Assembly: GCA_965226885.1 (NCBI GenBank)
Contig: CBDDEL010000010.1
Coordinates: 192,001 to 256,000 of the forward strand
Direction: 5' to 3'
From: Opitutales bacterium
GTDB lineage: Bacteria; Verrucomicrobiota; Verrucomicrobiia; Opitutales; UBA2987
DNA length: 64,000 nt
Each line of letters opens with the position of its first letter. The first letter of the stretch is position 1. Made by a program: the position numbers and the translations under genes. Positions 1 to 64,000 of this stretch are shown one piece after another. The notes beneath the pieces were generated by a model that was given only the letters and a program-made list of their open reading frames with translations, was not told the DNA's origin and searched no databases.

Positions 1-392
1 TCGTCCAGTTCCAGCACATCACTACACTGGCGGGCAAGCAGAGTGGACTCCAGCTTCGGCAAACTCAGGACTTTTTTTTAATCCATTCGATGACCGTCTT
101 TGGGGCTACCCCGAAGGTACGGTAAATGGCACGCAGGCTCATCCGGTTTTGGTGCGCACGGAGCACCTGCTTGACCAGCGCCGGAGGATGCTCACGACTT
201 TTGGGGTGAAGCCGAAACTGATAACCACACCCCTTGCATCGATACTTCTGAACCCCTTTCGGATCCTTGCCGTGCTTGATGATGTGATCGCTTCCGCATT
301 GAGGACATTTTACTGTGATATGGACCATTCCCAGTTCACAACATAATCACGCTAAAAAGTACAGCTTAAACATTCAAAATGTTAACACTACC
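1..392 (-). mobile_element. IS1-family element type A (partial, runs off window), inserted in an IS1 type B copy
   Basis: Left end GGTAGTGTTAACATTTTG on the minus strand ends at 392. InsA ORF 65..328 (CPQC...CKGC zinc ribbon, HTH) is identical to 10582..10845. Sequence from 393 resumes the type B insB 3' part. Confidence 0.93.
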
Positions 393-489
393 CTTTTCCA
401 AGCTTAAGAGTATGCATGAAACCTGTCTGAGACTTTTCATTCATCAATATAATCAAGAATTAGCCACCATTCCTACTTAATACACTACC
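393..489 (+). mobile_element. 3' end of IS1-family element type B
   Basis: Matches the 3' end of the copy at 27263..28064 and ends ...CTTAATACACTACC at 489. Confidence 0.92.
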
Positions 490-496
490 GTCAGGT

Positions 497-1489
497 TTAC
501 CCCTCGGAGCTATCGCTTTTGTTTAAGAGGTGTTTGCTCTCCGTTATCTGCCAGAGGAGGATTGCGGGCAGGCCGGTCAGGATGCTGCGGGCGCGCACAA
601 TAAGTGCGAGGGCCAAACCGGTTTCGGGTGCGATCCCGAACAGGATGCTCAGAAGCATATAACTGCCCTCCTGCACCCCTAGGGCCCCCGGAATGATGAA
701 GGAGGCGTTGCGGACAGCCTGGGTAAGACCTTCGAGCACAATGGCCACAATGATACTGACCGGATTTTCCAGAAAATACATGATGATGACGATCTGTAGC
801 GCATTGGCCAGCAATCCGAGAAAGCGCCAGGAAAACCCGATAATAAGGTCCTTGCGGCGAGTATAGATAGAATCCAGCGCCCGGTCCAGCCCAGCAGCGT
901 TGCCAACGAGGGATTGCCCATCGCCTACCCCAACTTTGACAATGCTTTCGAGCTTGTGGGCCAGCCGGGTGAACAGATTAAGCCGTTGCGCCATATAAAA
1001 CCCGAGGATCAAGACCGAAAAAAAGGCTAATCCGATAACGGCGGCAAAGACTATTTCGTTTGGTCCCTTAACCAAAAAAAGGAGGAGTATACTGACAAAA
1101 CCAAAAACGGACTGGCAGACGATGGCCACGGTGACATCGGCGACGACGCTGGCAGCGGCCAGGGTTCCGGGCACGCCTTTGACCGAAAGCAGGCGAACGC
1201 GCACGTACTCACCGCCCACTTGCGCCACCGGCAGCAATGAGTTGACCGAACCGCAAATCCAGCGCAAGCGCAGCAGGGTGAGCAAGGAGGGCCGTTTATC
1301 CGGTGGCAAAAGACGCCGCCAGCATGCGGCGCTGGCAGCCAGGGGCAATACCTGGTAAAGGCAAACGGCCAGAAGGCCCCATCCAATATTCGTTGCGGCC
1401 GCAAAGACATTACCGGCCCCCTGATGAATAATGAGGCCGAGAACCACCAAAAATCCCAATATCCAAAAAAATAGCGCAGCCCTCTTCAT
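497..1489 (-). CDS. Lysylphosphatidylglycerol-synthase TM domain / HpnL-like flippase-type membrane protein
   Basis: Multi-TM protein with VNSLLPVAQVGGEYVR and IIPGALGVQEG motifs typical of the LPG_synthase_TM/HpnL family. Start moved to ATG 1489 (MKRAALFF). Confidence 0.78.
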   Translation of the reverse strand: MKRAALFFWILGFLVVLGLIIHQGAGNVFAAATNIGWGLLAVCLYQVLPLAASAACWRRLLPPDKRPSLLTLLRLRWICGSVNSLLPVAQVGGEYVRVRLLSVKGVPGTLAAASVVADVTVAIVCQSVFGFVSILLLFLVKGPNEIVFAAVIGLAFFSVLILGFYMAQRLNLFTRLAHKLESIVKVGVGDGQSLVGNAAGLDRALDSIYTRRKDLIIGFSWRFLGLLANALQIVIIMYFLENPVSIIVAIVLEGLTQAVRNASFIIPGALGVQEGSYMLLSILFGIAPETGLALALIVRARSILTGLPAILLWQITESKHLLNKSDSSEG

Positions 1490-1672
1490 AAAATTTAAGC
1501 GACGAGTTAAAATGGGCTTCCCTCCCCAGAGCAAGGTTTTGCTGTGGATATATTGAAAACTTCGAGCTGAAAAGACGGTCAATTCTGTCAGCGGGTTCCC
1601 GGCAAGGCCCACACGAACCGCTTGTTTGGGCTTGCTGTGCTTTCCTTCCCTCCGCTATCAAATTAGAAAACG

Positions 1673-2857
1673 ATGCAGGCCATACTCTATAAAGCAAAAA
1701 ACGAACCTTGGTTTCGGCTTGGCGGCATGACCCTGCTGGAGCGAAACTTGCGCTACCTGCAAGCCGAGGGCGTATCGCGGGCAACCGTTGTCCTGGCGAA
1801 GGGGGAAAATCTGCCTGCCTTAAGCATCCCGCGGCCGCTTCATCTTTGGCCGAATATCGAGTTCAGGGAAGATGGCATGACAAGTCTTGAGCAGGCCATG
1901 GCCAATTTTACCCTGTCCGATGGCGATGCCGTTTTCATCTACGATGCCAACACCCTGGTCGATCGAAGGGCTTTGGCGGCGCTCAAATCCTGGGATTCTA
2001 CTAGCCTGCTTTTGGATTTCGGGGACCAACCAATGATCGCCTGCCAACGCCCCGACAATCAAACCTTCGATCAGGCCAAGCGCATTTCCATCGGCCACAT
2101 TTCCCCTTATGCAGGCGATATTCGCGGAGATTATCCGGTTTTTATCCTCAAGGTGGGCGAAGAATCGCAGGTCGATGACGCCTGGAATATTTTAATCAAG
2201 CGTCAGCAGAAACGGCAGAATGATTTTATAGAAAAATACACCCACCCGCATATGCAGAACTGGATGGTGAAAAAAATTTGCGACACCGCCGTTACCCCCA
2301 ACCAGATATCGCTGCTTGTCATCGTCGTGGCAATTGCGGCCGCTTTTCTCTTTTATTACGGATTCTACTTTACTGCTTTCCTGGCGGCCTTCGCAGCCAC
2401 CGTTTTGGACGGCGTGGACGGCAAATTGGCGCGTGTCAAGCTGATGACTTCCAAGGTGGGAAAACTAGAGCATGTGTTCGATTATTTCTACGAAAACGCC
2501 TGGTATCTATGCCTGGCCGCCCACCTCGTAACGATGCAAGGTTTCATCGCCTGGAAAGTGGGAATCTCAGTCGTTCTCTTTGACACTCTGGACAAGATTC
2601 AAACGGCGTTATTTCAAAAAAAGGCCGGGCGAACCCTGGACGAAATGTCCGTATTCGACGAGCACTTCCGCCTCATCGGCTGCCGCCGCAGCATCTCCCT
2701 GTTCATCCTCCTTGCGCACTTCATCATTCTGGCCCCCTATGTCGGTTTAAAAACCGTCCTCGTATGGGCCGTCGCCACGGCAGCGATCCACGCAGGTCGA
2801 ATCGCCTGGCATCTCAACAAAAAACCCGAAAATCAAATCAAGCCTGACAAACGATAA
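1673..2857 (+). CDS. CDP-alcohol phosphatidyltransferase with degenerate N-terminal nucleotidyltransferase-like domain
   Basis: TPNQIS and DGVDGKLAR...G..E...D CDP-alcohol phosphotransferase signature in the hydrophobic C-half. N-half GGMTLLERNL resembles NTP-transferase. Confidence 0.8.
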   Translation: MQAILYKAKNEPWFRLGGMTLLERNLRYLQAEGVSRATVVLAKGENLPALSIPRPLHLWPNIEFREDGMTSLEQAMANFTLSDGDAVFIYDANTLVDRRALAALKSWDSTSLLLDFGDQPMIACQRPDNQTFDQAKRISIGHISPYAGDIRGDYPVFILKVGEESQVDDAWNILIKRQQKRQNDFIEKYTHPHMQNWMVKKICDTAVTPNQISLLVIVVAIAAAFLFYYGFYFTAFLAAFAATVLDGVDGKLARVKLMTSKVGKLEHVFDYFYENAWYLCLAAHLVTMQGFIAWKVGISVVLFDTLDKIQTALFQKKAGRTLDEMSVFDEHFRLIGCRRSISLFILLAHFIILAPYVGLKTVLVWAVATAAIHAGRIAWHLNKKPENQIKPDKR

Positions 2858-2884
2858 TTGGATTAAGCCAATTTTGTTAATCTA

Positions 2885-4701
2885 GAGGCTGTCCCAAAAG
2901 GGTGATTTTTGCGAGGGCTTTTGATAGGCGCTCATTTTAGAGGTATTTGCATTTGGGAGAGTATCAACTTTGCTCTCCTATGACGTTAGGATACTGGTTT
3001 TGGGGTCCGGTTGCCTGGTTTTCTTTGTATGAGCCGACAGTACGGCTGTGAAAAAGTATTGTCCTTGCTTTTCCGCTCTCTAGGCCGCCGCTTTGGTTTT
3101 TAGTTCGTCTTGCTGGGCCAGCATCTTGGCTACTTTCCATAGGTTGTGCGAGAGTACCGACCAGGCTACGCTGATCGAGCGGTTGGCAAAGCCTTTGCTG
3201 CGCAACCGCCCGGCCTGCCAGCGATTCTTCAATACCCCGATCCGCCCTTCGGTGCTGGCCCGGCGCTTTTGCAATTGTCTGAACAGTGGTTCCTCCATCC
3301 GTTTTTTCAACTGCTTCGGATCGCGTGGACAGAGCGCGTCGTAGATTCCCTCCTGGGCTAACTCCCAGCGGGCCCGCTGGGAGGCAAATCCCCGGTCCGC
3401 GCACATGGCCGCTATGGGTTCTTCCAGGTTGAAGCGGTTCTGTCTTTGCAAACTCTCTTGCATTTGTTCATTTTCGCTTGGAGTTCGGCTGCCGTAGAGT
3501 TTCCAGTCCAGCAGGTACCCTTCAACGCTTTCTCCCAAAAACAGGGTGTTGCCGAACTCGACCTCTTGGCCCGCTTTACCTCGCACAATCACCTGCCCAT
3601 CGAGTTCGTAAACACTCAAGACTTTCTCTGCGTTTTTCACCTGGCGGCCGCCAATGATCCGCTCGTGCGCCTGTTTGATGACCACCGGGATTTGCTCGCT
3701 CATGCGCTCCATCCGGGCGAGGATCTGTTGGACCTGTTTTTCGCTGTAATCGCTTTGCTCCCAGCAGGCTTGCAATAATTCCCGGTGACTGCGGGCATGC
3801 TCCCCGATCCGTTTGAGCAGCTTTTTCATCTGCCTCAAGATACCCTTGCGCTGCCGCGCGCTGTCCTTTCGCCGCCGGCTGTGGGTCATCTGTATGCACA
3901 GCCGATTCATCTGCCGAGCCAAGGGCTCCGGTTCGATCGGCATGCGATGGCGCAAACCGGCCTTCTCGCGGATCAGCCGGATCGCTTTGAGCAACGTGCC
4001 GGCTACATCCTTGAGTAATACCCAGTCCGTCGGCCAATGAATGTTAGCCTCCAAACAGGTGCCGTCGATCAGGCAAATGGTGGGGTCAATCGGCTTGTCC
4101 AATCCCACCTGCCGGGCCAGAAGGGCATCGCCCACCACCTCAGTCAAGGTCCGGTGCAAGGCCCTCAACTGCTCTTCGCTGAAAAACTTCGAGGCCCGCT
4201 CCAGGGTGCTTTTGGAGATGCCCCTGATGCCATCGATCTGCCGGACACGGCAAAAGTCGGCCAACAGATCGCTGCTGCCCAGAGCCCGCGACAAATGCCG
4301 AAACGAAATCCCTCCGAGCAGACGGCCCAGCGTATCCATGCGCAGTGCCTTGATGGCAAAACTGGCCCGCTGCCGCCGGGCCTTTAGACCCATTGGCGGC
4401 CACCCCTCCAAGGCCAGCTCAATGGCCTGCGATTCCACCTCCGAGTCGATCAGCAGCCGATCGATTCGATCAATGGTGGCGCGGAAGTTATCGTAATCGA
4501 GGCACCGGTCGACCACAGTTAAAGCTGGACGCAGGAGGCATTGGATGGCTATATTTTTCATAGAAAGGGCTATATTGATTTTCGCTAACTCAATTATAGA
4601 ACCCTTTTTTGGCCGGATCGAGCAAAAACTTGCTCTTTCCGGCTCTTTTTATCAACGTCATCCAGTTGACTATAAAATCTTTATATTTTTGGGACAGCCT
4701 C
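2885..4701 (-). mobile_element. IS5-like/ISNCY DDE insertion sequence, 1817 bp
   Basis: Perfect 15-bp terminal IR GAGGCTGTCCCAAAA (2885-2899 / 4687-4701), flanked by 7-bp direct repeat TAATCTA (2878-2884, 4702-4708). Confidence 0.9.
3080..4561 (-). CDS. DDE transposase (IS5-like/ISNCY)
   Basis: 493 aa with IDGTCLEANIHWPTD, GKAGQEVEFG, ADRGF and RRASTEGRIG motifs. Confidence 0.88.
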   Translation of the reverse strand: MKNIAIQCLLRPALTVVDRCLDYDNFRATIDRIDRLLIDSEVESQAIELALEGWPPMGLKARRQRASFAIKALRMDTLGRLLGGISFRHLSRALGSSDLLADFCRVRQIDGIRGISKSTLERASKFFSEEQLRALHRTLTEVVGDALLARQVGLDKPIDPTICLIDGTCLEANIHWPTDWVLLKDVAGTLLKAIRLIREKAGLRHRMPIEPEPLARQMNRLCIQMTHSRRRKDSARQRKGILRQMKKLLKRIGEHARSHRELLQACWEQSDYSEKQVQQILARMERMSEQIPVVIKQAHERIIGGRQVKNAEKVLSVYELDGQVIVRGKAGQEVEFGNTLFLGESVEGYLLDWKLYGSRTPSENEQMQESLQRQNRFNLEEPIAAMCADRGFASQRARWELAQEGIYDALCPRDPKQLKKRMEEPLFRQLQKRRASTEGRIGVLKNRWQAGRLRSKGFANRSISVAWSVLSHNLWKVAKMLAQQDELKTKAAA

Positions 4702-4748
4702 TAATCTACAAATTACTATAGAGTAAACTCGATATTGGAGGCATCATC

Positions 4749-5144
4749 ATGGAAGTTGAAAGAATCATCGCGATAGTATTTTCCCACCTTATGTTTATCC
4801 TCGGGTTGTCCGAACTCATTCAGGCCAAAACCTGGACCCGCTATACTGAAGAATTTCTCAAGTCCGAGCATTTCGCCATCATACTGACCCTTACCTGGCT
4901 GCCCTTCGGACTAGTCATTGTCAACGGACACAACATCTGGGTCATGGGGCCGCCTGTCATTATCACAATTTTGGGCTGGGTAATGGTGATAAAATGCGCT
5001 CTCTACCTGCTGGTTCCACAAGCCATGCTCGGCCTGGCCAAAAAAATGAGGCCAGCCTACCCAACATTATTCAGAATTTCCGGCGTGGGTCAGATCATTT
5101 TTGGAACTTTCGTCATGCTCGACACCTACAATCGATACGGCTGA
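4749..5144 (+). CDS. Small hypothetical 4-TM membrane protein
   Basis: 131-aa hydrophobic ORF preceded by a GGAGG RBS. Confidence 0.75.
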   Translation: MEVERIIAIVFSHLMFILGLSELIQAKTWTRYTEEFLKSEHFAIILTLTWLPFGLVIVNGHNIWVMGPPVIITILGWVMVIKCALYLLVPQAMLGLAKKMRPAYPTLFRISGVGQIIFGTFVMLDTYNRYG

Positions 5145-5167
5145 AATTAAGCGATTCAGCCTTTATT
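5139..5167. terminator. Hairpin between convergent genes, possible terminator
   Basis: GGCTGAA(5139-5145)...TTCAGCC(5155-5161) followed by TTTATT. Overlaps both stop codons. Confidence 0.35.
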
Positions 5168-6433
5168 AAAATGCATTCCGATGGCAACGGTTATGGTTTC
5201 GCATACGAATCCGCAAAAAAGCGCTGCTACTCCGATTGTAGCGCCGGACAATCCAGTGTATGGCAACAATATTAAAGCGAGCAATATCGCGATAATCCGG
5301 GAGGGTCCGCTTGGGGCCAGGAATTTTGTTTGGCGTTTCTTTAGCGCGACGCCGTGAAAATAAGATCGGGTGGCAACCACGATGGGGAATAAGGCAAAAA
5401 TGATTAACGGCATCATACAGCCATCTACAATATTGCCACTTAATGCCATCAAATCTATGAGGATGAATTCCCTAACCGGGGTCCAAAAGGCAAGGGCCAT
5501 TGAGCTGAATGAAATCAGTCCGCATAGACAGATGAATTTTTTGATTTGCGACAAACTGTTGGGCTCATTTTTAAAAGCGGAGGCCAAACTGCGAAGCTCG
5601 TTCAGCCACCCATAAGGAATATGACCGAGGGAATAAACAACGGCTAGGACAGCCATCGCTTCAACCCCGTCCGGCCCGCGGGAAATAAAGAGATTGACCG
5701 TTGGCCGGCTGATTCCTTGAACGCTCATGGTCAAAGCCAAGGGCCAAAAAAAGCGCAAGATATAGCCATAGGAAAGTTTCCTTTCCGCTTCCATAAAGAG
5801 CTGTTTTGGTGAAAATCGAAGATTGCCAAGATACGTTACTATAAGATGTGAACAAGCGCCCGTATAAGTTGCCAGGATCGGCAGATGTATCGGGTTATTC
5901 CGTATAAATTCGACTTTAAGCGATATGAGCACGGTTAGAATGCTGACCCCAATTCCGATAAACGTTGCCAGAGCAGTAACCTCAGTGCGATGAGCGCGAA
6001 GGAGTAAACCGGAATAAAAACGGATCAACCCCTCAATAAACGGGTAGGGGATGAAACATAGAAAAACATACCGTATGATTGAGGTCAGGCCGACATCCAG
6101 CCGATGTAAATTTTGGATAAACAGGACGCCCAGAGGAGTAAGCGCCAAAAGGGCCAGAACAGCCCCCATGAGGCAGCAGCCGATCAAAACAAAGTTTAGA
6201 ATTTTCCCTTTTGATTGATGATTTGAACCGAGGACCAAAACGAGCTGGTTCAACTGGCCAAAAGGACTGATAATGAACGCAGTTAGTATCCAGGCAATTC
6301 CAAAACCGGCCAGCGTTTGGGCCGCATTCGGCAAGCGCGCCATGCCGCTATTAACAATCGGTCCCCCCAATTCATAAATCACCAATGTTAGAAATAACGG
6401 AAATATAAAGCGTGTGAAACGACTGTAGAGCAT
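5156..6433 (-). CDS. ANKH-family (MOP/MATE superfamily) membrane exporter homolog
   Basis: About 12 hydrophobic segments. Motifs FFWPLAL..QGISRPTVNLFISR, GHIPYGWLNELR, IKKF...FWTP, LAPSGPSRII and LPYTGLSGATIGV closely parallel the vertebrate ANK sequence as recalled. Confidence 0.8.
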   Translation of the reverse strand: MLYSRFTRFIFPLFLTLVIYELGGPIVNSGMARLPNAAQTLAGFGIAWILTAFIISPFGQLNQLVLVLGSNHQSKGKILNFVLIGCCLMGAVLALLALTPLGVLFIQNLHRLDVGLTSIIRYVFLCFIPYPFIEGLIRFYSGLLLRAHRTEVTALATFIGIGVSILTVLISLKVEFIRNNPIHLPILATYTGACSHLIVTYLGNLRFSPKQLFMEAERKLSYGYILRFFWPLALTMSVQGISRPTVNLFISRGPDGVEAMAVLAVVYSLGHIPYGWLNELRSLASAFKNEPNSLSQIKKFICLCGLISFSSMALAFWTPVREFILIDLMALSGNIVDGCMMPLIIFALFPIVVATRSYFHGVALKKRQTKFLAPSGPSRIIAILLALILLPYTGLSGATIGVAALFCGFVCETITVAIGMHFNKG

Positions 6434-6525
6434 TTCAAATCAATTGCTCACATTTCCTTAAACCAACGTTTACATGCATTTACTGTTGTATTGTCTGGTT
6501 GGTTCGATTTCACCTAAAAATTTAG

Positions 6526-9500
6526 TCATGCGACTTCTTCGGCGGAACCGGTATCTTTGTTGAAGCGCATGGATACAAGTTTGGAGATGCCTTTTTCCTG
6601 CATGGTTACTCCGTAAATGCTGTCGGCAGATGCGATGGTGCGCTTGTTGTGCGTTATGATAATGAACTGGGAGTATTTGGTGAAATTCTGCAGCATGGCC
6701 ACAAAGCGCCCGATGTTGGCGTCGTCGAGAGGCGCATCAAGTTCGTCGAGCATGCAAAAGGGGCTTGGCTTTACCATGTAAATGGCAAATAGAAGGGCCA
6801 CCGCAGTCATCGTTTTCTGGCCGCCGCTGAGTAAGGCTAATGTTTTTAAGCGGGTGCCGGGCGGACGGGCGATAATGTCGATGCCGGATTCCAGAACATC
6901 CTCTTTATCGATTAATTGGAGGTCGGCATAACCGCCCCCGAAAAGAGCGTCGAAGGTATAGGCGAAATTTTTCCGCACCTGGGCAAAGGTATCTTCAAAT
7001 AAACTCTGCGAGGTTTGGTTGATTTTGTCGATCGCCTCCAGCAATTGATCTTTTGACTTCCACAAATCGTCGCTTTGTTCCTTTAAAAATTCGTGCCGTT
7101 CTTTTAATTCCCGATACTCCTCGATCGCTATCAGGTTGACCGGCCCCATCGAAGCGAGTCTCCCGCGTAGGACCTCGACCTCCTTCGTAATTTCATTCCA
7201 ATCGGTGTCATCCAAAGCTTGCAGATCTTCCGTGGAGGGCTCGGCCAACTGCTTTTCTTCCTCCACTTTTTCCAGTGCGTCGGCCTCGTCCAGATCCAGC
7301 CGAACGCGCTGACGGGCCAGTTCACCGGCCTGCCAAAGTTCGTTTTTCCAGTCGACGTTAGGCAGTTCGACCTGATACTCGCGGCGCGCCTCATCGAGCA
7401 AAAAAGAAATCTCGGAATTTTCACGAGCCAGGCGAACTTCATGGCGGTTCAAGGCGCCCTCAGCTGCCCGGTGCTCCTCCCGCTGCAATGCGAGGGCTTC
7501 CTCCCCGGTCTTGATTTCATTTTCCGCCGCAAAATAGGTGAGCCGATTTTTCTCTAACGACTCTTTGGCCGCGTCAAGGGTTTTTTCGATTTCATGGACT
7601 TTGGCCGCCTCATCTTCGGACGTTTTTTCAAGGGCGGCGATCTGCTCTCCAAGAGTGTCGATCTCCTGCTCCCGGCTGATCTTCAATTGCGACAGCTCTG
7701 CGGACTGGCTTTCTATTTCTCCCAAATCACGGTCGATCAGCGCCAATCGCTGCCGCAATTCGGCCACTTCCAAACGGGCTTCGGCGAGACTCTCCCGTTT
7801 TTGGTCGCGTTTCTCCCGAAGTTTTTCCACATCGCTTTCCCCCGTGGTGATTTTCTCCCGCAGGCCGTCGATCTGTGCTTCGCCGCCGGCCAACTCCTTT
7901 TGCGCTTTTTCCAGCCTACTTTGAGAATCGTCCCGATGACGTTCCAGGGCAACCAGTTCTTTCTCCGAAAACTGCGATTTTCGCTTATTTTCCTCGATGT
8001 TTTCGATCGTATTTTTCTCCTGGGCCTGGGCGGCGGAAATTTCCTGAATTGTTTCCATCAACCGGGAGCGGTGGATTTCCACGGCCTCTTCGTCCTTTTC
8101 CAGTTTTTCCAGCGCCTTGTCGGATTTGAGGCGCAAACCCTCCAGCTTTTTCTCTTCTTTGTTTTCCGCTTTTTTCAATTTGGCCAATTCCGCCTTGCGT
8201 TGGAGGTAGGTAGCCGATTCGGCCCGCTTATGTCCGCCATAGACAAGCCCCCGGCGATCGACAAGCTGGCCGCTCTTGGTGGCTGCCAGGAGAAAAGGGA
8301 AGTTCGGGTTTTTACTCCAAAAAGCGAGGAAATCGCCCAGGTTGTCGCAAAAATAGCAGTCCGTAAAAAGACTGTCTGCCAGCGGGCCATCGGAGTTGTT
8401 TTTGGTTTTAACAACCGATCCCGCCGGAATCAGCCAGGAGGGTAGTTTTCCCCTCCCTTTTTGTTCTCGCGGGGCCGGTGGGGCCGTGGGAGCGATTTGC
8501 AGGCAGGCCCGCCCCAGTTTGCGCGATTCCAGCGCTTCCGTTACCGGGACCGCTTTCCCCGAATCGCCAAGCACGATGGTATCCACCGCCGGCCCCAGCA
8601 AGGCAACCAGAGCTTCCGTATAATCGCTCTCCACATTCAGGTTTTTGCTCAGTAGATGAAATGCATCTTCAGGCAGCAGACCGTCCAATTTCCCCTGCAA
8701 TATGGCTTTGGCGCCCTCGCTGAAGCCCTCCAGTTTTTCCTGCAGATCGTGAAGGATGTTTATCCGGGCCGAAATGCCGGCCAATCCACGATCCGCCTCC
8801 TGGATTTCTCCCTGTAATTCCCGAAATTTTTCCTGGGCGACAGCCGCATTTTCCCGCAGTTTTTCCAACTGCGAGTTTTCCTTTTCCCTGTCCTTTTTTC
8901 GTTTTTTAAGAACGGCCTGGATTTCCCCGGATTCTTTTTCCAGCAAGAGGCTTTCCTCCTTCAAACGATAAACTTCTTCGCTCAGGTTGGCGTGGCGCAC
9001 CTGGTAGGTTTTCATATCTACCTCCAGGGTCGTGCAGTTGGAACGCAGGCGGGTGAGGCCGCTCTCGGCCATTAGCAAATCCTGCTTGCATTGCTGTAGC
9101 TCTGCCTCTGACTGGCTGAGCCTTTCCTGCGACTGCATCAGCTCGTTATTGCGCTCCTTGAAGACGTCGTCGGAACTTCCCAATACACTGGCCTGGTCCT
9201 CCCTCTGGCGATTGTCCCCCACAGCCCGTTGGGCCAGGTTTTTTTTGCGTTCGGCTATGTTGGCCAGTTCCTTTTCCAGTTCGACAATGCGGTCCTGCAA
9301 ATCCTTGGCCCGCAAAAGGGCAAATTCTGACTGGTTCTGGGCCTGCTCCCTTTTCGAGGAAAGATTGAAAACGGTCTGCTGCGTCTCCTGCAAGTCATCA
9401 TAGAGGGCGCTCCGCCGGTCCTTTTTTTCAGCCAATTCCTTTTCCCTCCCCTCCATATTGGTGCCGAGAGCTTGCGCTTTTTTACGAAGACCGGCGGCCT

Positions 9501-10239
9501 CCGTCTCCAAACCGGTGATGGACTCGTTCAAACCGCTGTATTTGCGGGCTCCCGAGGCCAGATCGAGGTGAGTCAGGCGGCTTTTGAACCGCTGGTAGCG
9601 CAATGCCTTGGAAGCCTGCCGTTTGAGGGAGCCGATTTGCCGGGAAATCTCCTCCATGACATCGGTCACACGAGCCAGGTTGGTATCGACCAGGGCCAGC
9701 TTGTTGAGGGCCTCGCGCCGCTGGGCCTTGTATTTGGAAATACCGGCGGCCTCCTCGAAAATGGTGCGCCGTTCGGCCGGATTGGTGGAAAGAATCTGGT
9801 CGATTTGCCCCTGCAGCATGAAAGAGTAGGAAACCTGCCCTATGCCCGTATCGAGGAAAAGACGCTGGATGTCTTTCAGGCGGCAGTTCTTACCGTTGAG
9901 GTAATAATCGCTGCCGCCATCGCGCGTCACCCGGCGCTTGATTTCGACTTCGTTGAAGGCGGTGCCCAGTTCCGCCTCGCAATCGGAAAAAACCAGGGAA
10001 ACCTCGCTCAGGTTGACCGGTTTGCGCGCGTCGGTTCCCTGAAAAATGACATCCTGCATGCTGCCTGCCCGCAAGGATTTGGCGCTCTGCTCTCCCAGCA
10101 CCCAGCGGATGGCCTCGGCGATATTGCTCTTGCCGCAGCCATTGGGCCCCACGATGGCGGTCACCCCATCGTCCAAGGAGATCCTCGTGGTATCGGCGAA
10201 GCTCTTAAAGCCGTTTAAGCGAATGTCCTTTAAATACAT
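6526..10239 (-). CDS. smc: Chromosome segregation protein SMC
   Basis: 1237 aa. N-terminal GFKSF, Walker [10 protein letters not shown], long coiled coils with hinge, signature LSGGQ, Walker [11 protein letters not shown]. Confidence 0.97.
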
Positions 10240-10283
10240 TTATTTTTTGAATAACGGGTAAAGATGTTTGAGGTAAAAAATAT

Positions 10284-11889
10284 GGTAGTGTATAAAAAAA
10301 GAATGTTATTTTGTATTTTTAGCTGTACAAATAGCGCTAGGCAGTTTATTCTTAGTGCATGGTTACTAAAATTATTAATTGTCGGCACTGTGGAAGTGAA
10401 AATATCATTAAATTTGGCAAGACGCCCAACCATAAACAGCGCTACCGCTGCCATGATTGTGGTAAACAAAGCCGCGAAAACCCCACAGTGAAATACACCG
10501 AAGAGCAAAAAGAAATGGGTAGTGTTAACATTTTGAATGTTTAAGCTGTACTTTTTAGCGTGATTATGTTGTGAACTGGGAATGGTCCATATCACAGTAA
10601 AATGTCCTCAATGCGGAAGCGATCACATCATCAAGCACGGCAAGGATCCGAAAGGGGTTCAGAAGTATCGATGCAAGGGGTGTGGTTATCAGTTTCGGCT
10701 TCACCCCAAAAGTCGTGAGCATCCTCCGGCGCTGGTCAAGCAGGTGCTCCGTGCGCACCAAAACCGGATGAGCCTGCGTGCCATTTACCGTACCTTCGGG
10801 GTAGCCCCAAAGACGGTCATCGAATGGATTAAAAAAAAGTCCTGAGTTTGCCGAAGCTGGAGTCCACTCTGCTTGCCCGCCAGTGTAGTGATGTGCTGGA
10901 ACTGGACGAGGTGTGGTCATTCTGGGGCGATAAGCGTTCGGGGCAGGTATGGCTATGGGTAGCCTTGTGTCGACGTACCCGACAGGTCGTCGGGTTTTCT
11001 CTGGGTGATCGTAGCGATCAAACGTGCTGGCAGTTGTATCACAACATCGCCCAGCCCTATCGCGACTGTGCCACCGTAAGCGATTACTGGGAAAGCTACG
11101 ACAAGGTTTTCCCTCACAACAGCGCCAGCGGGAAACAATCCGGCCAAACCGCCCATATCGAACGCTGGAACAATACCTTGCGACAGTCCCTGTCACGCTA
11201 TGTGCGTAAAACGCTGTCATTCTCGAAGTCTTTGATCATGCATTTTCGCGTCCTGTGCTTGTTCATCTGGGAATACAACAGCAATATCAAACATTCGTCA
11301 TGTTAACACTACCAAGAAATGATCCTTCGAGTCTATCAGGAACGCAGCAGTCTACGCGGTTTACAGCGCGCCTTCGGGGTGAGTCCCAACACCGTTTTGA
11401 GTTGGTTAAAAAAAACGACAATCGCTGCGACCGCTCAAAAGCACGATTCTTGCGGCCCGCCGCCATGATGTCATTGAACTGGACGAACTGTGGTCTTTTG
11501 TGGGGCGCAAGAGCGATGCCCAATGGGTTTGGATCGCTCTTTGCCGACGCACCCGTCAAATCCTCTCCTATGCCATTGGGCCTCGGGATTGGTATCGTTG
11601 CCGGGAACTTTACGAGCGTCTGCCACGGGCCTACAAAAGATGTGCCACCTACAGCGACTTTTGGAGCACTTATGATGAAGTCTTTCCTCATAACCGATCC
11701 GTGGGAAAAGAAACCGGTGAAACGGCCCATGTGGAACGATGGAACAATACCCTGCGCCAACGACTGGGTCGTTTCACACGCAAAACCCTCTCCTTTTCCA
11801 AGCTTAAGAGTATGCATGAAACCTGTCTGAGACTTTTCATTCATCAATATAATCAAGAATTAGCCACCATTCCTACTTAATACACTACC
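10284..11889 (+). mobile_element. IS1-family type B (802 bp), interrupted in insA by a type A copy
   Basis: Ends GGTAGTGTAT... / ...TACACTACC. 8-bp target duplication AAAAATAT (10276-10283, 11890-11897). Confidence 0.95.
10518..11313 (+). mobile_element. IS1-family type A, complete (796 bp); insA 10582..10845, insB to 11306
   Basis: IRs GGTAGTGTTAACAT. 8-bp duplication AAGAAATG (10510-10517, 11314-11321). InsB motifs ELDEVWSF, SDYWESY, HIERWNNTLR. A8 tract at the junction with insB in the -1 frame. Confidence 0.96.
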
Positions 11890-12063
11890 AAAAATATTAT
11901 GTGCCGAATTTGAAAGACGCCTCCGCCATTCAGCAAGGCAAAATCGGTTTTTGGGGATAAGTATCCGCCAACGTTTGCCGGGCGCAGGAAATTCATTGCC
12001 CTTTCCCGTCATTTCGGAGACACTGCGGGACAAGTTTCTTTCGGATTAAATCGCTGCCTGCTT

Positions 12064-13284
12064 ATGGATATTAACGCTCTCATTCACGGATTCGGCTCCA
12101 TCGGGATGTTCAACTCGCGGGCTTTCCTGCCTGCTTTTGTCACGGCGGTGTCGCTGCGCTATGGCTCCTCCTTTCCCATCATCGGCAATCTCGACCTGCT
12201 TCAGGCCACCGGGGCCGAGCCCACCTGGTTCACCCACAACGGAACCATCGGGGCGCTGGCGCTGCTGGCCCTGGTGGAGGCCTCGGCCGATAAAATGCCG
12301 GAGGCCAAACCGGTTCTCCAAGGGGTCGACAAATACTCCAAAACGGTCCTCGCCGGGCTGACCTACATGGGAGTGGTCAATGCGGTCGATGTCCAGTTTA
12401 TTGACGATACGCTGGCCTACGCCCATGCCAATGCCGGAATATTCGACACCCTCCCCGCAATGCTGGTGGCGGCTGGCACTTTCCTGACCACTTCCCTGCG
12501 CAACGGCGTCCATGAAATCATCGCTACGGTCGACGAGGATGACGACCTGGGCCTCCAAAACCTGATCAGTTGGGCGGGCGATTTATGGGCCGGGTTCGGC
12601 ATCCTGCTGCTGCTGGCCTTTCCCATCTTGATGCTCCTGGTAACGGGCGGCGCCATCGGGCTGCTCTGGCTGGTCAAAAAATATTTCCTTTACCGCGAGG
12701 AAAAATCGAAGGCCGGGTGCGCCTCCTGCGGCGAACCCATTTACCGCCATGCCCTGGCCTGCCCAAAATGTTCCACCAAGGTGGATAAACCATCCAAAGT
12801 GGGTGTCTTCGGACAATCGAAAAAACAACCCGCTACCAACCTCGAAGTCCAACCCTACCGACTGGCGGCCAAGAAACGCTGCCCCGTCTGCGCCACCCGC
12901 CTGACCGAGCGAACCGTCAAGCAAACCTGCCAAGCCTGCGGCCACCCGTTCATGGAAGACAAAGAGTTCGCTGAAAAATACGCCAGCCGCATCACACGGC
13001 GCTTACCCGGGGTCCTCGTCATAACGGCCCTCCTCAGCCTCATCCCGGTGCTCGGGTTGGTGCCCGGCATCATCTACTACCGGCTGCGCCTGGTGGCTCC
13101 CTTCCGCCAATACATCCCCCGAGGGCGCACCCTCATCCTCAAATGGATGATCCGCCTATTCTTCTTCATCCTCATCGCCCTGCAATGGATCCCCGGCCTC
13201 GGAGGAATAGTAGTCCCCCTCATGGCCCTAACCAGCTACACCGCCTTCAAAAACCAATTCCGCAAATTGGCGGGTATTGGGTGA
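12064..13284 (+). CDS. Membrane protein with DUF4126-like N-terminus and double zinc-ribbon region
   Basis: N-terminal TMs with EASADKMP motif; four CxxC pairs (CASC, CPKC, CPVC, CQAC); C-terminal TMs. Confidence 0.65.
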   Translation: MDINALIHGFGSIGMFNSRAFLPAFVTAVSLRYGSSFPIIGNLDLLQATGAEPTWFTHNGTIGALALLALVEASADKMPEAKPVLQGVDKYSKTVLAGLTYMGVVNAVDVQFIDDTLAYAHANAGIFDTLPAMLVAAGTFLTTSLRNGVHEIIATVDEDDDLGLQNLISWAGDLWAGFGILLLLAFPILMLLVTGGAIGLLWLVKKYFLYREEKSKAGCASCGEPIYRHALACPKCSTKVDKPSKVGVFGQSKKQPATNLEVQPYRLAAKKRCPVCATRLTERTVKQTCQACGHPFMEDKEFAEKYASRITRRLPGVLVITALLSLIPVLGLVPGIIYYRLRLVAPFRQYIPRGRTLILKWMIRLFFFILIALQWIPGLGGIVVPLMALTSYTAFKNQFRKLAGIG

Positions 13285-13465
13285 ACTTGTATTGAAATCC
13301 CCAACGAATGCCGTAAGTTTAGATTAGTTTTGCCTAATTTAATCTAGTTCGGAATACCTGGATGAGGCAGAATGACAACTCGCCTGCTTTCGGTCGTGTT
13401 TTCAAATGTGTGCTTGCCGGTTTAACGTGGGAATCGGGGATTTTTTAAAGATAAATCCCTACCCA

Positions 13466-14188
13466 TTAAGGCACTAGCTGCTTTCGGATTCGCAGGAGGT
13501 CTTCTACGTGCTGGCCGGAAATGGATTTGAGGTTGGGTGTAATTTGTAAAGCCACTTGCACGGTTTTGCAATAGGCCTCGATGTTTTCCATTTTCCAGTA
13601 GGCGTCCTCCATATCTTTGCCCCAGGTGATGACTCCGTGGTTGATCATGAGGATGGCCGAATGGTCTTTGCCCACCCGCCCGACCTCCTCGGCGTTTTCG
13701 GGGCTGCCGGGGGTGCGGTATTGGGAAAGCCCGATCTCGCCCAAAAAAATCTCCGCCTCCGGGGTCAGATTGCGTGGCGGAGTTTTGCCCGCCAGGGCAT
13801 AGGCCGTGGCATAGGGCGGGTGGGCATGGCAGCAGGCTAGCGCTTTGGGCTGCCGCTTCATAATCCCGATATGGGTAAGCGCTTCGCTCGTGCGCGGTCG
13901 GCGACCGGCCAATTGCTTGCCCTCCAGATCGATGAGGCACATATCTTCCGGTTGCATAAAACCTTTGGAAATCAGCGTCGGGGTGCACAAAACGAGGTTT
14001 TCATCGACTCGAATGGTCAAATTGCCTCCGTTGCCGTCGGTGAATTCACGCTGCCACATCCTGCGCCCGATATCGCAGAGGCGCTCCTTCAATTCCTCCA
14101 TGTCGGGAGAAACAAACAAGTCCTCGACGCTTTGGCCAGTGGGATCATTTTTTGCCGTTAGTTTACGATGTTTATTATCGTTGCTCAT
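13466..14188 (-). CDS. Class II aldolase/adducin family protein (fuculose/rhamnulose-1-P aldolase-like)
   Basis: GGNLT, TPT, RTSE, HAHP and NHG zinc-binding motifs. Confidence 0.9.
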   Translation of the reverse strand: MSNDNKHRKLTAKNDPTGQSVEDLFVSPDMEELKERLCDIGRRMWQREFTDGNGGNLTIRVDENLVLCTPTLISKGFMQPEDMCLIDLEGKQLAGRRPRTSEALTHIGIMKRQPKALACCHAHPPYATAYALAGKTPPRNLTPEAEIFLGEIGLSQYRTPGSPENAEEVGRVGKDHSAILMINHGVITWGKDMEDAYWKMENIEAYCKTVQVALQITPNLKSISGQHVEDLLRIRKQLVP

Positions 14189-14199
14189 ATTTTATCTTT

Positions 14200-15705
14200 C
14201 TAAATTTTCAGAATATTTTTAAAACGCTCATAGGGTTCATTCCAAGCCTTATGGTTGACGGGCTCAAATCTTTCCAGCGGAAACGACCTTCCAATCAGGG
14301 CGCGCCCCTGGCCGAGATCGGAACACTTGCCGCAAGCGATCAATTGCATCAGAATATTCCCCAGTGAAGTCGCCTCCACCGGCCCGGCCAGCACGGTGAT
14401 TCCCGCGGCGTCCGCCGTCATCTGGTTGAGAAGCCGATTTTGCGAGCCGCCCCCGACAATGTGCAGGGTATCGAGTTTGCCATCGTAAATTTCCTTCAAC
14501 CGCTCAAGGGCAAAGCGGTATTTCATGGCCAGACCCTCGAAAATCGTTCGCGCCAGAGAGCCTTTGCTTACCGGCGGAACCTGGCCCGTCTTTTCGCAGT
14601 ATTGCCGGATCTTTTCAGGCATGTCTCCGGGATTGGCAAACTCGCTGAAGTCGGAATCGATGAGAGCGGTGAAGGGCGGCGCTTCAGCGGCCAGTTCAAC
14701 CAGTTTGGCGTAGTCGAGGTCCTCCCCCTCCTCGCTCCAATGCCGGCGGCACTCCTGGATTATCCACAATCCTGCAATACTGGTGAGAACCCGCAAGGTT
14801 CCGAAAACGCCTCCTTCGTTGGTGAAATTATAATCAAAACTCATATCCGAAATAATCGGCCGGTCGCATTCCACCCCGAGCAGGGACCAAGTCCCTGAAC
14901 TGAGATAGGCCCAGGAATTTCCTTCCGCCGGAATGGCAGCGATAGCCGAGCCGGTGTCGTGCGCGGCGACGGCGATTACACGGACACCCCGCAGACCGGT
15001 TCTGGAAGCGATATCCTTTTTCAATAAACCCAGATAAGTCCCCGGAGGCGTCGGATCGGAGAATAATCTTGTAGGAATTCCCAGCCGTGACATGAGGTTG
15101 AAATCCCATTTGCCGCTCCGGACCTCCATACACTGGCTGGTGCTCGCGATGGTGAACTCATTGCCAAATTTGCCGCTCAGCCAATAGTTGATCAGGTCGG
15201 GGATGAAAAGCAGTTTGGCCGCCCGCCCCAGTTCAGATTTGGGTGACTCTTTCTCGGCCATTAACTGAAAAAGGGTGTTGAAAGGCAAAAACTGTATCCC
15301 GGTAGCCTCATAAATATCCTTTTTGGGCACGATCTGAAAGACCCGTTCCATAACGCCAGCGGTACGTTCGTCCCGATAAGCCACCGGTGCGCCCAGCAGG
15401 GTGCCCGCCTCATCGACCAATCCGTAATCCACACCCCACGCATCGACTCCCAGGCTGTGGATTTTTGCCCCATAACGATTGCCGGCTTTTTTCAAACCTG
15501 CGCAAATACCCTCGAACAGGCCCTCGATATCCCACCGCAAATGCCCGGAATCCCGTCGGGCCACATTGGGAAAGCGATGCACCTCTTCCAGCCGGAGGCG
15601 ATCCTCCTCATAAAGACCCGCCACCACGCGGCCGCTCTCGGCCCCCAGGTCAACGGCAAGATAGCAAGTTTCCTCTCCGCCCATGCTTTCTTTCCCCATT
15701 ACCAA
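14200..15705 (-). CDS. rhaB: Rhamnulokinase-family (FGGY) sugar kinase
   Basis: LAVDLGAESGR, GVDAWGVDY, HDTGSA, YLSSGTWSL, FTNEGG and IVGGGSQN motifs. Exact start uncertain (15705 or 15684). Confidence 0.88.
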   Translation of the reverse strand: MVMGKESMGGEETCYLAVDLGAESGRVVAGLYEEDRLRLEEVHRFPNVARRDSGHLRWDIEGLFEGICAGLKKAGNRYGAKIHSLGVDAWGVDYGLVDEAGTLLGAPVAYRDERTAGVMERVFQIVPKKDIYEATGIQFLPFNTLFQLMAEKESPKSELGRAAKLLFIPDLINYWLSGKFGNEFTIASTSQCMEVRSGKWDFNLMSRLGIPTRLFSDPTPPGTYLGLLKKDIASRTGLRGVRVIAVAAHDTGSAIAAIPAEGNSWAYLSSGTWSLLGVECDRPIISDMSFDYNFTNEGGVFGTLRVLTSIAGLWIIQECRRHWSEEGEDLDYAKLVELAAEAPPFTALIDSDFSEFANPGDMPEKIRQYCEKTGQVPPVSKGSLARTIFEGLAMKYRFALERLKEIYDGKLDTLHIVGGGSQNRLLNQMTADAAGITVLAGPVEATSLGNILMQLIACGKCSDLGQGRALIGRSFPLERFEPVNHKAWNEPYERFKNILKI

Positions 15706-16469
15706 CAGGTAAAACCTCCATCAATGACGAGATCGTGTCCCGTGATATAGTTGGCCGCCGGAGATGCCAAAAAGACCACTGCTCCGCAAATTTCTTCGAC
15801 ATTGGCCAAACGTCCCATAGGTGTATCGCGATTCCAAAGGTCGTGAAATTCTTTCACCTTCAAGGTCATTTCAGTTCCCGTATAACCGGGACTGATGGAA
15901 TTTACGTTGATGCCACGGGAAGCCCATTCGGCAGCCAAAGATTTGGTTAATTGGATCACTCCGGCCTTGGCAGAATTATATGCGCACTGGCATTGGGGAC
16001 GATTCACGATCTGCCCAGACATTGAGGCGGTATTGATAATCCTCCCACCCCGGCCTCCTTTAATCATTGCCCTTCCAGCCGCCCGGGCGCAGTAAAAAAC
16101 GGCATTAAGATCGACGGTGATGACATCCAGCCACTGCTGGTCGGTCATCTCCTCCGCCTCGGCATTAATACAAATGCCCGCATTATTGAAAGCGATGTCA
16201 AGCTTGCCGAACCTCTCCACGACTTCAGCGACCATCGCGTTCACGCTGGCGGAATCTGTTACATCACACTCAATGAAATGCGATCTACGGCCCAGCGCCT
16301 CAATCTGCCTGGTCGTTTTTTTGGCCGTTTCTCCAACCATATCCACCGCCGCGACATCCGCCCCCGCCTCGGCCAGAGCGAGGGCGCAAGCTTTTCCGAT
16401 GCCGCGGCCCGCGCCAGTCACGAAAGCAGATTTGTTCTCCAGTTTGAAGCTATCCAGGATTGTTGGCAT
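15699..16469 (-). CDS. SDR family NAD(P)-dependent oxidoreductase (sugar/polyol dehydrogenase-like)
   Basis: TGAGRGIG, NNAG and YNSAK catalytic motif. Confidence 0.92.
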   Translation of the reverse strand: MPTILDSFKLENKSAFVTGAGRGIGKACALALAEAGADVAAVDMVGETAKKTTRQIEALGRRSHFIECDVTDSASVNAMVAEVVERFGKLDIAFNNAGICINAEAEEMTDQQWLDVITVDLNAVFYCARAAGRAMIKGGRGGRIINTASMSGQIVNRPQCQCAYNSAKAGVIQLTKSLAAEWASRGINVNSISPGYTGTEMTLKVKEFHDLWNRDTPMGRLANVEEICGAVVFLASPAANYITGHDLVIDGGFTCW

Positions 16470-16717
16470 ATTTGCAATGTTGGTTCAGTTTTCATCAGAT
16501 TACAAGTTCCGGGATGAATTCCGTTAGAAAACTTCTGGGGCCATTATTGAGGCCTGTCGGGAAATTGCTCTGGCGCAGAGCCGAAACTTGACGCCTGGAA
16601 TCGATTGGCGTACTTTTGGCAACGGTCTTTGCAAGGCGTTGAGAGGAAATCCGTTGCCCTGCTGTTGATTTAAATGCATTATTTGAAATGAACAGTCGTA
16701 TTCGATAAATACTCGCT

Positions 16718-18082
16718 ATGAAAAAATTTACCCGGCGAAAATTCGTCAAGAAAACGGCTGCGGCAGCCGCCGGTGTTTACATCTTGCCGCGGTTTAGCAT
16801 CGGGCAGGAAGGCCCGCCGCCCGGCAGCAAGCTGAATATCGCTTTCATCGGCGCGGGAGGCCGTGGAAAAGCAAATTGGGAAGGGTTGGCCGACGAAAAT
16901 ATTGTGGCTCTTTGCGATGTTGAAGCCACCCGCCTCAACAAAGCATTGGAGGAAAATCCTGAGGCAAAGGGTTTTCAGGACTTTCGGGTCATGCTGGACA
17001 AAATGGGCAGCCAGATCGACGCCGTGGTGGTGGCGACACCCGACCACATGCATTTTGCCGCCACCATGGAGGCGATGCAGCGAGGCAAACATGTATTTGT
17101 GGAAAAACCCCTGGCCCATAACATCTGGCAGTGCCGCACGCTCAAAAAAGCGGCCCGCCATTACAATGTCATAACGGCTTTGGGAAACCAGGGGCATGTC
17201 ACCGAAGGCATTCGCCTGGTCAAAGAGTGGGTCGATGCCGGCGTATTGGGCGATGTGACGGAAGTTTTGGCCTGGTTCGATGGTCCGGAGTTTGGCGAGG
17301 GGAAATATTTTCAAAAACCCGACAGTTATCCTCCGGCTGAGGAAGAGGTTCCACAAGGACTGGACTGGGATCTCTGGCTCGGCCCGGCCCGTTGGCGGCC
17401 CTACAGCCAATTTTACCTGCCTCGTCTCTGGCGCGGGTGGTATGATTTCGGATGCGGTGAATTGGGCGACTGGGCCTGCCATACCTTAGACGCTCCTTTC
17501 TGGTCGCTCGATCTGGGCATGCCGACTGAAGTCAAAGCAACGAGGCGTTCGCGCTCCAAGAAAGGATTCGTCCCGGACCGTTCCGTCATTCGCTATAGAT
17601 TCCTGGCTAGGGGCGACAAGCCGCCGGTTACCTTGAAATGGTATGAGGGCGGCCTCAAGCCGCGCCCTCGATCCAAATGGGGAATGAAAGAACTGCCTGG
17701 GTCCGGCATGATCATGGTTGGAGACAAGCTATCCCTCATGACCGGGGGACGCCCCAATAGCCCCAAACTGCTGCCGGAAAAAGTCTGGGAGGAATTCCGT
17801 AAAAATCCACCACCGGAGACGATTCCGCGCATCAAAGGATCCCACTGGACAGAATGGGCCCAAGCAGTCAAGGGCGAAGGCCTGATGCCTTTGTCCGCAT
17901 TTGATTATGGAGCCGAATTAACGGAAATGGCATTGGTCGGCGTGCTGGCCCAACGCTTCGAAACCCTCATCGAATACGACGCCCAGAACATGCGCGTGAT
18001 CAATCATCCCGAATTCGATGCCTATCTAAAAGAGCCCGTTCGCAAGGGCTGGGAATACGGTGAGGAAGTATGGAAAGCTTAG
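16718..18082 (+). CDS. Gfo/Idh/MocA oxidoreductase with Tat signal
   Basis: TRRKFVK twin-arginine signal; IGAGGRG, ATPDHMH and VEKPLA motifs. Confidence 0.92.
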   Translation: MKKFTRRKFVKKTAAAAAGVYILPRFSIGQEGPPPGSKLNIAFIGAGGRGKANWEGLADENIVALCDVEATRLNKALEENPEAKGFQDFRVMLDKMGSQIDAVVVATPDHMHFAATMEAMQRGKHVFVEKPLAHNIWQCRTLKKAARHYNVITALGNQGHVTEGIRLVKEWVDAGVLGDVTEVLAWFDGPEFGEGKYFQKPDSYPPAEEEVPQGLDWDLWLGPARWRPYSQFYLPRLWRGWYDFGCGELGDWACHTLDAPFWSLDLGMPTEVKATRRSRSKKGFVPDRSVIRYRFLARGDKPPVTLKWYEGGLKPRPRSKWGMKELPGSGMIMVGDKLSLMTGGRPNSPKLLPEKVWEEFRKNPPPETIPRIKGSHWTEWAQAVKGEGLMPLSAFDYGAELTEMALVGVLAQRFETLIEYDAQNMRVINHPEFDAYLKEPVRKGWEYGEEVWKA

Positions 18083-18148
18083 CAATTTACGAATAAACGT
18101 CTCCGTTATAATGAACAGGAAATTTCACTCGAATATGCCAGCCGCCTC

Positions 18149-19057
18149 ATGACGAAAATTCGCCGAATCATCCTCATTGCAGCTTCTTTCTTGACTGGTC
18201 TTCTTTTGGCCGCTGCGGATGAGGAAAAGATCAAGGTGTTGCTCATTGACGGGCAGAACAATCACCAATGGGGGCATACAACACCGGCGCTGGTGGATGC
18301 ATTGGAGTCGACTGGAGTGTTTGCGGTCGAAGTATCGACAACCCCTCCCGCGACCCCGCAATCTTCAACAGACCCTGCCAAATGGTCCGGTTGGAATCCC
18401 GATTTTTCCTCGTGCGACGTTGTACTGAGCAATTACAATGGAGAACTTTGGCCGGAAAAAGTTCAGGCTAGATTCGAGAAATTCGTTAATAGGGGAGGCG
18501 GATTTGTCTCCGTGCATGCGGCGGACAATGCGTTTACCGATTGGGTTGAATACAACAAAATGATTGGCGTCGGTGGATGGGGAGGGCGCGACCTTGAATC
18601 CGGTCCATGGGTTTATGTCGAAAATGGCGAAATGAAGCTGGACACCGCCACTTTCGGTAAAGCTGGCGCTCACGGCAAGCGATGGCAATTTGTAGTGGAA
18701 ATCATCGATGAGAAGCACCCCGTAACCAAAGGGCTGCCCGTGCAATGGAAACACACCGAAGACGAACTTTACAGCCGCCTGCGGGGACCGGCGGAAAACC
18801 TCACCGTACTGGCCGTCGCGCCCTCCAAGCTAACGACCCGAATTGAACCCATGCTGATGGCCATTCGATACGGAAAGGGACGTGTTTTTCACACCACTCT
18901 TGGACACAATGTTGAGGCCATGAACTGTGTCGGATTTGTCACCACCCTTCTGCGGGGAACCGAATGGGCCGCCACCGGGGAAGTGATTCGGACGGCAGCC
19001 GTTCCGAGGAATTTTCCCACCGAAGAGAACGTTTCACAAATACCATGTCTTTATTAG
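18149..19057 (+). CDS. ThuA-like domain secreted protein
   Basis: Signal peptide; DGQNNH, GGGFVSVHAA, DELY and GRVFHTTLGH motifs. Confidence 0.85.
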   Translation: MTKIRRIILIAASFLTGLLLAAADEEKIKVLLIDGQNNHQWGHTTPALVDALESTGVFAVEVSTTPPATPQSSTDPAKWSGWNPDFSSCDVVLSNYNGELWPEKVQARFEKFVNRGGGFVSVHAADNAFTDWVEYNKMIGVGGWGGRDLESGPWVYVENGEMKLDTATFGKAGAHGKRWQFVVEIIDEKHPVTKGLPVQWKHTEDELYSRLRGPAENLTVLAVAPSKLTTRIEPMLMAIRYGKGRVFHTTLGHNVEAMNCVGFVTTLLRGTEWAATGEVIRTAAVPRNFPTEENVSQIPCLY

Positions 19058-20387
19058 ATCGTCCCAACATCGTCCTTATCATAAGCGACCAGCAACGAGC
19101 CGACACCATGCCGGGAATGGCTCTGGGTTCCGGCCGGGGCGCGGGTCATACCCCTCATCTTGACTGGCTGGCCAGTCGCGGCACGGTTTTCAGTCGCGCA
19201 TATTGCACCACCCCGATGTGCTCACCGGCCAGGGCCTCTCTACTCTCCGGGCTTTATCCACACAGCCACGGCATCGTCGCCAACCACCAGGAGCGGCCCA
19301 TTTCCCGCCAGATGAAGCTCGCACCTTCCATAAAGATTCTGGCCGATTACCTCAAGCCCGCTGGCTACGATTGCGCCTATACGGGAAAATGGCACCTCGG
19401 AACGGGTAGCGACCGCCGCGGGTTCGACACCTTTGTGACTCGCTCAGGAGATCACGATATCGACCGGGAAGAAGATAATGAAATTCTTCAATTCACGAGG
19501 AAAACGGGCATCGGCATCGGGGGGAAAATAAACGGTTTGGACAGCGATCCTAACCGTTACGAGGCGAAAACAAAGGTGGGTGCTTCCCTGCTCCCGCTGG
19601 CTTTTCACCCATCGTTCCGGAACGCCTCCGCAGCAGCCGGTTTCGTGCGTTCGAGGCGACAGCAAGATAACCCCTTCTGTCTTGTTTATTCCTGCCACGA
19701 ACCGCATTTGCCGTTTATCTCACCGCGCCCGTTCGATTCCATTATTTTCCCATCTAAAGTTAAGCTGTCGGAAAATCCTCTGGACGCTTCAGCCGCGCGC
19801 TTGATGGCGAAGCGGTCGATGGACTGGCAGCTTAAATCGACCGCCCGCTTCCGGGAAGAGGAAATCCTGTCCATCCGGTCAGCCTATATGGGAGCGGTCG
19901 CCTATGTGGATCATCTTGTGGGCATAATCCTGGAAGCGCTCATTGATACGAACCAGTTTGAGGATACGCTGTTTATTTTTACATCCGATCATGGCGAGAT
20001 GCTGGGCAATCACGGCATGATTGCCAAAGGCGCCGTATTTTATGAGGAATTGATGAACATACCCCTGCTTGTCCACACGCCTGGTAAAGAGGGAAAAGCC
20101 AATCTCTGCCAATCCCTCGTTTCTCATATCGATTTGCTCCCCACCATTCTGCATTGGTGTGGCCTGGAAGTGCCTTCAAACCTGTCCGGCAAGGATTTTC
20201 GGCCCCTGCTCGAAGGAGAGGCCAAAAAGGTGAACAAGGGCATCGCTTTTCAACATTACGCCTCCAATTGGGGGGAGCGGCCGGTTCCGTTGCGCGCTTG
20301 GCTGACCGATCGTTGGAAATACGTCGAGGATACGGAAGGGCCGGTAGAGCTTTACGACCTGGAAAACGACCCGCAGGAAATGACTAA

Positions 20388-23300
20388 CCCGGATATTTCA
20401 TGAAGGGTAAAGTTTGGCTCGTTATTGCTATTGCTATTGGAGATGGATTTCTTTGTATTTTGAGCAGATCGTCTTGATTTTTAGGTGTTTTTCAGGGTGT
20501 AGAGACACTGCCCCCTTTCCCCCATTGGTTCGGTAGTGCCGGGGGCAGCACCAATGCACCCTTTAGGTTGGCACCAATCGGCGGGCCGCATGGTTGAAAA
20601 GACTGGCCCAAGGATAACTCTCACTTAGGTGAAAGTGAATCGTTCGGGTGTTGCGCACGATGACCGCTCCGATCTTGATTAATTTGAGCCGCAGGGTGTG
20701 GCATTGGGCCCGCGCCCACTTCGTCCCTTTTAAGGCTAACCCGGATATTTCGTAAAAAAAGTATCGTTGATATGCTTAACTGCTGATATACAGCAGGATA
20801 GATCAATAATTAAAGCAATATCAGCGATGACAAAAGGTAAACAATTAAAGCTACAGTTGACAAGGGTAAAAGGCCGCCGTGTGCGGGTTGATTTCAAGGG
20901 CGGAGAGGTTACTTTGGATGCCGGACTGCTTTTGATCCGGGAAGTGGATCGGCAGTTGGGCTTGACCGAACGAGCGGCCCGACAGTTAGTGGACAAACGG
21001 CAGAAGGGCAAAGTACGCCATGAGGTATTGGGGATGCTGCGGCAGCGCGTTTACGGGCTGGTGGCGGGCTATGAGGATTTGAACGACTTTGATACCCTGC
21101 GCCACGATCCATTGTTAGCAAACGGTAACGGGGCGCATTGAAACGTTGGCCAGCGCGCCGACTTTGTGTCGTTTTGAAAACGGGCAGGATCGGCGGGCGG
21201 CCTTTGCGGTAAACGAGCTGTTGGTCGAACAGTTCATGGGCTCCTTTGCCGAGGAACCCGAAGAGATCATCCTGGACTTTGACGCCACCGACAATCCGGT
21301 GCACGGGCTCCAGGAGGGACGTTTTTTCCACGGTTATTATGATCATTACTGTTTTCTGCCGCTATATGTTTTTTGCGGTGATCAGCTGCTGGTGGCCTAC
21401 CTGCGGCCGAGCAAGATCGATGCCAGCAAGCATGCCGGGGCCATCCTCAAATTGCTGGTTAAACGGATTCGCCAAAGCTGGCCCCGTACGCGGAGTATTT
21501 GGCGCGCCGACAGTGGATTTTGTCGAGACCGGATACTCTCTTGGTGCGACCGCAACGAAGTTAGTTACATCGTGGGGATGGCTCGCAATGCACGCTTGCA
21601 GCAAGACGCCCAGCAGTTGCAAAAGCAGGCCAAAGAATGGTTCGAACTAAGGGGTAAAAAACAACGGTTATTCCAGGACTTCGTCTATGCTGCCGATTCG
21701 TGGCGATGGCTGCGGTTGGTCATCCATAAAGCCGAACACACCGCACAGGGGTCCAACCCGCGCTTCGTGGTGACGAACCTGCCGGGCGATCCCCAGGAGC
21801 TTTACGACAAGGTATACTGTGGCCGCGGTGAAATGGAGAACCGAATCAAGGAACAGATGCAATTGTTCAGCGAGCGCACCAGCGCCCATCAATGGTGGGC
21901 CAATCAGTGGCGATTGCTCTTGTCGGCGCTGGCCTACACCTTGATGGAAGCCATGCGCCGGTTAGCCTTAAAAGGGACGAAGTGGGCGCGGGCCCAATGC
22001 CACACCCTGCGGCTCAAATTAATCAAGATCGGAGCGGTCATCGTGCGCAACACCCGAACGATTCACTTTCACCTAAGTGAGAGTTATCCTTGGGCCAGTC
22101 TTTTCAACCATGCGGCCCGCCGATTGGTGCCAACCTAAAGGGTGCATTGGTGCTGCCCCCGGCACTACCGAACCAATGGGGGAAAGGGGGCAGTGTCTCT
22201 ACACCCTGAAAAACACCTAAAAATCAAGACGATCTGCTCAAAATACAAAGAAATCCATCTCCAATAGCAATAACGAGCCAAACTCTACCCTTCATGAAAT
22301 ATCCGGGCTAACCGGCGCATGGCTTCCATCAAGGTGTAGGCCAGCGCCGACAAGAGCAATCGCCACTGATTGGCCCACCATTGATGGGCGCTGGTGCGCT
22401 CGCTGAACAATTGCATCTGTTCCTTGATTCGGTTCTCCATTTCACCGCGGCCACAGTATACCTTGTCGTAAAGCTCCTGGGGATCGCACGGCAGGTTCGT
22501 CACCACGAAGCGCGGGTTGGACCCCTGTGCGGTGTGTTCGGCTTTATGGATGACCAACCGCAGCCATCGCCACGAATCGGCAGCATAGACGAAGTCCTGG
22601 AATAACCGTTGTTTTTTACCCCTTAGTTCGAACCATTCTTTGGCCTGCTTTTGCAACTGCTGGGCGTCTTGCTGCAAGCGTGCATTGCGAGCCATCCCCA
22701 CGATGTAACTAACTTCGTTGCGGTCGCACCAAGAGAGTATCCGGTCTCGACAAAATCCACTGTCGGCGCGCCAAATAATCCGCGTACGGGGCCAGCTTTG
22801 GCGAATCCGTTTAACCAGCAATTTGAGGATGGCCCCGGCATGCTTGCTGGCATCGATCTTGCTCGGCCGCAGGTAGGCCACCAGCAGCTGATCACCGCAA
22901 AAAACATATAGCGGCAGAAAACAGTAATGATCATAATAACCGTGGAAAAAACGTCCCTCCTGGAGCCCGTGCACCGGATTGTCGGTGGCGTCAAAGTCCA
23001 GGATGATCTCTTCGGGTTCCTCGGCAAAGGAGCCCATGAACTGTTCGACCAACAGCTCGTTTACCGCAAAGGCCGCCCGCCGATCCTGCCCGTTTTCAAA
23101 ACGACACAAAGTCGGCGCGCTGGCCAACGTTTCAATGCGCCCCGTTACCGTTTGCTAACAATGGATCGTGGCGCAGGGTATCAAAGTCGTTCAAATCCTC
23201 ATAGCCCGCCACCAGCCCGTAAACGCGCTGCCGCAGCATCCCCAATACCTCATGGCGTACTTTGCCCTTCTGCCGTTTGTCCACTAACTGTCGGGCCGCT

Positions 23301-23533
23301 CGTTCGGTCAAGCCCAACTGCCGATCCACTTCCCGGATCAAAAGCAGTCCGGCATCCGAAGTAACCTCTCCGCCCTTGAAATCAACCCGCACACGGCGGC
23401 CTTTTACCCTTGTCAACTGTAGCTTTAATTGTTTACCTTTTGTCATCGCTGATATTGCTTTAATTATTGATCTATCCTGCTGTATATCAGCAGTTAAGCA
23501 TATCAACGATACTTTTTTTACGAAATATCCGGG
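20388..23533 (-). mobile_element. IS1380-family element, full-length copy split by an inverted sister copy (pieces 20388..20739 and 22308..23533)
   Basis: Ends CCCGGATATTTC. Transposase motifs SDAGLLL, LDFDATD, RADSGF, RGEMENRIKE. +1 frameshift at 23156. Confidence 0.93.
20740..22307 (+). mobile_element. IS1380-family element (1568 bp) nested in opposite orientation
   Basis: IRs CCCGGATATTTC...GAAATATCCGGG. CTAA duplication 20736-20739 / 22308-22311. Transposase split by an extra A at 21117. Confidence 0.95.
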
Positions 23534-25181
23534 CTAACTTCGTTGCGGTCGCACCAAGAGAGTATCCGGTCTCGACAAAATCCACTGTCGGCGCGCCAAA
23601 TAATCCGCGTACGGGGCCAGCTTTGGCGAATCCGTTTAACCAGCAATTTGAGGATGGCCCCGGCATGCTTGCTGGCATCGATCTTGCTCGGCCGCAGGTA
23701 GGCCACCAGCAGCTGATCACCGCAAAAAACATATAGCGGCAGAAAACAGTAATGATCATAATAACCGTGGAAAAAACGTCCCTCCTGGAGCCCGTGCACC
23801 GGATTGTCGGTGGCGTCAAAGTCCAGGATGATCTCTTCGGGTTCCTCGGCAAAGGAGCCCATGAACTGTTCGACCAACAGCTCGTTTACCGCAAAGGCCG
23901 CCCGCCGATCCTGCCCGTTTTCAAAACGACACAAAGTCGGCGCGCTGGCCAACGTTTCAATGCGCCCCGTTACCGTTTGCAACAATGGATCGTGGCGCAG
24001 GGTATCAAAGTCGTTCAAATCCTCATAGCCCGCCACCAGCCCGTAAACGCGCTGCCGCAGCATCCCCAATACCTCATGGCGTACTTTGCCCTTCTGCCGT
24101 TTGTCCACTAACTGTCGGGCCGCTCGTTCGGTCAAGCCCAACTGCCGATCCACTTCCCGGATCAAAAGCAGTCCGGCATCCGAAGTAACCTCTCCGCCCT
24201 TGAAATCAACCCGCACACGGCGGCCTTTTACCCTTGTCAACTGTAGCTTTAATTGTTTACCTTTTGTCATCGCTGATATTGCTTTAATTATTGATCTATC
24301 CTGCTGTATATCAGCAGTTAAGCATATCAACGATACTTTTTTTACGAAATATCCGGGCTAACTTCGTTGCGGTCGCACCAAGAGAGTATCCGGTCTCGAC
24401 AAAATCCACTGTCGGCGCGCCAAATAATCCGCGTACGGGGCCAGCTTTGGCGAATCCGTTTAACCAGCAATTTGAGGATGGCCCCGGCATGCTTGCTGGC
24501 ATCGATCTTGCTCGGCCGCAGGTAGGCCACCAGCAGCTGATCACCGCAAAAAACATATAGCGGCAGAAAACAGTAATGATCATAATAACCGTGGAAAAAA
24601 CGTCCCTCCTGGAGCCCGTGCACCGGATTGTCGGTGGCGTCAAAGTCCAGGATGATCTCTTCGGGTTCCTCGGCAAAGGAGCCCATGAACTGTTCGACCA
24701 ACAGCTCGTTTACCGCAAAGGCCGCCCGCCGATCCTGCCCGTTTTCAAAACGACACAAAGTCGGCGCGCTGGCCAACGTTTCAATGCGCCCCGTTACCGT
24801 TTGCAACAATGGATCGTGGCGCAGGGTATCAAAGTCGTTCAAATCCTCATAGCCCGCCACCAGCCCGTAAACGCGCTGCCGCAGCATCCCCAATACCTCA
24901 TGGCGTACTTTGCCCTTCTGCCGTTTGTCCACTAACTGTCGGGCCGCTCGTTCGGTCAAGCCCAACTGCCGATCCACTTCCCGGATCAAAAGCAGTCCGG
25001 CATCCGAAGTAACCTCTCCGCCCTTGAAATCAACCCGCACACGGCGGCCTTTTACCCTTGTCAACTGTAGCTTTAATTGTTTACCTTTTGTCATCGCTGA
25101 TATTGCTTTAATTATTGATCTATCCTGCTGTATATCAGCAGTTAAGCATATCAACGATACTTTTTTTACGAAATATCCGGG
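23534..25181 (-). repeat. Two tandem 824-bp 5' fragments of the IS1380 element (23534..24357, 24358..25181)
   Basis: Each runs from the left IR to the internal GAAGTTAG site, where the next left IR begins. Each gives the same 270-aa truncated transposase ORF. Confidence 0.93.
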
Positions 25182-25465
25182 CTAACCGGGTTTCCGACCC
25201 CGACTGTGCCGGCATTGAGACTGAGTTGAGAAATGAACTCAAGTCCTGGCAGTCGGCCACCGGCGATCCATGGCCCCTATATCCATTGCCTGAAAAATTT
25301 GTGAAGAAGCTGCCGGGCGGGACCTGGGTCTCAGATTCGGCTTGAAACCATCCGTATCGACGGTGTACTGGATTTACATAATTTATGTTGAGGTTTTCGC
25401 AACTTAATGCATGGAATAATTGTTTAACCAACAATACGACGCGACGGCGAATTTTAAAATTTACC

Positions 25466-26794
25466 ATGCGGATATACCTTAAAAAACCCTTGTTGATCTT
25501 GACTGCATTGTGGGTGCTTTCGGTGGCTTCGGCCTTTATCGTCGGCCGGCAATTGGCATCCAGTTCCAACGCCGGTAATTCTCCCGCTCGCATTGTGAAA
25601 CCGGATGCTGGGAACAACAAGGTAACTTTCCACCAAGTCGAGGATGTGTATTCCGGCATCGTTGATAGTGAATATGCGGAGCCGGACCGGGACCAGGAAT
25701 ATGTTGACCCTCGTTCGGTCGTGCCCAGCTTGCAGGTCGCCATGAAAATAGCCGACCCGGTCAAACGGCTGCGTCTCATTACCTTGGCCCTTGAAGGGTT
25801 GGATTCGACCAATGTGCGGGAGGCGCTCGCCTTGTTTGAAAACCAGCCCGGCGGCGGTTTTAACCGTGTCCGCGATCTCAACCTCCTCATGTATTCCTGG
25901 GGTAATTTCGACGGCCCGGCGGCACTTGATTATGTAGTCAATGAAATGAGTGGCCAGGGTTCCCGCTTTGCCACCTACACCGCCATGAGCGGCTGGGCCG
26001 CCAACGATCCTCAAGGCGCCCTCGTCTGGACGGAGGAGAATGGCGCCGACGGCAGAACCGTTCTCGGTCTCATTTCCGGGTGGGCCTCCACCGATCTGGC
26101 GGGAGCCACCGATTACGTGGCCGGGCTTGCGGAAGGTTCGGAAAGGTCTCGCGCGGTTGGCATTTTGGTCGATAATTACCTGCAGGAAGGTCCTGATTAC
26201 GCAGTGGCCTGGGCCGAATCTCTCCCCGAGGGCGAATTGATGAGCGATGTCGTTAACAGGCTTTCTCGCGAGTGGACCAGGGTCGATCCCCAATCTTCCG
26301 CCCAGTGGGTTGCCGGTTACGCCGATACAGAGTTGGGAGAACGCGCCGTGCCGGCGGCGGCCTCGCAATGGGCCCGGGAAAACCCGGTGGACGCGGCCGC
26401 CTGGGCCATCTCTCTGCCGGAAGGCGAAGCAAAAGAAAAAGGATTGGCCGCGGTCGTCAATCGCTGGGCCAATTCCGACCCCAATGCGGCAGGGGAATGG
26501 CTCAACAGTCTGCCCGCCGAACCCTCCCTCGATCCCGCCGTTGATGCCTTTGCCCGCCGCATATCCGACGAAGACCCCCTCGGCGCGCTCAACTGGGCGG
26601 AATCGATCATCGACCCCGAACTACGCACCCAAAGCATCCAGAATGTCGGGCAGAAATGGTTTCGGCAGGACCCCGAGGCGGCCGGCCAATGGGTCGAAAG
26701 CAGCCAATTATCCGCCGAAGTGCAATCGGCCATAGTCAACCCGCTGCCGGAAAGTCGCTATGATCGCCGCAGGTTTTTCGACCGCGGACAGTAA
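25466..26794 (+). CDS. Hypothetical exported/anchored protein with tandem DPxAAxxW helical repeats
   Basis: N-terminal hydrophobic segment, then recurring W...DP.AA..W units. Start set to ATG 25466. Confidence 0.75.
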   Translation: MRIYLKKPLLILTALWVLSVASAFIVGRQLASSSNAGNSPARIVKPDAGNNKVTFHQVEDVYSGIVDSEYAEPDRDQEYVDPRSVVPSLQVAMKIADPVKRLRLITLALEGLDSTNVREALALFENQPGGGFNRVRDLNLLMYSWGNFDGPAALDYVVNEMSGQGSRFATYTAMSGWAANDPQGALVWTEENGADGRTVLGLISGWASTDLAGATDYVAGLAEGSERSRAVGILVDNYLQEGPDYAVAWAESLPEGELMSDVVNRLSREWTRVDPQSSAQWVAGYADTELGERAVPAAASQWARENPVDAAAWAISLPEGEAKEKGLAAVVNRWANSDPNAAGEWLNSLPAEPSLDPAVDAFARRISDEDPLGALNWAESIIDPELRTQSIQNVGQKWFRQDPEAAGQWVESSQLSAEVQSAIVNPLPESRYDRRRFFDRGQ

Positions 26795-26990
26795 AAAATT
26801 GGCGTCCAAAACGAGAGATTCGACCCGAAATAAGTCAATTTTGGGAAAACTAACGATTGTCTCTCTTGTCTTAAAAATATAGAGCAGGTCAAAGATCGAT
26901 ATATGCCGACTTGTTTAACGAAAGAAAACCCAACTACTATTCTATCCACAGGTCGTGACATATCATATGGCAAAAAAGGAAATGTAGCAT

Positions 26991-28481
26991 ATGGCATTTA
27001 AATACAACGAAGTTGTTCCATGGGGAAGGAATTTTGACGAATATACAAGAATGTTCGATTTGAATGAGACCGAATTAAAATCAAAAATATTAGGTTGTGG
27101 TGATGGACCTTCCAGTTTTAATTTTGAATGCAATAAACGAGGTGGGGATGTTGTATCCATTGATCCAATTTATAATTTGACGAAGGAAGAAATACAAAAA
27201 AGAATCAATGAAACTTACAAAATTGTCCTGAGGCAAACAGATAAAAATAAGGATAAATTTAAGGTAGTGTATAAAAAAAGAATGTTATTTTGTATTTTTA
27301 GCTGTACAAATAGCGTTAGGCAGTTTATTCTTAGTGCATGGTTACTAAAATTATTAATTGTCGGCACTGTGGAAGTGAAAATATCATTAAATTTGGCAAG
27401 ACGCCCAACCATAAACAGCGCTACCGCTGCCATGATTGTGGTAAACAAAGCCGCGAAAACCCCACAGTGAAATACACCGAAGAGCAAAAAGAAATGATCC
27501 TTCGAGTCTATCAGGAACGCAGCAGTCTACGCGGTTTACAGCGCGCCTTCGGGGTGAGTCCCAACACCGTTTTGAGTTGGTTAAAAAAAACGACAATCGC
27601 TGCGACCGCTCAAAAGCACGATTCTTGCGGCCCGCCGCCATGATGTCATTGAACTGGACGAACTGTGGTCTTTTGTGGGGCGCAAGAGCGATGCCCAATG
27701 GGTTTGGATCGCTCTTTGCCGACGCACCCGTCAAATCCTCTCCTATGCCATTGGGCCTCGGGATTGGTATCGTTGCCGGGAACTTTACGAGCGTCTGCCA
27801 CGGGCCTACAAAAGAAGTGCCACCTACAGCGACTTTTGGAGCACTTATGATGAAGTCTTTCCTCATAACCGATCCGTGGGAAAAGAAACCGGTGAAACGG
27901 CCCATGTGGAACGATGGAACAATACCCTGCGCCAACGACTGGGTCGTTTCACACGCAAAACCCTCTCCTTTTCCAAGCTTAAGAGTATGCATGAAACCTG
28001 TCTGAGACTTTTCATTCATCAATATAATCAAGAATTAGCCACCATTCCTACTTAATACACTACCAAATTTAATTGGAATGTAATTAAATCTATCGCTGAA
28101 CTCGGAGAGACTAGAATGAATGCAATGAATTCATTTCTAGATTCTTATGAACTAGGTAAAATCAGTAAAAAGTATATACCAACCTCAGTACTTGATTTAC
28201 CATTTGACGATAATGAATTTGATATCTCTTTAAGCTCACATTTTCTATTTTTATATACTGATAATTTACCTTATGAATTTCATCTGCATGCTATAAGGGA
28301 AATGTTACGAGTTTCCAGGGAAATTAGAATATTCCCACTATTGGACTTTAATGCTAACAAATCTAAATATGTTCAGAGAATAATCTCAGATTTTAAAGAT
28401 AATAAACCAGAAATTAGTAGAGTAGATTATGAATTTCAAATTGGTGGAAACAAACTATTAACAATGAAGTCATGGAACTAG
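26991..28481 (+). pseudogene. SAM-dependent methyltransferase interrupted by IS1 type B
   Basis: ILGCGDGPSSF SAM motif in the 5' part; LPFDDNEFDISLSSHFLFLY in the 3' part. Frame rejoins as ...DKF|NWNVIKS... after removing the IS. Confidence 0.88.
27263..28064 (+). mobile_element. IS1-family type B, complete (802 bp); insA 27338..27643, insB to 28055
   Basis: IRs GGTAGTGTA / TACACTACC. 8-bp duplication AAATTTAA (27255-27262, 28065-28072). Confidence 0.96.
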
Positions 28482-28564
28482 GATTCCAGCAAACCCCCTT
28501 ATTGAAAATCAATCTTAATTCTTTAAATTTGCCTACCCACTGGGGCTGTCATTAATGACTTTAG

Positions 28565-30127
28565 CCCGGATATTTCGTAAAAAAAGTATCGTTGATATGC
28601 TTAACTGCTGATATACAGCAGGATAGATCAATAATTAAAGCAATATCAGCGATGACAAAAGGTAAACAATTAAAGCTACAGTTGACAAGGGTAAAAGGCC
28701 GCCGTGTGCGGGTTGATTTCAAGGGCGGAGAGGTTACTTCGGATGCCGGACTGCTTTTGATCCGGGAAGTGGATCGGCAGTTGGGCTTGACCGAACGAGC
28801 GGCCCGACAGTTAGTGGACAACCGGCAGAAGGGCAAAGTACGCCATGAGTGGGGATGCTGCGGCAGCGCGTTTACGGGCTGGTGGCGGGCTATGAGGATT
28901 TGAACGACTTTGATACCCTGCGCCACGAGCCATTGTTGCAAACGGTAACGGGGCGCATTGAAACGTTGGCCAGCGCGCCGACTTTGTGTCGTTTTGAAAA
29001 CGGGCAGGATCGGCGGGCGGCCTTTGCGGTAAACGAGCTGTTGGTCGAACAGTTCATGGGCTCCTTTGCCGAGGAACCCGAAGAGATCATCCTGGACTTT
29101 GACGCCACCGACAATCCGGTGCACGGGCTCCAGGAGGGACGTTTTTTCCACGGTTATTATGATCATTACTGTTTTCTGCCGCTATATGTTTTTTGCGGTG
29201 ATCAGCTGCTGGTGGCCTACCTGCGGCCGAGCAAGATCGATGCCAGCAAGCATGCCGGGGCCATCCTCAAATTGCTGGTTAAACGGATTCGCCAAAGCTG
29301 GCCCCGTACGCGGATTATTTGGCGCGCCGACAGTGGATTTTGTCGAGACCGGATACTCTCTTGGTGCGACCGCAACGAAGTTAGTTACATCGTGGGGATG
29401 GCTCGCAATGCACGCTTGCAGCAAGACGCCCAGCAGTTGCAAAAGCAGGCCAAAGAATGGTTCGAACTAAGGGGTAAAAAACAACGGTTATTCCAGGACT
29501 TCGTCTATGCTGCCGATTCGTGGCGATGGCTGCGGTTGGTCATCCATAAAGCCGAACACACCGCACAGGGGTCCAACCCGCGCTTCGTGGTGACGAACCT
29601 GCCGGGCGATCCCCAGGAGCTTTACGACAAGGTATACTGTGGCCGCGGTGAAATGGAGAACCGAATCAAGGAACAGATGCAATTGTTCAGCGAGCGCACC
29701 AGCGCCCATCAATGGTGGGCCAATCAGTGGCGATTGCTCTTGTCGGCGCTGGCCTACACCTTGATGGAAGCCATGCGCCGGTTAGCCTTAAAAGGGACGA
29801 AGTGGGCGCGGGCCCAATGCCACACCCTGCGGCTCAAATTAATCAAGATCGGAGCGGTCATCGTGCGCAACACCCGAACGATTCACTTTCACCTAAGTGA
29901 GAGTTATCCTTGGGCCAGTCTTTTCAACCATGCGGCCCGCCGATTGGTGCCAACCTAAAGGGTGCATTGGTGCTGCCCCCGGCACTACCGAACCAATGGG
30001 GGAAAGGGGGCAGTGTCTCTACACCCTGAAAAACACCTAAAAATCAAGACGATCTGCTCAAATTACAAAGAAATCCATCTCCAATAGCAATAACGAGCCA
30101 AACTTTACCCTTCATGAAATATCCGGG
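28565..30127 (+). mobile_element. IS1380-family element (1563 bp), transposase frameshifted by a 4-bp deletion near 28849
   Basis: Same IRs as the other copies. Flanks TTAG (left) and CTAG (right) do not match. Confidence 0.94.
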
Positions 30128-30660
30128 CTAGTGATGGGCAACAGTATCCACCGGGAACTCAACCAACATCACTGGATTGGGAAGATTCCCAAGGAGCCAC
30201 CAGTTACGATGTATACCTGGAACTAGATGATTCCGATCCAGATGTGTTAAGAGACACGGTAAGCTCCAGCAATTGGACTCTTAATCTCAGTTTATCTCCG
30301 GGTACCTGGTATTGGAAGGTTGTTGCAAAGAACAGCACGGGCTCCACAGAGGGTGATACTTGGAGCTTTACTATTGAGGAGCTAATTCCACCAGGTAATT
30401 TCGACAATGTAAGCCCTAGTGATGGGCAACAGTATCCACCGGGAACTCAACCAACATCACTGGATTGGGAAGATTCCCAAGGAGCCATCAGTTACGATGT
30501 TTACCTATATGCAGAGGTGACTATACCAGAACAGCAGCCCATTGCTACAGTCACTTCAAGCTTCTGGCAGCTCAATCTTAGTCTTTTATCGGGCACCTGG
30601 AACTGGAAAATAGTCGCCAAAAACAGCGCGGGTTCTACAGAAGGTGTTAATTGGAGCTTC
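30128..30660 (+). repeat. Intragenic 288-bp tandem repeat (FN3-like units)
   Basis: CTAGTGATGGGCAACAGTATCCACCGGGAACTCAACC... starts at 30128 and again at 30416. Confidence 0.88.
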
Positions 30661-30674
30661 ATTATTCGGTATTC

Positions 30675-32280
30675 GGTAGTGTTAACATGACGAATGTTTG
30701 ATATTGCTGTTGTATTCCCAGATGAACAAGCACAGGACGCGAAAATGCATGACCAAAGACTTCGAGAATGACAGCGTTTTACGCACATAGCGTGACAGAG
30801 ACTGTCGCAAGGTATTGTTCCAGCGTTCGATATGGGCGGTTTGGCCGGATTGTTTCCCGCTGGCGCTGTTGTGAGGGAAAACCTTGTCGTAGCTTTCCCA
30901 GTAATCGCTTACGGTGGCACAGTCGCGATAGGGTTGGGCGATGTTGTGATACAACTGCCGGCACGTTTGATCGCTACGATCACCCAGAGAAAACCCGACG
31001 ACCTGTCGGGTACGTCGGCACAAGGCTACCCATAGCCATACCTGTCCCGAACGCTTATCGCCCCAGAAGGACCACACCTCGTCCAGCTCCAGCACATCAT
31101 TACACTGGCGGGCAAGCAGTGTGGACTCCAGCTTCGGCAAACTCAGGACTTTTTTTTAATCCATTCGATGACCGTCTTTGGGGCTACCCCGAAGGTACGG
31201 TAAATGGCACGCAGGCTCATTCGGTTTTGGTGCGCACGGAGCACCTGCTTGACCAGCGCTGGGGGATGCTCACGGCTTTGGGGGTGAAGCCGAAACTGAT
31301 AACCACACCTCTTGCATCGATACTTCTGAACCCCTTTCGGATCCGGTAGTGTATAAAAAAAGAATGTTATTTTGTATTTTTAGCTGTACAAATAGCGTTA
31401 GGTAGTTTATTCTTAGTGCATGGTTACTAAAATTATTAATTGTCGGCACTGTGGAAGTGAAAATATCATTAAATTTGGCAAGACGCCCAACCATAAACAG
31501 CGCTACCGCTGCCATGATTGTGGTAAACAAAGCCGCGAAAACCCCACAGTGAAATACACCGAAGAGCAAAAAGAAATGATCCTTCGAGTCTATCAGGAAC
31601 GCAGCAGTCTACGCGGTTTACAGCGCGCCTTCGGGGTGAGTCCCAACACCGTTTTGAGTTGGTTAAAAAAAACGACAATCGCTGCGACCGCTCAGAAGCA
31701 CGATTCTTGCGGCCCGCCGCCATGATGTCATTGAACTGGACGAACTGTGGTCTTTTGTGGGGCGCAAGAGCGATGCCCAATGGGTTTGGATCGCTCTTTG
31801 CCGACGCACCCGTCAAATCCTCTCCTATGCCATTGGGCCTCGGGATTGGTATCGTTGCCGGGAACTTTACGAGCGTCTGCCACGGGCCTACAAAAGAAGT
31901 GCCACCTACAGCGACTTTTGGAGCACTTATGATGAAGTCTTTCCTCATAACCGATCCGTGGGAAAAGAAACCGGTGAAACGGCCCATGTGGAACGATGGA
32001 ACAATACCCTGCGCCAACGACTGGGTCGTTTCACACGCAAAACCCTCTCCTTTTCCAAGCTTAAGAGTATGCATGAAACCTGTCTGAGACTTTTCATTCA
32101 TCAATATAATCAAGAATTAGCCACCATTCCTACTTAATACACTACCTCGGATCCTTGCCGTGCTTGATGATGTGATCGCTTCCGCATTGAGGACATTTTA
32201 CTGTGATATGGATCATTCCCAGTTTACAGCATAATCACGCTGAAAAGTACAGCTTAAACATTCAAAATGTTAACACTACC
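30675..32280 (-). mobile_element. IS1-family type A (slightly diverged isoform) interrupted in insA by a type B copy
   Basis: IRs at 30675 and 32280; insB 30682..31140. Target CATTATTC at 32281-32288 and 30660-30667, with an extra 7-bp tandem duplication at the left junction. Confidence 0.93.
31345..32146 (+). mobile_element. IS1-family type B, complete (802 bp)
   Basis: 8-bp duplication TCGGATCC (31337-31344, 32147-32154). Confidence 0.96.
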
Positions 32281-34062
32281 CATTATTCAAGAGATTGTGG
32301 ATGATGCTGAGATTTCTTCGTTCGTTGTGCCGACCACACTTAAGAATGTTGGCGATACTGTTTCTGTGAGTGTTACAGTTGAAAATTTGGGAACAACGAC
32401 ACGTTCATTTTGGATTGGATTAAGTTTCAAAGGGCCAAATGCCGGGAAATGGCCTAATGGGTGGGTCGATGTTTCACCTCTTGAAAGCAGCACTATAGTC
32501 ATGATCAAACGGATACTGTAACATTTGAATTCGATATACCGGTTTGGATGGAAATCGGTCAATACACTGCGGTCACAGCTGTCTGGGACGAATATGACGC
32601 AGACGAAGATATATTGCTCACACAATTTGCTACCCAGGAAAAAGAAGCTTTTATTGTTTCCGATACGGGATTAGACGATGATCCTTATGATATTGGGGAT
32701 TTTGATGAGACAGGGCTATTTAGCCAGATACCTAAAAATAGTCGAGCAAACCTCTCTGACCTTGTAGATCATCTAAACAACCCTCTGGTAAATCACTTAG
32801 ATGAAGACAGTCAGCTCACTCCATCAAATGATCGTGTTTTGGTACTGATTCATGGTTGGAACCCGGAACGCGTTGAGAAGCCGTTAGAAGTTGAACAGTT
32901 CGGGGATCTGGTCAATAACCTAACACAGGACAACAAATTGACTAACGATTGGTCTCTGGTGCTCTACGATTGGAGTGACGACGCAGCGACAGGGACAGAT
33001 CTTATCCCAATTTTACCACTTGCTGAGAAAAATTTGGGAATGGTTCCTTTTGGAGGCGAACCTTCAACAATAAGTCTACTTCAATTGTTACTGGCGGGTG
33101 GAGCCTTACAGTTTACCGCAGAAAACTTTGCCACTACTGCCGCCGAGCGCGCTCTTCAACACGGTATTGTCCTTGGAAAACAACTCGTCGATCAAATTGG
33201 AATTAATGCGTTAAAGCAGGTTCACCTAATCGCCCACAGTGCTGGCAGTTGGGCAGCCTTCGCAGCGATGCGTTATATTAGGGCTCAATCTCCCGAAGTT
33301 GAGGTGATGGTTACTTATTTGGATCCTTTCATCCCGAATGAGGCGGCTTGGTACAAAAATAATCCATTTCTTAGTCATCCGTTTACCAGCTCGGTGTTGG
33401 AATCTACTCTTCAATATGTGGGTCCACCCAAGACACCAGGGGCGATGAGCGCTGAGGCTTACTACACATCGAACGATGAAACGGAAATATTGGCACTCTT
33501 TGGTTTGATTTCAAATGCAAAAACGGTCGTTTGGGATACTTGGGACCGCTCCAATGGGGGTTTGGTTTACAGAACTGGCAATCTTGGATTACATCCATAT
33601 GATGGGCATTCCGGGCCGATCCAGTTTTATGCGGATTCAATAGAACCGCCGGGGAGTTCCACTTTCGAGGGACTGGCATGGAATCTATCGCTTGCTTCTA
33701 ATACTATGATCGGTCTATCGGATGTTTTCAGAGGTGAACCTATCAATGGGTTTCCCGAATGGATGGCCTCACGGTGGTATAAGAATTATAATGTCGATTT
33801 ATGGCCCTGGATTTATCATGACGAGCATGGTTGGCAGTTTGTAGACTCCGGGAGTACCGAGGATGTGATATATGTTTGGGATTTGGGTTTGGGAGATTGG
33901 ATCTTCTTTAATGAACAGGCATATCGATGGTTATTCAGGTTTGGGTTAAACAAAGGATGGATTTTTCCTTTTGCAGATAATAAACCTGGCAGCAGGTTTT
34001 TTCAGAGGCTTGACGATGGGAGTATTTTCAGTATTCCGCCCGGGTTGCTGGTTGAGTGAATT

Positions 34063-35298
34063 TTAGAGGCTGGTTTCCAGGAATGTGGTGTAGACTTGGC
34101 TGGTGCGGTGGAGGTTTTTGGTGGTGGTGTGTTCGTTGGCGGCGTGGTGGTTGCTGCCTAGCGGGCCGTAGCCGATGGTGGGGATTTTCAGGTCCAGGCC
34201 GAAAAATCTTGAGTCGTTGAATCCGGTGGAGACGGAGTATTCCACTTTGTCGGGATAAATCGCCTGGATGGCTTGGGCGAATGATTTTGGTAGTGGGTGG
34301 TTTTCGGAAATCAGGTAGGGTTGGGCGAAAAATAATCGTTTAATTTCGAATTCGAATTTGGAATTTTTTTCGGCGAATGATTGTATTCGTTGGCATAGTT
34401 CCCGCTCCGCCACGTCGCAATTTTCGTTGGGAAGGACCCGGCGGTCGATGGTGAACCAGGCGTTTTCCGGAACGGTGTTGATTTTTGCGCCTTCACCTTG
34501 TCCGAAGGTCCCGCCCAGGTTGAGGGTCGGGCGCATGATTTTTCCGTCGGGTGGATGAAATTCGATTTTGTTCAGTTTATCTCCGAATAATTGCAGGTCT
34601 ACGGCCAGTTCGGCCATGATGGCAAAGGCGTTGAGGCCATTGTCGGGTGTGGAGGCGTGAGCGGCCCGGCCTTTAATTTTCACTTCCAGCCAGATGACTC
34701 CGTTATGGCCGACCCCGACGCGATGTCCGCCAGCTCCTTCCCCCACGATGACAAAGTCGGCCTGGGGCAGTTTGTTTTCGGCAATGTATCCGGCTCCTAA
34801 TCTTCCGCCCGTTTCTTCATCGCAGACGAAGGAAACTTCGACATTGGAGCCCGGTTGCAACCTGGCGCGTTGAAATGCTTTCAAGGAATGGATAAAGGCC
34901 GCTATGGCGCCCTTCATGTCGGCGGCGCCGCGACCGAAAATATTTCCATCCTTGCAAAAACCGGAAAAGGGCGGATGGGTCCAGCCGGAGGAGACCGGAA
35001 CGACATCGTAGTGGGCGTTGTAATGGATCGTTTGGGGAGCGCCAAGATCGAGAAAACCGAAAACGTTATAGCGAGGGTAATCGGCTGCCTCAGGGAGCGC
35101 TTTGAGGGCTTCACTTGGGGGGACTTCCAGTATTTTGGACTTAAAACCAAGTTTTGTCAGCGCCGAGTGCAGAAAGGTGGCGCATTGCCGGTAATTTTGT
35201 CCGGGAGGGTTGACCGTGGCAATATTGACCAACTGCGTGAGGAAGGAGAGCATCTCTTCCTGGTTTTCCTGCAATGAGCGTTCGAGAGCCGGGTGCAT
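34063..35298 (-). CDS. M20 family metallopeptidase (ArgE/DapE-like)
   Basis: NAHYDVVP, GRGAADMKG, DEETGG, GRAAHAS and HAANE motifs. Confidence 0.92.
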   Translation of the reverse strand: MHPALERSLQENQEEMLSFLTQLVNIATVNPPGQNYRQCATFLHSALTKLGFKSKILEVPPSEALKALPEAADYPRYNVFGFLDLGAPQTIHYNAHYDVVPVSSGWTHPPFSGFCKDGNIFGRGAADMKGAIAAFIHSLKAFQRARLQPGSNVEVSFVCDEETGGRLGAGYIAENKLPQADFVIVGEGAGGHRVGVGHNGVIWLEVKIKGRAAHASTPDNGLNAFAIMAELAVDLQLFGDKLNKIEFHPPDGKIMRPTLNLGGTFGQGEGAKINTVPENAWFTIDRRVLPNENCDVAERELCQRIQSFAEKNSKFEFEIKRLFFAQPYLISENHPLPKSFAQAIQAIYPDKVEYSVSTGFNDSRFFGLDLKIPTIGYGPLGSNHHAANEHTTTKNLHRTSQVYTTFLETSL

Positions 35299-35406
35299 TC
35301 AGATGTTCGCGATGGGGTTTGGCACTCTTTCTTTATCGACTTACGGGGTTTTGCAATGAGGTTTGAGCTCTTCTACAGTATCTATGCGTGAGTTGGGTGA
35401 GGGGGT

Positions 35407-35463
35407 CGTTAACGTTAAAGAGGAGGCACGCCTTCAGGCGTTGCCTCCCTCGGCTGGTTATGC
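35407..35463 (-). other. Integron attC recombination site (57 bp)
   Basis: Minus strand reads GCATAAC-CAGCC-GAGGGAGGCAACGCC-TGAA-GGCGTGCCTCCTC-TTTAAC-GTTAACG. This gives R'' AAC, 5-bp spacer, L''/L' stem with extrahelical bases, 6-bp spacer and R' GTT. Confidence 0.78.
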
Positions 35464-35898
35464 TCCCGTGTGTCCAATATATTCCTTAATTGATCGGATT
35501 CTGAAGCCCTTTGATGCGTCTCCAAATGTGTTTCCTTTATACCAAAATGTGATCGATACGTTGTAGTTCGCGTCGCAACTAAATCCAAATCGCAAAGGAC
35601 GTTGAGGCCCATCAACCATGACGCGAAAAACTGCATAAGTTTCCATAACTAGACTTCCCTCCTCATCGTAAACTTTGATTCGAGGTGAGTTTGGGATATC
35701 CCATTTTCCTACTTTTTCAGGGTATTCGACATCAATTTCGATTACGCCATCCTTTTTCTCTATTTCTATGCGAAATCCAAGATCTATTGCATTCTTCGGG
35801 GACAATTCTTCGATCTCAGGAGGTGGCGGAGTCGCTATGCAAAAATACGGAAAGGTCCAGACAACACACAGGCCCACGAAATTTCTTATTTTCTGCAT
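35458..35898 (-). CDS. Hypothetical exported protein, gene-cassette ORF
   Basis: 146 aa (MQKIRNFVGLCVVWTF...) with a signal-like N-terminus. The stop lies inside the attC R'' box; the start lies inside GTTATGC. Confidence 0.72.
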   Translation of the reverse strand: MQKIRNFVGLCVVWTFPYFCIATPPPPEIEELSPKNAIDLGFRIEIEKKDGVIEIDVEYPEKVGKWDIPNSPRIKVYDEEGSLVMETYAVFRVMVDGPQRPLRFGFSCDANYNVSITFWYKGNTFGDASKGFRIRSIKEYIGHTGA

Positions 35899-36109
35899 AA
35901 CATATTGTAGGCAGCGTCTACTCAGCCTGTGGTTGGTGTAAACGCCGGGATGAAACCGGTACGGGGGTCGGGGTAAAACCGGTACGCTTGGAATAAGGTT
36001 TAGGTTAGTAATTGCAGGTACGTCAAGGTTTAGGGTTTGGGAGTTGGTTTTGGGGATTGGCTTGGGGTCGGTGAGGAGGCCGGAGGCCGACGAGCCGGGC
36101 CCAAGGCGT

Positions 36110-36877
36110 TTATTGTTTTGTGCCACGGCGACGGCGTCGAGCATCGCGCAAGCGGTAGCTTTGCCCGTTGGCTTCGAGGATATGCACCCGATGGGTGAGT
36201 CGGTCCAGCAGAGCTCCGGTGAGCCGTTCGGAACCGAGCACTTCGATCCAGTTCTCAAAGGGCAGGTTGGTGGTGACGATGAGACTGGTGCGCTCGTAAG
36301 CGCGGCTGACCACGTCGAAGAGCAGTTCGGAACCGGTCTTGGAAAAAGGGACGTAACCGAGTTCGTCGAGGATGAGTAGGTCGAGCCTTTCGAGTTGCTT
36401 CATGAAGCGCTGCAGGTCGTGGTTGTCGCGTTGCTCGAGCATATGGGTAACCAGGGCGGTGACCCCGAAGAAACGGATCCGCCGGCCCTGGGCACAGGCG
36501 GCAAAGCCCAGGGCGGTGGCCAGGTGCGTTTTACCGGTACCGGCGTTACCGAGGAGCAGCACGTTTTCGCGCTGGTCGACATACTCCCCGCGCATGAGCT
36601 CTCGGATGAGCGCTTCGTTGATCGAGGGCTGCGCTTCAAAGGCGAAGCTCTCGAGGGTCTTGAGCACGGGGAAACGGGCGTTTTTGATCCGCCGCTGGGC
36701 GGCCCGCTGTTCGCGTTCAATGAGCTCCCGTTCGACCAGATGCAACAAAAAGGCGGCGTAATCGAGCCGGTCCCGGGAACAAGCCGCGGCCACCGCCGGC
36801 CATTCGCGCAGGATGGTGGGCAACTTCAGTTTCTTGAGGTGATGGTGTAACAGCAGCTGGTTTTTTTCTTCCTTCAT
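36110..36877 (-). CDS. istB: IS21 helper ATPase IstB
   Basis: Walker A GNAGTGKT, LLILDELGY, TTNL and LLDRLTH motifs. Confidence 0.95.
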   Translation of the reverse strand: MKEEKNQLLLHHHLKKLKLPTILREWPAVAAACSRDRLDYAAFLLHLVERELIEREQRAAQRRIKNARFPVLKTLESFAFEAQPSINEALIRELMRGEYVDQRENVLLLGNAGTGKTHLATALGFAACAQGRRIRFFGVTALVTHMLEQRDNHDLQRFMKQLERLDLLILDELGYVPFSKTGSELLFDVVSRAYERTSLIVTTNLPFENWIEVLGSERLTGALLDRLTHRVHILEANGQSYRLRDARRRRRGTKQ

Positions 36878-38379
36878 AAAGCCCCTCCTGGAATCTTGAG
36901 CAGTTCGCTGTAGGCACCGAGGTCAGGGGCGGCCACACGGACGTGACGCAGGTGTGGATGGCCGTCCAGCCGGAAGGTTCTGCTCCCGTAGTCTTCCTGA
37001 GGATAGAGATACTGGGCGATGGCCTCACGAGTCAGTCCCCCCACCCGCAGGGCCGAGACGACGGCCTGCTGCAAGGCCGCCATGGGGTGTTTCTCCAACA
37101 GCCGCAGCACCCGGATATACTCCCGGGTGCCTTCGCCCCCGCATTGGCTTTCGAGCCGGCGTCTGAGGACCTGCAGGCACTGCGGCAACTGCCAGCCCGA
37201 GAGTGGGCGGGCGAAGTCCAAAGCGCCCGGTTTTTTCTCCAGCAAAGCCAGGTAGTGCACCGGCTCGAAAGAGACTTGCTCTTTATCCCAAATGCGGCGG
37301 TGCCGGGCCACCTCTTGGCCCCCACAGAAGATCACCACCTGCCGACAGGACCCTTCCACCACCACCGGATGGTGGGCGCAGCGCACCGGCACCGAATAGT
37401 CGTTGCACTCGAAGCGCACCAGCGAGAGGCTGCTGACGCAGGTCGAGCGTTTGCGGCTCGCTTCAAAGGGTATGGGCGGCAACGGCAGCATGACGGCGCG
37501 CTCCTCGGCCAGCAGTTCCTTTTTCACCGCCCTTTTCCCGCGTAATTTACGCTCCATGTCCCGCTCACATGCCTCCAACAGCTTTGCGTTGAGTTCCTCC
37601 AGGTCCCGAACCTGCGGTACCGGTACCAGGAAGTTGGCCCGGGCATAACGCACGATCCCCTCGACCACGCCCTTCTCGTTGGGCCGGGCGGGCAGACAGA
37701 AGTGTTCCTCGAACAGGTAATGGCTCTGTAGCTGCAGAAACCCGTCGGTCAGCTTGCGTTCACGCGAACCGATAATCTTACCCACCGCCACCTTCGAGTT
37801 GTCATAGCTGATGCGCCGGGGCACCGCCCCGAAAAACTCAAAAGCTCGCAGGTGCCCCTCCCAGAAGCTCTCCGTGCACTCCCGTTCGAACACCTGCACG
37901 AAAAAGGCATCGCTGTAGGGCAGGCTCATGGCAAAAAATGGCCGCCTACGCAATTGCCCCGCCTCCTTCACCAGGGCATGACCGAAGTCCACCTGTCCCT
38001 CCCCGGGGCGGTGCTCCAGCGGCACGAACACTTCCCGCCGCCTCGCTCGCAGCTCGGCCACCACCTCCTTGACCGCCGTGTAGCCCCCTTGGTAGCCCTT
38101 CTCCCGACCCAAACGCTGGTAGATCCGTTTGGCCGTATGGCGCTGCTTCTTGGGCACGTTCCGGTCCGCTTTGAGCACCTCCTCGATCCAGCCCACATAC
38201 GGATCGATCTTGCGCTCTCGCCTCTTCTTGCGCCGGTATCCCGGCGGCTGGGAATAGGCCAGCATCTTTCCCAGGGTCTCCCAGTGCAGTCCCTCTTCTC
38301 GCATTACAGAGCGCTTGCTCTGCTTGTCCCGCAGCACTTTGTGCCGCACTCTTGTCCATTGCTTCATATCTCGATACAC
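36874..38379 (-). CDS. istA: IS21 transposase IstA
   Basis: QRHTAKRI, QVDFG, YDN and EKGVVE motifs; 4-bp overlap with istB. Confidence 0.95.
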   Translation of the reverse strand: MYRDMKQWTRVRHKVLRDKQSKRSVMREEGLHWETLGKMLAYSQPPGYRRKKRRERKIDPYVGWIEEVLKADRNVPKKQRHTAKRIYQRLGREKGYQGGYTAVKEVVAELRARRREVFVPLEHRPGEGQVDFGHALVKEAGQLRRRPFFAMSLPYSDAFFVQVFERECTESFWEGHLRAFEFFGAVPRRISYDNSKVAVGKIIGSRERKLTDGFLQLQSHYLFEEHFCLPARPNEKGVVEGIVRYARANFLVPVPQVRDLEELNAKLLEACERDMERKLRGKRAVKKELLAEERAVMLPLPPIPFEASRKRSTCVSSLSLVRFECNDYSVPVRCAHHPVVVEGSCRQVVIFCGGQEVARHRRIWDKEQVSFEPVHYLALLEKKPGALDFARPLSGWQLPQCLQVLRRRLESQCGGEGTREYIRVLRLLEKHPMAALQQAVVSALRVGGLTREAIAQYLYPQEDYGSRTFRLDGHPHLRHVRVAAPDLGAYSELLKIPGGAL

Positions 38380-38453
38380 TCCTCCTTTCTAGGATAAGCG
38401 TACCGGTTTTAAAGCGCCCTCTTTACCGTACCGGTTTTTCCCCGGCGTTTACA

Positions 38454-40422
38454 CGGCAGGACGCCGCCGGAAACCGCGGTGGCGCCGTGGCAGCCGATGC
38501 AATTTCTTCCGTAGAGGCTTTGGCCGTTGGCGATAGCCGCCTCATCCCCGATCTCCGCGGGCGGTTCCGGCGGCGGCGCGCGCTCTGGGATGGGTGGCAA
38601 AACGATGTCGCCGTCCAGTTTGAAGGCCATTACGCGGCTGATATTCCGCTTTGTCCCGTCGGGGTTGAGGTCCGGGCCCATTATCAGCGCAGAACTTGAC
38701 CCCCAACCCGGCAGAACCGCCACATACTGCTCTCCGCCCGCCTTATACGCAACGGGCGCGGCAGTTATCGCGGCAGTTATACCAGATTGCGCATCGCTGG
38801 CCCATAGCCGTTCGCCTGTGGCGGCGTCATAGGCGACGAAATCGCCGTCCGCATTGCCCTGAAAGAGGAGATTCCCTGCGGTTGAGAGCAGACCGCCATC
38901 GTGCGAACTCGGTTGCGGCAGGCGCCAGACTTCCTTTTGCGTGACGGGATTCCAGGCGAGCAGATGGCCCTGAACGTCGGGGCCGAACTCGGGTCCCAGT
39001 TCATTGGCGGGGTCCACCTCATCCCAGTAGTTCACGCCCAGGTTTTCGCCAAGGGGCCCGGGCCGAAAATTTGTCGTCCAGATAATAAATGAAGGGCTCT
39101 TGCTTCGCCGGAATGTAAACGAGGCCGGTATCCGGATTATAAGACATGGGCTGCCAGTTGTGCGCGCCCCCCGGGCCGGGCGAGATCTTGACCGGCACAC
39201 CGGTCTCATCATATCGCGCGAACGGCGTCTCTACCGGCCGCCCGGTTTCCATATCCACATGGGTCGCCCAGTTGATCGGCATGATTTTTTCGGCGGACAG
39301 AAGCTCGCCGGTGGCGCGATCGATCACGTAGAAAAAGCCGTTCTTCGGCGCCTGCATGATCACTTTGCGCATGCGGCCACCGATCTCCAGATCGGCCAGG
39401 ATCATGTGCTGGACAGCCGTATAATCCCAGGTGTCGCCCGGTACGGTCTGGTAATGCCATACATATTCGCCCGTTTCCGGACGAACGGCGACAATCGACG
39501 CCAGAAACAAATTGTCCCCGCCGCCAGGGCTTCGGATGGCGCGCGACCAGGGCGATCCGTTGCCGACGCCGATATAAAGAAGATCAAGCTCAGGATCGAA
39601 GGCGAAGGAATCCCAGGCCGTGCCGCCGCCGCCATATTTCCACCATTCGCCGGTCCAGGTTTCGGCGGCCATCTCCATCGTCTCGTTTTCAAAACCCTCT
39701 GCTGGATTGCCGGGCACCGCATAGAACCGCCACACTTGCTCGCCCGTCTCGGCGTCATAGGCCGTGACATATCCGCGAACGCCGTATTCAGCGCCCCCAT
39801 TGCCGATAATGACTTTGCCTTTGATTACTCTGGGCGCTCCGGTGATGGAGTAGGGCTTGGCGGGGTCGGTCGTTTGAACCTTCCAATCGACTTCGCCGCT
39901 CTCTGCATCAAGCGCGATGAGGCGACCATCAAGCGCGCCGACATAGACGCGTCCGAGCCAGACCGCTACACCACGGTTTTGAACCCCGCAGCAGGATTTG
40001 ACGTCCCATTCCTTGGGGACTTCCGGATCGAACTGCCAAAGGAGCTCGCCAGTGGCGGCGACGATTGCCTGCACTTTGCTCCAGGCGCTGGTCGAGTACA
40101 TGACGCCGTCGACAACAATGGCCGTTGCCTGCTGACCGCGGTTGGTGTCTAGATCCAAATACCACGCAAGTCCCAGATCGCCGACATTTTCCGTATTGAT
40201 TTGATCGAGAGGGCTGTATCTCTGTTCGGAATAGGTGCGGCCATGGGTGAGCCAATTCTGCGGCTCTGCGTCCGCATTCGCGATCCGCTCGCCGTCGACC
40301 CAAGCCGTTTGCGCCTCTTCACTTTGGCGGTTTCCCGCGTGTCTCGTTGCCGGTTGCCCGCATGCGGCCAACATTGCGGTGCCGAAAAATAAGATTATAG
40401 AGTTTGCAGGTTTGATACGCAT
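38454..40422 (-). pseudogene. PQQ-dependent type II quinohemoprotein alcohol dehydrogenase, frameshifted and truncated by IS21
   Basis: Lipoprotein-like signal, CC vicinal cysteines, GNGGAE, WDYT, GAHNW and heme c motif CIGCH. One extra base in the A4 run at 39066-39069. Reading frame cut at GGVLP by the IS21 end. Confidence 0.88.
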
Positions 40423-40776
40423 CTTTTCGTTCTCCCTCCATCCAACTGTTTGAGTCCGCCTAACTATACGTAGGTGGAAAATCCGCCGCGACAATTACGT
40501 AGATTAATACTTACGACCGGTATTTACAAGAATATTTGTAATTTTTTGTCTGAGAATAGGATCGCGAAGTATTTCTTGAAATGGAGTGAAATAAGGATGA
40601 ATTTATTTCTCTCATGGAGGCTCGGAGGGGACTGGATGGGTCGGTGTTTTTGGTTTGGGGTTGAAGTGGCTGGCGGATTGTGTCTTTGTGCTTATTTCTT
40701 CTACTTGTTTGGGGTAGAGGGTATGTAATCTATTTATTTTTACTATTGGCATGGCATCAGGCATGGCATCATTTAG

Positions 40777-42207
40777 ATGAAGAGGAATTTATTTGAGAAG
40801 GTTTGGGCGGCCCATAGCGCGGGGCGGCTGTCGAATGGCAGCACGCATCTGGTGATTGGGACGCATCTGATTCACGAGGTGACGAGTCCGCAGGCTTTCG
40901 GGATGTTGCGGGAGCTTGGGCTGAGGGTGCGCCACCCGGAGCGCACTTTTGCCACGGTGGACCATATTGTGCCGACCCATTCGCAGTCGGAGCCGTTCAG
41001 CGATCCTATGGCCGATGAGATGATTCGGGAATTGCGGCGCAATTGTGAGGATTTCGGGATCACTTTTTTCGACCTGCCGTCGGGTAAACAGGGGATCGTC
41101 CATATCGTGGGGCCTGAATTGGGCATCACGCAGCCAGGGACGACGATTGCCTGCGGAGATTCCCACACGTCCACCCACGGGGCTTTCGGAGCCATCGCTT
41201 TCGGCATCGGGACTACCCAGGTGCGGGACGTGCTGGCCACGCAGACCATCGCCATGGACAAGCTGAAGGTGCGCCGGATCAATGTGAACGGCCGCCTGGC
41301 GCCGGGGGTCTATGCCAAGGATGTGATTTTGCACATCATCCGCACTTTGGGGGTGAAGGGCGGCATCGGATTTGCCTACGAATACGGGGGAGAGGTTTTC
41401 GAGCGGTTTACGATGGAGGAGCGTATGACGGTCTGCAATATGTCCATCGAGGGAGCGGCCCGCTGCGGTTATGTGAATCCCGACGAGACCACTTTTGATT
41501 ATTTAAAGGGACGGCCGTATTGCCCTGTGGGGCAGGATTGGGAGGAGGCGGTTGCAGGATGGCGCTCGATGGCGTCGGATGCCGGTTGTTCCTACGACGA
41601 TGTGGTGGAAATCGACGCGGGCGACATCGGGCCGACGGTGACGTGGGGGATCAATCCCGGACAGGCGGTCTTTATCGATGAAAATATTCCCGATCCGGAT
41701 ACCCTGTCCAACGGCGACCGGGAGACGGCCAGGGAAGCCATTGCCCACATGAAATTGAGGCCCGGTCAGCCGATCGCGGGAACGCCCATTGATGTGGCTT
41801 TTATCGGAAGCTGCACCAATGGCCGTATTTCGGACTTGCAGGAGGCGGCCCTTTTCCTGCCGGGGCACCATGTTTCGCCGGGAGTCAAGGCCATCGTGGT
41901 GCCGGGTTCGCAACTGGTCAGCGTGATGGCCGAAAATCAGGGCCTGGACAAGATTTTCATTGAGGCCGGTTTTGAATGGCGCAGGGCAGGCTGCTCGATG
42001 TGCCTGGCCATGAATCCGGACAAGCTGGTGGGCGATCAACTTTGCGCCAGCGCCAGCAACCGCAATTTCAAGGGGCGGCAGGGCAGCCCGACCGGCCGTA
42101 CCGTGCTGATGAGCCCGTTGATGGTGGCGGCCGCCGCGGTAACAGGGAAAATCAGCGACGCGCGGGAGGTATTCGACCTAAAAAGCACAGCCGCCGGTGA
42201 AAATTAA
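40777..42207 (+). CDS. leuC: 3-isopropylmalate dehydratase large subunit
   Basis: [29 protein letters not shown] and CSMCLAMN motifs. Confidence 0.97.
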
Positions 42208-42252
42208 GCTCCAACTTTTAACCACGGAACCACGGATAAATTTAGAAAAATC

Positions 42253-42855
42253 ATGGCATTAGCGAAAATAACGGAAATTACCGGTCGGGGTATCCACTTG
42301 GGGGGGGATGAGGTCGATACGGACCGCATCATCCCAGCGCGCTACCTTAAAAGCATCACTTTCGATGGTTTGGGGGAATTCGCATTTTACGATGAGCGGT
42401 TCGATGGAGAGGGCCATGAAAAGCCGCACCCGATGAACGATGAGCGTTTCAAGAATGCCTCGATCCTACTCGTGGGGTCGAATTTCGGCTGTGGCAGCTC
42501 GCGGGAACATGCTCCTCAGTCGCTGTATCGTTACGGCATTCGGGCCATCCTGGGGGTGAGTTTTGCGGAAATATTTTACGGAAACTCGATCCAGTTGGGC
42601 ATGCCTTGCCTGACCCTGGCGAAAGAAGATATCGAAAAAATCGCGTCTGCCGTGGAGGAAAATCCGGATACGCAGATTCGTGTCAATATCGCTGCTAACG
42701 CCGTTTCGTGTAATGGGGAGGTTTACCCGGCAGGTTTGCCCAGGGGGTCGCAGTCAAGCCTGGTCGAAGGCCGCTGGGATCCCATCGGAGAGTTGCTCGA
42801 AAATGGCGAGAGTGTTGACAGGGTGATTGGCTCCCTTCCCTATATGAATTTATGA
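42253..42855 (+). CDS. leuD: 3-isopropylmalate dehydratase small subunit
   Basis: DTDRIIPA and NFGCGSSREHAP motifs. Confidence 0.97.
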   Translation: MALAKITEITGRGIHLGGDEVDTDRIIPARYLKSITFDGLGEFAFYDERFDGEGHEKPHPMNDERFKNASILLVGSNFGCGSSREHAPQSLYRYGIRAILGVSFAEIFYGNSIQLGMPCLTLAKEDIEKIASAVEENPDTQIRVNIAANAVSCNGEVYPAGLPRGSQSSLVEGRWDPIGELLENGESVDRVIGSLPYMNL

Positions 42856-42858
42856 ATT

Positions 42859-42888
42859 AATCAGGAATGGTTTCCCGATTCTTTTTTT
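42859..42888 (+). terminator. Possible intrinsic terminator after leuD
   Basis: AATCAGGAA / TTCCCGATT imperfect stem followed by T7. Confidence 0.4.
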
Positions 42889-42938
42889 CAACGCCCCTGA
42901 TTCCTCTGCCATGAGCATCCAAAACGACCCATCCTGCC

Positions 42939-43520
42939 ATGATTAATCTGATCGAGGGTGCGGGTATTTTTATTTGGCCGCTGGGGCTGTGCTCTATATT
43001 TGGGTTATTTATTATTGTGGAAAGGTTTTATGCCTTGATGCCGGGCAAAATAATGCCACTGCATATTGTGGACAGCCTGATCGAGGGCAAAATCCCCGAG
43101 GTAGCCGACGATTCGGTGGGAGGCCGAATTTTGCAGTATTATCTGCGGAATAAGCCCGATGCTGAGCAATTGAAGGCCTTCGCCCGGTTTGAAGTCACCC
43201 GCATGGAGCGGGGGTTGTTTATCCTCGAGATCGTGGTTTCGGCGGCTCCCCTGATCGGTTTGCTGGGCACGGTGACGGGCCTGGTTAAAGTGTTCGCCAA
43301 TATCTCTATAGATACCGGGATGCCCGATCCGGGAACCTTCATTGAGGGCATCGCCTTGGCTTTAACCACCACCATGCTGGGTCTCTCTATCGCCATTCCG
43401 GCCCTCGTTGGCAATCACATGCTGATTCGGCGGATCGATACCCTGGCGGCGCGGCTCAGCGTGGGCGTCGAGCGTTTGATAGATTTGGGCAATAACAATA
43501 ATAAAGAGGACGAGGAATGA
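42939..43520 (+). CDS. MotA/TolQ/ExbB proton channel family protein
   Basis: APLIGLLGTVTGL and GIALALTTTMLGL motifs. Confidence 0.92.
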   Translation: MINLIEGAGIFIWPLGLCSIFGLFIIVERFYALMPGKIMPLHIVDSLIEGKIPEVADDSVGGRILQYYLRNKPDAEQLKAFARFEVTRMERGLFILEIVVSAAPLIGLLGTVTGLVKVFANISIDTGMPDPGTFIEGIALALTTTMLGLSIAIPALVGNHMLIRRIDTLAARLSVGVERLIDLGNNNNKEDEE

Positions 43521-43915
43521 GCTTGGTCCTGCGCCCCCATCGGCGCAAGCCGGAGATCAACATCGTGCCGTTGGTCGATGTGCTCATTGTGCTGATTTTC
43601 TTTTTCCTCGTTTCGATGCAGTTTCGTAACCTCACCACCCTCAATTTGGTGCTACCCAAAATCGAGACGGCGGGGAAAAACAAGCTGGTCGAGCAAATCG
43701 AAATAGCGGTCGATGCGGAAGGCCAATTCTATTTCAGCGGCAGTCTTGTCTCCAAAGAGGCCCTGCGGGCGGCCGTAAAAATTCAGGCCAGCATCGACAA
43801 AGAGGTGCCGGTTCTGGTCATGGCCGATGAGGAGACGTACCTCAAAAGCGTGACCTTTATCATGGATATTTGCCGGGAGGCGGGACTGGAGAAAATCCGG
43901 CTGCAATCGCGCTGA
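43517..43915 (+). CDS. exbD: ExbD/TolR biopolymer transport protein
   Basis: INIVPLVDVLIVLIFFFLV motif; coupled to the upstream ExbB-like gene. Confidence 0.9.
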   Translation: MSLVLRPHRRKPEINIVPLVDVLIVLIFFFLVSMQFRNLTTLNLVLPKIETAGKNKLVEQIEIAVDAEGQFYFSGSLVSKEALRAAVKIQASIDKEVPVLVMADEETYLKSVTFIMDICREAGLEKIRLQSR

Positions 43916-43935
43916 GGCTGGCAGGTTTTCGGGAG

Positions 43936-45120
43936 TCAGGCTTCGAAATCCACTTCCGGTTCGGTCTCGGCCTCATAATCGACCCCCTTCAACCCAAAAC
44001 CGAAGAGCCTCAAAAAATCTTCCCGGTATCCGGCGAAATCCGAAAAATCGTCGAGGTTTTCAGTAACGGCCTTATCCCAATGGGATTGGGCCACTTTCTG
44101 CACCTCAGGCCTCATTTCCAGATCGTCCAGGCGCACCCGCCCCGCATCGTCGAACTGGGGTCTGGAGCCATTGAACATTTGGTCCCGGTATAGACGGTAA
44201 ATTTGCTCGATGCAGCCCTCGTGGGTGCCATTTTCTTTCATAACCTTGAAAAGCAGTGAGATATAGAGGGGCACAACCGGAATGGCGGAACTGGATTGGG
44301 TGACGACCGCTTTGTTGACGGAGATAAAAGCGCCGCCGCCAGCCTTTAACCGGCTGTCGATTTTGCGGGCGGATGCCTCCAAATCTTCCTTGGCCATGCC
44401 GATGGTTCCATTTTTGTAAACCGGCCAGGTAACTTCCGGCCCGATGTAGGAATAGGCAATGGAACGGGCGCCGTCCGCCAGGACGCCGGCATCGAAAAGG
44501 GCGGATATCCACATCTCCCAATCTTCACCTCCCATAACCGCTTTGGTGGCGGCGATTTCATCCTCGCTGGCCGGGTTGATGATTACCTCGGCAACCCTCT
44601 TCTTGTCCGTATTGAGGGTCTTGGCCGTAAACGGCTGGCCAATTGGCTTGAGGACAGCTCTGAAATTTTCCCCCGTTTTGGGGTGGGTGCGCCGAGGAGA
44701 GGCCAGACTGTAAATTACCAGGTCCACCATTCCCGGACCGTTTTTAATCACCTCGATCGTTTGACCCTTAATCTCGTCGGAAAATGCGTCGCCGTTTACG
44801 CTGGCAGCAAATAACCCGGCCTCTTTCGCTTTTTTCTCAATGGCGATAGAATTATACCAGCCCGCAGAGGCCGTCCGGCCGTTTATGGAAGGGCGCTCAA
44901 AAAAAACGCCCACCGTGCCCGCCCGGCAAGCGAATGCACTTGCAATCCTGGAAGCCAGCCCATAACCGGTGGAGGCTCCGATTATTAACACGTTTTTGGG
45001 TCCCTCGCTAAGAGGGCCTTGCGTTTTAATGTAATCGATTTGTTCCTGCACATTGGCGGCGCATCCCTCGGGATGGGCGGTCACACAAACAAATCCGCGA
45101 ATTTTGGGTTTGATGATCAT
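43936..45120 (-). CDS. fabV: Enoyl-ACP reductase FabV / trans-2-enoyl-CoA reductase
   Basis: MIIKPKIRGFVCVTAHPEGC, GASTGYGLASRI, YSLASP and GTIGMAK motifs. Confidence 0.95.
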   Translation of the reverse strand: MIIKPKIRGFVCVTAHPEGCAANVQEQIDYIKTQGPLSEGPKNVLIIGASTGYGLASRIASAFACRAGTVGVFFERPSINGRTASAGWYNSIAIEKKAKEAGLFAASVNGDAFSDEIKGQTIEVIKNGPGMVDLVIYSLASPRRTHPKTGENFRAVLKPIGQPFTAKTLNTDKKRVAEVIINPASEDEIAATKAVMGGEDWEMWISALFDAGVLADGARSIAYSYIGPEVTWPVYKNGTIGMAKEDLEASARKIDSRLKAGGGAFISVNKAVVTQSSSAIPVVPLYISLLFKVMKENGTHEGCIEQIYRLYRDQMFNGSRPQFDDAGRVRLDDLEMRPEVQKVAQSHWDKAVTENLDDFSDFAGYREDFLRLFGFGLKGVDYEAETEPEVDFEA

Positions 45121-45236
45121 GGCGCTGACGACTTCCAGTTTCCCTAAGTTAGGCAAACTTCATCCCAATTCAAAGGAAAAAGATGAGAAAGATTCTTGCC
45201 TATGATAGGCGGAATGCAAACAATCGGCCCTACCTG

Positions 45237-46556
45237 ATGAAATTGGAAATTCTAAATCCCCTCCGTTGGAAATTTCACTGGCAGATACTGGCCGCTCTGT
45301 TTCTGGCCGCCATCTCGGGCTCAGTCCTGAACGGGGTCGATACCGCGGCAAGCGCCGTTGCAGGAGGGTTCCTGGAAACCTGCGTGTTTCTCGGCGACCT
45401 TTTCATGAACGCACTCAAAATGGTCGTCGTTCCCCTCATTGTCTCGTCCATCATCAGTGGGATAATGAGTCTGGGTTCGGAACGCGATTTCGGGCGCATG
45501 GGCCTGAAAACCCTGATTTATTATACCGTTACCGGCCTGTTGGCCATATGTGTGGGGCTTATCGCGGTCAACACTATCCGTCCGGGAAATGTCGATCTCG
45601 CCACGGCCGAAAAAATAATCGGGCAACAGGAGGTTTCGGATGCCTTCATAGCTAAATTCGAGGGCCGCAGCAGCGGGGAGATGGTCGATATCTTCAAACG
45701 AATGCTACCGCCCAATATCTTCCTTGCGGCGACCGATAATGGACAACTGCTGGGGTTGATCTGCTTCAGCCTCCTGTTTGGTTATTTTATCGGGAAATTG
45801 CCCGGCACTCAGCGGGAATTTCAAAAAAACCTCTGGGAAAGCATCCAGAGGGTGATGATGCTGATCACCGATTTGATTATCCGTTTTGCCCCCATCGGCG
45901 TGTTCGGGCTGGTCACTCCAGTCATTGCCAGGACCGGATTAGAGGTATTTCAACCCCTGGCCTGGTTTCTCCTGACGGTTCTCATTTCCCTTGGTTTCCA
46001 TCTTTTCGTTACCTTGGGTCTGCTCCTGAAATTTGTCGGAAAAATCAATCCGGCCAAACATTACAAAGCCATGGCTCCGGTCTTTTTAATGGCATTTTCG
46101 ACCGCTTCCTCGGCCTCCACCCTGCCAATTACGCTGGAAACGGTGGAAAGAGACGCCGGGGTCTCCAACCGCACGGCCAGTTTTACCCTGCCCCTCGGAG
46201 CCACCGTGAATATGGACGGCACGGCCCTCTATGAATGTGTTGTGGTCATTTTTATCGCCCAGTTTTACGGTGTCGTGCATGGATTTGAGATCGGCTTCGC
46301 CCAGCAATTCACGGTCGTGCTACTCGCTTTGCTGACATCGGTTGGAGTGGCGGGGATACCCTCTGCCAGCCTTGTCGCCATTACGGTCATTTTGGGTGTG
46401 GTCGGATTGCCTTTGGAGGCCGTGGGACTGGTTTGGGTAACGGACCGTATTCTGGACATGTGCCGGACCTCCGTTAATGTATTCAGCGACACTTGCGGCG
46501 CGGTCATCATCGGGCGGACAGAAGGAGAGACAGGCATTTACCCGGAAACGGGTTGA
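45237..46556 (+). CDS. Dicarboxylate/amino acid:cation symporter (GltP-like)
   Basis: AFSTASSASTLP, GATVNMDGTALY and DRILDMCRT motifs. Start uncertain. Confidence 0.93.
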   Translation: MKLEILNPLRWKFHWQILAALFLAAISGSVLNGVDTAASAVAGGFLETCVFLGDLFMNALKMVVVPLIVSSIISGIMSLGSERDFGRMGLKTLIYYTVTGLLAICVGLIAVNTIRPGNVDLATAEKIIGQQEVSDAFIAKFEGRSSGEMVDIFKRMLPPNIFLAATDNGQLLGLICFSLLFGYFIGKLPGTQREFQKNLWESIQRVMMLITDLIIRFAPIGVFGLVTPVIARTGLEVFQPLAWFLLTVLISLGFHLFVTLGLLLKFVGKINPAKHYKAMAPVFLMAFSTASSASTLPITLETVERDAGVSNRTASFTLPLGATVNMDGTALYECVVVIFIAQFYGVVHGFEIGFAQQFTVVLLALLTSVGVAGIPSASLVAITVILGVVGLPLEAVGLVWVTDRILDMCRTSVNVFSDTCGAVIIGRTEGETGIYPETG

Positions 46557-46591
46557 TCCGGGCCGGGCTACAGGTCACATTTTCCGCAGGC

Positions 46592-48670
46592 ATGTCGAAG
46601 CCATTCCAGCTCCGGGCCGACTACAAGCCCACTGGTGATCAGCCGGAGGCCATCAAGGCGCTTGTGCGCTCCATTAAATCGGGCCATCGCTACCAGACGC
46701 TGCTCGGGGTGACCGGCTCGGGCAAGACTTTCACGGTGGCCAACCTCATTGAGCGGACGCAGCGGCCCACCCTTGTCATTTCCCATAACAAAACCCTGGC
46801 CGCCCAGTTGTATTCCGAGTTTAAAAACTTTTTCCCCCACAACGCGGTCGAATACTTTGTCAGCTATTACGATTATTATCAGCCGGAGGCTTATATCCCG
46901 CAATCCGACACCTATATCGAAAAGGATTCCTCCATTAACGACGAAATCGAGCGGCTCCGCATCTCCGCCACCAGCGCCCTCATCAGCCGCCGGGACGTCA
47001 TCGTGGTGGCCAGCGTTTCCTGCATCTACGGGCTCGGTTCTCCCGACGATTTCAAGGAAATGATGATTGCCATCAACCCCGGCGCCGAACTGCCCAGGGA
47101 CGCCTTTCTCCAGCGGCTGGTGGAAAATCTTTATCAGCGCAACGACATTGCCTTTGAGCGGGGCTGCTTCCGGGTGCGGGGCGAAGTGGTGGACGTCTTT
47201 CCCGCCTACATGGAAAGCGCCATCCGCATCGAGTTCTGGGGCGACGAAGTGGAAGCGGTCAAGGAACTCAACCCCCTGACCGGTGAAACGGGGGCCGTTT
47301 TGGAGCATTTTCATCTCTATCCGGCCAATCAATACATAACGCCCAGAAACAAAATCGAACGGGCCGTCGGCGCCATCAAAGCGGAACTTGCCGAGCGGAT
47401 CAGCTATTTTGAGAGGGAAAACAAGCTGATCGAGGCCCAGCGCATCCGCATGCGCACCGATTACGATCTCGAACTTTTGCAGGAAATGGGTTTTTGCACC
47501 GGCATCGAAAATTATTCCCGGCACCTCTCCGGCCGCCGGGAAGGGGAGCGGCCCTTTTGCCTGATCGATTTCTTCCCACAGGATTTCCTTCTTGTGATGG
47601 ACGAAAGCCATGCCACCGTTCCCCAGATCGGGGCCATGTACAAAGGCGACCGCTCGCGCAAGGAACGGCTCGTCGAATACGGATTCCGCCTGCCTTCGGC
47701 CCTCGACAATCGGCCTCTGCGGGCGGAGGAGTTCGAGGCCGTCACCGGACAGACCGTTTTCATGTCCGCCACTCCCTCGCCCCGCGAGTTGGAATTGTCT
47801 TCCGTGGTGGCAGAGCAGGTCATCCGCCCCACCGGATTGCTCGACCCGGAACTCGAAATCCGCCCCTCCGATGGGCAGGTCGAGGATTTGATTGGAGAAA
47901 TTTATCAATGCGTCGAGGAAAATGAACGCGTCCTCGTCACCACATTGACCAAACGCATGTCGGAAGACCTCTCCGATTATTTGCGGGAGCGGAAAATCCG
48001 CGTGGAATACCTACACAGCGACATCGACGCCATCGAGCGCATTGAAATCCTCCGCAACCTGCGCCGGGGCGATTTCGACGTGCTGGTGGGCATCAATCTC
48101 CTGCGCGAGGGCCTCGACCTGCCCGAAGTGGCCCTGGTGGCCATCCTCGACGCCGACAAAGAGGGTTTTCTGCGCAGCCGCACCAGCCTTATACAGACGG
48201 CAGGCCGGGCCGCCCGCCACGAGAAAGGCCGCGTCATATTCTACGCCAACAAAATGACCAATTCAGTCCGGTCGGCGGAAGACGTCACCCTTGGCCGGAG
48301 GGAAAAACAGCTCGCCTACAACCGGGAACACGGCATCACCCCCAAAGGCGTCAAACGGGCGGTGCAGGCCAGTCTTCATTATGGCCGCAAAGAGGAGGAA
48401 ATCGACCCCATCTGTGTGTCCGAGGCTGGAGGAGACGAAGAGGTGGCCGTCGTCATCGCGGAACTGGAGGAGGAAATGATCGCCGCCGCCAACGACCTCC
48501 AATTCGAGCGCGCGGCCCTCCTCCGCGACCAGGTGGAAGCCCTCCGCAAAGGTGACTTCGGCGACGGCAAAGCAAAGCGCCGCTATGGCTCAACCTATCA
48601 AAGAAGCCCCATCAAACGCCGAGCCAAAAAAGTCCACAAAGGCAAAACCTACAAACCGAGACGCAGGTAA
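46592..48670 (+). CDS. uvrB: Excinuclease ABC subunit B
   Basis: PTGDQPEAI, GVTGSGKT, YYDYYQPEAY, DESH and LLREGLDLPEV motifs; C-terminal UVR domain. Confidence 0.98.
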   Translation: MSKPFQLRADYKPTGDQPEAIKALVRSIKSGHRYQTLLGVTGSGKTFTVANLIERTQRPTLVISHNKTLAAQLYSEFKNFFPHNAVEYFVSYYDYYQPEAYIPQSDTYIEKDSSINDEIERLRISATSALISRRDVIVVASVSCIYGLGSPDDFKEMMIAINPGAELPRDAFLQRLVENLYQRNDIAFERGCFRVRGEVVDVFPAYMESAIRIEFWGDEVEAVKELNPLTGETGAVLEHFHLYPANQYITPRNKIERAVGAIKAELAERISYFERENKLIEAQRIRMRTDYDLELLQEMGFCTGIENYSRHLSGRREGERPFCLIDFFPQDFLLVMDESHATVPQIGAMYKGDRSRKERLVEYGFRLPSALDNRPLRAEEFEAVTGQTVFMSATPSPRELELSSVVAEQVIRPTGLLDPELEIRPSDGQVEDLIGEIYQCVEENERVLVTTLTKRMSEDLSDYLRERKIRVEYLHSDIDAIERIEILRNLRRGDFDVLVGINLLREGLDLPEVALVAILDADKEGFLRSRTSLIQTAGRAARHEKGRVIFYANKMTNSVRSAEDVTLGRREKQLAYNREHGITPKGVKRAVQASLHYGRKEEEIDPICVSEAGGDEEVAVVIAELEEEMIAAANDLQFERAALLRDQVEALRKGDFGDGKAKRRYGSTYQRSPIKRRAKKVHKGKTYKPRRR

Positions 48671-48813
48671 AATAGGCATGCTAATCCTGGATTTGGGTGA
48701 GAAATTGATAAAGGCAGGTTGAGCGGGCTTCTACCGGCACGTTTTTTGATTTCGCGGCTAACTCAGTCCTGCCAGTGGTTACCGCCATGGAATGGCGGTG
48801 AAATGCCTTGAAA

Positions 48814-49101
48814 TCAGGCTGGGAGCGCTTTTTTGACTTTGATCCGGGATGCGTTTTTCTCGGCTTGGGCGAGGTCATAATCCATTTGTATGCCGAGCCA
48901 GACTTCGGGGCTGCTGCCAAATGCCTTGGACAGACGGATGGCCATTTCCGGGGATACGCCGTTCTTGCCATTGACAAGATTGCTCAGGGTAAGGCGGGTT
49001 ACACCGAGAATCTCAGCGGCTTTGGTAATGCTCAGGCCGAGCGGTTCCAGGCATTCGTGCCTGACAAGTCTTCCGGGATGAGGCGGGTTTTTCATTCTCA
49101 T
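48814..49101 (-). CDS. higA: HigA family antitoxin
   Basis: NPPHPG, HTH, SPEMAIRLSKAFGSSPEVWLGIQ motifs. Confidence 0.93.
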   Translation of the reverse strand: MRMKNPPHPGRLVRHECLEPLGLSITKAAEILGVTRLTLSNLVNGKNGVSPEMAIRLSKAFGSSPEVWLGIQMDYDLAQAEKNASRIKVKKALPA

Positions 49102-49117
49102 GGTTTTTTCTTCCTAA

Positions 49118-49396
49118 TTAATGGTAGTCTATTAAATCCACATCGTGAGCGTGGCCTTGCTTAATCCTGAAAATGACACGCCAGTTGCGGCCTACGGTGA
49201 CGGACCAGAAGCCTTTGAGTTCGCCTTTTAGCGGGTGCAGGTTGAAACCTGGAAAGGCCATGTGCTCCGGTTTCGCGGTACGATTCAAGGCGACAAGGAT
49301 ATGTTCGAGTTTTTTCACATGCTGAGCTGATATTTTGCTTCGGTCTGCGTTCTCAAACAGGAGTTGCAGCCCTTTGTGTCGGAAGTTCTGTATCAC
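49118..49396 (-). CDS. higB: HigB/RelE family toxin
   Basis: GTG start. IQNFRHKGL...LHPLKGELKGFWSVTVGRNWRVIFR...DYH; toxin-first gene order. Confidence 0.93.
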   Translation of the reverse strand: MIQNFRHKGLQLLFENADRSKISAQHVKKLEHILVALNRTAKPEHMAFPGFNLHPLKGELKGFWSVTVGRNWRVIFRIKQGHAHDVDLIDYH

Positions 49397-49402
49397 AATA
49401 CG

Positions 49403-49431
49403 GCTGTATATGGCATATATGCACTTGTCAA
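49403..49431 (-). promoter_or_regulatory. Sigma70-type promoter of higBA with palindromic operator
   Basis: TTGACA (49431-49426), 17-bp spacer containing the palindrome GCATATATGC (49413-49422), -10-like TACAGC (49408-49403). Confidence 0.65.
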
Positions 49432-49538
49432 TCGTCAATCGATTCCCGATTTTTTCTTTTTGATTGCCATCGAAAGTGTAATTTTTTTGTTGTTTCTGGC
49501 ACAATCGAGATAGAGGCTCTGGCGTTGGGAAACGGAAG

Positions 49539-51302
49539 ATGACGGAATTGGAAACGGAAAAACCATTGTGGAAGCGGCCGGGGCGGTGGGTTTCTTTTTT
49601 GGGCGTGTGTTTGGGGGTTTGTTTGTTTTTCTGGATGCTGCCGGCGAATCCTGCGGTGGTTCCGGAGGGTCGGGCGGTGGGGCATTGGTCGTCCATTCTG
49701 CCACCTGTTTTTGCTGTTGTGGTGGCATTGCATTTTCGCACTTTGATTTGGGCGCTTTCTTCGGCTTTTGTCCTGGGGACCTTTTTGTCTTATGCGCCGG
49801 ATTATGTCTGGGCCCTGCCGCTGGGGGTGAAGAATTTCATCTGGGTGAATTTTACCCAACAGTTCAACCTCTACATTTTCGCTTTTCTGTTTTCCTTGGT
49901 GGGACTGATCCATGTGGCCTATCGGTGCGGGGGCATTCATGGGCTTGTGACCAAGATCAACCGGGTGGCGCGCGGGCCGCGTTCAACCAAGCTGGCCACT
50001 TCGCTGGCCGGGCTGGCCATTTTTTTCGACGATTATTCGAATACCGTGGTAGTCGGCTCAACCATGCGGGCACTGTCGGACAAGTGGAAGATTTCACGGG
50101 AAAAACTGGCCTACCTGGTCGATTCGACGACCGCGCCCATCGCGGGGGTGGCCCTGCTCTCCACCTGGATCGCTTTCGAGGTGCTTCTTTTCAACCAGGT
50201 ATCCAGTCATTTGGGTCTGCATGAGGGCGGCTATGCCATGTTCGTGAAAATCCTGCCCTATCGTTTTTATTGTTGGGGGACATTGCTATTCGTATTTTTC
50301 ACCTCGGCCCTGGGGAGGGATTTCGGGCCCATGTACCAGGCTGAAAAACGGGCCGCCCTGGAAGGCAAAGTGATCGCAGACGGGGCCCGCCTGCTGACGC
50401 ATGAAAAAGGCGGCGCTCTGGAGCCGGTTGAGGGCAAACCCCAACGCTGGATCAACGCGGTCCTCCCGTTAATCATCGTGATCGGCGGAACCCTGGGCGG
50501 CATCCTGCTGGTGGGGCGCTCCAAGGTGCTGGCCGACGGGGGCAGTTTTTACTTTTCCAGCATGGGCGATTTGCGGGCCGCCTTCGGCATGGTGACCGAT
50601 CCTTACCGAACACCGGGCGGGGCCATGAGAATTCTGTTTATTGCTTCGTTTAGCGGGGGAGTGGTCGTTGTGGCTATGGCGTTGAGCCAGAAAATCCTGT
50701 CCTTTCGGGAAGCGGGCAAAGCCTATATGCAGGCCCTGCCGACGCTCTGGATGGCCTTTTTCATCCTCATCATGGCCTGGGGAATGAGCAAAATCTGCAC
50801 CGACGGCGTGCATACCGACACCTATCTGATTTCTCTATTGGGTGGGCGTATGGAACTGGTTTTCCTGCCCTTGTCGGTATTTCTGGTGGCCTCCGGAATG
50901 TCTTTTGCCACGGGCACGAGTTTCGGCACCATGGGGATACTGATTCCGGTCATATTGCCGCTCTCCTATGCCTTGGGCGCTTATGAGGAAGGGAACCAGA
51001 TCATTTTCTGGCTGACGGCGGCGGCCATCATGGACGGGGCTATTTTTGGCGACCATTGCAGCCCCATCAGCGATACCACCGTGCTCTCCTCGATATCGGC
51101 CGGTTGCGATCATATCGACCACGTCAGCACGCAAATGGCCTACGCTTTGACTACTATGGTGATAGCCGCATCCGCCGGTTACCTGGCGGTGGCATCGGGC
51201 ATGCCGGGATGGCTTTACTTTCTGATTTTCCCCGCCTGCACCCTGGGGATACTCCTGATCATCGGGAAAAAAGTGCCTGCGCCTAAATTAGACAATCCCT
51301 AG
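49539..51302 (+). CDS. Na+/H+ antiporter NhaC family protein
   Basis: FFDDYSN, SREKLAYLVDST, ATGTSFGT and GDHCSPISDTTVLSS motifs. Confidence 0.92.
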   Translation: MTELETEKPLWKRPGRWVSFLGVCLGVCLFFWMLPANPAVVPEGRAVGHWSSILPPVFAVVVALHFRTLIWALSSAFVLGTFLSYAPDYVWALPLGVKNFIWVNFTQQFNLYIFAFLFSLVGLIHVAYRCGGIHGLVTKINRVARGPRSTKLATSLAGLAIFFDDYSNTVVVGSTMRALSDKWKISREKLAYLVDSTTAPIAGVALLSTWIAFEVLLFNQVSSHLGLHEGGYAMFVKILPYRFYCWGTLLFVFFTSALGRDFGPMYQAEKRAALEGKVIADGARLLTHEKGGALEPVEGKPQRWINAVLPLIIVIGGTLGGILLVGRSKVLADGGSFYFSSMGDLRAAFGMVTDPYRTPGGAMRILFIASFSGGVVVVAMALSQKILSFREAGKAYMQALPTLWMAFFILIMAWGMSKICTDGVHTDTYLISLLGGRMELVFLPLSVFLVASGMSFATGTSFGTMGILIPVILPLSYALGAYEEGNQIIFWLTAAAIMDGAIFGDHCSPISDTTVLSSISAGCDHIDHVSTQMAYALTTMVIAASAGYLAVASGMPGWLYFLIFPACTLGILLIIGKKVPAPKLDNP

Positions 51303-52102
51303 AGATCGTTTTCGTAGGCGGATACTTCGGTAAAGCGGCTATTCCCCCGTAGCAAACGCCCCAAACGCGGGTTGCGGTTGTTATAAACTTCCACCGCGTC
51401 CGCATCGGCATAACGTAGAAAGAGGACGCGGCGGTCTCGATCCTGTGAAAAATTACCGTCCGATTTGTGAAGCATCCAGCAATTGAAGATGAGGCATTGG
51501 CCGGGCTTCATGGCCATGGGCACAGCCTCGCTTTCATCGGGATCGTCTTGAATGGTCAACCGGCTCTTTTTCTCTTCCATCGATAATCCTGCGTGCAATC
51601 GCCCTTGCTTGTGGCTGCCGGGAATGATCCAGAGGCAGCCGTTGGACCGGTCGGCCGCATCGAAGGAAGTCAGGCAGCTTATGGCGTTGTAGGGGTCGAG
51701 TTCTCCATAGCCGTTGTCCTGATGCCAGTGGAAAGGTTTGTCGTTCCCTCGCATTTTGAAGGTTAATTGCGAAGTTACGCCTTTGAGGTCGGGTCCGATA
51801 ATCTGCCCGGCGATATCGACCAGCGGTCCTTCAAAATAATAATCCCTGACCATTTTTGAATGATGGTGGATATTGGGGAGCAGGGCATTCTCCAGCCATG
51901 TATGGCCGGGATCAAAATCTCCTTTTTCCGACCTCCAGGCATTCATGGCTTCGGATACCATGATCTCGAGGCCTTGAGGGGTTAATATTTCGTCGATCAG
52001 GAGATAGCCATTCTCCTCATAAAATGCCAGTTCCTCCCGCCTCAAGAGGCGAAAGTTAAAGTATGGGGCGAGGTTACTCGACTGAACTTGGGACGCTTTC
52101 AT
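51299..52102 (-). CDS. Phytanoyl-CoA dioxygenase (PhyH) family Fe(II)/2OG protein
   Basis: WHQD, NGCLWIIPGSH, LHKS...R motifs. Confidence 0.9.
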   Translation of the reverse strand: MKASQVQSSNLAPYFNFRLLRREELAFYEENGYLLIDEILTPQGLEIMVSEAMNAWRSEKGDFDPGHTWLENALLPNIHHHSKMVRDYYFEGPLVDIAGQIIGPDLKGVTSQLTFKMRGNDKPFHWHQDNGYGELDPYNAISCLTSFDAADRSNGCLWIIPGSHKQGRLHAGLSMEEKKSRLTIQDDPDESEAVPMAMKPGQCLIFNCWMLHKSDGNFSQDRDRRVLFLRYADADAVEVYNNRNPRLGRLLRGNSRFTEVSAYENDL

Positions 52103-52145
52103 ATTACTCCAATTGCATCCGGCCGGATTTGCGTGGGGAGACCCT

Positions 52146-54227
52146 TTACACCTCTTTTCCTATTTTATTCTGATGGATGACTTTTTGTTCGAAGTCCCGC
52201 TGCATTTCTTCGTAGTGGCTGAACTCTTCGCTGTGTATGCCCCTGCCGCCGGTGAGTGACCGCAGGGTTGTCGAGTAACGGTAAATTTCCATTTGGGGCA
52301 CCTGGGCATTGACGATCTGAAATCCATCCTTGGAGTCCATGCCCTGGATGCGGCCTCGGCGGGAAGAAATGTCGCCCATGACGTCCCCCAGGTTTTCTTC
52401 CGGGACTTTAATCTCGATATTGTAAATGGGCTCCAGGAGATAGGGTTTGGCACTCAAGAAAGCCTCCCGGAAGGCGTGTTTGCCGGCGATCTGGAAGGCG
52501 ACATCCTTGGAGTCGACGGGGTGCATTTTCCCATCGTAAAAATTGATCTTCAGGTCCACCACCCGAAAACCGGCCAAAATGCCCTCCGTGGCGGCGGAGT
52601 TGACGCCTTTTTCCACTGAGGGGACAAAAACCCTGTCCACATTCTGGCCGACGAGGGAATGGGTGAATTCCAGACCGGTATCCCGTGGTTTGGGTTCGAT
52701 GCGCATCCATACCTCGGCGAATTGCCCGGCCCCACCGGTTTGTTTTTTATGCCGGTATTTGGCCTCCCCGGGGGTGTGGATGGTCTCCCGGTAGGGAATC
52801 TTCGGCTCGATCAGCTCAATGGACACATTGAAGCGTCTTTTCAATTCGTCGATGATTACCTTTAGGTGCAGTTCCCCTTGACCGGAGAGAATGGTTTGCC
52901 CTATTTCGGGATCGGCGCGGTATTGAAAAGCGGGGTCCTCCTTGTGCAGGGTGGCCAGGCCGGTGGCGATTTTGTCTTCATCTCCCTTCGATTTGAGGAC
53001 CAGGGCGCCATGAATGTTGGGGTTCGGGTAATCGGCGCGTGGCAGATCGAGGATGTTTTTGGAATCGCAGAGGGTATCGCCGGTGTGGGTATTTTTCAAT
53101 TTGACAAAGGCGCCGATGTCGCCGCCGTGGAGCACTTCCACATTGGTCCGGTTATTGCCGTTCATGATAAAAATCTGCCCGACGCGCTCGGTCAAATTAT
53201 GGGTGCTGTTGTAAAGTTCGAGCCCGCTTTTGATGGTTCCGGAAAAGATACGAAAATAGGACAGGTCACCTACATGGGCCTCGCTGACAGTTTTGAATAC
53301 TTGTGCCACGGGTTTGGCCCCTTTGAGGTCCACTTCCACTTCGGCTTCGTTTTGGTCGCGGGCAACGGCCTTGCCGTGGTCGAGGGGGCTGTACCCGAAT
53401 TTGGCGATAAAATCCATCAAGCGGGCAACGCCGATGTTGGTCTCCCCTGCGGTTGCGAAAAGCGGGATGAATGACTCGTTTTTGACCGCTTCGTGCATGC
53501 CGGCCCGCATCTCGTCTTCCGACAGTCCGCCCTCATCGAAGAACTTCTCCAGCAGTGAATCGTCGGACTCCGCCACATACTCGATCAATTCCTGGTGGAG
53601 CTGCTCGACTTGATCGGCCCATTCTTCGGAGGGGTCCGATTCGGTGTATTTGCCGCTGCCGTTGGTTTGATAGGTGACCACCTTTCGCCTGAGTACATCG
53701 AGTGTTTGATTGAATCCGATGCCCGCATCGATGGGAACCGTCATGGGGAACACTTTTCTCCCGAACCGGCTTCTGATATCTTCCAGGACGGAGGCAAAAT
53801 CCGCATGCTCGCGGTCCAGTGCGTTGACAATCAAAATCCTGGGAATACCGCGTCGTTTGGTAAACTCCCACATCTGGCTGGCGCCAACCTCGACCCCCTG
53901 CCCGGCATGAACGACAACGAGGGCAAAATCGCTGATTTGGAGTGCGCCGAGTCCATCGCTCAAAAAATCCAGATAACCGGGGGTGTCGGCAAAATTCAAT
54001 TTTTTACCCAGCCACTCGGCATGAAGGAGGGAGGTGTGGATCGAAATCCGCCTCTTCTTCTCCTCCTCGTGATAATCGGAAACGGTGGTGCCGTTGAGTG
54101 TGCTGCCCAATCTGCCAATGACCCCGCTGCAAGCGAGCATGGATTCGGCGAGCATGGTTTTGCCCGAAGATCCATGGCCGACAATGGCAAAATTTCGCAA
54201 ATCTTCTGTTTTGTATTCCTTCTTCAA
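52146..54227 (-). CDS. fusA: Elongation factor G paralog (EF-G2-like)
   Basis: GHGSSGKT, DTPG, GQGELHL, KKQTGGAGQF and GDISSRRG motifs. Non-canonical G1 and NALD in G4. Not in a str operon. Confidence 0.88.
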   Translation of the reverse strand: MKKEYKTEDLRNFAIVGHGSSGKTMLAESMLACSGVIGRLGSTLNGTTVSDYHEEEKKRRISIHTSLLHAEWLGKKLNFADTPGYLDFLSDGLGALQISDFALVVVHAGQGVEVGASQMWEFTKRRGIPRILIVNALDREHADFASVLEDIRSRFGRKVFPMTVPIDAGIGFNQTLDVLRRKVVTYQTNGSGKYTESDPSEEWADQVEQLHQELIEYVAESDDSLLEKFFDEGGLSEDEMRAGMHEAVKNESFIPLFATAGETNIGVARLMDFIAKFGYSPLDHGKAVARDQNEAEVEVDLKGAKPVAQVFKTVSEAHVGDLSYFRIFSGTIKSGLELYNSTHNLTERVGQIFIMNGNNRTNVEVLHGGDIGAFVKLKNTHTGDTLCDSKNILDLPRADYPNPNIHGALVLKSKGDEDKIATGLATLHKEDPAFQYRADPEIGQTILSGQGELHLKVIIDELKRRFNVSIELIEPKIPYRETIHTPGEAKYRHKKQTGGAGQFAEVWMRIEPKPRDTGLEFTHSLVGQNVDRVFVPSVEKGVNSAATEGILAGFRVVDLKINFYDGKMHPVDSKDVAFQIAGKHAFREAFLSAKPYLLEPIYNIEIKVPEENLGDVMGDISSRRGRIQGMDSKDGFQIVNAQVPQMEIYRYSTTLRSLTGGRGIHSEEFSHYEEMQRDFEQKVIHQNKIGKEV

Positions 54228-54329
54228 ATCAATCCCTTGGGTTTCAGGAGACGGGTGTCAGGGCGCTGGTTTCCCAGATTCCGACTACTTTCTCCTGTAT
54301 TTTGTTTTCCGATACCAATTTTGCCTGGT

Positions 54330-54830
54330 TTAAGCAAAAACACGGTTTTTAAGAGGTTTTTTGTCCAGGCGGTCGGTGAAACTTAAAATTTTCGGCTGCA
54401 CGAGGCGTTCAAAATCTTTGTAGGGCAACTTGATCAAGTCCGTGTGCGAGCCAGCATTGAAGGCAATATCTTCGTCTTCAGTCAGGCTTTGAGCGACATA
54501 AACTTCCACCCCGTATAAATTGCCGAAAGGGGGCATCGCTCCCACTTCACAATCGGGAAATTTTTCTTTGAATTCGCTTTCCGAAGCCAGGTAAACATCA
54601 AATGTGCCCATGGCCAGGGCGAGCCGGTTGAAGTCGATATGGTAACTGGCCGGCAGCACTGCCATAGCCAGTTCGCCATTTACATTTACCATCACCGGTT
54701 TGGCCATTTCCCGCCCCGGGATATGCGTCATGGCAGCTATTTCCTGGGCGCTGAAAGAGGCCGAGTGGCTGATAACTACATATTTTACAGAATTTTCATC
54801 TAGGTATTTCCTCAGTTTTTTTATGACCAT
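54330..54830 (-). CDS. YbaK/EbsC family aminoacyl-tRNA deacylase
   Basis: MAKPV, FPDCEVGAMPPFG and FNAGSH motifs. Confidence 0.9.
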   Translation of the reverse strand: MVIKKLRKYLDENSVKYVVISHSASFSAQEIAAMTHIPGREMAKPVMVNVNGELAMAVLPASYHIDFNRLALAMGTFDVYLASESEFKEKFPDCEVGAMPPFGNLYGVEVYVAQSLTEDEDIAFNAGSHTDLIKLPYKDFERLVQPKILSFTDRLDKKPLKNRVFA

Positions 54831-55085
54831 AATTTCAAGTATTGGGTTGATGGGTATCGATTGTTCGTTGAGTGTTCAATCGGAAAAATTTCGAGCGGAC
54901 CGGCTACCGGTGCCCCGGTTGTCATACGCGAAGTATTCGGTCTTGGTATGCCGAATGAGGCCTGGTACGGCAGGCTCGTTCTCAATGGGATGATGTTTGC
55001 TCTCGCGACCACAAATAATGACAAGGAGAAATCATGTTGTCCGCCGCATCGGCGATGGCAAATTTTTTTTCTTTTTTTTCAAAAA

Positions 55086-56765
55086 TTAACCAATTAACCT
55101 TATATGGGTTTCGGCGGCATGATTTTGCAAATCCGGGTGGTCTTTTTCTTTCAATCGGATTCCATTGGATTCCATTTCGGAATTGTCTGAGAACATTTCT
55201 CGGGTCAGCAGCTTTTCTTTCAGGAAAATCAGTTCTGCCCACATTGGGCGGTCAAATTTCCAGATCAGGGCAAGCGTAACGGACGCAAAAAGCCCGATTC
55301 CAATGACGATTTCCGCAATCCACCCAGGAGAGCCCGGAGGTATGGCCCATTTTACGGGCTGGTAAAGAAGCGCCGCCACAGCGGATGCTATGAGGGGGAG
55401 ACAGAAAATTCTAGCCAACGATAATAAACTCCCTTTGCTAAAACCCAAGGCCAGCAACAGATTAATAATTGGGCAGATGATGTATACCAAACTGATGGCG
55501 ATAACGAATTCCCGGAGGCCGATTTGCACCGCTGGCAAGGTCAGCAGGAAAAACAAAATGCATTGGATAATACTGGCCAATAAAAGACGACGGAATTTCT
55601 TTTGTGAGTTCAGGTAGGACCCGGCGATGCTGCCGGAAGCCCGGAAAGCCATGCTCACAGCCAATATTTGCAAAAGGGGGATGGCCGACAGCCATTTGTC
55701 CGCATAAATGAGACGAACGAGAGGATCGGCCAGGGCGGAAATGAGCATGCTTACGGGTATCGCCAGCAAGGCCAGAACACGGCTGGCCCGCAGGAAAGCA
55801 TTCCGCTGCCTGGCCGGATCGAATTGGATTTTGCTTAATATTGGAAATAGAATGCCGGTTAAATTCTTGCTGATCAGCATGATGGATTGCACGGACAAGG
55901 AATAGGCAAAAAAATACAGCCCCACCGTTTTATTTTCGAAGAAGGCTCCCAATATGAGGTAATCTCCCCTGTTGACGATCTTGCCGAATATGGCCGTGAT
56001 TAAAATAAGGACCGACAGTCGAAAAATCGATCGCCAATGCGAAAATTCAAACCGCCAATGAATGGGCGGGCGCACCAGCAGGTATAATGTCAGGGCGCGC
56101 AATGGGCTTATGATGAGCAAGGGTAGGACGAAACTGTAGGCCCCAAAACCAGCCCACGCAAACAGGACTGACAGGGCCATTCTGCCAACCAGGAATGACA
56201 CATTGAACAAAGCCAAGGTTCGGAACTTCAAATCTATCGATAAACGCGCTCTGGAAACCGTCCCCATAGCCTGGAAAGGAGTAGCCATCGCCATAACAAT
56301 GAGCATGCCTACCAACTCCGGGCTGTTCCACAAACGGGTCGCCAAGGGGGCGCACAGCAGCATGATCCCGGATGCCGCCAGGCCCGTGAAAACGGAATAC
56401 CAGAATCCGGCGTTGGCATAGCGGTTGTATTCATCCTGCCTGGTAACAAGGAATATATTCAATCCGGTGGTCTGCACGATTTTGGCGAAACCCTGAATTG
56501 AATAGGCCAGTCCTATGATGCCGAAGTGCTCCGGCTCCAGCAACCAAGCTAGGGTAATTTGGGTGGCTAACCCAGCCACCCGCGTCACCGTCGCCCTGCT
56601 CAGCATCCACATGAACCCTTGCATGGTACGTTGCGTGAGCGAGAGGGTAGGTGCCGCAGCGGGCGAACCCTGGTTTTCCTTTTCCTGTTGCAAAGATGAC
56701 CCTTGGATAAGAATGCGATTATTTTTTTTCGGCAGTGGGGTGATTTCCGATCCTGTTTGTTTCAA
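55086..56765 (-). CDS. Polysaccharide flippase (Wzx/PST family)
   Basis: LAWLLEPEHFG, DYLILGAFF...VGLY, LFPILSKIQ, YADKW motifs; multiple TMs. Start uncertain. Confidence 0.85.
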   Translation of the reverse strand: MKQTGSEITPLPKKNNRILIQGSSLQQEKENQGSPAAAPTLSLTQRTMQGFMWMLSRATVTRVAGLATQITLAWLLEPEHFGIIGLAYSIQGFAKIVQTTGLNIFLVTRQDEYNRYANAGFWYSVFTGLAASGIMLLCAPLATRLWNSPELVGMLIVMAMATPFQAMGTVSRARLSIDLKFRTLALFNVSFLVGRMALSVLFAWAGFGAYSFVLPLLIISPLRALTLYLLVRPPIHWRFEFSHWRSIFRLSVLILITAIFGKIVNRGDYLILGAFFENKTVGLYFFAYSLSVQSIMLISKNLTGILFPILSKIQFDPARQRNAFLRASRVLALLAIPVSMLISALADPLVRLIYADKWLSAIPLLQILAVSMAFRASGSIAGSYLNSQKKFRRLLLASIIQCILFFLLTLPAVQIGLREFVIAISLVYIICPIINLLLALGFSKGSLLSLARIFCLPLIASAVAALLYQPVKWAIPPGSPGWIAEIVIGIGLFASVTLALIWKFDRPMWAELIFLKEKLLTREMFSDNSEMESNGIRLKEKDHPDLQNHAAETHIRLIG

Positions 56766-56867
56766 ACCTCTAAACTTCTATAATGGGGTCAAAAAAAATT
56801 GCAATTGCAGATGCATAAAATCCCGATCATAGGTTGATATAAATAAGTATCTGCTTCATTTTCTATC

Positions 56868-57464
56868 ATGATCGATAAAACCAGACCCGAAGCTCTCGCC
56901 CTGCTTCATGAATACACGAAAGGAGTAAGTCTGATCAAACACGGCTTGGCGGTGGAAGCAGCCATGCGCTGGTACGCCCACCATTTTAAGTTGGACCAGG
57001 GAGAAGAGGAATTGTGGGGCTTGACCGGCCTTCTGCATGATTTCGATTACGAGCAAAATCCTTTTCTCGGTGATAATGGCCACCCCTACGTGGGCTGCCG
57101 GATTCTACGCCAGCAAGGCTACCCGGAGGTCATGATCGAAGCCATTCTGGGCCACGCCACCTATTCGGGAGTGCCGCGCAAGACCCAAATGGCCAAGGCG
57201 CTTTTTGCCTGCGATGAATTGACCGGCCTGCTTACAGCCTCAGCTCTGGTCAGACCGGACAAGTCCCTGCACTCGTTAAAGTTGAAATCGGTTAAGAAGA
57301 AATTCAAAGACAAGGCCTTCGCCAAAACGATCAATCGGGAGGACATCCGCATCGGGGCCGAGGAGCTGGGCATTGAACTCGGCCCGCACATCGAAAACGT
57401 AATCGCGGGAATGCAAACCATCGCAGCCGACCTCGGACTGAACGGAAAAGAGGCCGCCAAATAA
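56868..57464 (+). CDS. HD-domain (HDIG) metal-dependent phosphohydrolase
   Basis: KHGLAVE, GLLHDFDYE, AILGH and CDELTG motifs. Confidence 0.9.
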   Translation: MIDKTRPEALALLHEYTKGVSLIKHGLAVEAAMRWYAHHFKLDQGEEELWGLTGLLHDFDYEQNPFLGDNGHPYVGCRILRQQGYPEVMIEAILGHATYSGVPRKTQMAKALFACDELTGLLTASALVRPDKSLHSLKLKSVKKKFKDKAFAKTINREDIRIGAEELGIELGPHIENVIAGMQTIAADLGLNGKEAAK

Positions 57465-57486
57465 CAAGCTTTATTGCCCCGGACCC

Positions 57487-58921
57487 TCAGCGCCAGCCGC
57501 GTTGGCCGGTTAGGTCGCGATTGGGCGTGGGTTGAAATTCCTTGTCCGGCTCTCCTACCAATCCACCATTTTTGACCCATTTGAGATCGCTGCCGTAGAG
57601 GTTTTCCAGCAGCAGGCCACTCAATTGATCGAGGGTTGATTGGTGTTCCGCCTCGGAAGATAGGTCGCAGAGTTCGTGCGGGTCGTTTTGCAGGTCGAAT
57701 AGCTGGAGACGGTTGCCGATAGGATACCAAATCAACTTGAAGCGTTTATCGCGGACCATGCGCATGGAACGATCATCCTCGAAATGTTCGCAATAGAGGT
57801 GGTCCCGGCTGGAATCCGAGATTAAGGAATGCCCTTCAACCGTTTCTGGAATGGGTATATGGCAGAGGTCCAGGAGCGTCGGCATGACGTCCCTTAATTC
57901 CGAAAGACGATTGTCCGTGCGATGATGGCCGACCTCTGAATTATCCGCCGTGGGAATGAGGATCATGGGGATTCGGGCCGATCCCTCGTGCATGTTCGAC
58001 TTGGCCCATATGTTGTGATTGCCGAGCATGTCCCCGTGGTCGGAGACGAACATGATGACGGTATTGTCGAGAAGGCCCTCCTCCCGCAAGGTGCCGATCA
58101 AGAGCCGAATCTGGTGATCGATATAGGTACACTGGGCATAAAACCCCATGCGGGCCAGCTTGAGGTCCCGGTCATTTAAATGGGGCCGGCGGGCATTGTG
58201 TTTTTTCAAGGCGTAGGGAAGATTTTCCAGATCCCGGGCCCATTGGCCGATGAATGGATCGTCAACCCCGAGGTGGTAATACATGTCGAGGTAATCCTTG
58301 GGGGGGGGTGATCGGCGGATGCACCCCGATGTAGGAACAATACCAGAAAGCCGGGCGGGTGGGGTCGCGGCGTTTTATCGTAAAACACATCTCGCGGGTC
58401 GTCCAATTGGCCGGATGGCAGTGTTCGGGCAGGTGCCAGGGCCGCACGGTGTAGGTGTTGGTGCCCATGGCATGAGTCAATTCCTCCCCGGTAAATCCCT
58501 CCCTTTCGAGAAAGTATTCGAAGTCATCCTTGACCCCGCCGTGTTGGTGGCGGCCCTCTTCGCAGAGAATCACTTCATCGAAACCGATGCGGTTCCGTTG
58601 CGGATAAACATGGAGTTTCCCCACCGCATAGGCTTGATAGCCCGCCTCCCGAAAGACCTGCGGCATGGTCGGCAATTCAGGATCCATTTTCAATTGATTG
58701 TTGAACACGCGATCTCCGTGCGTCTTGGCGGTAGTTCCGGTCATCAAAGCCCTCCGGGCCGGAATGCAGGTGGGGGTGGATGTATAGGCCTGTGTGTAAA
58801 GAACGCCACAACGGGCCAATTCATCAAGGGTTGGCGTCATTATGTGCGAATGCCCGGCAATTCCCAGCAGGGAGCCCGGCCAATGGTCAACGCATATTAA
58901 TAAAACGTTAGGCTCACTCAT
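57487..58921 (-). pseudogene. Sulfatase split by a +1 frameshift in a C9 tract
   Basis: CIPARRALMTG and GKLH in the 5' ORF; SDHGD in the 3' ORF. Eight C's instead of nine at 58300-58308 would give ...ITPPKDYLDMYYHL... Confidence 0.85.
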
Positions 58922-59044
58922 GTGATGTTTCCCTTCCTTTGAGGAATTCAAAGTATTAGGGAATTAATTATGAATACCGGACAAGATAACCATGATCAAT
59001 AGTATAATCCTTCGATCTCTAGTGCGATTGTGTTCCGCCCTCGA

Positions 59045-61303
59045 TTAAAACCGGAAAGTCCAGGAGAGCTTGGTGCTGATTTCCGACGAAGATGGGTAGC
59101 CAACCGGCGTTGGACGTGTCCACTACCTGGTTGAAGACCAGGAAGAGGTCGTTGCCGGGCCTGATGGTCCAGCGAATGCGGCTGTTGAGCCCGAAGGTAT
59201 CCGAAACATTATCCCATTGGGTAACGATGTTCCAGGTAAGACTGGGTGAAAAGAGAATATTGAGATTCATGGTGGCGATGTTCACGTCGAAATTTCCATG
59301 AGGCAGCCGGATCATGTTTTTGCCGTATTCGGCCAGAAGGTTGAAATGAGGCGTTGGCCGCCAGCCGACCGTAGTGCCGATGTAGGTGCGGGATCCATCG
59401 TAAAAATCCCCGCCGGAAAAATTAACTGTGGCATTGAGGGAACGATGGTCGGAGGTGCCGGCATCGATAAAGAAGCGCCGAGTGCGGTAGTCTCCGGCCG
59501 GAATTACCACCCCGTCGGTAATTTCAAAAGATTCGAATATCTGTTCGCGTCCCAATTGCAGTGGAGAGGTGGCGAGCCAATCCTGGGAATTGCTTTCGAT
59601 GAAAATGTAGGGCAAATTCCACCAGGTGGAATCGACTTCCCCATTCAGGTTTATGGACAGGTTGTTAAATAATTCCAAATAGATGGAATCGAGAAAATCC
59701 GGCCTCCAGCGGCGGCCGATCCAGGCAATAGTGTCGTGCACACCGGTCTGGGCAATAAAACCGAGGGCGGGGTTGAAGTCCTTGCCGAATCGGCGGTAAA
59801 AAATGGCCCATTCCCATTTGTCGTTGGGGTATTCCAGGTTTATTCCCAGCGCGGTATCATCGCCATGTTCACCATCGGTAATAGATTTTTGCAAATAGAT
59901 GTTGCCCTGCAATGTCTGGCCAGACCCTCGAAAATCGGAATTTTTGTAGTTGAAATCCAATCCACCCAAAAAATGGCTGCCGTTGGTGTGCGGGTCGCCA
60001 CTGGTAAAAATCATGCCGACCGAGGATTCGTCGAGAATATTGAGCGAGGCCCGGCCGATCGACAGGGTTTTTGATTCCAGCGTATCCGTTTTCTCCACTT
60101 GCACACTGAGGAGGCCAGAAATTAACCGCTCCGGTGCGGCCGGTCACCTTGAGGCCGCCGATGATGTCTATGGGCCGGCCATCGGGACCCAGACCGATTT
60201 TTCGGGAGTGAAACGGCAGTGGATTTTGTTGAATGCCGCCGAATCGGAAAATGGTGGCATCCTGCAAAAAGAAATCCCTTTTCTCCGCGAAAAAAAGCGG
60301 AAAACGCGAAAGATTAACCCTTCTATCATCGATTTCCGCTTCCGCAAAATCGGTGTTCAAGGTGAGAGCGGCCGTAATGGCCGGGGTGATTTTGTAAAAG
60401 AGGTCAAAGCCTGATTTGAGGTCAAAATCATTGCTTCCGCCATTGGCGCTCTGGTGAATGCCTTTCATGGTGGCGTAGGGAATAAAATCCAGACCGAAGC
60501 CTTGATTGAGGCCGCTCAAATTTTGCAACTCTCCCGCCACGCCCATGGAGGATATGTTGCTGTTGCGGGAGGCCCCGGCCCACCGAACCGTTTCGTTTTT
60601 TCGCTGGATGGACCTTTCCACATTGAACCCCCAGGTGTCAATTTTCGGATCGAAACTGACCGATTTCATGGGAATCGCCATTTCCGCCGACCAGCCATGG
60701 TCATCAATGGAAGATTTCCCATACCAGATACCATCCCATTCCTCTTTGTAGCCTTCGTCCTCCAAATCGGCCGAAATAAGGCCGTCCCGCCGTGCTCCCA
60801 GCGGGTTGATTTGAAAATAATAGCCGTTGCGCTGATCGTGAAAGGTGTCCAGGGTCACACTAACCGAGTCTTCGGAACCCAGAAATACGTCCCGCTGCAT
60901 TTTTTTGGCCACGATGCGCTCCGGTTCGGAATCGTAAGCCCGGATGCCGACATAAAGAAAATTTGAATCGTATAAAAGCCGGATATAGGTTTCCTCCGTG
61001 GCATTTGAACATTCATCCGGCTCCTCCTGGGTAAAGTTGGAAATGAGGGGCGCATCCGACTATTCCCCATCGTCGAGAACTCCATCGATCTTGGGAGGCT
61101 GATCGGTTCTCGTCATCTTCAGACGAGGTTTCCCCCCCTCCATCCAGGATTTTTTGGCGATTTCTTCGGTGACAAAATCATCCGCCCATATGTCGGCGAT
61201 TCCATTGCCCGCAAAAAAGGCGAGTATTAAAATGAATTTACCGTGCGCCGGGAAACGGCATCCGGAAAATCCGGCTGTGTATTTTAGATGAAAACAATTT
61301 CAT
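59045..61303 (-). pseudogene. CBM9-like + DUF5916-type outer-membrane protein, multiply disrupted
   Basis: PPKIDGVLDDGE* (in-frame TAG at 61060-61062), LNTDFAEAEID and RFPLFFAEKRDFF motifs. Frameshifts at ~60117 and ~59095; terminal ...KLSWTFRF* in the shifted frame. 5' limit approximate. Confidence 0.8.
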
Positions 61304-61672
61304 GCAGGGGCGCTATTAATGGTTTCTCCTTATGGTTACCGGTTGCACAGTCCAGAGGTTACAAAATTCCAAGGTTTTTGTTTTTCCTCGTTACATTTTC
61401 CATTAAATCGGGATGAGGATTTTGTAGATTCCAGGCAGTTTTTGACTAATGAAAAGATCCTGACCGTCTTGTGCATAAATTATGCCAAAGAGATGATTAA
61501 ATGTGTATCACGCTATGAACAAACAAGATACGGAAAAGATCTCTTTCCAAGACTCCAATCCGTAAAAGAGGTGTTGCTATATCGGAACACTCCTCGTCCC
61601 GTTTATGGGACGATCGTCAGGCCCTCTTTAGCTCTCTCCACGGCCGGGAAAAATATCGGCATCCCGCGAGTG

Positions 61673-62467
61673 TCAATTTGCCGTTAGGGCGCGGGTCAAG
61701 TCATCGACATTGAAAACGTAACCGAAGTTTAAGGCGACCCTCCAGAGAGCGTTCTCCTTGCCCAGTTGCTGGCGGGCCGTTTCCTTGTTTTCCACGGCGG
61801 TGACAGCCTGTCTTAGGGCGGAGCACATGAGGCCGTGTTTTTTCATTTCGGCCATGCCGCCGGGACTGAGCAATAAGCACCAGTTAATGGCAAAACCAGC
61901 GTAAATCAGGTGGTTAATCTCGAACTCCTTGCACAGAGCGAACAATTGCCGGGCATTTTCCGCAATACCCTCTTCACCTTGGGGCCGGGCCTCTTTGGCA
62001 ACATCCAGATTTTTAAAACCGCTTTCGATATCCTCGATATTATGTGCACCTAGATCGTCTTTGAAGCGGCGAAGATTTTCCAGAATAGGGTCGCTGGCAA
62101 TTTGCTCGAATTTTTCCGATTCCGGCCCGGCCAGCCGCTGGGCTAGCTTATAACCCGCGAAATGGCGGTAGTGATCACCTTTTAATACTACATGAAACAG
62201 TTGCATTGGCGATGCCCGCACGGTCGAAAGCAGGGACGGAAAAACCTCGCGGCATATTTCCTGGGCGCGAATCAAGAATTCCGCTTTTCGGTACCAGCCG
62301 GGATATTGTTCAATGGTTCCGGCATCCCAGGCATGCATGACAACGAGAGCGGTATGCCGGGGGTCGATTTCCAAATCAGCGCAACGCCATCCCTGGAAGC
62401 CTTCGGCGGGAACGCCCAAGGAGTAGTCTGCATCAAATTGATTGTAAAAAAATGCGCGCAGTTTCAT
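61673..62467 (-). CDS. Isochorismatase-like cysteine hydrolase family protein
   Basis: TALVVMHAWD and LIYAGFAINWC motifs. ATG at 62467 overlaps the upstream stop. Confidence 0.65.
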   Translation of the reverse strand: MKLRAFFYNQFDADYSLGVPAEGFQGWRCADLEIDPRHTALVVMHAWDAGTIEQYPGWYRKAEFLIRAQEICREVFPSLLSTVRASPMQLFHVVLKGDHYRHFAGYKLAQRLAGPESEKFEQIASDPILENLRRFKDDLGAHNIEDIESGFKNLDVAKEARPQGEEGIAENARQLFALCKEFEINHLIYAGFAINWCLLLSPGGMAEMKKHGLMCSALRQAVTAVENKETARQQLGKENALWRVALNFGYVFNVDDLTRALTAN

Positions 62468-63462
62468 CTCCACGGCATTTTTCTTTTTGTATATTGGCGG
62501 CCGATTTCGGCTGCGTCCTCTCTGCGGCCAGCACCGATCATGACTCCTTTGTCAAGACGCTTGACAACGTTGTCGGGCAATACGTTGTCCAGAAAATAAA
62601 CACCGTTGGCTTTACAGGCTGCCAGCACCCTGTCCCCCGCGGCGGCGACCTCAGGCAGGACCGGTGGATCCGCCCGCCCTTCCAGGGACCCATAGGCGAG
62701 GCCCAGGTCGCGCGGTCCATGCTCGGCGAAACAGATTCCTGGCACGTCGATGCTTTCCTCTGTGTTTTTGAGGGCTTCCTGGTCTTCGAGCTTGATTCCG
62801 AGCATGATCTCGCCATCCGGGTTCAACGGCCAAACATCGGCTTTTTGCAGGTATTCCTTCTTATCAATGCCCCAGACCCAGGCCGCAAATATATGGCTTC
62901 CCCAGCCCCGAAGACCCGTCCCGAGAACCTCCACCGATTGCTTGTGAATGGGATAGCGGGCCGCCTGCACATACCGTTTAACGGCCTCCGTGTCACGAGC
63001 CCGGGCCAGGTGGATGCCGTGGACGCCCTGGGCCAGGGCCTGTTGGATCATCCAGGAACCTCCCATGAAAGTGTCTTCATCCAGACCGAGCACGGGGAGG
63101 GAGACAATAACCGTAGGGGTGCGGTGCCCGCTGGGCGTCGGTCCGCCGTCCACGAGGCCTTTCATGAACTCGCGCAGGAGCGTAAAATCAAGCGGGCTGT
63201 GCTCCATATTGTAAATTATGTAATCCCCCCAGGTGCCGGCCATGTTTTTGCCCTCCTCGTAACCGCCGTAAGCGGCTGCGTAGTAAATGGGCTGACCGGC
63301 CGCCAGCAACTCGATGCATTTATTAACCCGCCGCGGCTCCCAGGCCGGGGCGTCCTCCTTCGCCTTCAATGCCTCTTCCGCCCGCGCCAGGGAAACAGCC
63401 GCCATTACAGACATAAGGGCCGGTATTAACCATTTAGTTCCGAAAAGTGAGTCCAATTTCAT
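62464..63462 (-). CDS. HpcH/HpaI aldolase-family protein with N-terminal signal peptide
   Basis: NMEHSP, QQALAQGVHGI, IKLED and HGPRDL motifs; hydrophobic signal ending ARA. Confidence 0.82.
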   Translation of the reverse strand: MKLDSLFGTKWLIPALMSVMAAVSLARAEEALKAKEDAPAWEPRRVNKCIELLAAGQPIYYAAAYGGYEEGKNMAGTWGDYIIYNMEHSPLDFTLLREFMKGLVDGGPTPSGHRTPTVIVSLPVLGLDEDTFMGGSWMIQQALAQGVHGIHLARARDTEAVKRYVQAARYPIHKQSVEVLGTGLRGWGSHIFAAWVWGIDKKEYLQKADVWPLNPDGEIMLGIKLEDQEALKNTEESIDVPGICFAEHGPRDLGLAYGSLEGRADPPVLPEVAAAGDRVLAACKANGVYFLDNVLPDNVVKRLDKGVMIGAGRREDAAEIGRQYTKRKMPWR

Positions 63463-63535
63463 TAACAGCCAACAGGTAATTAACAGCCAACAGGTAATCT
63501 ATAGGCGCAGATAGGCAAGAAGATATAGAATTTTG

Positions 63536-64000
63536 GGTAGTGTATAAAAAAAGAATGTTATTTTGTATTTTTAGCTGTACAAATAGCGTTAGGCAGTTTA
63601 TTCTTAGTGCATGGTTACTAAAATTATTAATTGTCGGCACTGTGGAAGTGAAAATATCATTAAATTTGGCAAGACGCCCAACCATAGACAGCGCTACCGC
63701 TGCCATGATTGTGGTAAACAAAGCCGCGAAAACCCCACAGTGAAATACACCGAAGAGCAAAAAGAAATGATCCTTCGAGTCTATCAGGAACGCAGCAGTC
63801 TACGCGGTTTACAGCGCGCCTTCGGGGTGAGTCCCAACACCGTTTTGAGTTGGTTAAAAAAAACGACAATCGCTGCGACCGCTCAAAAGCACGATTCTTG
63901 CGGCCCGCCGCCATGATGTCATTGAACTGGACGAACTGTGGTCTTTTGTGGGGCGCAAGAGCGATGCCCAATGGGTTTGGATCGCTCTTTGCCGACGCAC
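63536..64000 (+). mobile_element. IS1-family type B (partial, runs off window)
   Basis: Left IR GGTAGTGTATAAAAAAAG at 63536; insA 63611..63916. Confidence 0.94.

Follow-up and report, generated by a model that had tools for sequence, protein, structure and literature searches.

Human ANKH is a disease gene, linked to craniometaphyseal dysplasia, chondrocalcinosis and ankylosis. Its family, Pfam ANKH (PF07260), corresponds to TCDB 2.A.66.9, with the animal members classed as SLC62 (ANKH, or ANK, being SLC62A1). In PMC7371198, animal ANKH is described as exporting citrate, succinate, malate and nucleoside triphosphates (NTPs), with efflux of citrate and NTPs known for the human protein only; these substrates were revised only in 2020 (PMC7371198). 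One ANKH paper reports that no invertebrate Ankh was found in Ensembl, and the available portions of the literature on the animal protein make no mention of bacteria. The gene described here is a new member of a bacterial ANKH branch that is catalogued in databases; no studies of bacterial ANKH homologs or their transport were found in the literature searched (subscription journals and the TCDB and InterPro pages lay outside its scope).

The gene lies in a window of 64,000 nucleotides (the whole stretch of DNA analysed) from an Opitutales bacterium. A prediction made from the letters of the window (the original prediction) had described its 425-aa product as a bacterial homolog of vertebrate ANKH, much closer to that protein than to generic MATE pumps. 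The explanation that we favour as a whole, and hold to be on balance probable, is an ANKH-family anion carrier of the MOP/MATE fold whose gene was acquired from another bacterial phylum. The locus contains the following features.

5156..6433, minus strand: ANKH-family transporter gene, 425 aa (P0001), an intact ATG-started ORF with a Pfam PF07260 match
6434..6525, no strand: spacer of 92 bp between the smc stop codon and the ANKH start codon, from ORF coordinates
6526..10239, minus strand: smc, the upstream co-directional neighbour (Pfam SMC_N, 244 bits, and SMC_hinge)
4749..5144, plus strand: gene (ORF) for a small membrane protein of 131 aa, convergent, ending 11 bp from the ANKH stop
2900..4703 (left end approximate), minus strand: copy of an insertion sequence present many times in the genome; it bounds the conserved block on the left (blastn)

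Family membership and conserved blocks

The 425-aa protein almost certainly belongs to the ANKH family. PF07260 matched it with 141.3 bits (cut-off 22; E = 6.1e-41), residues 3-318 aligning with profile positions 10-344 of 344, and the score repeated on the genome was 142.9 bits. No other Pfam family was matched at E<=1, with MatE (cut-off 24.9 bits), MurJ and Polysacc_synt all absent, so that the comparison of the ANKH and MatE profiles supported the original prediction of an ANKH-family homolog rather than a generic MatE pump. NCBIfam returned no family match, and the PDB searched by sequence with the protein as query returned none at E<=1. The ANKH domain was present in 120/120 of the homologs listed.

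Collinearity with vertebrate ANKH over the whole length, also claimed earlier, was borne out. Sturgeon ANKHB (XP_033914531.1; P0270), rather than the human protein, stood in for vertebrate ANKH in the alignments, and BLASTP aligned its residues 10-447 end to end with residues 3-419 of the query (148/438 columns identical, 34%; 52% positives; 224 bits; E = 2e-72). When 1.84 billion representatives were searched with phmmer, sponge ANKH (E = 1e-63) ranked 16th and the fish ANKHB cluster (E = 7e-59) ranked 20th of 1122 matches. A search of the ESM Atlas returned bacterial clusters only. Judged by these sequence comparisons, the likeness to ANKH is far above chance level.

All six motifs quoted in the original prediction are present in the translation, at residues 228-252, 270-281, 296-300, 316-319, 372-381 and 390-413, and sturgeon ANKHB carries WPLAL, SRP..NLF, PYGWL, IKKF, FWTP and LAPS in the same order. 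Conservation was assessed in an alignment of 22 sequences (13 bacterial and 9 holozoan), to which the percentages below refer. Three of the blocks are placed as follows.

5678..5752, minus strand: residues 228-252, block of the seventh long helix with WPLAL, Q239, S242-R243-P244, N247 and R252 (alignment)
5591..5626, minus strand: residues 270-281, motif GHIPYGWLNELR of the eighth long helix (the same motif in fish ANKHB)
5195..5266, minus strand: residues 390-413, turn and last helix with A398 and E412 (alignment)

The most conserved block of the protein is residues 228-252, in which P231, S242, R243 and P244 are invariant and W230, L232, N247 and R252 are conserved in at least 90% of the sequences. 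In the last block, A398 and E412 are invariant and G397, G401, L405, G408 and F409 reach at least 90%; E412 is the sole invariant acidic residue. Five residues (N28, R243, W276, R356 and E412) are without change in all 13 bacterial and 9 holozoan sequences, W276 lying within residues 270-281, and R379 and H110, like R252, are conserved at 90% or more. At position 25 the query differs, with proline in place of the glutamine found in 90% or more of its relatives. Its L232 stands opposite L244 of fish ANKHB, in fish numbering that may differ from the human; human L244S serves as inactive ANKH in PMC7371198.

Local setting and history of the gene

The open frame around the ORF is 427 aa, only 2 codons longer than the ORF itself. 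As had been noted earlier, the gene is richer in AT than the upstream smc (GC, 0.467 v 0.543; GC3, 0.505 v 0.654). Ranked against the genome's 2369 ORFs of 300 aa or more, it stands at percentile 2.6 for GC and 3.6 for GC3, and its GC3 is the lowest among the genome's 37 most hydrophobic ORFs. Orthologs in G004 and G002, two further genomes of this genus, share the low GC3, for which weak codon bias is a possible explanation in place of foreign origin. Against same-genus orthologs dN/dS was 0.14-0.20, and the gene is therefore maintained by purifying selection.

No minus-strand terminator-like site was found in the 92-bp spacer, so read-through from smc into the ANKH gene is predicted to be possible. 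A scan of positions 4400-6900 gave 8 promoter-like sites (3.9 +/- 2.0 expected) and 5 terminator-like sites (3.1 +/- 1.8 expected), none of them convincingly positioned. The same succession of smc, ANKH and the 131-aa gene is found in G004 and G002. The 131-aa protein has a weak DUF2065 match, below the cut-off, and its gene occurs in 3/4 same-genus genomes at 63-81% identity; one of these, G001, has no ANKH match, which rules the small protein out as an obligate partner. The insertion sequence had 109 blastn matches of 1750 bp or longer across the genome, and its transposase ORF (3080-4561) matched DDE_Tnp_1 weakly. These neighbours carry no information about the substrate.

In the phylogeny, a clade that we call ANKH-proper (40 rows; support, 100/99) unites the query with 11 named animal and choanoflagellate proteins, and consists of bacterial lineages plus one animal/choanoflagellate clade; three more distant bacterial groups fall outside. 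The named eukaryotic rows group together in a separate clade (95/93), in which the sponge branches first among the animals, in keeping with species relationships. The query sits in a five-row clade of its own verrucomicrobial, Opitutales-like family (98/96), its closest kin being that family, followed by Chloroflexota, Latescibacterota and Gemmatimonadota. Approximately unbiased (AU) tests gave p = 0.359 for the query's family clade as sister to the eukaryotic clade and p = 0.39 for all bacterial ANKH-proper rows as one clade. Thus, the query groups with animal ANKH and apart from the distant bacterial groups, and of the earlier suggestion of a close relative of, or transfer partner with, the animal family, the first half stood in the joint clade; the second did not, since the nearest kin are bacterial and the eukaryotes form a separate clade. 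No sign of recent exchange between the query's gene and animals was seen.

The family's spread in bacteria is wide but patchy, and the named eukaryotes found with ANKH were animals and choanoflagellates only; a word-indexed search with a choanoflagellate ANKH query gave 8 matches and no further named eukaryotes. ANKH-family genes were present in 5/8 other genomes of the query's family, and none of 200 other genomes sampled from the phylum had a match at E<=1e-20. This rarity, together with the low GC3, suggests an older transfer between bacteria: an ancestor of the Opitutales-like family probably acquired the gene from another bacterial phylum, and since then it has probably been inherited with smc within the genus under purifying selection. 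Recent import into this genome alone is ruled out, because synteny and low GC3 are common to G004 and G002.

Predicted fold, putative transport role and competing readings

The AlphaFold model of the protein (pLDDT, 89.9; pTM, 0.87) has its seventh long helix at residues 222-251, its eighth at 256-286 and its last helix at 397-421. By our reading of the model, the protein would be a 12-helix inner-membrane carrier with two six-helix bundles round a central cleft, which the conserved arginines, to judge from the helices that hold them, would line. Foldseek against the PDB returned 56 chains at E<=0.001, the best 42 of the 56 all being MATE, MurJ or Wzx. TM-scores to MATE transporters and outward-facing MurJ were 0.75-0.77 at 13-16% identity, which agrees with the placement in the MOP/MATE superfamily made by the original prediction. 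The fit of the model to MurJ and WzxE, flippases of lipid-linked glycans, was similar to its fit to MATE carriers. The PDB copy searched contains no ANKH-family structure: no chain was matched by a fish ANKH query, and none at E<=1 by the 22-sequence family profile.

By analogy with animal ANKH, we lean narrowly towards export of some small anionic metabolite. The carrier would alternate between inward-open and outward-open states, and small, multiply charged organic anions from the cytoplasm would leave the cell through it, their exit favoured by the inside-negative membrane potential. Arginines conserved in the bacterial and animal proteins alike (R243, R356 and R379, with R252 at a helix end) may hold the substrate, and the invariant E412 is a possible proton-coupling site. 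Candidates suggested by the animal protein would be tricarboxylates or dicarboxylates such as citrate, or nucleotides; that citrate or a nucleotide specifically is exported is doubtful.

The setting of homologs in other phyla bears on this choice. Neighbourhoods were counted over 76 loci (12/88 were left out, their ANKH gene having been missed by the gene caller), and the counts overstate independence because many of the loci are close kin. A TPP enzyme directly adjoined the homolog on the same strand in 26/76 loci, and amidohydrolase, PLP enzymes, aminotransferase and solute symporters were further neighbours. Two arrays recurred in Latescibacterota, Gemmatimonadota and Chloroflexota. Array A runs from an amidohydrolase through ANKH and the TPP enzyme (NCBIfam PRK06154, 736 bits; cut-off, 607) to a GFO/IDH/MocA oxidoreductase. 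Array B has a PLP enzyme, ANKH and a convergent class-V aminotransferase, plus a gluconolactonase-like gene and a sodium:solute symporter, and its PLP enzyme is nearest to the D-cysteate sulfo-lyase CuyA (362 bits, below the cut-off of 450). In the sister genus within the query's family, a PhyH-type dioxygenase lies directly upstream of the homolog. In other phyla, the surrounding genes suggest catabolism of an amino-acid-like or sulfonate-like kind, not citrate, and together with the PhyH-type gene they speak for export of a different small anion or zwitterion from catabolism, such as sulfite, a sulfonate or an amino-acid derivative, with citrate and ATP as an animal speciality. We regard this reading as possible but unlikely: the array-bearing relatives are only 40-48% identical to the query, no gene of array A or B adjoins it, the CuyA-like match falls under its cut-off, kinship inflates the locus counts, and the direction of transport cannot be read from adjacency. 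The same contexts would fit a small-molecule rather than a glycan role, and we counted them for the anion exporter.

A flippase for lipid-linked (polyprenyl-diphosphate) glycan or another lipid would be expected to resemble MurJ, Wzx and Rft1, which have the same fold and likewise conserved arginines. The arginines of the query's family in helices 7, 10 and 11, Foldseek TM-scores of 0.73-0.76 to E. coli and Thermosipho MurJ and 0.64-0.68 to WzxE, weak Polysacc_synt matches in two distant relatives, and a Monosiga homolog named 'Protein RFT1 homolog' by one source all accord with such a role. It is nevertheless improbable, as the query has no MurJ or Polysacc_synt match at E<=1 in Pfam and 14-16% identity to MurJ/WzxE chains, no glycosyltransferase or cell-wall genes occur among the 14 largest neighbour clusters of the 76 loci, and animal ANKH, the nearest characterised relative, moves soluble anions according to PMC7371198. 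An ordinary sodium- or proton-coupled MATE pump for cationic drugs and toxins is less probable still. Although multidrug MATE proteins (human MATE1, Aq_128, VcmN and NorM) were the top Foldseek matches, the query has no MatE match, just 5/90 full-length relatives have one (all below the cut-off), the 22-member profile finds no PDB chain at E<=1, MATE included, and the conserved charged residues are mostly arginines plus a single glutamate. The sponge protein as best-scoring eukaryotic match and the gene's atypical composition might suggest that the gene came recently from an animal host or that animal DNA contaminates the assembly; the chance of either is negligible, given an uninterrupted gene that is flanked by smc and bacterial genes on a 430-kb contig, syntenic bacterial orthologs at 69-86% identity, and a tree that places the query among bacteria and all named eukaryotes in a separate clade.

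Significance and comparison with known systems

In the life of the bacterium, the gene is predicted to be an ordinary accessory transporter. At 425 aa, with 34% identity and shared invariant arginines and glutamate, the protein is a practical target for over-expression, transport and structural work, and it is a useful model because the PDB copy searched holds no ANKH structure. The wide, patchy bacterial spread and the restriction of the named eukaryotes found to animals and choanoflagellates make it possible to test whether the animal gene arose in bacteria. We offer it as a speculative proposal that animal ANKH goes back to a bacterial transporter, acquired by a unicellular forebear of animals and choanoflagellates, and that bacterial ANKH-proper proteins still release polyanions such as citrate and nucleotides. 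If this is true, the compact, tail-less protein would offer a direct model, in a prokaryote, of how the product of a human disease gene is built and works.

MurJ, which relies on conserved basic residues, and WzxE share the fold of the model (TM 0.64-0.76) but differ in that the query matches neither in Pfam or NCBIfam and has no cell-envelope gene context. MATE transporters (MatE, PF01554), including human MATE1 (9r1f), Aq_128 (6z70), VcmN (6ids) and barley HvAACT1 (9l7l; presumably a citrate exporter), share the twelve-helix V-shaped fold (TM 0.75-0.77) but are 13-16% identical, with no MatE match and no PDB match by sequence or profile. Closer are the ANKH proteins of Chloroflexota (Caldilineaceae, Litorilinea, Anaerolineae), Latescibacterota and Gemmatimonadota, some already named 'progressive ankylosis protein' by one source. 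They share PF07260 and the same clade at 37-49% full-length identity, whereas the query stands in a separate family clade and lacks their metabolic neighbours.

Animal ANKH proteins have a tail of roughly 40-110 residues, whereas the query ends 4 residues past its last predicted helix; this C-terminal (cytoplasmic) tail is a feature of the animal branch, outside the Pfam model. They also carry 9-14 extra residues between helices 8 and 9 and score higher against PF07260 (fish, 730 bits; invertebrates, 223-308; choanoflagellates, 167-169; query, 141), and mineralisation is irrelevant in the bacterial setting. What the two have in common is PF07260, a collinear alignment (34%), a joint clade, the conserved blocks in helices 7, 8, 9 and 11-12, and the invariant N28, R243, W276, R356 and E412.

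Family assignment and predicted fold

The features at this locus, in window positions, are as follows.

2900–4703 (left limit provisional), minus strand: insertion sequence, with a transposase ORF at 3080–4561
4749–5144, plus strand: gene for a 131-aa hydrophobic protein, converging on the ANKH-family gene with 11 bp between the stop codons
5156–6433, minus strand: ANKH-family gene (the query), an ORF of 425 aa with an ATG start
6526–10239, minus strand: smc, with an SMC_N match of 244 bits and a hinge domain (Pfam)

All motifs named in the original prediction were found in the query translation. The open frame spans 427 aa, merely two codons beyond the 425-aa ORF, and the N-terminus aligns flush with those of its relatives. 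The sole Pfam match at E ≤ 1 was ANKH (PF07260; 141.3 bits, cut-off 22, E = 6.1e-41), pairing query residues 3–318 with profile positions 10–344 of 344. MatE, MurJ and Polysacc_synt gave no match at E ≤ 1, and a search of NCBIfam found no model matching the query.

The original prediction compared the query with human motifs; for a comparison with animal ANKH, we searched 1.84 billion cluster representatives and obtained 1122 matches at E ≤ 0.001, 532 of them at 1e-10 or better and 72 at 1e-30 or better. Cluster look-up named 11 animal proteins, including those of a sponge, a cnidarian, a brachiopod, two bryozoans, a crinoid, a sea star, a hemichordate, amphioxus and fish ANKHB, together with two choanoflagellate proteins. 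Among the 1122 matches, the sponge protein came 16th (E 1e-63) and the cluster with fish ANKHB came 20th (E 7e-59). By BLASTP, query residues 3–419 aligned with residues 10–447 of sturgeon ANKHB (XP_033914531.1; 148/438 identical, 34%; 52% positives; 224 bits), and the two share the same order of WPLAL, SRP..NLF, PYGWL, IKKF, FWTP, LAPS and the last-helix block. The original prediction was correct in its core observation, a collinear likeness to animal ANKH that far exceeds that to MATE pumps.

An AlphaFold2 model of the query (38 homologs as input; mean pLDDT 89.9, pTM 0.87) is predicted, on our reading of its helices, to consist of twelve long helices, six in each of two sets. Foldseek matched this model to 56 PDB chains at E ≤ 0.001; among the matches listed (42 of the 56), all were MATE, MurJ or Wzx chains. 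TM-scores reached 0.77 at 13–16% identity, with outward-open states matching best. No ANKH structure was found in the PDB copy searched with the query, with fish ANKHB and with a profile built from 22 family sequences.

Genomic setting and descent

The query lies 92 bp downstream of smc on the same strand. The original prediction had described it as AT-richer than smc, and this was borne out both overall (GC 0.467 v 0.543) and at third codon positions (GC3 0.505 v 0.654). Ranked against 2369 ORFs of 300 aa or more from its own 5.48-Mb genome, it stands at the 2.6th percentile by GC and at the 3.6th by GC3. Its GC3 is also the lowest among the 37 most hydrophobic ORFs of the genome; the codons of hydrophobic residues are therefore not enough to account for its composition.

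The genome carries one ANKH copy. The order of smc, ANKH and convergent 131-aa gene is retained in two genomes of the genus, G004 (86% identity) and G002 (69%), where GC3 of the ANKH orthologs is 0.52 and 0.49 and that of smc 0.63 and 0.61. Three pairs of genus orthologs gave dN/dS of 0.20, 0.14 and 0.17; the gene is maintained by selection. When 40 relatives were searched, strong ANKH matches occurred in 5/8 genomes of the same family, and 32 other families of the order yielded just two weak ones (E 1.6e-8 and 2.4e-4). None of 200 other high-quality genomes sampled evenly across the phylum had a match at E ≤ 1e-20.

More widely, a word-indexed search listed at least 120 homologs, all with PF07260; three of those listed were close (85%, 89% and 70% identity) and the others reached at most 51%. 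Among named genomes, one per species, 138 stretches encoded relatives, and the best 80 of these comprised 32 from Latescibacterota, 24 from Chloroflexota, 13 from Gemmatimonadota, one from Verrucomicrobiota (an Opitutales MAG, 69% identity) and 10 without a phylum in the title. Taken together, this spread, the synteny within the genus, the shared low GC3 and the dN/dS values point to an older bacterium-to-bacterium transfer into the family, after which the gene was inherited vertically and occasionally lost.

The 131-aa gene occurs in three of four genus mates (63–81% identity), and the only family match of its product is a sub-threshold one to DUF2065. In the genus mate G001 (93% complete), it adjoins neither ANKH nor smc (G001:C43:44674-48066), and no ANKH match was found anywhere in that genome; this is a rearrangement or loss at the locus. 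The insertion sequence is hugely multiplied: in the query's genome, blastn gave 109 matches of 1750 bp or longer, 93 of them at ≥98% identity, and all 240 of its matches cover 301,899 bases, or 5.5% of the genome. The four genus mates have genomes of 3.4–4.3 Mb, against 5.48 Mb here.

Conserved residues, gene arrays and candidate substrates

Across 13 bacterial and 9 holozoan sequences, N28, A42, L144, P231, S242, R243, P244, A261, W276, P319, P342, R356, A398 and E412 were invariant, and R252, R379, H110, W230, L232 and N247 were at least 90% conserved. The conserved charges are three or four arginines and one glutamate, placed on helices 7, 10, 11 and 12 by the AlphaFold2 model limits, and so fit an anion carrier rather than a cationic-drug carrier. 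To our knowledge, every characterised member of the superfamily to which ANKH belongs exports its substrates or flips them outward, and the bacterial membrane potential would favour anion exit. For these two reasons, and going beyond the family, fold, conservation and selection established for this protein, we lean slightly towards its being an exporter of small polyanionic metabolites, with both substrate and coupling presumed. For human ANKH, PMC7371198 describes release of citrate, succinate, malate and nucleoside triphosphates, with L244S as the inactive control; query L232 lies opposite L244 of sturgeon ANKHB (fish numbering; BLASTP). That the query would itself export citrate or nucleotides is conceivable, though we consider it rather improbable.

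The query's own neighbours are uninformative on function. Neighbourhoods were counted over the 76 loci, of 88, at which an ANKH gene was called, and two arrays recur in Latescibacterota, Gemmatimonadota and Chloroflexota (L010-L088, e.g. L030:4361-10220, L024 and L065). Array A runs from an amidohydrolase through ANKH and a TPP enzyme (PRK06154) to a GFO/IDH/MocA oxidoreductase; the TPP gene directly adjoins ANKH on the same strand in 26/76 loci, and as many array loci are close kin, such counts are non-independent. Array B runs from a PLP enzyme of the CuyA / ACC-deaminase / D-cysteine desulfhydrase group through ANKH to a convergent class-V aminotransferase; a gluconolactonase-like gene and a sodium:solute symporter are further members. 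Both arrays are small-molecule pathways and not ones of glycan assembly, which argues against the alternative that the bacterial ANKH-family proteins are flippases. The same small-molecule character leaves room for a different anion: the substrate of the bacterial proteins may be another one, and the arrays may hint at it.

In three loci of a sister genus in the same family (L003, L005, L006), a PhyH-type dioxygenase gene precedes ANKH on the same strand, its nearest NCBIfam models being ectoine hydroxylase and methylphosphonate hydroxylase, with scores well short of the cut-off for either. There, ANKH resembles its neighbours in composition, unlike in the query's genus.

Relationship to animal ANKH

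A quick tree of 71 rows and a careful one of 49 (IQ-TREE, LG+C20+F+G4 PMSF) were concordant; the 22 rows left out of the careful tree were long branches, near-duplicates and some members of the distant groups. In the 49-row tree, the clade uniting the query, several bacterial lineages and animal and choanoflagellate ANKH (ANKH-proper) comprised 40 rows (support 100/99). Within it, a 17-row clade (95/93) held all 11 named animal and choanoflagellate rows of that tree and 6 unnamed rows, with the sponge basal among the animals. The query grouped with its own family in a clade of five rows (98/96), and the remaining bacterial lineages formed an unresolved comb. Outside ANKH-proper lay three more distant groups, two with records titled Planctomycetota or Phycisphaerae.

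The original prediction had cast the query as a candidate close relative, or transfer partner, of the animal family. The bacterial branch of ANKH-proper is indeed the closest known relative of animal ANKH, but in the tree the query is no nearer to animals than its other bacterial members. AU tests rejected neither a single clade of the query family with the eukaryotes (p 0.359) nor one of all ANKH-proper bacteria (p 0.39). An ancient transfer out of bacteria into animal ancestors is favoured, as the outgroups are bacterial and the eukaryotic range among the rows sampled is narrow. As rows P0139 and P0184 come from eukaryote transcriptome collections, we do not call that range strictly holozoan.

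Five environmental or transcriptome proteins (P0140, P0142, P0160, P0171 and P0184) fell inside or basal to the animal and choanoflagellate clade; P0160 occurs on contigs of up to 53 kb, and P0184 is from a marine eukaryote transcriptome set. The organisms behind them could date the eukaryotic gain of ANKH. In three long proteins, P0149 (1136 aa), P0153 (1018 aa) and P0161 (848 aa), only the C-terminal 260–430 residues are ANKH-like (675–1106 in P0149); these may be domain fusions or merged gene models.

The query is a real, correctly recognised gene of a bacterial ANKH branch that is known but unstudied. Bacterial PF07260 proteins are already in public collections, some titled 'progressive ankylosis protein' by one source, and we found no paper analysing them in the literature searched. 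The words 'bacteria' and 'prokaryot' occur neither in an ANKH review of 2026 nor in the paper of 2020 on ANKH substrates (PMC7371198). A 2024 paper on ankh evolution (PMC11417794) reports Ankh in no invertebrate on Ensembl; compare NCBI records, which name homologs in a sponge, a cnidarian, a brachiopod, bryozoans, echinoderms, a hemichordate and amphioxus. The query is of moderate interest on two counts: as a model of a transporter involved in human disease, and for the question of how animals came by the gene. In alignment, three features set it apart from animal ANKH: it has neither the C-terminal tail nor the loop insertion, and it carries P25 where at least 90% of its relatives have Q.
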